Shown here: positions 1 to 8,427 of the stretch, one piece after another | Position numbering within the stretch: position 1 is the stretch's first letter | How the letters are laid out: each line of letters begins with the position of its first letter | IMG/VR virus record: IMGVR_UViG_3300005964_000044 | Location: 1 to 8,427 of that record | DNA: 8,427 bases | Direction: 5' to 3' (one strand) | Notes under the pieces: model-generated | The model's database searches: none | Seen by the model: the letters and a program-made list of their open reading frames with translations, nothing else | Told to the model about the DNA's origin: nothing | Made by a program: the position numbers and the translations under genes

Positions 1-1
1 T

Positions 2-952
2 GCATATATTCGCTCAACATTTTCGCCAAAATTTTACGCAGTTTTTGGAATTTCACTCTGGCTAATTTATGTATTTTCAGCACCGGTATTAGCTGACCTA
101 GTACTCCTAAATTTCAATATTCCAGCAATTGATAAGTTCTTTATTTCTGAAGTGCTTTTCGCTATTGCTTTGTTCAGTATAGTTAAAAAGTCAATTTATG
201 CATATTTAGTAGACGGAATTGCAATTTTACAAATAATTGTTTCTTTAATTCTGCCAATTTCAAGTTTTCATTTTCAAGTCCAAAATTTCACAATATCAAA
301 TACTTTACTTTCAGCTTTATTATTTGATTTATCCATGTTTTTATTTCTAAATGCAATTAGTTATATTGCAGGAGAAACGAAAAATGTGAATAAAAATATG
401 AAAATTGGTTATTTTGCAAGCTATTTAGTAGTTACCATATTAGCAATATTAGATAGTTATTCAAATCTAAATATATTATTTGTATTAATGCCAATGTGGT
501 TTATGAGTTATATTTTTATCACTTCCATGATACAAAGTCGTTTAGTGCAAAATTTAGCGTTTGATAGAATTCTTCCCGAAAAATTTGCAAAAATAACGCC
601 TAACGTTTTACTATTAATCTTTATTGCTGATACAATTGCAAATATCTTAGAAAATCTACTAAACTTTTCAATTTCCTTTGGCTTTGACGGTCTATTATTT
701 ATTTTCTGGAACTTTATAATTGTTAGTTTTGCATTTCTAAAATTAACAAATAAAAAACTACTATTTTCAATAGTGTTAACTAGTCTAATTTTACAGATCT
801 TCTTATTCTTCTATTTAGGTCTTCAAAATCAAGTATTCTATAACTTTGTAATTGAGGGCAATTTCATATACATAATATTAAGAATATTACTAATGCCAAT
901 TGTTGGAGGAATTATTTACTTATTAAGGAGGAAAATTATAAACGCTGAATAA
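2..952 (+). CDS. APC-superfamily amino-acid permease-like membrane protein (rudiviral ORF399-type), 5'-partial
   Basis: The frame of the listed 152..952 ORF is open back to position 2 (AYIRSTFSPKFYAVFGISLW...), so the gene starts before the window. It has many hydrophobic TM segments. It carries APC-like motifs: AYIR (end of GGxYxY) and SRLVQNLAFDRILPEKF (cf. SRxxxAxAxDGxLPxxF). It lies directly upstream of the TGT-like gene, as recalled for SIRV1/2. Confidence 0.75.
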   Translation, partial: AYIRSTFSPKFYAVFGISLWLIYVFSAPVLADLVLLNFNIPAIDKFFISEVLFAIALFSIVKKSIYAYLVDGIAILQIIVSLILPISSFHFQVQNFTISNTLLSALLFDLSMFLFLNAISYIAGETKNVNKNMKIGYFASYLVVTILAILDSYSNLNILFVLMPMWFMSYIFITSMIQSRLVQNLAFDRILPEKFAKITPNVLLLIFIADTIANILENLLNFSISFGFDGLLFIFWNFIIVSFAFLKLTNKKLLFSIVLTSLILQIFLFFYLGLQNQVFYNFVIEGNFIYIILRILLMPIVGGIIYLLRRKIINAE

Positions 953-954
953 AG

Positions 955-1878
955 ATGAAGTTGATTTTTGGCATTTCTAGTTCAAGAAGTTATTTTTTTA
1001 AAACGAATTTTCCAGTTCTAATTAATCAGCTGAGATTTAAAAGAAAAACATGGAAAAATGAGACTTGGATAGACAGTGGAGGCTATCAAATTATACTTCA
1101 CGGTCTAGAAATTTCGCCACAAGAAATAGTACAAAAATATAAAAGCATAGATGCTTATGCATTTTTTTCTCTTGATATTCCTAGCGTTTTTTCGCCAATT
1201 GATAAACGAAATTTTGAATATTTCGAATATCTATATACCAAAATTGAGTATATAGAAAAAATTATACCAGTTTTACATATTTATCCACTTCAAGAACTAG
1301 ATGAAGCTATTGATTTTTATAAACAATATACTTATTATTTCGCAATTGGCGGAATTGTAGCTTCTAGTAAAATGAAAGTTTTAATTTATACATTTCCATG
1401 GATATTTTATGTAAGAAAAAAAGTTCCGTATCTTCACGTTTTAGGAATGTCAGCTCCATATTTTTTACAAATTTTTAATTTTGTTGAAAGCATGGACACA
1501 GCAACTCATAGCGTAACAACTTCATTCAGGGAGATCTTTTGGTTTGATGGTTCTAGAAAATACGTAGGCAAAAGAAAAGCTAAAAGAATGAATGAGGAGG
1601 AAAAAGAGCAATTATTTGAATTCTTAGATAAGCATAATTTTCCATTTGAATATGATTTAAACAATAGGCATATTTTAGAACTAATAAACGCTTATATTCT
1701 ATTGTATCATAATTGGAAAATTAAGAATAAGTATACTGAATATGCTGATAAATTAAGAAAAATGGGATTAGATAGTTTGACAATTGAGTTAATTAGAAAT
1801 TACAAAATTGGAACAGAATTGCTAAAAGAGAAAAAGAATAAAAAGAAAGAAGAAGATGAATTAGAACTTGAGATATAA
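955..1878 (+). CDS. Queuine/archaeosine tRNA-guanine transglycosylase-like (TGT/DpdA-like) protein, rudiviral ORF306/310-type
   Basis: TGT barrel motifs appear in order: WIDSGGYQI, LDIP, IPVLH, AIGG, LHVLG, SMDT (nucleophile Asp position). There is no Cys-based Zn site. ATG is 2 nt after the transporter stop. Confidence 0.85.
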   Translation: MKLIFGISSSRSYFFKTNFPVLINQLRFKRKTWKNETWIDSGGYQIILHGLEISPQEIVQKYKSIDAYAFFSLDIPSVFSPIDKRNFEYFEYLYTKIEYIEKIIPVLHIYPLQELDEAIDFYKQYTYYFAIGGIVASSKMKVLIYTFPWIFYVRKKVPYLHVLGMSAPYFLQIFNFVESMDTATHSVTTSFREIFWFDGSRKYVGKRKAKRMNEEEKEQLFEFLDKHNFPFEYDLNNRHILELINAYILLYHNWKIKNKYTEYADKLRKMGLDSLTIELIRNYKIGTELLKEKKNKKKEEDELELEI

Positions 1879-1923
1879 AAAAGAATTAAATCTTTACATT
1901 TTTAGATTTATTTTATAACATCC

Positions 1924-1951
1924 TAATTTTTTAATGTCATAATTTTAACTT
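1924..1951 (+). promoter_or_regulatory. Rudiviral TATA-like + GTC promoter for the 236-aa gene
   Basis: TAATTTTTTAATGTCATAATTTTAACTT lies just upstream of ATG 1965. A GTC just downstream of a TATA-like box is a known rudiviral promoter trait. A near copy precedes the convergent 64-aa gene. Confidence 0.5.
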
Positions 1952-1964
1952 TACTTGATCTAAA

Positions 1965-2675
1965 ATGAGGAAGATATACGCAAATGTAAAACAAATTAGA
2001 GTTAGTACGTCTATACCACAAAATGCAAATCTTCTATGGCAAAATGACAAATTAGCACTATATTATACCTATGATCCTTCTCAAGGAAGAGTGGATTGGA
2101 TTATGCAAAATAATACAAATTCTTCTATATTAGTGTCATTATTAAGAGGTGCTGAATTAAACATTAATGGACAGACTTATACAATTCCAGATTATCTATT
2201 TGGAAATGCTTTTGCTGAAGTTTATTTTGCAAACAATTTGTCTAATTTTATAACCGACTTGAACAATATTCCACTTTATTCATTAGCAATTGTAAATAAT
2301 AATAATGGAGTTAGAACTATAGCTTTTGTCTTTCAAATTCCACCAAATTCAGTAATTATAGCTCCAGAATATGGATTTAATGGTTTACAAAACATAGACG
2401 GTCAATTATTAGAAGCAAATCCGATAAATCAAAATCTATTTGGAATAATTTACGATTTTAGCGAAATTATTGAGTATGAATATCAGACCGGAATTAACGT
2501 GAACTATCCTCCAGATCCATATATAGTTCAAAGTTATCAATTTCTAATTGATAATTTAGGACAAATTATGACTCAAAGACTGATATTGGAAATACCAGAA
2601 AGCGATATAAATACTGTAAAATCCTTAGTTTCAGATTTTCAAAAAGTAATAGATAAATTGAAGAAAATATTTTAA
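1965..2675 (+). CDS. Hypothetical protein (236 aa, Asn/Ile-rich, probably beta-rich, with C-terminal amphipathic helix)
   Basis: Long ORF with its own promoter-like motif, followed by a T-rich tract (2683-2698). No family recognised. Confidence 0.8.
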   Translation: MRKIYANVKQIRVSTSIPQNANLLWQNDKLALYYTYDPSQGRVDWIMQNNTNSSILVSLLRGAELNINGQTYTIPDYLFGNAFAEVYFANNLSNFITDLNNIPLYSLAIVNNNNGVRTIAFVFQIPPNSVIIAPEYGFNGLQNIDGQLLEANPINQNLFGIIYDFSEIIEYEYQTGINVNYPPDPYIVQSYQFLIDNLGQIMTQRLILEIPESDINTVKSLVSDFQKVIDKLKKIF

Positions 2676-2697
2676 GTTCTATTATTTTTTTATTTTT

Positions 2698-2892
2698 TCA
2701 ATGATGAAAACAGTGTGACCACAGATCTACAAAAATTCCAGTTATAATTATCAATTGAAAAACTATGATCAGTTTCAAGATTTCATTATGAACTGAGAAA
2801 TAGAGAATAAAAGATAGAATAAAGAGAATTATCAGACCATATAAATCATGAGTTTTTCCGCTTAAAAAATAATGAAACATGTTACAACTCAT
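2698..2892 (-). CDS. Small membrane protein (~64 aa, two TM helices), probably leaderless
   Basis: The listed start at 2970 overlaps the upstream gene. The minus-strand motif TAATTTTTTAATTGTCATTTTTCAACTT (2926-2899) points to ATG 2892 (MSCNMFHY...). The protein has two hydrophobic segments. Confidence 0.6.
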   Translation of the reverse strand: MSCNMFHYFLSGKTHDLYGLIILFILSFILYFSVHNEILKLIIVFQLIIITGIFVDLWSHCFHH

Positions 2893-2927
2893 AAATTTAA
2901 GTTGAAAAATGACAATTAAAAAATTAC

Positions 2928-3233
2928 TTAATAATATGTTTTCCAAATTAACAAAGCTATTAAATACCATAATTGTTCTTTTGGTATTTCGGCAAATATA
3001 CCGTTTTTAGCAAATTTATACGCATTATAAAGTCCTTCTATTTCATGTGTTATGTCTTCAATTTTCCATTTTTCAGGTTCCATAATTCCATTTTTTGTTT
3101 TAATTTCAATTGATGTTTTCATGTCCTTTATCCGTATTTTTAATTTATTATATTCATTATTTCCTTTCTTAACTTTTACTAATTGCATAGAAAAATTTAA
3201 TTCTAAATCCTTTACAACTTCTTCTTCTGTCAT
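2928..3233 (-). CDS. Hypothetical protein (~101 aa), candidate early/anti-defence gene
   Basis: Downstream of class-I promoter copy 1. ATG 3257 is too close to the TATA box to be transcribed. ATG 3233 (MTEEEV) has GGAGA upstream. Confidence 0.75.
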   Translation of the reverse strand: MTEEEVVKDLELNFSMQLVKVKKGNNEYNKLKIRIKDMKTSIEIKTKNGIMEPEKWKIEDITHEIEGLYNAYKFAKNGIFAEIPKEQLWYLIALLIWKTYY

Positions 3234-3263
3234 TTTTTCATCTCCATAAAAAAGCATATAATT

Positions 3264-3299
3264 TATGACAAATTTAAAAATGTCTCAAGTTTTTGATTT
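3264..3299 (-). promoter_or_regulatory. Class-I repeated early promoter, copy 1
   Basis: + strand tatgacaaatttaaaaatgtctcaagtttttgattt; the minus strand reads TTTAAA box then TTTGTCATA. Confidence 0.85.
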
Positions 3300-3360
3300 T
3301 CAAAATAATAAGTTAAGAAAAAGAAAAAAATTATAGATAAAAAACGATTAATTTAAAACT

Positions 3361-4083
3361 TTAATCAGCTTTATGACTTCTTGGCTTTGGATGCGTAATT
3401 AAATAATATTTATTTCCGCTTAGCATAACTGAATTTTCGCCATGATCCGGCGATTTCATAACAAATGTTGTAGAATTTTGAAGATATACTAAAAACGTAG
3501 AACCAGGCGTTGAAAATAAATCAGTAGCTAATACAGTATTTGAAAATTGTATTTCATGGTTGTAAATCGTTAGACTGTTTACATGATTTAAACTAAGATT
3601 TAAGTCATTATTTGGCGGTGGAACTTCATAGATTTCCAAATTTCCTTGATTAAACGTTAGATTAAATTGATATAGTTGACCTTTTACAAATATATCGTAA
3701 ATTTCTATTGAATAATTGCTATAACTAATAAGTAATTCTTTAGAACTAAGATTTAAAAGTTCTAGTTCTTTTAATATAATGTTTTTCATATCCTCTAAAC
3801 TTCTTGTAATTTTATTTCTTCTGTAAACTGATAGTATAGATGGTGCAGGTATGTAATATATACCTTTAGTTTCATCTAATTGACCATCAACATTTCTAAA
3901 ACATCCATTAAATGTTAGTCCTGACCTTGAAACATATTTTGAGCAATTTACATAATGATTTGAAATTAATGAAATTTTGGTAACTTGACCATTCATATGT
4001 TTTAACATAAAAACTTGTGGCAAATGAATTATTTGTTTTAAAATTTTAACTTCATACTTTTTTTGATCTTCAACTTGGGACAT
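3361..4083 (-). CDS. acrIIIB1: Anti-CRISPR AcrIIIB1 homolog (SIRV2 gp48-like; inhibitor of type III-B Cmr)
   Basis: Co-linear similarity to the recalled AcrIIIB1 sequence along its length: EVKxxKxxxxLPxVF, VNCxxYxSRSGxTxxGC, GIY, YSNYxIEIYDIxxKGxxYxFxL, QGxLxxYxVPxP, IYNH, TPG, SxDH, C-terminal HPxPR. The size (~240 aa) fits. Likely start is ATG 4083 after SD GGTG; GTG 4095 is the alternative. Confidence 0.9.
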   Translation of the reverse strand: MSQVEDQKKYEVKILKQIIHLPQVFMLKHMNGQVTKISLISNHYVNCSKYVSRSGLTFNGCFRNVDGQLDETKGIYYIPAPSILSVYRRNKITRSLEDMKNIILKELELLNLSSKELLISYSNYSIEIYDIFVKGQLYQFNLTFNQGNLEIYEVPPPNNDLNLSLNHVNSLTIYNHEIQFSNTVLATDLFSTPGSTFLVYLQNSTTFVMKSPDHGENSVMLSGNKYYLITHPKPRSHKAD

Positions 4084-4115
4084 ACGACCTGACACCTGTA
4101 AATGAAAATATGCTA

Positions 4116-4151
4116 TATGACAAATATAAAGTATTCGAAAAGTCTTGATTT
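4116..4151 (-). promoter_or_regulatory. Class-I repeated early promoter, copy 2 (acrIIIB1 promoter)
   Basis: tatgacaaatataaagtattcgaaaagtcttgattt, in the same 36-nt register as the other copies; it is the most diverged copy. Confidence 0.8.
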
Positions 4152-4169
4152 AAAAAAATATAAAAAGAA

Positions 4170-4454
4170 TTATTTTTCATAATATTCTATTGTAATTCTA
4201 TCAATTGGAAAATCATATCCTGTTATCATCTCTAAAGTTCTTTTTGGTTCCTTAACTAGTAAGCAAAATAATTCATCTAGATTTTGAACTCCAAAATCTT
4301 CATAAGTACTGCCACTAATATCTTTAACTTCTCTATTAATTTCAAAATCAATTAAACAATATTTACCTTCATAATCTGTAATAAAATAACTTTCTTCCTC
4401 AGATAAAACAATTCTAAAACCATAATTATATTTTTCAACTATTATATCAACCAT
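4170..4454 (-). CDS. Small acidic hypothetical protein (94 aa), candidate anti-defence protein
   Basis: SD GGTGA 8 nt before ATG. It starts 16 nt after the upstream stop, suggesting an operon. Very D/E/Y-rich and immediately upstream of acrIIIB1. Confidence 0.8.
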   Translation of the reverse strand: MVDIIVEKYNYGFRIVLSEEESYFITDYEGKYCLIDFEINREVKDISGSTYEDFGVQNLDELFCLLVKEPKRTLEMITGYDFPIDRITIEYYEK

Positions 4455-4470
4455 TTTTCCTTCACCTTGT

Positions 4471-4767
4471 TCAACAATTTATTATCCAATCTTTATTTCC
4501 ATATTTCTCTTCAAATTCTTTTATTTTTCTTTGTTTTAGTAATTTTATAATTTCTTTAACTTCTTCTTCAGAAATTTTCAGGCAATCCCTTCCATTATAA
4601 TGGCTAATTGTAATAGTAGACGTAACTTTGTCACGATATACTTTTTCAACTTCAACATAATATTCACCATCTTTTTTCACGATATAATAATAATAATCTT
4701 CAAACTTAGTTCCTACTTTTTTAGCGTAAATTATTTTTCTATTTTCTTGACTTGAACTTCCTGACAT
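4471..4767 (-). CDS. Small hypothetical protein (~98 aa), candidate anti-defence protein
   Basis: Downstream of promoter copy 3. The leader TTTACAGGTGAtggaatatATG mirrors the acrIIIB1 leader TTTACAGGTGtcaggtcgtATG, so the start is probably 4767 rather than GTG 4779. Confidence 0.8.
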   Translation of the reverse strand: MSGSSSQENRKIIYAKKVGTKFEDYYYYIVKKDGEYYVEVEKVYRDKVTSTITISHYNGRDCLKISEEEVKEIIKLLKQRKIKEFEEKYGNKDWIINC

Positions 4768-4799
4768 ATATTCCATCACCTGTAAAACGATTTATTCAT

Positions 4800-4835
4800 T
4801 ATGACAAATATAAAAATATCTTGAACTTTCGATTT
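4800..4835 (-). promoter_or_regulatory. Class-I repeated early promoter, copy 3
   Basis: tatgacaaatataaaaatatcttgaactttcgattt. Confidence 0.85.
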
Positions 4836-4856
4836 ATAAAAAAGAAAAAAATAATA

Positions 4857-5321
4857 TTAATTTTTGACAAATTCGATTTTATAATTTTTCTTTAAGAGAT
4901 AATACACTTTGAAATAGACAGGATCGGCATGACTGATAATAGATTCTGGTATCATCTTCAGTAAAGTAATAATATCTTCTGGAACATTATATTCATCACC
5001 ATAATATATGATTATTTTATTTTCTTTAACTTCAAACCTATGCCAAGAATATGCTTTTTTATAATCTATAATATAATTATGAGAACCATTATTCCATTCA
5101 TCATATGCTATATACTTTATATTATCATTATAAATAAAAATTACAGAACTAACATATCTATCATTTACGGTATTTCTTAATTTTTCAAATAGATATTCCT
5201 TTAACTCTTTATAATTTATTTTCTGCACTTCATCCCATAGCTGAATAATTTCATATCTTAAAATCTCTAATTGATTTATTATTTGATTTATTTTCTCTAA
5301 TTGTTGATCAAATCCACTCAT
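4857..5321 (-). CDS. Hypothetical protein (154 aa, N-terminal coiled coil), paralog A
   Basis: SD GGTGA before ATG and promoter copy 4 upstream. Visibly homologous to the 5496-5969 product. Confidence 0.85.
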   Translation of the reverse strand: MSGFDQQLEKINQIINQLEILRYEIIQLWDEVQKINYKELKEYLFEKLRNTVNDRYVSSVIFIYNDNIKYIAYDEWNNGSHNYIIDYKKAYSWHRFEVKENKIIIYYGDEYNVPEDIITLLKMIPESIISHADPVYFKVYYLLKKNYKIEFVKN

Positions 5322-5351
5322 CTTTACTTTTCACCAAATCAATTTACGTTA

Positions 5352-5387
5352 TATGACAAATTTAAAAATGTCTTTAGTTTTCGATTT
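5352..5387 (-). promoter_or_regulatory. Class-I repeated early promoter, copy 4
   Basis: tatgacaaatttaaaaatgtctttagttttcgattt. Confidence 0.85.
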
Positions 5388-5429
5388 ATCGATTTTTTTA
5401 AAAAATAGAATTATTATTTCAGATGTGAA

Positions 5430-5482
5430 AAAAATTATTGAAAAAAATAGAAGATAATGAACATGAAAATAGGAAGTTAAAA
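5430..5482. repeat. 53-bp exact direct repeat, copy 1 (terminator-like on the minus strand)
   Basis: aaaaattattgaaaaaaatagaagataatgaacatgaaaataggaagttaaaa is identical to 6078-6130. Confidence 0.95.
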
Positions 5483-5495
5483 AAGAAAGAAAAAA

Positions 5496-5969
5496 TTATT
5501 TTTGAACTTTAATGAAATTTATTTTATATCCTTTTTTCAATAGTAAATATAATCTCACAAATCCTTCATATGCCCAGCCAAGATTTGATTCTTTCATTAT
5601 TTTTAATAAATTCAATAAGTTATCTGAAAGATCATATTCCGAAAGATACATAAGATTTATAGTATATTTATCAGCATCAACATCATATCTATCCCAATAA
5701 TATATTTTATTCTTTATGATAAGTAAATTTCTTGAACCACTATGTTTTGGTTTAGATATATATTTTACATCATTATCATTCACAAAAATAACGCTATTTA
5801 CATCATTAACATTTGTAATTTCAAATAAATTATCAAAAAAATGTTTTATATCTTCCTCGTATATTGTTTCTGATATTTGTTTTTGTAACCTTTCTACTTC
5901 TTGTTTTAAATGTTCTAAACCATTAATTATTTCATCTATTTTTTCTAATTCAACTTTATTTTTATCCAT
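5496..5969 (-). CDS. Hypothetical protein (~157 aa, N-terminal coiled coil), paralog B
   Basis: The listed GTG at 5981 is part of the SD (GGTGAaagaaaaaATG), so the start is ATG 5969. Promoter copy 5 is upstream. Confidence 0.85.
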   Translation of the reverse strand: MDKNKVELEKIDEIINGLEHLKQEVERLQKQISETIYEEDIKHFFDNLFEITNVNDVNSVIFVNDNDVKYISKPKHSGSRNLLIIKNKIYYWDRYDVDADKYTINLMYLSEYDLSDNLLNLLKIMKESNLGWAYEGFVRLYLLLKKGYKINFIKVQK

Positions 5970-5999
5970 TTTTTCTTTCACCTAAAACAACATGTACTA

Positions 6000-6035
6000 T
6001 ATGACAAATTTAAAAATGTCTTTAGTTTTCGCTTT
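6000..6035 (-). promoter_or_regulatory. Class-I repeated early promoter, copy 5
   Basis: tatgacaaatttaaaaatgtctttagttttcgcttt; 5998-6031 is identical to 5350-5383. Confidence 0.85.
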
Positions 6036-6077
6036 ACGAATTTCCTAAAATGTTAGTATTAATATTTGAAACATGAG

Positions 6078-6130
6078 AAAAATTATTGAAAAAAATAGAA
6101 GATAATGAACATGAAAATAGGAAGTTAAAA
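6078..6130. repeat. 53-bp exact direct repeat, copy 2
   Basis: Identical to 5430-5482 at an offset of 648 bp, the same offset as promoter copies 4 and 5. Confidence 0.95.
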
Positions 6131-6178
6131 TATAAAATTATAAAAATAAAATAAAATTAAGGAAAAAAGATAAAAAAA

Positions 6179-6406
6179 TTATTGAGTTTGTTGAAATTGA
6201 ATTTGTTTTTGAACTAATGAATTGAATGTTTTAAAAGCGTATTCATAATCATAACCATGATAATAGAAATAACGGTTTGTTAATGATATTTTGAAAACTG
6301 CATAACGAGAATTTTGACAGCAAACACATTTCGCTAATACAACATTTCCAACTTGTTTTACTGTTTGAAATTCGTGATACCTTATCCCTATAACTTGAAA
6401 TCTCAT
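6179..6406 (-). CDS. Small hypothetical protein (~75 aa, CVCC motif)
   Basis: Class-II promoter upstream, AGGT before ATG 6406, and a long T-rich tract after the stop. Confidence 0.7.
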   Translation of the reverse strand: MRFQVIGIRYHEFQTVKQVGNVVLAKCVCCQNSRYAVFKISLTNRYFYYHGYDYEYAFKTFNSLVQKQIQFQQTQ

Positions 6407-6432
6407 ACCTATCAATTATATATATGTAAAAA

Positions 6433-6453
6433 CTTATATTTAAACTTTTCTCT
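6433..6453 (-). promoter_or_regulatory. Class-II promoter (BRE+TATA), copy 1
   Basis: Minus strand AGAGAAAAGTTTAAATATAAG; 21 bp identical to 6959-6979. Confidence 0.85.
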
Positions 6454-6541
6454 ATCTTTTTACCTTTTCATTTTTCGATTTCTTTAACGCTAAACATGTT
6501 AACTCTCAATTTGTGCATATCTTGAATTTATATTTAAAAAC

Positions 6542-6598
6542 TGAGAAAAATTAGACATAAAGATAGATAATAAGAAGAATGAAACTAAAAAGCTAAAA
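6542..6598. repeat. Diverged third copy of the intergenic 53-bp block
   Basis: 42/57 identical, ungapped, to 6074-6130 by manual alignment. A-richness inflates the identity. Confidence 0.55.
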
Positions 6599-6670
6599 GA
6601 TAAAGTTAGAAAAATAAAAATGAACTAACAAAGAGAAAAAAACGTTAACTTAATACAAATAAAAAAATTA

Positions 6671-6931
6671 TTAAGATTTAGGAAGTAATAGATAAACGTT
6701 ATCGCCTGCATTTATTTTCACAATAAAATTCTGCTTTAACCATGAAATATATTTTAAACCACAACCAGGTATTGGATTGTAGAAACATGTTGTTGAAACC
6801 TCATGCCATTCGTAATGTGGACAATCCTGAATTATCATTCCGCCTCCAACATCATATTTTTCCCCCAATCTAACATTACAATTTGAACAATAATATGTAG
6901 TAACATTTCCTTCTATTTCTCTTTTCAACAT
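6671..6931 (-). CDS. Small Cys-rich, putative zinc-binding protein (~86 aa)
   Basis: CSNC...CPH...C...C pattern. The listed 5' extension overlaps the promoter; SD GGTGA precedes ATG 6931. Confidence 0.75.
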   Translation of the reverse strand: MLKREIEGNVTTYYCSNCNVRLGEKYDVGGGMIIQDCPHYEWHEVSTTCFYNPIPGCGLKYISWLKQNFIVKINAGDNVYLLLPKS

Positions 6932-6958
6932 CTTTTCACCAATATACATATCACATTC

Positions 6959-6979
6959 CTTATATTTAAACTTTTCTCT
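6959..6979 (-). promoter_or_regulatory. Class-II promoter (BRE+TATA), copy 2
   Basis: Identical to 6433-6453. Confidence 0.85.
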
Positions 6980-7195
6980 CAATTTTTACATCTCTATCTT
7001 TCGCTCCTATTCTGCTAATTATCAATATAATGTATATGCCAAATCTGCTTCATGAATATTTTAACTTCCTAATTGCTTAATTTCATAATATACTAATCAT
7101 ATAATATGCTATCTTCTCAATTGCATAATTTCATAATTTATTAATTCTCCTTACAATTTCCTCCATAAAATACTGAGATAAATTCAAACTGTATA

Positions 7196-7276
7196 CAGCA
7201 TCTTCTGTTGAATTGAAAGAAAAAAAGAAACTATATCTCCGTGATAAGTCTCAAATAATTGACTAAAAATTCAAGG
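7196..7276 (+). CRISPR. Possible solitary or degenerate CRISPR repeat unit(s)
   Basis: CAGCATCTTCTGTTGAATTGAAAG (7196-7219): the last 20 nt match the recalled Sulfolobales repeat (...ATCTACTATAGAATTGAAAG) at 17/20. A much weaker repeat-like string lies 34 nt later at 7254-7276. Confidence 0.3.
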
Positions 7277-7660
7277 AAAATTTATGAATATACTAACTTC
7301 ACAATTACATAATTATATAATTATATATAACATAAAACATTTTATTATTTTAACTCTCAAACACGCAATTTTATAATTTTTAAGCTTCTCAACTTCCAAA
7401 GTTTTTAATTTATAAATTCACGTTTAGTTTTTCCACGCGACCAGCTTCCAAATCCAAAACTTTGTGAAAACAAGAACTTGGAACTGGAAAACTAAAGTCG
7501 CGGGTAAAAACGTAATTATATAATTAAAAAATTTGGGAATTGAGAAACTAAAGAATTATAAAATTTGCTAATTTGAAAAATAAAAAATAATAAAAAATAA
7601 AAATAAATAAAAATGGAGAACAGTCTACTCACTAATTCTATCAACTTTTGGCTCTTCAAG

Positions 7661-7676
7661 TATTTAAACTTTTCTC
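7661..7676 (-). promoter_or_regulatory. Class-II promoter core, copy 3 (no convincing gene downstream)
   Basis: GAGAAAAGTTTAAATA, 16 bp identical to copies 1 and 2. Confidence 0.6.
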
Positions 7677-7740
7677 CAAACTTTGAATTCTGATCAAACA
7701 AACTCCAAAAAATCCAACTGAATATAATATAATAATTTTG

Positions 7741-7884
7741 GAATATGTTTAGTAACTTTTTAACTTTAAATTGAGGTTTTGGTTTGCTAGAATTAATAAT
7801 TTAAATAAATTATGAATATGTTTAGTAACTAAAAACTTTAAATTGGAGTTTTGGTTGCCTCAGATTTATAAATTATAATATTAT
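7741..7884. repeat. Two-copy imperfect tandem repeat, period 73 bp
   Basis: gaatatgtttagtaact...aactttaaattg..gttttggtt at 7741 and 7814. Confidence 0.85.
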
Positions 7885-7971
7885 AGTTAGTAGTTATTAA
7901 TATCCACAAATTAACATTTATTACAAATTTCCAAAGTTTGAATTTGCAAATTTTATATTACAAATTTCACC

Positions 7972-8363
7972 AAATGACAGATTAATTGTAATTTAGGAAT
8001 TTAGAAAATTAGTATTTTTTATCATAGTTGTAAAATTATTTGGAAATGTAGAATTAATTGGAATTTAGGAATTTCCAATTTTTTAACTTTTTTGCAGAAA
8101 ATGATAGATTATTTCAAATTTAGGAAATTAGGAATTTACAATTTTTCTCATTTTTTGCACAATTTACGCAAAATGACAGATTAATTGGAATTTTGGAATT
8201 TTCAATTTTTTGCACCGCTCCAATTATTATTTGGAGGTGTAGAATTAATTGGAATTTCCAATTTATTGCGAAAGTTGGGAAATTTGCGAAAAAAACGAAA
8301 AAAACGAAAGAAATTGGAATTTTCAATTTTTTGCATTAGTTGTGAAATTTTCGCAGAAAATGA
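7972..8363. repeat. Rudiviral terminal (ITR) repeat region with AATTTAGG-type motifs
   Basis: 8117-8137 matches the conserved rudiviral terminal 21-mer AATTTAGGAATTTAGGAATTT at 20/21, and 7990-8010 at 19/21. Recurrent blocks: aaatgacagattaattg (7972, 8171), tgtagaattaattggaattt (8047, 8238), ttggaattttcaattttttgca (8193, 8314). Confidence 0.8.
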
Positions 8364-8427
8364 AAAAAACTACAGTTCCCTAATTAAGCCTTTGCAATTG
8401 CAGAATATTAACTAGGTATTTGATGTA

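What the first reader, a model, noticed from the sequence alone, without database searches (positions are those of the whole stretch)
2..1878. Viral transporter coupled to a TGT/DpdA-like enzyme: possible precursor-uptake plus DNA base-exchange module
Seen: an APC-like permease and a TGT-fold gene separated by only 2 nt. Known: TGT-family DpdA enzymes insert 7-deazaguanine bases into viral DNA against restriction, and Sulfolobales make preQ0 for archaeosine. Inference: the permease supplies or salvages the base or a precursor, and the enzyme modifies viral DNA. No Que biosynthesis genes are present in the window. The gene pair is known from rudivirus annotations, but I know of no demonstrated function.
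Basis: partly seen in the sequence, partly recalled or inferred. Interest (0 to 1): 0.6.

Follow-up and report, generated by a model that had tools for sequence, protein, structure and literature searches.

The report
Rudivirus permease plus DNA-base-swapping enzyme pair
A hot-spring archaeal virus carries a membrane transporter gene fused end-to-end with a guanine-swapping enzyme gene, a pairing kept through deep viral evolution that probably marks viral DNA with an unusual base, although no experiment has yet shown this.

Summary
ORF 2-952 is the C-terminal 316 aa of a 396-aa permease, cut by the window edge. ORF 955-1878 (307 aa) follows on the same strand after 2 nt.

The window is a fragment of an SIRV-like rudivirus from hot-spring metagenomes.

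- **Permease:** a compact 12-helix APC-fold transporter (AdiC Z 34). Its nearest cellular kin are Sulfolobaceae APC permeases.
- **Enzyme:** a minimal TGT-fold protein (ArcTGT Z 20.9, DpdA Z 17.2). All three catalytic Asp are invariant. It has no Zn site and no tRNA-binding domains, and it misses both the Pfam TGT and DpdA models.
- **Clade:** it belongs to a Sulfolobales-specific short TGT paralogue family, separate from ArcTGT. Cellular and STSV members always pair with an ArcS-core gene, often followed by HerA and a large ATPase. Rudiviral members pair with the permease instead, in three different gene arrangements.
- **Selection:** both genes are under purifying selection (dN/dS about 0.1), yet they are lost without cost in laboratory SIRV2.

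The coupling to the permease is new and moderately supported. Import of a 7-deazaguanine precursor is plausible (phage DpdA-YhhQ pairs exist) but weakened, because all 47 Sulfolobaceae genomes searched carry QueC.

The parts
2..952 (+). 3' 80% (316 of 396 codons) of an APC-superfamily permease gene. It is the orthologue of SIRV2 gp14/ORF399 and is cut by the window's 5' edge.
   Evidence: the ORF; phrog_8289, 4e-149, matching profile positions 81-395 of 398; full-length 396-aa relatives. Pfam AA_permease_2 only below threshold (17.7-21.4 bits against a cut-off of 27); phmmer links to Sulfolobaceae APC permeases that do pass Pfam; model of P0004 with pLDDT 88.8 and 12 TM helices; AdiC Z 34.2, y+LAT2 Z 33.7, ApcT Z 32.3; dN/dS 0.11.
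953..954 (+). 2-nt spacer (AG) between the permease stop codon and the TGT-like start codon, giving an operon-like junction.
   Evidence: the sequence. The genes abut in all 23 SIRV-like IMG/VR loci. The gap is 8 nt in SIRV2. In the reversed-order pair of L002/L003 the genes overlap by 1 nt.
955..1878 (+). Minimal TGT-fold guanine transglycosylase paralogue (307 aa), the orthologue of SIRV2 gp13/ORF310. The catalytic residues D40, D74 and D181 are invariant, as are H108, G132 and H161. The protein contains no cysteine.
   Evidence: translation; phrog_887, 3e-65; invariant motifs; the A1 profile hits P. horikoshii ArcTGT (1iq8) at E 2e-4, and D40, D74 and D181 align with D95, D130 and D249; model pLDDT 89.7; ArcTGT Z 20.9, bacterial TGT Z 18.2, DpdA (7ui4) Z 17.2, Cap10 Z 15.4; no Pfam TGT or DpdA hit; dN/dS 0.14.
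1879..1964 (+). AT-rich, T-run-containing intergenic region that separates the pair from the next ORF (1965-2675, phrog_6678, function unknown). It is the likely end of the two-gene transcription unit.
   Evidence: the sequence; phrog_6678 for the next ORF. The unit boundary is inferred, not shown: the metatranscriptome contigs gave no usable transcript.

Best explanation
The two ORFs form a co-transcribed accessory module of SIRV-type rudiviruses.

**The enzyme.** The downstream gene encodes an active, stripped-down member of the tRNA-guanine transglycosylase superfamily: the TIM barrel only, without a Zn subdomain or a PUA/tRNA-binding domain. It belongs to a Sulfolobales-specific clade of short TGT paralogues. 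These coexist with the canonical ArcTGT in host genomes, so they are not the tRNA enzyme. By the double-displacement mechanism shared by TGT and DpdA, D181 would act as nucleophile, D40 as general acid/base, and D74 plus H108 would hold the base. The enzyme most likely swaps guanine in double-stranded viral DNA for a 7-deazaguanine derivative after replication. This would give low-level or site-specific protection against host nucleases.

**The permease.** The upstream gene is a compact 12-helix APC permease captured from Sulfolobaceae. In the rudiviral clade it replaces the ArcS-core (DUF5591) partner that accompanies every cellular and bicaudaviral member of the enzyme clade. I infer that it serves the same end as that partner, namely providing the right base. 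It would do so by importing a 7-deazaguanine base or an amino-acid-like precursor or co-substrate from the medium.

**What is shown.** The folds, the catalytic residues, the paralogy with ArcTGT, the conserved linkage, purifying selection, and dispensability in the laboratory.

**What is inferred.** DNA rather than tRNA as substrate, the identity of the base, any transport of a deazapurine, and the anti-restriction role.

**My odds for the sub-claims.**
- Active TGT-superfamily enzyme: 0.9.
- Acts on DNA: 0.55.
- Permease functionally coupled to it: 0.5.
- Permease imports a 7-deazapurine or its precursor: 0.3.
For: **Fold and catalytic residues.**
-.

**Paralogy with the tRNA enzyme.**
- 30 of 47 Sulfolobaceae genomes carry the short paralogue. 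44 of 47 carry a separate ArcTGT of about 505 aa.
- The rudiviral proteins form one clade (support 99/98) beside the cellular and STSV grade, with ArcTGT as outgroup.

**Nearest experimental anchor.**
- STSV2 encodes a member of this clade (39% identical) plus an ArcS-core gene. Its virion DNA contains dCDG at 0.04% of G (PMC10516641).

**Literature.**
- Hutinet 2019 files the SIRV and SRV proteins under DpdA.

**Genomic context.**
- Cellular members sit next to the ArcS-core gene in 20 of 20 chromosomal loci. In 13 of 20 the pair is followed by a HerA-type ATPase and a ~1000-aa putative ATPase, a DNA- or defence-flavoured context.

**Linkage to the permease.**
- Adjacent and co-directional in all SIRVs.
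- Adjacent and convergent in SRV.
- Adjacent with reversed order and a 1-nt overlap in L002 and L003, at about 40% and 32% identity for enzyme and permease.
- The two partners are complementary: ArcS-core is never found in rudiviruses, and the permease is never found next to cellular or STSV members.
- The loop after the invariant GG is the determinant of 7-substituent specificity in TGTs. It reads IVPPS in ArcS-linked members but IVASS, or something more divergent, in permease-linked members.

**Phage precedent.**
- In phiLM21, gp25 (DpdA, PF23859) and gp26 (YhhQ/Vut_1) overlap by 1 nt.

**Selection and dispensability.**
- dN/dS is 0.11 and 0.14.
- SIRV2 gp10-gp14 were lost spontaneously during passage on CRISPR-null hosts, without a growth defect (PMC6315595). 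This fits an accessory, environment-specific role.
Against: - No rudiviral DNA has been analysed for modified bases. Searches for SIRV together with deazaguanine, transglycosylase or DpdA found no paper.
- The protein misses Pfam DpdA (PF23859), Pfam TGT (PF01702) and all NCBIfam models. It also lacks the structural Zn site kept by the TGTs and bacterial DpdA compared in PMC10164549 (0 Cys).
- His108 matches bacterial DpdA His181 by spacing, but phage phiLM21 DpdA has Gln at the aligned position. The residue is therefore not diagnostic.
- All 47 Sulfolobaceae genomes searched have a QueC domain, so a host supply of preQ0 is likely and import is not required.
- The permease's best structural matches transport arginine/agmatine and cationic or neutral amino acids (Z 30-34). 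Nucleobase carriers score lower: CodB Z 21.4, Mhp1 Z 17.3.
- The permease persists without the enzyme in ARV2 and SSRV1, behind a viral TFB gene. It lies 4.6 kb from the enzyme in SBRV1.
- All permease-linked enzymes form one clade. The linkage therefore arose once and could persist partly by descent.
- From my own recollection, not checked here: classical work mapped SIRV genomes with ordinary restriction enzymes. That would argue against heavy replacement of G.
Confidence: 0.4

Rival explanations
1. The linkage is by descent only. The enzyme modifies viral DNA using the host's own preQ0 pool. The permease is an independent host-derived auxiliary gene that raises uptake of amino acids or polyamines for virus production. 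The two genes stay together because they entered as one block and rearrange slowly.
For: - ARV2 and SSRV1 keep the permease without any TGT-like ORF (HMM search with --max).
- In SBRV1 the genes are 4.6 kb apart.
- The permease-linked enzymes are monophyletic, and the viral permeases fall in one clade with a cellular Sulfolobus permease.
- QueC is present in 47 of 47 host-family genomes.
- The best structural matches are amino-acid and agmatine carriers.
Against: - Adjacency survives at least three rearrangements: permease then enzyme, enzyme then permease with overlapping stop and start codons, and convergent. This holds at 32-40% protein identity.
- The permease and the ArcS-core gene are mutually exclusive partners of the enzyme.
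- The partner switch coincides with a change in the enzyme's specificity loop.
- Both genes were lost together in SIRV2MII, although that deletion also removed gp10-gp12.
Confidence: 0.3
2. The enzyme acts on RNA. It inserts a 7-deazaguanine base into host tRNA, or removes one, to retune translation for the AT-rich viral genome. This is what the database name 'queuine tRNA-ribosyltransferase' implies.
For: - The closest solved structure and the only sequence-profile hit in the PDB is archaeal ArcTGT.
- The GG-loop of cellular clade members (GGIVPP) resembles the GGVVP of ArcTGT.
Against: - The protein has no C-terminal C1-C3/PUA domains and no Zn subdomain (307 aa against about 505-582 aa).
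- Hosts already carry a canonical ArcTGT in addition to the short paralogue.
- The window encodes no tRNA.
- A virus with a clade member has a 7-deazaguanine base in its DNA (STSV2).
- In E. coli, phage 9g dpdA did not restore Q in tRNA of a tgt mutant (PMC6884629).
Confidence: 0.12
3. The enzyme does not modify nucleic acid for protection. Either it interferes with the host's own short-TGT/ArcS-core(/HerA/ATPase) system, for example as a decoy or by erasing or mimicking its mark, or it conjugates a base to a protein as Cap10 does in type IV CBASS.
For: - Host genomes encode a homologous enzyme inside a defence-flavoured cluster.
- Cap10 is a recognisable structural relative (Z 15.4; bioRxiv 2025.04.06.647259, listed).
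Against: - The full TGT catalytic triad is invariant.
- The model is closer to ArcTGT, bacterial TGT and DpdA than to Cap10.
- The window holds no CD-NTase or QueC-like partner.
- Mimicking the host mark would itself be DNA modification, which is the best explanation.
Confidence: 0.08

Closest known systems
Phage DpdA plus YhhQ (COG1738, preQ0 transporter) pairs, for example Sinorhizobium phage phiLM21 gp25-gp26. By consecutive accession numbers, Clostridium phage CDKM15 and halophage eHP-6 have them too (Hutinet 2019, Supplementary Data 1).
   Same: A viral two-gene unit in which a singleton TGT-superfamily base-exchange enzyme sits directly beside a membrane transporter, with no Que biosynthesis genes. 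The genes are co-directional with touching or overlapping stop and start codons.
   Different: The transporter here has an APC fold with 12 TM helices. It is not YhhQ/Vut_1, and no homology was detected. The enzyme here does not hit Pfam DpdA (PF23859), whereas phiLM21 gp25 does at 2e-43. The host is an archaeon. No substrate is known for the APC permease.
STSV1/STSV2 (Bicaudaviridae) DpdA plus ArcS-core pair. STSV2 DNA carries dCDG (Cui 2023, PMC10516641).
   Same: The enzyme belongs to the same Sulfolobales-specific short TGT clade: 39% identity, the same invariant D, D, H, GG, H, D motifs, and no Zn site. It is a virus of Sulfolobales without preQ0 synthesis genes.
   Different: The partner is a DUF5591 ArcS-core protein, not a permease. 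The specificity loop reads IVPPS rather than IVASS. Modification has been measured for STSV2 but not for any rudivirus.
Bacterial DpdA of the Dpd restriction-modification system (S. Montevideo, PDB 7UI4).
   Same: A TIM-barrel TGT fold (Z 17.2, rmsd 4.0 over 250 residues). Three catalytic Asp, with a His at the position of H181 by spacing. It is a paralogue of the tRNA enzyme.
   Different: Bacterial DpdA keeps the structural Zn site and has insertions Ins1-Ins8 (PMC10164549). Its guanine-exchange activity was assayed with DpdB and ATP present. The rudiviral protein is smaller (307 against 413 residues), has no Cys, and has no ParB-like partner in the window.
Archaeosine tRNA-guanine transglycosylase (ArcTGT/TgtA, P. 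horikoshii 1IQ8).
   Same: It is the best structural match (Z 20.9, 264 residues aligned) and the only sequence-profile match in the PDB (E 2e-4). D95, D130 and D249 align with D40, D74 and D181.
   Different: ArcTGT has 582 aa, with C-terminal tRNA-binding domains and a Zn site, and has Gln169 where the viral protein has His108. Hosts carry their own ArcTGT of about 505 aa at another locus.
APC-family amino-acid/polyamine/organocation transporters (AdiC, ApcT, CAT and LAT families).
   Same: A 12-helix LeuT/APC fold (Z 30-34 over about 365 residues). A Gly-rich break in TM1 and the 'AGE-KN' motif after TM6. The nearest cellular homologues pass Pfam AA_permease_2.
   Different: It is much shorter (396 aa against 430-540 aa) with minimal loops. 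It scores below the Pfam threshold itself. It is virus-encoded, the family is very small (48 hits among 1.84 billion representatives), and the substrate is unknown.

Membership tests
TGT superfamily (tRNA-guanine transglycosylase-like TIM barrel) | TGT-type TIM-barrel fold | tested here: met
   Model pLDDT 89.7. Foldseek top hits are ArcTGT and TGT at E 4e-9 to 1e-6. VIA Z scores: 20.9 (ArcTGT), 18.2 (bacterial TGT), 17.2 (DpdA), 16.6 (QTRT2), 15.4 (Cap10); generic TIM barrels score 13 or less.
TGT superfamily (tRNA-guanine transglycosylase-like TIM barrel) | Three catalytic or base-binding aspartates (ArcTGT D95, D130, D249; DpdA D95, D130, D256) | tested here: met
   D40, D74 and D181 are invariant in 23 viral and metagenomic sequences and in 12 further cellular, STSV, SRV and SBRV1 sequences. 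They align with D95, D130 and D249 of 1iq8.
TGT superfamily (tRNA-guanine transglycosylase-like TIM barrel) | Structural Zn site (CxCxxC...H) | tested here: not met
   The window protein and nearly all SIRV orthologues contain no cysteine; two have one. Other clade members have 0-3 Cys.
TGT superfamily (tRNA-guanine transglycosylase-like TIM barrel) | Pfam PF01702 above the gathering score | tested here: not met
   No hit at E <= 1 for P0002. Relatives P0179 and P0173 reach 18.1 and 16 bits against a cut-off of 26.3.
DpdA (DNA 7-deazaguanine transglycosylase) | Pfam PF23859 (DpdA) match | tested here: not met
   No hit at E <= 1. The control, phage phiLM21 gp25, scores 2.4e-43. hhalign of A1 against that single DpdA gives probability 5%, although the motifs line up.
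DpdA (DNA 7-deazaguanine transglycosylase) | TGT paralogue that coexists with the tRNA enzyme and lacks its RNA-binding domains | tested here: met
   The short paralogue occurs in 30 of 47 Sulfolobaceae genomes and ArcTGT in 44 of 47, at separate loci. The protein is 307 aa, a barrel plus C-terminal helices only.
DpdA (DNA 7-deazaguanine transglycosylase) | 7-deazaguanine nucleosides in the DNA of the element that encodes it | not testable with these tools
   No data exist for any rudivirus. The nearest evidence is STSV2, a member of the same clade, with dCDG at 0.04% of G.
DpdA (DNA 7-deazaguanine transglycosylase) | His at the base-binding position (S. Montevideo H181) | tested here: inconclusive
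   H108 is invariant and corresponds by spacing: His to GG is 24 against 25 residues, and GG to Asp is 49 against 50. However, phage phiLM21 DpdA has Gln at the aligned position, so the feature does not define all DpdA.
ArcTGT / TgtA (tRNA G15 archaeosine transglycosylase) | C-terminal C1-C3/PUA tRNA-binding domains and the NCBIfam TIGR00432 cut-off | tested here: not met
   No NCBIfam hit. A cellular clade member scores 16.3 bits against a cut-off of 350. Length is 307 aa against 492-582 aa.
APC superfamily permease (AA_permease_2-like) | LeuT/APC fold with a 5+5 inverted repeat and 12 TM helices | tested here: met
   Model of full-length relative P0004: pLDDT 88.8, 12 TM helices. AdiC Z 34.2 over 365 residues, y+LAT2 Z 33.7, ApcT Z 32.3.
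APC superfamily permease (AA_permease_2-like) | Pfam PF13520 above the gathering score | tested here: not met
   The window fragment gives no hit. Full-length P0004 scores 17.7 bits and P0080 21.4 bits against a cut-off of 27. Homology is established transitively: phmmer E 8.6e-41 to P0182, which passes at 42 bits.
Known 7-deazapurine transporters (YhhQ/COG1738 Vut_1; ECF QueT/QrtT) | Sequence or fold homology to YhhQ or to an ECF S-component | tested here: not met
   No Vut_1 or other transporter family was hit besides AA_permease. The fold is APC.
Known 7-deazapurine transporters (YhhQ/COG1738 Vut_1; ECF QueT/QrtT) | Transport of preQ0, preQ1 or queuine | not testable with these tools
   This needs uptake assays.

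The most novel reading that the evidence does not exclude
The rudiviral clade swapped the ArcS-core partner for an APC permease because it installs a different 7-deazaguanine derivative, one taken up ready-made from the hot-spring medium. Candidates are a cationic or amino-acid-like base such as the archaeosine base, preQ1 or a preQ0-amino-acid adduct. If so, the permease would be the first APC-family carrier of a deazapurine. The pair would also be the first salvage-driven DNA hypermodification module in an archaeal virus. Its target would be the host's own short-TGT/ArcS-core/HerA/large-ATPase cluster, acting as an undescribed archaeal 7-deazaguanine-based restriction-modification system.
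Probability: 0.15. Interest if true: 0.8.

Novelty: new variant of a known kind. Interest (0 to 1): 0.55.

Why it matters
No rudivirus, including the main archaeal virus model SIRV2, has a measured DNA modification. No archaeal transporter for 7-deazapurines is known to me, and the searches here found none. The source of the base in the related STSV2 is an open question stated in the literature (PMC10516641).

This pair gives a concrete, cheap test. Wild-type SIRV2 and a spontaneous gp10-gp14 deletion mutant already exist (PMC6315595).

If the coupling holds, it extends the DpdA-plus-transporter logic from phages to archaeal viruses with a non-homologous carrier. It also points to a widespread cellular short-TGT/ArcS-core(/HerA) cluster, present in 30 of 47 Sulfolobaceae genomes, as a candidate archaeal DNA-modification or defence system.

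If it fails, the pair is an ordinary accessory block, and the database label 'queuine tRNA-ribosyltransferase' still needs correcting.

Tried and rejected
- **Family scans of the window proteins.** Pfam and NCBIfam gave nothing. PADLOC gave nothing for the enzyme.
- **His108 as a DpdA signature.** I first took it as one. I dropped this after phage phiLM21 DpdA showed Gln at the aligned position.
- **hhalign of the family profile against a single phage DpdA.** Probability 5%, not usable as evidence of membership.
- **A hidden TGT-like gene in ARV2 and SSRV1.** The 270-292-aa neighbours were candidates. This was rejected: the HMM with --max finds none, and the neighbour is a true TFB homologue.
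- **Genomic context of cellular permease homologues.** L006 and L007 show no Que or TGT link and are uninformative.
- **SBRV1 ORF23-270 as a QueC-like enzyme.** It is a PAPS-reductase-family protein and does not hit QueC.
- **F1 as the N-terminal domain of a split ArcS.** F1 gives no NCBIfam ArcS hit, only a weak TgtA hit, and it keeps the catalytic Asp residues. This reading is not favoured.
- **Expression.** The one metatranscriptome holding part of the window gave only short pieces, mostly CRISPR spacers. There is no evidence for or against co-transcription.
- **Literature.** No paper joins SIRV or Rudiviridae with deazaguanine, DpdA or transglycosylase. None describes the DUF5591-HerA cluster.
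Full report
**What is in the window**

The 8427-bp window is a linear IMG/VR virus fragment. Over about half its length it is 84-87% identical in DNA to Sulfolobus islandicus rod-shaped viruses 4-11, and about 73% identical to SIRV1-3 over the first 1.9 kb only. Near-identical DNA occurs in several hot-spring metagenomes.

ORF 2-952 (+) runs off the 5' end and ends in TAA. After two bases, ORF 955-1878 (+) starts with ATG. Full-length relatives have 396 aa (P0004, 96% identical).

The remaining ORFs match only PHROGs of unknown function. None is a Que gene, and there is no tRNA gene.

**The enzyme**

Pfam and NCBIfam give no hit. PHROG 887 ('queuine tRNA-ribosyltransferase') matches at 3e-65.

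A 23-sequence alignment (A1) has these invariant residues: D40-S-G-G, L73-D74, H108, G132, H161-x-L-G and D181. As a profile, A1 hits only P. horikoshii ArcTGT in the PDB (E 2e-4). D40, D74 and D181 fall on D95, D130 and D249, and H108 falls on Gln169.

The AlphaFold model (pLDDT 89.7) matches as follows, by VIA Z score:

| Match | Z |
|---|---|
| ArcTGT | 20.9 |
| Bacterial TGT | 18.2 |
| DNA preQ0 insertase DpdA (7UI4) | 17.2 |
| QTRT2 | 16.6 |
| Cap10 | 15.4 |
| Generic TIM barrels | 13 or less |

These values come; Foldseek agrees.

The protein is the catalytic barrel plus C-terminal helices. It has no cysteine, hence no Zn site, and no PUA or other tRNA-binding domain. The three Asp are the residues shown to be essential in DpdA and TGT (PMC10164549). 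It is thus very probably an active base-exchange enzyme. It fails the curated models for both TGT and DpdA.

**Its family**

A profile search of 47 Sulfolobaceae species genomes finds a single-copy homologue (35-40% identical) in 30 of them. A canonical ArcTGT of about 505 aa is present at a different locus in 44, and a QueC domain is present in all 47. The family is therefore a paralogue of the tRNA enzyme, which is the same logic by which DpdA was originally recognised.

In 20 of 20 chromosomal loci the paralogue lies beside a DUF5591 (ArcS-core) gene. In 13 of 20 the pair is followed by a HerA-type ATPase and a protein of about 1000-1150 aa whose language-model neighbours are P-loop ATPases. 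STSV1 and STSV2 carry the same enzyme plus ArcS-core pair.

STSV2 DNA contains 2'-deoxy-7-carboxy-7-deazaguanosine at 0.04% of G (PMC10516641). This is the nearest experimental evidence that this clade works on DNA.

Hutinet et al. 2019 already list the SIRV1-11 and SRV proteins in the DpdA column as singletons. The DNA-modification idea is therefore published as a prediction and remains untested. No paper in the library joins rudiviruses with deazaguanine.

**The permease**

The window fragment hits phrog_8289 at 4e-149. Full-length relatives reach Pfam AA_permease_2 only below threshold.

An exhaustive search of 1.84 billion representatives finds just 48 proteins at E <= 1e-3. The nearest are rudiviral (SBRV1, SSRV1, SRV). 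Next come Sulfolobaceae APC permeases of 488-540 aa that do pass Pfam.

The model (pLDDT 88.8, 12 TM helices) matches the following:

| Match | Z |
|---|---|
| AdiC | 34.2 |
| y+LAT2 | 33.7 |
| ApcT | 32.3 |
| CAT homologues | 30-32 |
| CodB (nucleobase carrier) | 21.4 |
| Mhp1 (nucleobase carrier) | 17.3 |

It is a genuine but very compact APC-family carrier, acquired from the host lineage. Its substrate cannot be read from the sequence.

**Is the pairing meaningful?**

For a functional link:
- The genes abut in the same order in all 23 SIRV-like IMG/VR loci and in SIRV1-11.
- In SRV they are adjacent but convergent.
- In two divergent uncultivated viral contigs (L002, L003) the order is reversed. 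A dCTP deaminase gene is followed by the enzyme and then a 483-aa permease, with overlapping stop and start codons. Identity to the window's proteins is about 40% for the enzyme and 32% for the permease.
- The permease and ArcS-core genes are mutually exclusive partners of the enzyme.
- The loop after the invariant GG is the determinant of the 7-substituent in TGTs. It reads IVPPS in ArcS-linked members but IVASS or more divergent in permease-linked members.
- Phages have an analogous pair. In phiLM21, DpdA (PF23859) and YhhQ (Vut_1) overlap by one base.
- Both genes are under purifying selection (dN/dS 0.11 and 0.14).

Against a functional link:
- All permease-linked enzymes form one clade (support 99/98), so the link arose once.
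- In SBRV1 the two genes are 4.6 kb apart.
- ARV2 and SSRV1 keep only the permease, downstream of a viral TFB gene.
- STSV, the cellular genomes and two other contigs (L005, L008) have the enzyme without the permease.
- Hosts appear able to make preQ0 themselves.

In the laboratory the pair is dispensable. SIRV2 gp10-gp14 were lost spontaneously on CRISPR-null hosts, and the deletion mutants propagated as efficiently as wild type (PMC6315595). This fits an accessory, environment-dependent role such as counter-defence.

**Most likely mechanism**

The genes form a co-transcribed accessory unit (the co-transcription is inferred). The enzyme exchanges guanine in viral dsDNA for a 7-deazaguanine base by the TGT/DpdA double-displacement chemistry.

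The permease replaces the ArcS-core partner as the means of supplying the right base. It would do this by importing the base or an amino-acid-like precursor or co-substrate.

I hold the whole statement at about 0.4. The sub-claims stand at 0.9 for an active TGT-superfamily enzyme, 0.55 for DNA as substrate, 0.5 for functional coupling of the permease, and 0.3 for deazapurine import.

The rivals are:
- linkage by descent, with an independent nutrient permease (0.3);
- a tRNA substrate (0.12);
- interference with the host system, or protein conjugation (0.08).

**Comparison with known systems and novelty**

The unit works like the phage DpdA-YhhQ pairs and like the STSV DpdA-ArcS pair. By the curated models it is a member of neither DpdA nor TGT, and its transporter is unrelated to any known deazapurine carrier.

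I rate it a new variant of a known kind. The enzyme prediction is already in the literature. The coupling to the permease, the complementary partners and the cellular four-gene cluster are, as far as the searchable library shows, undescribed.

**Limits**

Nothing here measures modification, transport or transcription. The metatranscriptome contigs gave no usable transcript.

Noticed in passing
L043:10064-16072 (+). Also L042, L044, L047, L049, L073-L083, L085 and L087.: Cellular Sulfolobales genomes carry a conserved co-directional cluster of four genes. They are a short TGT paralogue (about 275-300 aa), a DUF5591/ArcS-core protein (about 175-190 aa), a HerA/DUF87 ATPase (about 540 aa) and a ~1010-1150-aa protein with no Pfam hit whose language-model neighbours are P-loop ATPases. 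The TGT paralogue occurs in 30 of 47 Sulfolobaceae species genomes. ArcS-core is beside it in 20 of 20 loci examined, and HerA plus the large protein follow in 13 of 20. This is a candidate archaeal 7-deazaguanine DNA-modification or defence system. I found no description of it in the paper library.
   Followed up: partly
window 87-124, 1167-1207, 1183-1223, 1288-1328, 2029-2068, 2128-2167, and 1477-1512: Short contigs from a hot-spring metatranscriptome (X21) match about 40-bp pieces of the window. They are flanked on both sides by the same 23-25-nt sequence (loose-end consensus, table 7), which looks like a Sulfolobus-type CRISPR repeat. A DNA run (X4) shows a second repeat type around 1477-1512. 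These are CRISPR spacers, probably carried by Sulfolobales hosts, against the permease gene, the TGT-like gene and the next ORF. They link the virus to Sulfolobales hosts in the same springs.
   Followed up: no
L039, L040, L041, L045 (genome contigs): SIRV3-like DNA, carrying the permease plus TGT-like pair at 65-68% aa identity to the window's enzyme, sits on contigs of assemblies labelled Streptomyces gamaensis, Planomonospora alba, Paenochrobactrum glaciei and Nocardioides koreensis. This almost certainly reflects rudivirus DNA contaminating bacterial assemblies. It also explains the NCBI name 'MULTISPECIES ... [Bacteria]' on P0163.
   Followed up: no
window 7972-8211 and 8247-8370; also 7061-7146 and 7522-7613: Tandem repeats of 127 bp (1.9 copies) and 65 bp (1.9 copies), plus shorter AT-rich arrays, lie at the 3' end of the window. 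Positions 7964-8093 resemble the terminal 20-147 of ARV1 (81% identity). The window therefore probably reaches into the inverted terminal repeat of the linear genome.
   Followed up: no
window 4857-5321 (-) and 5496-5981 (-): Two neighbouring ORFs (154 and 161 aa) both match phrog_12890 (3e-70 and 3e-33). They are a tandem pair of paralogues of unknown function in the variable terminal region.
   Followed up: no
L036:22512-24635 (ARV2) and L037:20633-22720 (SSRV1): In the two hoswirudiviruses the permease has no TGT-like partner. Instead it lies directly downstream of a virus-encoded TFIIB/TFB homologue (Zn ribbon plus cyclin repeat) and upstream of a conserved 207-aa ORF with no Pfam hit.
   Followed up: partly
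L034:6567-9607 (SRV), L035:7869-9539 (SBRV1), L002:234-3160, L003:49-3014: Outside the SIRVs, the TGT-like gene sits in the conserved core next to a dCTP deaminase/dUTPase gene and, in SRV and SBRV1, next to the major capsid protein gene. In the SIRVs the pair has moved to the variable near-terminal region. SBRV1 also encodes a PAPS-reductase-family protein (L035:11621-12433).
   Followed up: partly
window 1965-2675 (+): The 236-aa ORF that follows the pair matches phrog_6678 over its full length (1e-119) and has no known function or Pfam family.
   Followed up: no
Sulfolobaceae genomes G004-G047: Besides the ORF of about 466-505 aa that holds the QueC domain (a size that fits Gat-QueC), many Sulfolobaceae genomes hold a second, stand-alone QueC-like ORF of about 200 aa (E 1e-21 to 1e-29). 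In the genomes checked by coordinates it is not adjacent to the short TGT paralogue.
   Followed up: no

What the first reader, a model, noticed from the sequence alone, without database searches (positions are those of the whole stretch)
2928..6035. Five-copy 36-bp promoter marks an anti-defence island with five uncharacterised candidate genes around acrIIIB1
Seen: the minus-strand consensus AAATCRAAA.T..AGAYATTTTTAWATTTGTCATA occurs in exact register at 3264, 4116, 4800, 5352 and 6000. Each copy sits before a short transcription unit that mostly ends in a T-tract, and one drives AcrIIIB1. Known: rudiviral anti-defence genes share conserved early regulatory sequences. Inference: the 101-, 94-, 98-, 154- and 157-aa proteins are candidate new anti-CRISPR or anti-defence factors.
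Basis: partly seen in the sequence, partly recalled or inferred. Interest (0 to 1): 0.8.

Follow-up and report, generated by a model that had tools for sequence, protein, structure and literature searches.

The report
Shared promoter of rudiviral anti-defence cassettes
Five near-identical archaeal promoters head five small gene cassettes, one encoding the known anti-CRISPR AcrIIIB1, at the end of a Yellowstone-type Sulfolobus rod-virus genome; the principle and four of the five "new" genes were already catalogued in 2024, so this is mainly a new example of a known arrangement.

Summary
Five in-register copies of a 36-bp minus-strand motif (23/36 invariant columns) lie 30-32 nt before five start codons, and T-tracts end each unit. 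The window is a whole 8.4-kb IMG/VR contig, the right terminus of a Usarudivirus-like SIRV. The motif is an archaeal promoter: BRE/TATA, then the pan-rudiviral TTGTCATA ("GTC") element, plus an upstream AAATCGA box found only at genome termini. The 240-aa gene is an AcrIIIB1 homologue. Of the five "uncharacterised" genes, four belong to anti-defence gene (ADG) families already predicted by Bhoobalan-Chitty et al. 2024: ADG.01-like (101 aa), ADG.22 (94 aa) and ADG.18 (154 and 157 aa). Only the 98-aa gene is unlisted, with metagenome-only relatives. None of the five has been tested. The motif is not the published early consensus. That consensus also occurs in the window, at 6437-6467 and 6963-6993. 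Early timing is therefore not shown. Across 130 related loci the extended motif precedes AcrIIIB1, a validated viral antitoxin, a Dam-like methyltransferase and other small accessory genes, never core genes. Two promoter copies exactly bound a 684-bp cassette that SIRV9 lacks. Verdict: a new member of a known kind, of modest interest.

The parts
6000..6035 (-). Promoter copy 1 (AAAGCGA box, BRE-like AAAGACA, TATA TTTTTAAA, TTGTCATA), heading the 157-aa gene
   Evidence: (D3)
5496..5969 (-). 157-aa gene, a third divergent ADG.18 subfamily (37% to the 154-aa paralogue, 34% to SIRV5 gp52)
   Evidence: (phrog_12890)
5479..5495 (-). T-tract terminator region after the 157-aa gene
5352..5387 (-). 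Promoter copy 2, heading the 154-aa gene
4857..5321 (-). 154-aa gene, ADG.18 (86% to SIRV9 gp53, the ADG.18 reference). The AF2 model (pLDDT 89) has a long N-terminal helix plus an alpha/beta domain, with no fold relative outside the family
4838..4851 (-). T-tracts after the 154-aa gene, directly abutting the next promoter box
4800..4835 (-). Promoter copy 3, heading the two-gene operon (98 aa then 94 aa). Its upstream half is orthologous to the SIRV9 AcrIIIB1 promoter
4471..4767 (-). 98-aa gene, a narrow metagenome-only family not in the published ADG catalogue. Mildly basic (pI 8.7), dN/dS 0.15-0.21
4170..4454 (-). 94-aa gene, ADG.22. Strongly acidic (pI 4.3, charge -11.5), second gene of the operon
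4152..4166 (-). T-tracts after the 94-aa gene
4116..4151 (-). Promoter copy 4 (the most divergent, 23-26/36), heading the AcrIIIB1 homologue
3361..4083 (-). AcrIIIB1 (also called AcrIA4) homologue, 240 aa
   Evidence: 39%, E 2e-47 to SIRV2 gp48; 86% to SIRV9 gp52
3318..3344 (-). T-tracts after the AcrIIIB1 gene
3264..3299 (-). Promoter copy 5, heading the 101-aa gene
2928..3233 (-). 101-aa gene, an ADG.01-like subfamily (98% to SIRV7 gp47, 36% to SIRV9 gp54, an ADG.01 member)
2905..2923 (-). T-tracts after the 101-aa gene
6437..6467 (-). Class I promoter (AGAGAAAAGTTTAAATA, the published early ADG-type core), heading the 75-aa gene at 6179-6406 (ADG.08-like).
   Evidence: (D8/D9)
6963..6993 (-). 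Class I promoter heading the 92-aa Cys-rich gene at 6671-6949 (36% to SIRV9 gp56, an ADG.12 member)
5410..5526 (-). Upstream intergenic module, repeated at 6058-6174 and 6526-6642. A 48-nt core is identical in two copies, and 57 nt are 93% identical to the region upstream of the SIRV9 gp03 promoter
   Evidence: (D1, D2)

Best explanation
The five repeats are copies of one archaeal promoter module. Read on the minus strand, each contains an AAATCGA box, a purine-rich BRE-like stretch, a TATA box (TTTTTAAA or TTTATAT) and the rudivirus-specific TTGTCATA (GTC) element directly after the TATA box. The host TBP/TFB/RNA polymerase would start transcription a few bases downstream. That gives short leaders with a GGTG-type ribosome-binding site, and each transcript would stop at oligo-T tracts.

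Each module heads a self-contained, moron-like cassette (promoter, one or two small genes, terminator) in the right-terminal accessory region of a Usarudivirus-like SIRV. The cassettes form a terminal regulon of anti-defence genes. It contains an AcrIIIB1/AcrIA4 homologue and members of the predicted families ADG.01, ADG.18 (two copies) and ADG.22, plus one unlisted 98-aa family.

The repeated promoters also serve as homology for recombination that inserts, deletes and duplicates cassettes.

Shown here: the repeats, their geometry, gene identities, terminal restriction, the families behind the motif elsewhere, and the promoter-bounded indel. Inferred: promoter activity, the start site, co-regulation through the AAATCGA box, timing, and anti-defence activity of the five proteins.
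For: Repeat statistics and geometry.

The TATA+GTC architecture matches the virus-specific element that Kessler et al. 2004 described downstream of SIRV1/2 TATA boxes, as cited in PMC5569661.

Gene identities.

Purifying selection (dN/dS 0.15-0.37) on the 98-, 94- and 154-aa genes and on AcrIIIB1.

Terminal restriction: the extended motif occurs in SIRV9 only within about 4 kb of either end, before gp03 (ADG.17 viral antitoxin, validated in PMC11065993), gp08 and gp53 (ADG.18) and gp52 (AcrIIIB1). SIRV2 has none.

Census: 130 IMG/VR and metagenome loci gave 118 distinct promoter instances. They head AcrIIIB1 (28), ADG.18 (16), ADG.06, ADG.17, ADG.22 and the 98-aa family (6 each), a Dam-like methyltransferase (Pfam PF05869, 33.3 bits against a cut-off of 28.1) and other small accessory proteins. 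No recognisable core gene is among them.

Promoter conservation: the two ADG.18 paralogues are 60% identical in coding DNA, but the 175 nt upstream are 81% identical and the core motif matches at 35/36.

Shared box: an ATCGAAA box also lies upstream of the published-type promoters in these genomes. The same families sit behind either promoter type in different genomes.

Cassette indel: the SIRV9 spacer between gp53 and AcrIIIB1 matches the window's 154-to-98 spacer upstream of the 15-bp core (51/57). Downstream of the core it matches the window's AcrIIIB1 leader (38/38).
Against: There is no transcript or timing evidence for any Usarudivirus.

The TATA+GTC core also precedes about 16 annotated genes in the central part of SIRV9. 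PMC11065993 states that SIRV2 core genes and the remaining accessory genes use distinct, non-early promoters.

In SIRV2, AcrID1-family genes gp10 and gp46 carry TATA+TGTCATA, and that paper says five AcrID1 homologues lack an early promoter.

ADG.17 and ADG.18 have low published motif prevalence (0.25).

No aca8 regulator gene is present on this contig, so the regulator is unknown.

None of ADG.01, ADG.18, ADG.22 or the 98-aa protein has a tested function, and no follow-up paper was found.

The census was seeded with the motif, so it cannot show how many anti-defence genes lack it.
Confidence: 0.75

Rival explanations
1. One reading: the motif is the conserved immediate-early anti-defence regulatory sequence itself, switched on at infection and later repressed by Aca8, so all five genes are early anti-CRISPR or anti-defence factors.
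For: AcrIIIB1 is an early gene behind the consensus sequence in SIRV2. Usarudivirus AcrIIIB1 and SIRV9 and SIRV5 ADG.18 genes are flagged ADG in the paper's per-virus motif scans. An ATCGAAA box is shared with the published-type promoters. ADG.01 and ADG.22 sit behind the published-type promoter in SIRV V3.
Against: The core differs from the published consensus: it has no AGAGAAAG BRE, and it has a GTC element in place of the conserved sequence that follows the TATA box in the published type. The GTC core is the one used by genes in the central part of SIRV9. Published motif prevalence is only 0.25 for ADG.17 and ADG.18. There is no aca8 in the window. The paper itself suggests later timing for the antitoxin.
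Confidence: 0.35
2. The copies are only the generic rudiviral promoter. They look alike because of recent tandem duplication or gene conversion, and there is no dedicated regulon or regulator.
For: TATA+TGTCA is generic. The 154- and 157-aa genes are tandem paralogues 648 bp apart. Recombination between copies demonstrably occurs.
Against: The AAATCGA box and its spacing are absent from the central-region SIRV9 promoters found by the PWM. The PWM finds only four terminal sites scoring 25 or more; one further site, scoring 13.7, lies at 16015 inside gp37, well below the 22-25 cut-offs used for the census. The same module heads non-homologous genes in different genomes. The upstream DNA is far better conserved than the paralogous coding DNA (81% against 60%). 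Across AcrIIIB1 orthologues the box and the core are kept while the stretch between them varies.
Confidence: 0.15
3. The repeats are not promoters but recombination or replication signals, or ends of a small mobile element.
For: They bound a cassette indel, and they lie in the recombinogenic terminal region.
Against: All copies have one orientation, and each sits at a fixed 30-32 nt before a start codon with an SD-like element. Each contains a canonical TATA box. There are no terminal inverted repeats or target duplications around the cassettes. No recombinase gene is present in the window.
Confidence: 0.03

Closest known systems
Virus-specific consensus regulatory sequences preceding early anti-defence genes at the termini of Rudiviridae (Bhoobalan-Chitty et al., Nat Commun 2024, PMC11065993)
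   Same: Several small single genes at a linear genome terminus share a promoter plus flanking sequence. AcrIIIB1 is among them. The families ADG.01, ADG.08, ADG.18 and ADG.22 were predicted this way, including in Usarudiviruses.
   Different: The published core is a purine-rich BRE (AGAGAAAG) plus TTTAWATA without a GTC element. Here the core is TATA plus TTGTCATA with an AAATCGA box 14 nt upstream of the TATA-containing core. Both types coexist in the window. The 98-aa family and the 101-aa subfamily (SIRV7 gp47) are not in the paper's tables. No aca8 is on this contig.
Rudiviral 'GTC' promoter element directly downstream of the TATA box (Kessler et al. 2004, as cited in PMC5569661 and PMC1635249)
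   Same: All five copies have TATA immediately followed by TTGTCATA, as do most SIRV9 promoters.
   Different: The generic element is found throughout the genome. The five copies add a conserved upstream box and longer shared flanks that occur only at termini.
Bacterial phage acr-aca operons and phage morons
   Same: Small counter-defence genes lie behind strong, shared, presumably repressible promoters. Each is a self-contained unit of promoter, gene and terminator that is gained and lost as a block.
   Different: This is archaeal TBP/TFB promoter architecture. There is no aca-type HTH gene in the units, most units hold a single gene, and regulation is untested.
SIRV2 gp47-gp48 (AcrIA3 plus AcrIIIB1/AcrIA4) neighbourhood (bioRxiv 10.1101/2024.04.02.587611)
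   Same: AcrIIIB1 is flanked by other small accessory genes. The authors predicted that AcrIIIB1 homologues are flanked by further inhibitors.
   Different: No gp47 (ADG.09) homologue is here. The flanking genes are ADG.01-like, ADG.22 and the 98-aa gene.

Membership tests
AcrIIIB1 (SIRV2 gp48) family | Full-length sequence homology to SIRV2 gp48 | tested here: met
   39% identity over 255 columns, E 2e-47. 86% to SIRV9 gp52, which is listed as AcrIIIB1 in PMC11065993.
AcrIIIB1 (SIRV2 gp48) family | Binds Cmr complexes and inhibits type III-B (and I-A) interference | not testable with these tools
   Known for SIRV2 gp48 only.
Published early ADG regulatory sequence (PMC11065993) | Strong core promoter: purine-rich BRE (AGAGAAAG-like) directly upstream of TTTAWATA | tested here: not met
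   The five copies have AAAGACA, AAGATAT or CGAATAC before TTTTTAAA or TTTATAT, followed by TTGTCATA. The published type is present elsewhere in the window at 6437-6467 and 6963-6993.
Published early ADG regulatory sequence (PMC11065993) | Flanking sequence shared by several single small genes of the same genome, near the termini | tested here: met
   Five copies in 2.8 kb of a terminal contig. In SIRV9 the motif is terminal only.
Published early ADG regulatory sequence (PMC11065993) | Immediate-early expression | not testable with these tools
   No transcript data are available for Usarudiviruses.
Published early ADG regulatory sequence (PMC11065993) | aca8 regulator gene in the genome | tested here: inconclusive
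   No aca8 in the window (best tblastn E 0.34). The contig covers only one terminus. aca8 is present in the SIRV4, 5, 7, 9 and 11 loci.
Rudiviral GTC-type promoter (Kessler 2004) | TATA box followed directly by GTC | tested here: met
   TTTGTCATA is invariant in all five copies. The same architecture precedes about 16 annotated genes in the central part of SIRV9.
ADG.18 | Homology to the reference YP_009362605 (SIRV9 gp53) | tested here: met
   154-aa protein: 86%. 157-aa protein: 38%, E 9e-21. Both hit phrog_12890. The fold model matches only the SIRV6 family member (TM 0.91).
ADG.22 | Homology to the listed SIRV V3 ADG.22 protein | tested here: met
   85% identity over 94 aa at the coordinates listed in Supplementary Data 1. 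The reported fusion of this domain to AcrIIIB1 in a Thermofilum MAG was not re-tested.
ADG.01 | Homology to listed members (for example SIRV9 gp54) | tested here: met
   36% over 89 aa, E 2e-10. Its 98% twin, SIRV7 gp47, is not itself in the paper's tables.

The most novel reading that the evidence does not exclude
The extended GTC-type promoter (AAATCGA box plus TATA plus TTGTCATA) may define a second terminal anti-defence regulon in Usarudiviruses. It would be separate in regulator and timing from the Aca8/AGAGAAAG early regulon. Its promoter copies would double as crossover points for shuffling cassettes between co-infecting viruses. Within it, the 98-aa protein would found a new anti-defence or regulatory family that works with the acidic ADG.22 protein next to AcrIIIB1.
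Probability: 0.3. Interest if true: 0.55.

Novelty: new member of a known kind. Interest (0 to 1): 0.3.

Why it matters
The finding confirms on an uncultured Yellowstone rudivirus that shared regulatory DNA is a practical handle for finding archaeal anti-defence genes.

It also adds three modest points. First, Usarudiviruses use two promoter types for such genes, and one of them is built on the generic viral GTC core. Motif-only pipelines therefore score these genes poorly: published prevalence is 0.25 for ADG.17 and ADG.18. Second, a promoter-bounded 684-bp indel shows how cassettes are gained or lost. Third, it gives a short list of untested families tightly linked to AcrIIIB1: the 98-aa protein, ADG.22, ADG.18 (whose confident predicted fold has no relatives) and a 185-201-aa family with an acidic tail.

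None of this changes the current picture, but it gives concrete targets for bench work.

Tried and rejected
Pfam, PHROGs, NCBIfam and PADLOC scans of all island proteins gave only unknown-function PHROGs and sub-threshold noise. A PADLOC hit of the 98-aa protein to C3a216 (E 0.001) is matched by only 4 of 13 family members, so I rejected it.

Sequence and profile searches of the PDB found nothing significant. A weak hit of the ADG.18 N-terminus to the archaeal RelB antitoxin 1wmi_B (E 0.17) is only a lead.

The 98-aa model (pLDDT 69) resembles PUR-repeat/PC4-type beta-beta-beta-beta-alpha folds only weakly (E 0.06, TM 0.40). That does not support a function. The model was no longer on the server for the viral-library search.

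The ADG.18 model (pLDDT 89) has no fold match in the PDB (best E 0.93) or in BFVD outside its own family.

BLAST found no similarity of the 101-aa protein to SIRV2 gp47 (AcrIA3), despite the equivalent position.

Two of my first degenerate patterns were mis-specified and found too few sites. I replaced them with a scripted consensus and shuffle test.

Kessler 2004 could not be read directly and is cited through a review.

A GACA...TGTC dyad around the TATA box is present in only 3 of the 5 copies and is not conserved in relatives, so I dropped it as an operator candidate.

Rfam gave no match.


Full report
**Observation**

The window is AT-rich (about 25% G+C). Pairwise identity is 23-35 of 36, and 23 columns are invariant. 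Five sites share at least 24/36 identity with copy 5352, against a mean of 0.31 (maximum 2) in 100 dinucleotide-preserving shuffles. A PWM made from the copies finds no further site in the window.

**What the window is**

The window is identical to a whole 8427-nt IMG/VR contig, IMGVR_UViG_3300005964_000044. Its best matches are the right ends of the Yellowstone rudiviruses SIRV4-11 and isolates V3, V60 and V65, at about 85% identity over about half the length. These viruses belong to the genus Usarudivirus.

The left part (1-2675) holds conserved genes on the + strand: a permease, a tRNA-ribosyltransferase and a 236-aa protein. The right end (about 7960-8427) consists of short ITR-type repeats, with an 81% match to the ARV1 terminus. 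The island therefore lies in the terminal accessory region of a linear rudiviral genome.

**Anatomy of the units**

Read 5' to 3' on the minus strand, each copy is: AAATCGA box, 14 nt ending in a purine-rich BRE-like stretch, TATA box (TTTTTAAA or TTTATAT), TTGTCATA. The end of TTGTCATA lies 30-32 nt before an ATG that has GGTG or GGAG 8-10 nt upstream. T5-T7 tracts begin 0-16 nt after the last stop codon of every unit. There is none between the 98-aa and 94-aa genes, which are 16 nt apart and form an operon.

That gives five units:
- promoter 6000 to the 157-aa gene
- promoter 5352 to the 154-aa gene
- promoter 4800 to the 98-aa and 94-aa genes
- promoter 4116 to the 240-aa gene
- promoter 3264 to the 101-aa gene

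The start site (about 5-15 nt after TTGTCATA) and termination at oligo-T are inferred from general knowledge of Sulfolobus transcription. They are not shown here.

**Gene identities**

- The 240-aa protein is an AcrIIIB1 homologue: 39% identical to SIRV2 gp48 (E 2e-47) and 86% to SIRV9 gp52. SIRV2 gp48 has since also been named AcrIA4.
- The 154-aa protein is 86% identical to SIRV9 gp53, the reference of family ADG.18 in Bhoobalan-Chitty et al. 2024 (PMC11065993).
- The 157-aa protein is a divergent paralogue, 34-38% identical to the other ADG.18 subfamilies.
- The 94-aa protein is 85% identical to the SIRV V3 protein listed as ADG.22. The paper reports that this domain is fused to AcrIIIB1 in a Thermofilum MAG. 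I did not re-test that.
- The 101-aa protein is 98% identical to SIRV7 gp47 and 36% (E 2e-10) to SIRV9 gp54, an ADG.01 member. SIRV7 gp47 itself does not appear in the paper's tables.
- The 98-aa protein has no match in 50,697 phage and virus records. It has 13 close relatives, all from metagenomes, and only 7 representatives among 1.84 billion protein clusters.

dN/dS of 0.15-0.37 against orthologues shows that the 98-, 94-, 154- and 240-aa ORFs are real genes.

**Relation to the published regulatory sequence**

PMC11065993 showed that SIRV2 early genes, including acrIIIB1, acrID1 and aca8, share a consensus built on a purine-rich BRE and TTTAWATA. The authors used virus-specific versions of it to predict 354 anti-defence genes.

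Extracting upstream regions from SIRV2, SIRV7, SIRV9, V3 and the window shows two promoter types.
- Type I is the published kind: ...GATAGAGAAA(A/G)NTTTAWATA followed by a conserved (T/A)GAGTTT..CATA. In the window it precedes only the 75- and 92-aa genes, and a third, orphan copy lies at 7661-7691.
This is the GTC element that Kessler et al. 2004 found in most SIRV1/2 promoters (cited in PMC5569661).

In SIRV9, TATA+TGTCA precedes about 16 annotated genes in the central part of the genome, and the window's 236-aa gene has it too (1927-1941).

What is specific is the AAATCGA box at fixed spacing, plus longer flanks. With these included, the PWM finds only four sites in the 36-kb SIRV9 genome that score 25 or more, all within about 4 kb of an end, and none in SIRV2. 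One further site scores 13.7, inside gp37 at 16015, well below the cut-offs of 22 and 25 that I used for the census.

An ATCGAAA box also occurs upstream of type I promoters, about 16 nt further from the TATA box. The same families swap promoter type between genomes. ADG.01 and ADG.22 are type I in V3 and type II here. AcrIIIB1 is type I in SIRV2 and type II in all Usarudiviruses examined.

**Census of the regulon**

Pattern scans of IMG/VR and of JGI metagenomes, followed by PWM filtering, gave 118 distinct promoter instances in 130 loci, all from low-G+C rudivirus-like contigs. The genes behind them are:
- AcrIIIB1 (28)
- ADG.18 (16)
- a 185-201-aa family with an acidic tail (10)
- a 105-aa protein with a weak, sub-threshold C2H2 zinc-finger hit (19.2 bits against a cut-off of 27) (6)
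- the 98-aa family (6)
- ADG.06 (6)
- ADG.17, the Phd-like viral antitoxin validated in PMC11065993
- ADG.22 (6)
- the 101-aa type (3)
- a Dam-like DNA methyltransferase (2; Pfam score above its gathering cut-off)
- singletons

No recognisable core gene appears. This supports an anti-defence regulon, with the caveat that the sample was seeded with the motif. The window holds more copies (five) than any other contig found.

**Promoters as cassette boundaries**

In SIRV9, ADG.18 (gp53) is followed directly by AcrIIIB1. Its intergenic spacer is a chimera of two window spacers. Upstream of the 15-bp core TTTATATTTGTCATA, it is 51/57 identical to the window's 154-to-98 spacer, against 31/59 to the 94-to-AcrIIIB1 spacer. 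Downstream of the core, it is 38/38 identical to the window's AcrIIIB1 leader, against 22/38 to the 98-aa leader. So the 684-bp cassette holding the 98- and 94-aa genes was gained or lost by recombination between two promoter copies.

The order 154, 98, 94, AcrIIIB1 recurs in the related metagenome contigs that are long enough to show it. In one lineage ADG.22 is duplicated. In one distant contig the 98-aa homologue is followed by an unrelated gene.

The two ADG.18 paralogues are 60% identical in coding DNA, but the 175 nt upstream are 81% identical, including a block of 48 identical nucleotides. That block is also 93% conserved upstream of the SIRV9 antitoxin promoter. The regulatory module is therefore about 130 nt long. 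Either selection or gene conversion keeps it more conserved than the genes it heads.

**Proteins**

- The 94-aa protein is strongly acidic (pI 4.3), and the 98-aa protein is mildly basic (pI 8.7).
- The 98-aa model is of moderate confidence (pLDDT 69) and only weakly resembles PUR/PC4-like folds.
- The ADG.18 model is confident (pLDDT 89): a 50-residue N-terminal helix plus an alpha/beta domain. It has no structural relative in the PDB or BFVD other than its own family.
- No family library gives any of these proteins a function.

**Mechanism, with levels of support**

- Shown: the repeated module, its fixed geometry relative to the genes, terminal restriction, association with two validated anti-defence families, and recombination at the repeats.
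- Well-founded inference: the repeats are TBP/TFB promoters of moron-like cassettes.
- Weaker inference: the AAATCGA box is an operator for a common regulator (Aca8 or another protein), and the five proteins act against host defences.
- Not supported either way: early timing. The core resembles the promoters that PMC11065993 calls non-early. That paper also records low motif prevalence (0.25) for ADG.17 and ADG.18 and suggests later action for the antitoxin.

**Verdict**

It also equates the motif with the published early sequence, which it is not. No later paper characterising ADG.01, ADG.18 or ADG.22 was found. I file this as a new member of a known kind. The small new elements are the 98-aa family, a third ADG.18 subfamily, the two-promoter-type picture and the promoter-bounded indel.

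Noticed in passing
window 7360-7570: A 211-nt near-perfect palindrome with arms of about 100 nt. The RNA fold is -75 kcal/mol against -33 for shuffles (z -11.7). It contains the only G+C-rich patch of the terminal region, has no Rfam match, and is only weakly conserved (67%) in three related contigs.
   Followed up: partly
window 7661-7691 (- strand): A third copy of the published-type BRE/TATA (GGAGAAAAGTTTAAATA) with no credible ORF downstream. It points through T-tracts into the palindrome. In SIRV2 and SIRV7 the equivalent terminal slot holds aca8, which is absent here.
   Followed up: partly
window 5410-5526, 6058-6174, 6526-6642: A 117-nt intergenic module repeated three times between the terminator T-tracts and the next promoter. 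A 48-nt core is identical in two copies, and 57 nt are 93% identical to SIRV9 1298-1354, upstream of the antitoxin promoter. Its function is unknown.
   Followed up: partly
window 1927-1941 (+ strand): A generic TATA+GTC promoter (TTTTTTAATGTCATA) lies 23 nt before the conserved 236-aa gene (phrog_6678, 94% to SIRV7 gp46) and lacks the AAATCGA box. It serves as an internal control showing that the GTC core alone is not island-specific.
   Followed up: yes
L060:546-971 (-), and one further contig: A 141-aa Dam-like DNA N6-adenine methyltransferase (PF05869, 33.3 bits against a cut-off of 28.1) sits behind the same extended promoter. It is a plausible anti-restriction cassette.
   Followed up: partly
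L030:6759-7364 (-) (SIRV4), L017 and eight other instances: A 185-201-aa family ending in a run of Asp/Glu is the third most frequent gene behind the extended promoter. It has no Pfam hit, and I did not look for it in the published tables.
   Followed up: no
L047:3189-3473 and 3510-3821: In one metagenomic lineage ADG.22 is tandemly duplicated (43% identity) between the 98-aa gene and AcrIIIB1.
   Followed up: no
L003:3440-3769 (SIRV7 gp47) and window 2928-3257: The annotated 109-aa start overlaps the promoter's predicted transcribed leader. The SD-like element supports the internal ATG, giving 101 aa. The same applies to the 244/240-, 102/98- and 161/157-aa ORFs.
   Followed up: partly
window 7960-8390: ITR-type short direct repeats (AATTGGAATTT..CAATTTTTTGCA units, repeat families D5, D7 and D18), with an 81% match to the ARV1 terminus.
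   Followed up: no

What the first reader, a model, noticed from the sequence alone, without database searches (positions are those of the whole stretch)
5350..6130. Identical intergenic blocks flank a diverged gene: a recombinational gene-cassette system?
5350-5383 equals 5998-6031 (34 bp) and 5430-5482 equals 6078-6130 (53 bp). Both have a 648-bp offset, with a diverged 46-bp middle of equal length, while the neighbouring paralogous ORFs are highly diverged. Non-coding DNA being far more conserved than coding DNA implies recent homogenisation or strong selection. Crossover between the blocks would cleanly excise, duplicate or swap a 648-bp promoter-gene-terminator unit, analogous to early-promoter cassette shuffling in T4-like phages. 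A diverged third block lies at 6542-6598, and a 16-bp inverted piece (atattttaacttccta) at 7056-7071.
Basis: partly seen in the sequence, partly recalled or inferred. Interest (0 to 1): 0.7.

Follow-up and report, generated by a model that had tools for sequence, protein, structure and literature searches.

The report
Rudivirus anti-defence gene cassette junctions
The two letter-identical intergenic stretches are copies of the terminator-plus-promoter module that separates early anti-defence genes at the end of an archaeal rod-shaped virus genome, and related viruses show that recombination between such modules adds, removes and swaps whole genes, always in multiples of 12 bp.

Summary
Blocks of 34 and 53 bp repeat exactly at a 648-bp offset around a 46-bp diverged middle, and an independent assembly reproduces this. 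The window is the terminal region of a Yellowstone-type Sulfolobus islandicus rod-shaped virus (Usarudivirus).

Block A is the BRE/TATA+GTC early promoter that precedes rudiviral anti-CRISPR and anti-defence genes. Its conservation against diverged genes was published in 2024. Block B is the T-tract-rich 3' trailer of the upstream gene, a probable terminator, and part of a ~150-nt module conserved beyond the published 100 nt.

The flanked genes are two anciently split ADG.18 paralogs (37% identity). Each block differs from its positional orthologs in other viruses (4-7 sites) yet is identical within this genome, while the middles track their orthologs. That pattern indicates recent patchy gene conversion.

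In three pairs of related genomes an ADG.18 cassette is cleanly present or absent (648, 552, 588 bp). In each, the empty-site intergenic region is a chimera of the two flanking modules.

Unexpectedly, module spacings and nearly all length differences between these genomes are multiples of 12 bp, which is the DNA footprint of one capsid-protein dimer.

The parts
5350..5383 (-). Block A, copy 1: promoter of ADG.18 paralog X1 (BRE-like purine run, TATA box, GTC; core at 5352-5366)
   Evidence: Exact 34-mer repeat. The core 15-mer recurs upstream of 5 minus-strand genes in the window and 15-22 times per related genome. The GTC motif after the TATA box is a known rudiviral promoter signature (PMC5569661). 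The ADG regulatory sequence is published (PMC11065993).
5998..6031 (-). Block A, copy 2: promoter of ADG.18 paralog X2 (core at 6000-6014)
   Evidence: Exact in independent contig L021.
5430..5482 (-). Block B, copy 1: 3' trailer of X2, with T7 runs 49 and 62 nt after the stop codon. Probable oligo-T terminator and distal part of the conserved module.
   Evidence: Exact 53-mer. Orthologous trailer after the X2 ortholog in L017, 47/53. T-run density. No RNA structure.
6078..6130 (-). Block B, copy 2: 3' trailer of Y (ADG.08)
   Evidence: Exact 53-mer. Orthologous trailer after ADG.08 in SIRV8/9/10, 49/53. 51/53 in L021.
5384..5429 (-). Middle of intergenic region IG1 (46 nt), not homogenised. 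Its 5' part follows the X2 trailer of L017 and its 3' part follows the X1 promoter region of SIRV9.
6032..6077 (-). Middle of intergenic region IG2 (46 nt). This is the canonical module form, 40/46 to the SIRV9 ADG.08->ADG.17 intergenic region.
4857..5321 (-). X1: ADG.18-family predicted anti-defence gene (154 aa), ortholog of SIRV9 gp53 and SIRV8 gp57 (86% aa)
   Evidence: phrog_12890 at 3.5e-70. tblastn. Tree. ADG.18 listing in PMC11065993 Suppl. Data 1.
5496..5969 (-). X2: second ADG.18 paralog (157 aa from the ATG at 5969), 37% identical to X1. Ortholog at 85% in metagenome contigs L016/L017.
6179..6406 (-). Y: ADG.08-family gene (75 aa)
   Evidence: 55% to SIRV9 gp02. ADG.08 listing. Gene call.
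6526..6642 (-). Third, diverged copy of the trailer module (B'), downstream of gene Z (6671-6949, similar to SIRV9 gp56)
   Evidence: D1 (73%).
6437..6467 (-). Second promoter type (purine run plus canonical TATA, no GTC), which drives Y. More copies lie at 6963-6993 and 7661-7691.
   Evidence: D8. Many copies in relatives.
3361..4083 (-). AcrIIIB1 homolog (240 aa) with a type-1 promoter core at 4116-4130
   Evidence: 86% to SIRV9 gp52, which is listed as AcrIIIB1..
2928..3257 (-). ADG.01-family gene with a type-1 promoter core at 3264-3278
   Evidence: phrog_4746.
4170..4776 (-). Two-gene cassette (4471-4776 and 4170-4454) behind the type-1 promoter core at 4800-4814. It is a 684-bp insertion relative to SIRV8/9.
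7056..7071 (+). Inverted 16-nt copy of the 5' edge of block B. It sits at the start of a plus-strand promoter-like repeat (7055-7097, 7103-7145).
   Evidence: D6.

Best explanation
The window is the variable terminal region of a usarudivirus. There, small early anti-CRISPR and anti-defence genes (ADGs) are arranged as single-gene transcription units, separated by homologous intergenic modules of about 150-200 nt. Read on the coding (minus) strand, a module has four parts. The first is a T-tract-rich trailer that most likely terminates the upstream gene (block B lies here). The second is a conserved middle. The third is an AAATCGAAA motif followed by a BRE/TATA+GTC promoter (block A). The fourth is a short leader with a Shine-Dalgarno-like GGTGA before the next gene. 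Shown here: the two modules flanking ADG.18 paralog X2 derive from different ancestors. IG2 is the ortholog of the ADG.08 trailer/promoter region of SIRV8/9/10. IG1 joins the X2 trailer to the X1 promoter. Two patches of these modules (34 and 53 nt) have been made identical in this lineage, while the 46-nt middles kept their ancestry. Inferred: the cause is recent non-allelic homologous recombination or gene conversion with patchy mismatch resolution, as documented for Sulfolobus. Shown in relatives: the same modules are the crossover points at which whole cassettes are gained, lost and replaced. Inferred: in this genome the identical blocks are ready substrates for deleting or duplicating the 648-bp X2 unit. 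The 648-bp period (54 x 12) fits a family-wide rule that length changes are multiples of 12 bp.
For: Identity and context: 85% DNA identity to SIRV4-11 termini, strong PHROG hits, and homologs listed as ADG.18, ADG.08, AcrIIIB1 and ADG.01. Promoter: the TATA+GTC core lies 21-47 nt upstream of five starts. The literature describes the GTC motif and the conserved ADG regulatory sequence, which it contrasts explicitly with low gene conservation. Trailer: 2-5 runs of T>=5 per 120-nt trailer, against 6 in 3069 nt of coding sequence. U-tracts are archaeal terminator signals (PMC8716108). Module: conserved sub-blocks across 17 modules from 10 genomes, reaching about 125 nt upstream of the TATA box. 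Ancient paralogs: X1 and X2 fall in separate, well-supported clades, each with orthologs in other viruses. Conversion: A is 34/34 within the genome but 30/34 and 28/34 to its orthologs. B is 53/53 within the genome but 49/53 and 47/53 to its orthologs. The middles are 29/46 to each other but 40/46 and 36/46 to their orthologs. 3 of the 4 sites where B differs from the SIRV9 copy agree with the L017 X2 trailer. The closely related strain L021 still has 2 differences in the IG2 copy of B. This is the only within-genome intergenic pair sharing >=30 exact nt among 94 pairs. Cassette exchange: chimeric empty-site intergenic regions in SIRV7 vs SIRV5, SIRV10 vs SIRV9 and V60 vs V65. The X2 cassette has other neighbours in L017. 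Patchy conversion in Sulfolobus: PMC3367456.
Against: No transcript ends, protein binding or recombinant molecules could be examined, so promoter, terminator and recombination activity in this genome are inferred. Block B's role is the weakest part. Its 5' half occurs only in a subset of modules, and it might instead be a regulatory site. No Aca8 regulator gene is present in the window, although the contig is partial. In the other 11 genomes non-allelic modules do not share long identical blocks, so homogenisation is an event in this lineage, not a general property. The join of IG1 to X1 beyond block A rests on a single metagenome assembly. The independence of the ENA sample from the JGI sample is unknown.
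Confidence: 0.75

Rival explanations
1. Purifying selection alone explains the identity. Blocks A and B would be functional sites (promoter, terminator or operator) that cannot change, and no recombination would be involved.
For: The blocks lie in a module conserved across viruses and gene families. The published work attributes within-genome similarity of regulatory sequences to shared regulation.
Against: Between orthologous modules the blocks are no better conserved (82-92%) than the middle (78-87%). Both window copies carry the same 4-7 departures from their respective orthologs. No other genome shows such identity between non-allelic modules.
Confidence: 0.1
2. It is an assembly artefact. 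The metagenome assembler would have collapsed two similar repeats to one consensus, or joined two strains at a shared k-mer.
For: The window is a single short-read metagenome contig. The exact X1 protein occurs in no other assembly. Contig L021 stops 3 nt after block A.
Against: L021 was assembled with k=141, which is longer than either block. It reproduces Z-Y-IG2-X2-IG1, with A exact twice and B at 53/53 and 51/53. The 3' part of IG1, which L021 contains, is the X1-type promoter region. Tandem ADG.18 paralogs also exist in the cultured isolate V65.
Confidence: 0.04
3. It is a dedicated site-specific cassette system, integron-like: the blocks would be recombination sites recognised by a virus-encoded recombinase.
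For: There are repeated sites that flank single promoter-bearing genes in an array, and cassette-sized indels.
Against: The three mapped crossovers lie at different positions: in the middle, at the AAA(T/C)CGAAA motif, and at the promoter core. No recombinase domain was found in any window ORF. The relatives' annotations list only a Holliday junction resolvase. The sites show no conserved secondary structure.
Confidence: 0.03
4. Block B has its own product or ligand: a small RNA, a 10-codon antisense ORF (M/V/L-R/K-K-I/V/N-I-E/D-K-N-R-R), or an operator for Aca8 or another regulator. Its identity would reflect that function.
For: The antisense mini-ORF is open in the window (both copies), SIRV9 and L017. 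The 3' half of B belongs to the conserved module core. TTC(C)TATTTT occurs twice in B, about 32 nt apart.
Against: The start codon varies (ATG, GTG, TTG, and CTG in the third copy). There is no Rfam match and no fold better than shuffles on the sense strand (z +1.1 and +0.2). A 10-codon open frame in A-rich DNA is unremarkable. This rival is not exclusive of the main explanation.
Confidence: 0.1

Closest known systems
Conserved early regulatory sequence of archaeal-virus anti-defence genes (Bhoobalan-Chitty et al. 2024, Nat Commun 15:3699; PMC11065993)
   Same: It covers the same virus group (usarudiviruses SIRV4-11, V3, V60 and V65 were analysed) and the same gene families (ADG.18, ADG.08, AcrIIIB1, ADG.01). 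It makes the same observation: small terminal genes share a very similar BRE/TATA-containing upstream sequence while the genes themselves are poorly conserved.
   Different: That study scanned only 100 nt upstream of start codons. It does not mention recombination or terminators: both words occur 0 times in the text. Block B lies outside its scan range. The cassette indels with chimeric modules, the patchy within-genome conversion and the 12-bp phasing are not described there.
PeSLs (promoter-early stem-loops) of T4-type phages (Arbiol et al. 2010, PMC2839356; Comeau et al. 2014, PMC4122927)
   Same: PeSLs are composite terminator/promoter motifs between small non-essential genes in hyperplastic regions. 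Recombination between them causes insertions, deletions and replacements that distinguish close relatives. Here there are three such events.
   Different: PeSLs pair sigma-70-like promoters with stem-loop terminators. Here the module has an archaeal BRE/TATA+GTC promoter and unstructured oligo-T trailers, is longer (about 150-200 nt), and belongs to a linear hairpin-ended archaeal virus. Mini-circles are untested. Unit lengths are quantised in 12 bp.
12-bp indels of rudiviruses and lipothrixviruses (Peng et al. 2004 and Vestergaard et al. 2008, as cited in PMC4390879)
   Same: Length variation comes in units of 12 bp. I reproduce it in SIRV1, variant XX and SIRV3, where 41 of 48 shifts are multiples of 12.
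   Different: The review describes 12-bp indels as 'generally within ORFs'. Here the rule also covers whole-gene cassettes and replacements up to about 3 kb (174/179 shifts) and the spacing of ADG promoters (20/23). I found no paper in the held library that links this to the 12 bp of DNA per capsid dimer. Subscription literature could not be checked.
Integron gene cassettes
   Same: Both are arrays of single genes separated by repeated sites, with gain and loss of whole units.
   Different: There is no integrase and no structured attC-like site. Each unit carries its own promoter, and crossover points vary.

Membership tests
Rudiviral ADG early regulatory sequence (PMC11065993) | Predicted strong archaeal promoter (purine-rich BRE plus TATA box) upstream of a single small gene | tested here: met
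   A purine run and TATA box followed by GTC lie 21-47 nt upstream of five starts.
Rudiviral ADG early regulatory sequence (PMC11065993) | Sequence around the promoter is shared by several genes of the same genome | tested here: met
   Five copies in the window (D3), and an extended consensus across modules.
Rudiviral ADG early regulatory sequence (PMC11065993) | Downstream genes belong to published Acr/ADG families and lie at a rudivirus genome terminus | tested here: met
   Homologs of ADG.18, ADG.08, AcrIIIB1 and ADG.01. Terminal position.
Rudiviral ADG early regulatory sequence (PMC11065993) | Genome encodes the proposed regulator Aca8 | tested here: inconclusive
   tblastn with SIRV9 Aca8 found nothing in the window. 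The contig covers only 8.4 kb of one terminus.
Rudiviral ADG early regulatory sequence (PMC11065993) | Immediate-early transcription after infection | not testable with these tools
   No expression data are available for this virus.
PeSL (T4-type promoter-early stem-loop) | Stem-loop transcription terminator adjoining the promoter | tested here: not met
   Sense-strand folds are no better than shuffles (z +1.10 and +0.23). The trailers carry T-tracts instead.
PeSL (T4-type promoter-early stem-loop) | Sigma-70-like early promoter | tested here: not met
   The promoter is an archaeal BRE/TATA type.
PeSL (T4-type promoter-early stem-loop) | Indels and replacements between close relatives have breakpoints in the motifs | tested here: met
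   SIRV5/7, SIRV9/10 and V65/V60. This shows it works like a PeSL, not that it is one.
PeSL (T4-type promoter-early stem-loop) | Mini-circles formed by exchange between neighbouring motifs | not testable with these tools
   This needs reads or outward PCR.
Integron-like site-specific cassette system | Dedicated integrase/recombinase and a fixed crossover point | tested here: not met
   No recombinase domain was found, and the three crossovers lie at three different positions.
12-bp length quantisation of Ligamenvirales genomes | Length differences between homologous regions are multiples of 12 bp | tested here: met
   648 = 54 x 12. Window promoter spacings are 852, 684, 552 and 648. 44/52 shifts for the window vs relatives, 174/179 among five usarudiviruses, and 41/48 among Icelandic SIRVs.

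The most novel reading that the evidence does not exclude
Rudiviruses would keep their anti-defence genes as length-quantised cassettes. One capsid-protein dimer covers exactly 12 bp, so genome length can change only in steps of 12 bp. Only cassettes whose module-to-module spacing is 12n could therefore be gained, lost or swapped by recombination between the homologous terminator-promoter modules. On this reading the in-phase module array is an archaeal-virus counterpart of the T4 PeSL shuffling system, tuned to the nucleocapsid lattice. It would allow fast turnover of the anti-CRISPR/anti-defence repertoire, and the identical 34- and 53-bp blocks in this genome would be the footprint of a very recent exchange.
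Probability: 0.35. Interest if true: 0.8.

Novelty: new variant of a known kind. Interest (0 to 1): 0.6.

Why it matters
Anti-CRISPR and other anti-defence genes decide which hosts an archaeal virus can infect, and they turn over quickly. How they turn over in rudiviruses has not been spelled out. The comparisons here give a concrete mechanism: recombination between homologous terminator-promoter modules, with mapped crossover points in cultured isolates. They also give a testable physical constraint, length changes in units of 12 bp, equal to the capsid dimer footprint. That constraint would tie genome evolution to virion architecture. In practice the full module (about 150 nt plus trailer) and the 12n spacing could sharpen prediction of anti-defence genes in metagenomes, and could guide the design of viable deletions and insertions in SIRV genetic systems.

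Tried and rejected
1. A bacterial sigma-70 reading of block A was dropped once the virus was identified as archaeal.
2. Simple tandem duplication followed by uniform divergence is rejected. X1 and X2 belong to clades that split long before the viruses did, and each has orthologs elsewhere.
3. Rfam, including a permissive E-value scan, gave only one sub-threshold miRNA hit, at 7447-7488.
4. RNA folding of both strands of both intergenic regions gave nothing on the sense strand. There is a weak fold (z -1.9) on the plus strand of IG2 only, caused by a TTCCTA/TAGGAA inverted repeat that IG1 lacks.
5. Pfam, PADLOC and a PDB profile search of the ADG.18 family and its neighbours gave nothing significant.
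6. A gapped blastn census of indel lengths with lax gap penalties was uninformative, because it produced spurious small gaps in AT-rich DNA. It was replaced by the anchor-diagonal test.
7. A global 12-bp phase for all promoters is rejected. Only the homologous ADG modules share a phase within a terminus.
8. The phase of ADG promoters relative to the record ends, computed by hand from the coordinates, differs between V3, V60 and V65. The termini may be incomplete, so this was not pursued.
9. Kessler et al. 2004 is not held in the library, so it is cited through a review.
10. A search for the SvtR consensus in block B was considered by eye only, and no convincing match was seen.
Full report
OBSERVATION. 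The repeat is exactly as described. 5350-5383 equals 5998-6031 (34 nt) and 5430-5482 equals 6078-6130 (53 nt), both at offset 648. Between them lies a 46-nt middle of equal length that is only 29/46 identical. In 200 dinucleotide-preserving shuffles the longest exact direct repeat averaged 15 nt and never exceeded 19. The two neighbouring minus-strand ORFs are paralogs at 37% amino-acid identity. The third, diverged copy (6526-6642, 73%) and the inverted 16-mer at 7056-7071 are also there.

WHAT THE WINDOW IS. The DNA is 20-29% G+C. Parts of it (38-52% of the window) match the ends of Yellowstone Sulfolobus islandicus rod-shaped viruses at about 85% identity: SIRV4-11 and isolates V3, V60 and V65, genus Usarudivirus. 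It is a complete 8427-bp metagenome contig, IMGVR_UViG_3300005964_000044 = Ga0081529_120053. From about 2900 to 7000 all genes are on the minus strand. By homology they are, from the terminus inwards:
- Z (6671-6949, similar to SIRV9 gp56)
- Y (6179-6406, ADG.08)
- X2 (5496-5969, ADG.18)
- X1 (4857-5321, ADG.18)
- a two-gene unit (4471-4776 and 4170-4454)
- an AcrIIIB1 homolog (3361-4083)
- an ADG.01 member (2928-3257)
These family names come from Bhoobalan-Chitty et al. 2024 (PMC11065993).

ANATOMY OF THE INTERGENIC MODULE. Read on the minus strand, each long intergenic region has the same order of parts.
- A T-rich trailer follows the stop codon. It has 2-5 runs of five or more T within 120 nt, against 6 such runs in 3069 nt of coding sequence.
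- A conserved middle comes next.
- An AAATCGAAA motif follows. It occurs 3 times in the window against 0.4 expected.
- A purine run and a TATA box come next, followed directly by GTC.
- After 21-47 nt comes the start codon, usually preceded by GGTGA.
Block A is the promoter part. Block B lies in the trailer of the upstream gene. An alignment of 17 such modules from 10 genomes shows conserved sub-blocks reaching about 125 nt upstream of the TATA box. The 3' half of block B belongs to this shared core. Its 5' half is found only in a subset: the window twice, SIRV8/9/10, and L017.

The TATA+GTC core itself is a general rudiviral promoter. It occurs 15-22 times per genome, including at core genes, which matches the GTC motif reported for SIRV1/2 (review PMC5569661). 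The sense strand of the trailers has no RNA structure and nothing matches Rfam. If they terminate transcription, they do so as archaeal U-tract terminators (PMC8716108), not as hairpins.

WHAT IS ALREADY KNOWN. [quoted passage not shown] It identifies BRE and TATA in that sequence, proposes repression by the wHTH protein Aca8, and applies the idea to the usarudiviruses. This part of the finding, non-coding DNA more conserved than coding DNA, is therefore published. That study looked only 100 nt upstream of start codons, so block B lies outside its range. The words 'recombination' and 'terminator' do not occur in its text.

WHY THE TWO BLOCKS ARE IDENTICAL. X1 and X2 are not recent duplicates. 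In a tree of 16 ADG.18 proteins, X1 groups with SIRV8 gp57 and SIRV9 gp53. X2 groups with an 85%-identical protein from the independent contigs L016/L017. Long, well-supported branches separate the two groups.

The two intergenic regions also have different ancestries.
- IG2 (5982-6178) follows the SIRV8/9/10 region between ADG.08 and ADG.17 along its whole length up to the promoter core. It then switches to the X2 leader seen in L017.
- IG1 (5322-5495) follows the X2 trailer of L017 into the middle. It then switches to the X1 promoter and leader of SIRV9.
- The positional ortholog of IG1 in SIRV8/9 has no block B at all, only a degenerate T-rich stretch.

Against these orthologs the window scores as follows:
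- Block A: 30/34 and 28/34
- Block B: 49/53 and 47/53
- The middles: 40/46 and 36/46
So between viruses the blocks are not much better conserved than the middles. Within this genome, however, the blocks are 100% identical and the middles 63%.

Both copies share the same departures from their orthologs. Three of the four sites where B differs from the SIRV9 copy agree with the X2 trailer of L017, which hints that the X2 trailer was the donor. Among 94 within-genome pairs of ADG upstream regions in 12 genomes, this is the only pair sharing 30 or more exact nucleotides; the next longest is 22.

I conclude that two patches were homogenised recently by non-allelic recombination. The unconverted middle fits the uncoordinated short-patch mismatch resolution described for Sulfolobus recombination (PMC3367456). 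This step is inferred, not observed.

NOT AN ASSEMBLY ARTEFACT. The ENA contig k141_23101 (sample ERZ27249292, locus L021) matches window 7066-5347 at 99.4%. It was assembled with a k-mer longer than either block. It contains Z, Y, IG2, X2 and IG1, with block A exact in both places and block B at 53/53 in IG1 and 51/53 in IG2. It ends 3 nt after block A. The exact X1 protein is on no other contig, so the last join rests on one assembly. However, the part of IG1 that L021 does contain is already the X1-type promoter region. Isolate V65 also carries two ADG.18 genes close together, separated by one other small gene.

CASSETTE EXCHANGE IN RELATIVES.
- SIRV5 has Aca8 - module - ADG.18 - module - acrIIIB1. 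The near-identical SIRV7 from the same spring has Aca8 - module - acrIIIB1. SIRV7's module equals the first SIRV5 module for more than 90 nt, then equals the second SIRV5 module to the start codon. The crossover is in the middle of the module and is in register. The net difference is 648 bp.
- SIRV10 lacks the 552-bp X1 cassette of SIRV9, with the switch near the promoter core.
- V60 and V3 lack a 588-bp ADG.18 cassette of V65, with the switch at the AAA(T/C)CGAAA motif.
- In L017 the X2 ortholog keeps both modules. It is preceded by a zinc-finger-like 91-aa gene and followed by an unrelated 98-aa gene, instead of Y and X1.
- In SIRV8/9/10 the module after ADG.08 drives the antitoxin-like ADG.17, where the window has X2.
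Crossovers at three different positions, and no recombinase in the window, point to general homologous recombination. That rules out a site-specific system. The identical 34- and 53-nt blocks in this genome would be efficient substrates for losing or duplicating the 648-bp X2 unit, but that is a prediction.

THE NUMBER 648. While listing promoter positions I noticed that successive type-1 promoter cores in the window are 852, 684, 552 and 648 bp apart, all multiples of 12. Across 12 genomes, 20 of 23 adjacent ADG promoter spacings are multiples of 12. This covers about eleven non-orthologous segments. The exceptions involve a different promoter type and sum to multiples of 12: 681+1167 and 1072+812. 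Other promoters share no common phase.

A test using unique exact anchors gave these counts of net length differences that are multiples of 12:
- 174 of 179 among SIRV5, 7, 8, 9 and 10, ranging from 12 up to 2976 bp
- 44 of 52 for the window against its relatives
- 41 of 48 among SIRV1, its variant XX and SIRV3

Twelve-bp indels are a known peculiarity of rudiviruses and lipothrixviruses (PMC4390879). One capsid-protein dimer covers 12 bp of A-form DNA in SIRV2, AFV1 and SFV1 (PMC5517147 and PMC6105669). I found no paper in the held library that joins these two facts or extends the rule to whole cassettes and promoter phasing. Subscription journals could not be searched.

My reading is inference. 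If genome length may change only in steps of 12 bp, recombination between two modules yields a viable genome only when they are 12n apart. Cassettes that have moved this way are then necessarily in phase. A mutational mechanism with a 12-bp register is the alternative.

VERDICT. The promoter half was already known. The trailer half, the mapped cassette exchanges, the patchy conversion in this genome and the 12-bp phasing of cassettes go beyond what I could find published. The system works like T4 PeSLs but is not a member of that family. I rate it a new variant of a known kind, of moderate to good interest.

Noticed in passing
window promoter cores at 3264-3278, 4116-4130, 4800-4814, 5352-5366, 6000-6014; also loci L001-L010 and L017: Adjacent anti-defence-gene promoter cores are spaced by exact multiples of 12 bp. 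The window values are 852, 684, 552 and 648, and 20 of 23 adjacent pairs across 12 genomes follow the rule. The exceptions sum to multiples of 12. Other promoters share no phase.
   Followed up: yes
L001-L005 (SIRV9, 7, 5, 8, 10 full genomes); L024-L026 (SIRV1, variant XX, SIRV3): Nearly all net length differences between rudivirus genomes are multiples of 12 bp, including whole-gene replacements up to about 3 kb: 174/179 in usarudiviruses and 41/48 in Icelandic SIRVs. This equals the 12 bp of DNA per capsid dimer reported for SIRV2.
   Followed up: partly
L021 (ENA ERZ27249292 k141_23101), end of contig = window 5347: The independent contig stops 3 nt after block A of IG1, at the point where the module meets the X1 leader. 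This could reflect strain heterogeneity (different genes after the same module) in that sample.
   Followed up: partly
window 5437-5469(+) and 6085-6117(+); L001 about 1318-1350(-); L017 about 1615-1647(-): A 10-codon antisense ORF inside block B is open in all copies, with similar peptides (M/V/L-R/K-K-I/V/N-I-E/D-K-N-R-R). The start codon varies (ATG, GTG, TTG), so it is probably a by-product of A-rich sequence.
   Followed up: partly
window 5356-5373(-) and 6004-6021(-): In block A the TATA box sits inside a near-palindrome, GACA-N10-TGTC. The known GTC motif is one arm. Only some modules have the other arm.
   Followed up: no
window 6983-7515; repeats at 7055-7097, 7103-7145 and 1909-1951: A 533-bp stretch has no ORF of 40 aa or more. 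It carries two tandem plus-strand promoter-like repeats, related to the promoter of the plus-strand gene at 1965. The first begins with the inverted 16-mer of block B. There is also a 44-nt inverted repeat at 7367-7410 / 7522-7565.
   Followed up: no
window 7760-8427: Arrays of direct repeats lie here (7762-7875, 7965-8211, 8247-8375). 7964-8093 matches the terminus of Acidianus rod-shaped virus 1 at 81%, so this is probably the inverted terminal repeat of the genome.
   Followed up: no
window 6437-6467, 6963-6993, 7661-7691; many copies in L001-L010: A second family of conserved promoter modules has a purine run plus a canonical TATA box and no GTC. It drives Y, Z and the terminal small ORF, and recurs seven or more times in SIRV8. 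It shares the AAATCGAAA motif with type 1, but at a different distance from the TATA box.
   Followed up: partly
L001 1022-1647 (+), L004 2069-2694 (+), L005 31130-31755 (-): The ADG.08 - module - ADG.17 block sits at the left end of SIRV8 and SIRV9 but at the right end, inverted, of SIRV10. The window's ADG.08 is also at the right end. Cassette blocks therefore move between the two termini.
   Followed up: no
L003 33269-33917, L006, L007; window 5366-6014; L017 1059-1707: Two ADG.18 cassettes from different subfamilies (the SIRV5 type and the X2 type) both measure exactly 648 bp from promoter core to promoter core, although their gene and intergenic lengths differ.
   Followed up: no
L001 2899-3102, L002 32820-32987, L004 3982-4149 and others: The gene annotated 'terminase small subunit' in the RefSeq records of SIRV4-11 is the 55-aa wHTH protein Aca8 according to PMC11065993. 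Rudiviruses have no terminase, so the annotation is misleading.
   Followed up: partly
window 152-952(+), 955-1878(+): The contig starts inside the permease-like gene. The next gene is the queuine tRNA-ribosyltransferase-like (DpdA/TGT-type) gene conserved in SIRVs.
   Followed up: no

What the first reader, a model, noticed from the sequence alone, without database searches (positions are those of the whole stretch)
7196..7276. CRISPR-repeat mimic in the non-coding end: candidate RNA anti-CRISPR (Racr/SRU) or decayed mini-array
Seen: ATCTTCTGTTGAATTGAAAG ends in the exact 8-nt crRNA 5' tag ATTGAAAG (7212-7219). It is followed by a 34-nt spacer-length stretch (aaaaaaagaaactatatctccgtgataagtctca) and a degenerate repeat-like string (aataattgactaaaaattcaagg; 17/24 with one gap versus GATAATCTACTATAGAATTGAAAG). 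Known: solitary repeat units act as RNA anti-CRISPRs in bacterial MGEs, and some Sulfolobales viruses carry mini-arrays. Inference: Cas6 could process this into a decoy or anti-competitor crRNA next to a protein Acr island. Caveats: the background is AT-rich and I see no clear + strand promoter.
Basis: partly seen in the sequence, partly recalled or inferred. Interest (0 to 1): 0.65.

Follow-up and report, generated by a model that had tools for sequence, protein, structure and literature searches.

The report
Lone CRISPR-repeat look-alike in viral end
The non-coding end of this Yellowstone Sulfolobus rod-shaped virus carries a strongly conserved 29-base element whose first part imitates the host's CRISPR repeat; it is not a working mini-array, and is more likely a landing site for the host's repeat-binding protein Cbp1 than a proven RNA anti-CRISPR.

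Summary
The sequence facts are correct, but the exact 8-nt tag alone is at chance level (1 found, 1.29 expected).

**Match to the host repeat.** The 24-mer at 7196-7219 matches the local host repeat GCTAATCTACTATAGAATTGAAAG at 17/24. That repeat occurs in an array from the same metagenome whose spacers hit SIRV8 and SIRV10. The window's match is marginal (shuffle p 0.30 by identity, 0.035 by log-odds). The commonest related copy (SIRV10 type) matches 19/24, p 0.006 per genome.

**Conservation.** The element sits in the inverted terminal repeat of a subset of Yellowstone rudiviruses, at both genome ends, pointing outward. A 29-nt core (7208-7236) is nearly invariant even where the flanks are unalignable. 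It crosses the proposed repeat/spacer border, so the "34-nt spacer" is not a spacer. It has no target, and the second "repeat" is not significant alone.

**Reading.**
- All eight bases shown by mutation to matter for the host repeat-binding protein Cbp1 are kept.
- A validated lone Cbp1 site in a transposon is less repeat-like than this element.
- I therefore favour a DNA-level Cbp1 docking site (confidence 0.4).
- An RNA decoy (0.2) and a virus-own element that resembles the repeat by coincidence (0.3) are not excluded.

This is a new member of a known kind; interest is moderate.

The parts
7196..7219 (+). R1, the solitary CRISPR-repeat-like unit CAGCATCTTCTGTTGAATTGAAAG
   Evidence: It matches the host repeat GCTAATCTACTATAGAATTGAAAG at 17/24 and is the top-scoring site in the window. 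Related viruses carry nine variants at 15-19/24. Positions 15-24 are invariant.
7212..7219 (+). ATTGAAAG, identical to the 8-nt crRNA 5' handle
   Evidence: It is the only copy in the window, and 1.29 are expected by chance.
7208..7236 (+). 29-nt nearly invariant core TTGAATTGAAAGAAAAAAAGAAACTATAT
   Evidence: It is identical in SIRV4, SIRV10, SIRV11, several IMG/VR contigs and most of the 22 metagenome loci fetched (two of them the window's own contig and one chance hit). It has 0-4 mismatches in the 'beta' copies, whose flanks are unalignable. In the segment from -10 to +17 the identity to the window is 24-27 of 27, against 9-10 of 36 just upstream in the beta copies.
7220..7253 (+).
   Evidence: Homology to SIRV10, SIRV11 and SIRV4 stops at 7236. 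No protospacer was found in the phage or plasmid collections, in IMG/VR, or in 272 kb of related loci.
7254..7276 (+). R2, a weak second repeat-like string (AATAATTGACTAAAAATTCAAGG)
   Evidence: It gives 16-17 identical columns out of 24 with one gap. It is not significant alone. The motif CAAAAATTGAAGG recurs at +57 in L153 copies 1-3, but it is absent from SIRV4, SIRV10 and SIRV11.
7125..7236 (+). 'Alpha' block shared with SIRV4, SIRV10 and SIRV11, lying inside their inverted terminal repeats
   Evidence: Identity is 89-92% and the flanks on both sides cannot be aligned. The block is present at both genome ends and points outward.
7189..7198 (.). 10-bp perfect palindrome CTGTATACAG overlapping the start of R1
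   Evidence: Read directly from the sequence. It is intact in all alpha copies except the a5 variant, which has one change.
7165..7172 (+). TATA-like ATAAAATA, 31 nt upstream of R1
   Evidence: The distance matches the TATA box of the host array leader, which is 32 nt upstream of its first repeat in L140. It has no BRE (the purine-rich element that normally sits upstream of an archaeal TATA box). It is lost in SIRV4, SIRV11, L158 and L161. This is weak evidence in AT-rich DNA.

Best explanation
The finding is the window's copy of a conserved cis element in the inverted terminal repeat of a subset of Yellowstone Sulfolobus rod-shaped viruses. Its 5' part is a solitary, degenerate copy or mimic of the host's 24-nt CRISPR repeat. 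It is fused to an invariant 17-nt A-rich tail. It is not a repeat-spacer array.

The most likely action is on DNA. The unit keeps every base known to be needed by Cbp1, the host's CRISPR-repeat-binding protein. Cbp1, possibly together with Cren7, would therefore dock on each genome end.

**Shown here**
- The sequence itself.
- Its conservation pattern and its position in the terminal repeat.
- Its relation to the host repeat.
- Retention of the Cbp1 determinants.

**Inferred**
- That Cbp1 actually binds.

**Speculative: the consequence of binding**
- It could control a nearby promoter, as Cbp1 does at promoters next to repeats.
- It could soak up Cbp1 on a high-copy viral genome and so lower crRNA production.
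For: 1. **The repeat is the right one.** An array from the same metagenome (L140) has 9 copies of GCTAATCTACTATAGAATTGAAAG. Two of its 8 spacers match SIRV8 and SIRV10 with 0-1 mismatch. The same repeat is reported for Yellowstone S. islandicus (PMC6452263). It equals the S. solfataricus P2 'F' repeat that Cbp1 binds (PMC10883916).
2. **The Cbp1 determinants are kept.** Double mutations A6/T7, A17/A18, T19/T20 and A22/A23 of the 25-nt repeat reduce Cbp1 binding, and A13/A14 does not. In the 24-nt numbering these are positions 5, 6, 16, 17, 18, 19, 21 and 22. The window copy and 6 other variants keep 8 of 8; the remaining two keep 7 of 8.
3. **Variation falls where Cbp1 is indifferent.** Positions 6, 9 and 15-24 never vary. 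Positions 4 and 11-14 take 2-3 different bases.
4. **A validated solitary site is less repeat-like.** The Cbp1 site in transposon ISC1229, TAAGATTGCCACGTGAATTGAAAG, is only 13/24 identical to the repeat. It shares A5, T6 and TGAATTGAAAG with the viral unit.
5. **Selection is evident.** The core is 24-27 of 27 identical between copies whose flanks are at background identity. It is also kept in both terminal repeats of a 5.3-kb mini-replicon that has no structural genes.
6. **The match is beyond chance in relatives.** The SIRV10-type copy scores p 0.006 per genome.
Against: - There is no binding or expression data for these viruses.
- The window's own copy is only marginally better than chance (p 0.012-0.035; 0.30 by raw identity).
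- The invariant block extends 17 nt past the repeat. Reported Cbp1-Cren7 protection reaches only about 6-10 bp into the spacer, so something else constrains that tail.
- Two variants have C instead of A at position 5.
- GAATTGAAAG alone would arise by chance in a few percent of such genomes. By my estimate from base composition that is about 0.03 per 8.4 kb.
- Icelandic SIRV1 and SIRV2, and Yellowstone SIRV8 and V60, lack the element, so it is not needed by rudiviruses in general.
- The published Cbp1 ChIP on SIRV2-infected cells reports no viral sites, although SIRV2 lacks the element.
Confidence: 0.4

Rival explanations
1. RNA-level mimic. An outward transcript starts just upstream of R1. 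A host Cas6 cuts it before AUUGAAAG. The resulting handle-bearing RNA loads into type I-A or III-B complexes as a decoy (Racr-like) or as a crRNA-like guide.
For: - The 8-nt handle and the two bases before the cut site are exact and invariant in all copies.
- The three beta copies keep a perfect 3-bp Cas6 mini-stem through a change on both sides: host U8-A14 becomes A8-U14.
- A TATA-like box lies 31 nt upstream of R1 in most copies. The host leader TATA is at -32.
- There is a precedent. [quoted passage not shown]
- RNA anti-CRISPRs made of solitary repeats exist in phages (PMC10651486).
Against: - No plus-strand promoter is conserved in all copies, and the TATA-like box has no BRE.
- The mini-stem is broken (U-U or U-C) in the window copy and in 4 other alpha variants, 5 of the 6 in all; the a2 variant keeps three pairs through two G-U wobbles.
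- Variable positions include the stem partner, position 14.
- The invariant 17-nt tail is not explained by sequence-independent loading.
- No target exists for any 'spacer' variant.
- No structure or covariation is predicted.
- No Rfam family reached its gathering score in 6900-8427, and none of the ten matches listed at E up to 10 overlaps the element.
Confidence: 0.2
2. A virus-own cis element whose resemblance to the CRISPR repeat is coincidental. It could be a binding site for a viral or host factor, a promoter (A-rich box plus TATAT), a minus-strand T7 terminator, or a replication or packaging signal of the terminal repeat.
For: - The conserved unit (7208-7236) ignores the repeat border.
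- The element sits at both genome ends, always pointing outward. In SIRV10 it lies about 0.95 kb from the terminus, in L153 about 0.8 kb (copy 2, from the fold-back) and about 0.9 kb (copy 3, from the contig end), and in the window 1.2 kb from the contig end.
- It is retained in a mini-replicon that encodes only Rep-like and regulatory proteins.
- ATTGAAAG is common in AT-rich rudiviral DNA, with 11 copies in SIRV8.
- The window copy's match to the repeat is only marginal.
Against: - The full 24-mer match in the commonest variant has p 0.006 or lower per genome.
- Both diverged families keep AATC, then 7 nt, then GAATTGAAAG. That is the spacing of the local host's repeat type.
- A site with these determinants should be bound by Cbp1 whatever its origin.
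- Many rudiviruses do without the element.
Confidence: 0.3
3. A decayed relic of a captured repeat-spacer-repeat mini-array that no longer does anything.
For: - R1 (15-19/24) is followed at a fixed +57 nt by a weak R2 (about 15-17/24 with one gap) in the window type and in the beta copies.
- Virus-borne mini-arrays and stand-alone repeats are documented in Sulfolobales viruses (PMC6858448).
- SPV1-type mini-arrays with nearly the same repeat were recovered here (L139).
Against: - Near-perfect conservation of the 29-nt core among otherwise unalignable copies argues for current function, not neutral decay.
- R2 is not significant alone.
- The interval is 34 nt, against 38-49 nt in real arrays.
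- There is no leader similarity to the host array (p 0.05-0.85).
Confidence: 0.1

Closest known systems
Non-canonical (solitary) Cbp1 binding sites in ISC1229 transposons and in CRISPR 3-5 promoters of Saccharolobus (Blombach et al. 2024, PMC10883916)
   Same: - Both are a single repeat-like 21-24 bp site on a mobile element, outside any array.
- Both share A5, T6 and TGAATTGAAAG.
- In both, the middle of the site is free to vary.
- In both, the function is unknown.
   Different: - This element is in a virus's terminal repeat, not a transposon.
- It is more repeat-like (15-19/24 against 13/24).
- It is welded to an invariant 17-nt tail.
- Binding has not been tested.
Stand-alone CRISPR repeats and mini-arrays of Sulfolobales viruses and plasmids (Medvedeva et al. 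2019, PMC6858448)
   Same: - Both are host-type repeats carried by a Sulfolobales virus, with no cas genes and no recognisable leader.
   Different: - The published mini-arrays have near-exact repeats, 38-40-nt spacers and targets in rival viruses.
- Here the unit is degenerate, there is no real spacer, and there is no target.
- I could not establish whether these SIRVs are among the 'three other archaeal viruses' of that paper's Fig. 5b.
RNA anti-CRISPRs (Racrs), solitary repeat units of phages (Camara-Wilpert et al. 2023, PMC10651486)
   Same: - Both are a solitary repeat mimic on a virus, close to likely anti-defence genes.
   Different: - Racrs are transcribed, closely match the host repeat including its structure, and bind Cas6 and Cas7.
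- Here transcription is unshown and the Cas6 mini-stem is broken in most copies.
ncRNA60 of S. solfataricus (Sokolowski et al. 2014, PMC4041471)
   Same: - Both have a degenerate solitary repeat that lacks the mini-stem.
- ncRNA60 shows that Cas6-3 can still process such a unit and that Csm can load the product.
   Different: - ncRNA60 is host-encoded, next to a cas6 gene.
- Its handle differs from the crRNA handle by two bases, whereas the viral handle is exact.

Membership tests
CRISPR mini-array (repeat-spacer-repeat) | Two or more near-identical direct repeats of host type | tested here: not met
   R1 is 17/24. R2 is 16-17/24 with one gap, and dozens of sites in the window score as well. 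R2 is absent from SIRV4, SIRV10 and SIRV11.
CRISPR mini-array (repeat-spacer-repeat) | A variable spacer of host-like length with a target, bounded exactly by the repeats | tested here: not met
   The interval is 34 nt, against 39-49 nt in the local array. Its first 17 nt are invariant across viruses. No target was found.
CRISPR mini-array (repeat-spacer-repeat) | A promoter-bearing leader resembling host leaders | tested here: inconclusive
   Leader alignment to L140 is not significant (p 0.05-0.85). There is a TATA-like box at -31, but it has no BRE and is not conserved in all copies.
Solitary repeat unit / stand-alone CRISPR repeat on a virus | A single unit similar to the repeat of the host's own CRISPR system, beyond chance | tested here: inconclusive
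   The window copy gives p 0.012-0.035 by log-odds and 0.30 by identity. The SIRV10-type copy gives p 0.006 or lower per genome. The host repeat was verified in the same metagenome.
RNA anti-CRISPR (Racr) | Transcribed as a small RNA | not testable with these tools
   No expression data are available. The candidate TATA at 7165-7172 is not conserved in all copies.
RNA anti-CRISPR (Racr) | Keeps the features Cas6 recognises: the 3-bp stem at the cut site and the handle | tested here: inconclusive
   The handle is exact. The stem has 2 of 3 pairs in the window and 4 other alpha variants, 3 of 3 through two G-U wobbles in the a2 variant, and 3 of 3 in the beta copies. Cas6-3 can cut without a stem.
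RNA anti-CRISPR (Racr) | Binds Cas proteins and inhibits interference | not testable with these tools
   This needs biochemistry and infection assays.
Non-canonical Cbp1 binding site | Bases whose mutation reduces Cbp1 binding (24-nt numbering: 5, 6, 16-19, 21, 22) | tested here: met
   The window copy keeps 8 of 8, and all nine variants keep 7-8 of 8. The validated ISC1229 site also keeps 8 of 8.
Non-canonical Cbp1 binding site | Cbp1 occupancy in vivo or binding in vitro | not testable with these tools
   No ChIP or gel-shift data exist for these viruses. The published SIRV2 infection ChIP concerns a virus that lacks the element.

The most novel reading that the evidence does not exclude
The terminal-repeat element is a DNA-based anti-CRISPR. 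Two Cbp1 sites per genome, multiplied by the viral copy number, would titrate the host's CRISPR-repeat-binding protein away from the arrays. Loss of Cbp1 is known to reduce leader-driven pre-crRNA and to unleash cryptic transcripts (PMC10883916). The virus would thereby weaken immunity without encoding any protein or RNA inhibitor.
Probability: 0.12. Interest if true: 0.8.

Novelty: new member of a known kind. Interest (0 to 1): 0.45.

Why it matters
If Cbp1 (or Cas6) really recognises this element, it would be the first case of a Sulfolobus virus carrying a conserved, selected mimic of its host's CRISPR repeat in its genome ends. That would link viral terminal repeats to the host's CRISPR chromatin or crRNA machinery.

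It is directly testable. SIRV4, SIRV10 and SIRV11 have the element, SIRV8 lacks it, all are cultured, and genome editing of SIRVs exists.

If the resemblance is coincidental, the 29-nt core is still a new, sharply conserved cis element of rudiviral termini. It is shared with a capsid-less mini-replicon, which makes it a good candidate for a replication, packaging or regulatory signal.

Tried and rejected
- **Rfam scan** of 6900-8427 at E up to 10: no family reached its gathering score, and none of the ten weak matches listed overlaps the element.
- **Consensus RNA structure** of diverged copies: 0 pairs. Single-sequence folds of either strand gave z from -1.5 to +1.3.
- **Protospacer search** for the 'spacer':
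  - Phage and plasmid collections gave only chance hits with E of 3 or more.
  - An exact 18-mer in IMG/VR hit only the element itself.
  - All six spacer variants, allowing up to 8 mismatches, found nothing in 272 kb of related loci.
- **Leader homology** to the host array: not significant. A shared CTTTTTAC-TAAT string between the host leader and the beta copies is not found in SPV1 leaders, so I treated it as chance.
- **Co-variation with host repeat type:** SIRV1 and SIRV2 (Iceland) have no equivalent element.
- **A 15-17-aa micro-ORF** after the core in the beta copies: the differences are mostly at first codon positions, and the alpha copies lack the start or carry a stop (read). Rejected as a gene.
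- **Genome-collection scan:** The host repeat therefore came from the literature and from L140.
- **My early impression** that the second repeat is window-specific was wrong. It recurs in window-type and beta copies.
- **Not used:** protein-homology, structure and complex tools were not needed for a non-coding element.

Full report
**What the window is.** The window is IMG/VR contig IMGVR_UViG_3300005964_000044, and it spans the whole 8427-nt contig. It is the end of a Yellowstone-type Sulfolobus islandicus rod-shaped virus (genus Usarudivirus) with about 25% G+C. Its nearest relatives are SIRV10, SIRV11 and SIRV4. Positions 1-6982 carry genes of rudiviral families. From 6983 to the end there is no convincing gene. 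The last 700 nt match the terminal repeats of all Yellowstone SIRVs.

**Checking the observation.**
- The exact handle ATTGAAAG is at chance level: 1 was found and 1.29 are expected. SIRV8 has 11 copies.
It is the Mutnovsky A repeat.
- The Yellowstone host repeat is GCTAATCTACTATAGAATTGAAAG (PMC6452263).
- I recovered that repeat from the same metagenome. L140 is a 9-repeat array with spacers of 39-49 nt, and two of those spacers match SIRV8 and SIRV10 with 0-1 mismatch.
- The same sequence is the S. solfataricus P2 'F' repeat.

**Is the match more than chance?**
- Against the Yellowstone repeat, 7196-7219 scores 17/24 and is the best site in the window.
- That level arises in 30% of dinucleotide shuffles by raw identity and in 3.5% by composition-aware log-odds. 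Against the Mutnovsky repeat the log-odds figure is 1.2%.
- The second 'repeat' (7254-7276) does give 17/24 with one gap, but 18-100 positions in the window score about as well.

**Conservation changes the picture.**
- Window 7125-7236 is 89-92% identical to SIRV4, SIRV10 and SIRV11, and both flanks are unalignable.
- In complete genomes the block lies inside the inverted terminal repeat, at both ends, pointing outward. In SIRV10 it sits about 0.95 kb from the true terminus. The SIRV10 record itself reads through the terminal hairpin.
- IMG/VR and metagenome scans gave six 'alpha' variants of the 16 nt before the handle. The commonest is the SIRV10 type, CAGAATCTTCTATTGAATTGAAAG. It is 19/24 to the host repeat, with p 0.006 per 33-kb genome.
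- A second, 'beta' family (L160 and L153 copies 2 and 3) has unrelated flanks but the same core, with 0-4 mismatches.
- Measured from the end of the handle, identity between the window and the beta copies is 24-27 of 27 in the segment -10 to +17. It is 9-10 of 36 just upstream and 3-8 of 17 just downstream.
- The selected unit is therefore about 29 nt, 7208-7236: TTGAATTGAAAGAAAAAAAGAAACTATAT. It straddles the supposed repeat/spacer border.
- The window-type downstream sequence, including an AAAAATTGAAGG-like box at +57, is shared with L135, other contigs and the beta copies. It has been replaced in SIRV4, SIRV10 and SIRV11.

**Not a mini-array.**
- The interval is shorter than every spacer of the local array.
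- Half of it is invariant between viruses.
- None of six 'spacer' variants has a target in the phage or plasmid collections, in IMG/VR, or in 272 kb of related rudiviral DNA.
- The upstream region does not resemble the host leader.
- A capture of repeat-spacer-repeat in the distant past cannot be excluded as the origin. R1 together with a positioned R2 is jointly less likely by chance than either alone. It is not a working array now.

**What the repeat-like part preserves.** Among nine viral variants, positions 15-24 (GAATTGAAAG), T6 and T9 never vary. AATC at positions 4-7 is kept in the commonest alpha type, in the a4 variant and in all beta copies, with the same 7-nt spacing as the host repeat. 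Positions 4 and 11-14 take two or three bases.

Two host factors read this repeat family.

*Cas6 (acts on RNA).*
- Cas6 uses a 3-bp stem (6-16, 7-15, 8-14) at the cut site (PMC4041471).
- The window copy and four other alpha variants have only two of the three pairs; the a2 variant reaches three through two G-U wobbles.
- The beta copies have all three, through a change on both sides (U8-A14 becomes A8-U14).

*Cbp1 (acts on DNA).*
- Double mutations at A6/T7, A17/A18, T19/T20 and A22/A23 of the 25-nt repeat reduce binding. A13/A14 does not (PMC10883916).
- In 24-nt numbering these eight bases are all present in the window copy. In the other variants 7-8 are present.
- Cbp1 also binds solitary sites on mobile elements. 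Its validated ISC1229 site, TAAGATTGCCACGTGAATTGAAAG, is only 13/24 identical to the F repeat. It shares A5, T6 and TGAATTGAAAG with the viral unit.
- The viral unit is thus more repeat-like than a site known to be strongly occupied.

**Mechanism.** I favour a DNA-level reading: each genome end carries a docking site for Cbp1, possibly with Cren7.
- The sequence determinants and the conservation pattern are shown.
- Binding is inferred.
- The consequence is speculative. Cbp1 silences promoters that overlap or adjoin its sites and aids elongation. It could therefore gate transcription next to the element, whose invariant tail looks like an A-rich box plus TATAT.
- Alternatively, many viral copies could titrate Cbp1 and depress crRNA production.
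- The 17-nt tail is not explained by Cbp1, so a second factor, viral or host, probably reads it.

**Rivals.**
- The RNA decoy idea keeps real support: the exact handle and cut-site bases, the beta mini-stem, a TATA-like box 31 nt upstream (the host leader's is at -32), and the ncRNA60 precedent.
- It lacks a conserved promoter and has a broken stem in the window copy.
- It also shows no RNA structure signal.
- A virus-own cis element with a coincidental resemblance also remains plausible. The core ignores the repeat border, and it is retained in the terminal repeats of a capsid-less mini-replicon.
- SIRV1, SIRV2, SIRV8 and isolate V60 lack the element.

**Comparison with the known, and verdict.** The known relatives are these:
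- stand-alone host-type repeats in Sulfolobales viruses (PMC6858448);
- solitary repeat units and RNA anti-CRISPRs in phages (PMC10651486);
- solitary Cbp1 sites on transposons (PMC10883916).

This is a new member of that general kind. It is unusual for its place in the terminal repeat, its sharp conservation and its fused tail. The mini-array reading is not supported. The anti-CRISPR RNA reading is possible but not the best fit. Interest is moderate, because the window's own statistical support is marginal and nothing is known about expression or binding.

Noticed in passing
L153 (Ga0080003_1002852) 2190-7472: A zero-spacer fold-back at 2189/2190 joins two different rudiviral termini. The right part looks like a complete linear mini-replicon of about 5.3 kb with terminal repeats of about 1 kb. 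It encodes two Rep-like PF21578 paralogues, a ribbon-helix-helix protein, a C2H2 zinc finger and an Aca8/ORF56-like HTH protein, and has no capsid gene. It may be a satellite or a defective rudivirus. Both of its terminal repeats carry the core element.
   Followed up: partly
L140 (IMGVR_UViG_3300005964_000047) 2037-2590: A contig from the same metagenome, classed as viral, carries a 9-repeat CRISPR array of the host type with a leader TATA at -32. Spacers 1 and 8 match SIRV10 and SIRV8. It sits beside a PHA01746-like gene (PF21017). Whether it belongs to the host or to a mobile element is unresolved.
   Followed up: partly
window 7355-7575: An imperfect palindrome of about 210 nt (arms 7367-7410 and 7522-7565, 86% complementary) around a G+C-richer centre. 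The DNA fold is -43 kcal/mol with z = -8.6. It lies in a terminal-repeat segment (7237-7719) that SIRV4, SIRV10 and SIRV11 lack. Its function is unknown, and it could be an insertion.
   Followed up: partly
window 3248-3301, 4100-4153, 4784-4837, 5336-5389, 5984-6037: A motif of 54-90 nt (core TATGACAAATTTAAAAATGTCT) is repeated upstream of five minus-strand small genes. These include the paralogues 4857-5321 and 5496-5981 (phrog_12890).
   Followed up: no
window 6437-6467, 6963-6993, 7661-7691: A promoter-like motif (minus strand GAGAAAAGTTTAAATA) precedes the two last minus-strand genes. A third copy occurs in the gene-free terminal repeat, followed at once by T-runs and no ORF. It may be the remnant of a lost first gene.
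   Followed up: no
window 4898-4921; SIRV8 (L134) 34335-34358: This is among the next-best matches to the CRISPR repeat. GATAATACACTTTGAAATAGACAG is 17/24 to the Mutnovsky repeat, and the SIRV8 homologue is 19/24 (p 0.013). It matches the 5' half only, lacks the handle, and lies antisense inside a phrog_12890 gene. It is probably chance.
   Followed up: no
SIRV10 GenBank record KY744230.1 (L133) 1-594: Nucleotides 1-297 are the reverse complement of 298-594 (97%). The deposited 'partial genome' therefore reads through the terminal hairpin, and the true left terminus is near position 298.
   Followed up: no
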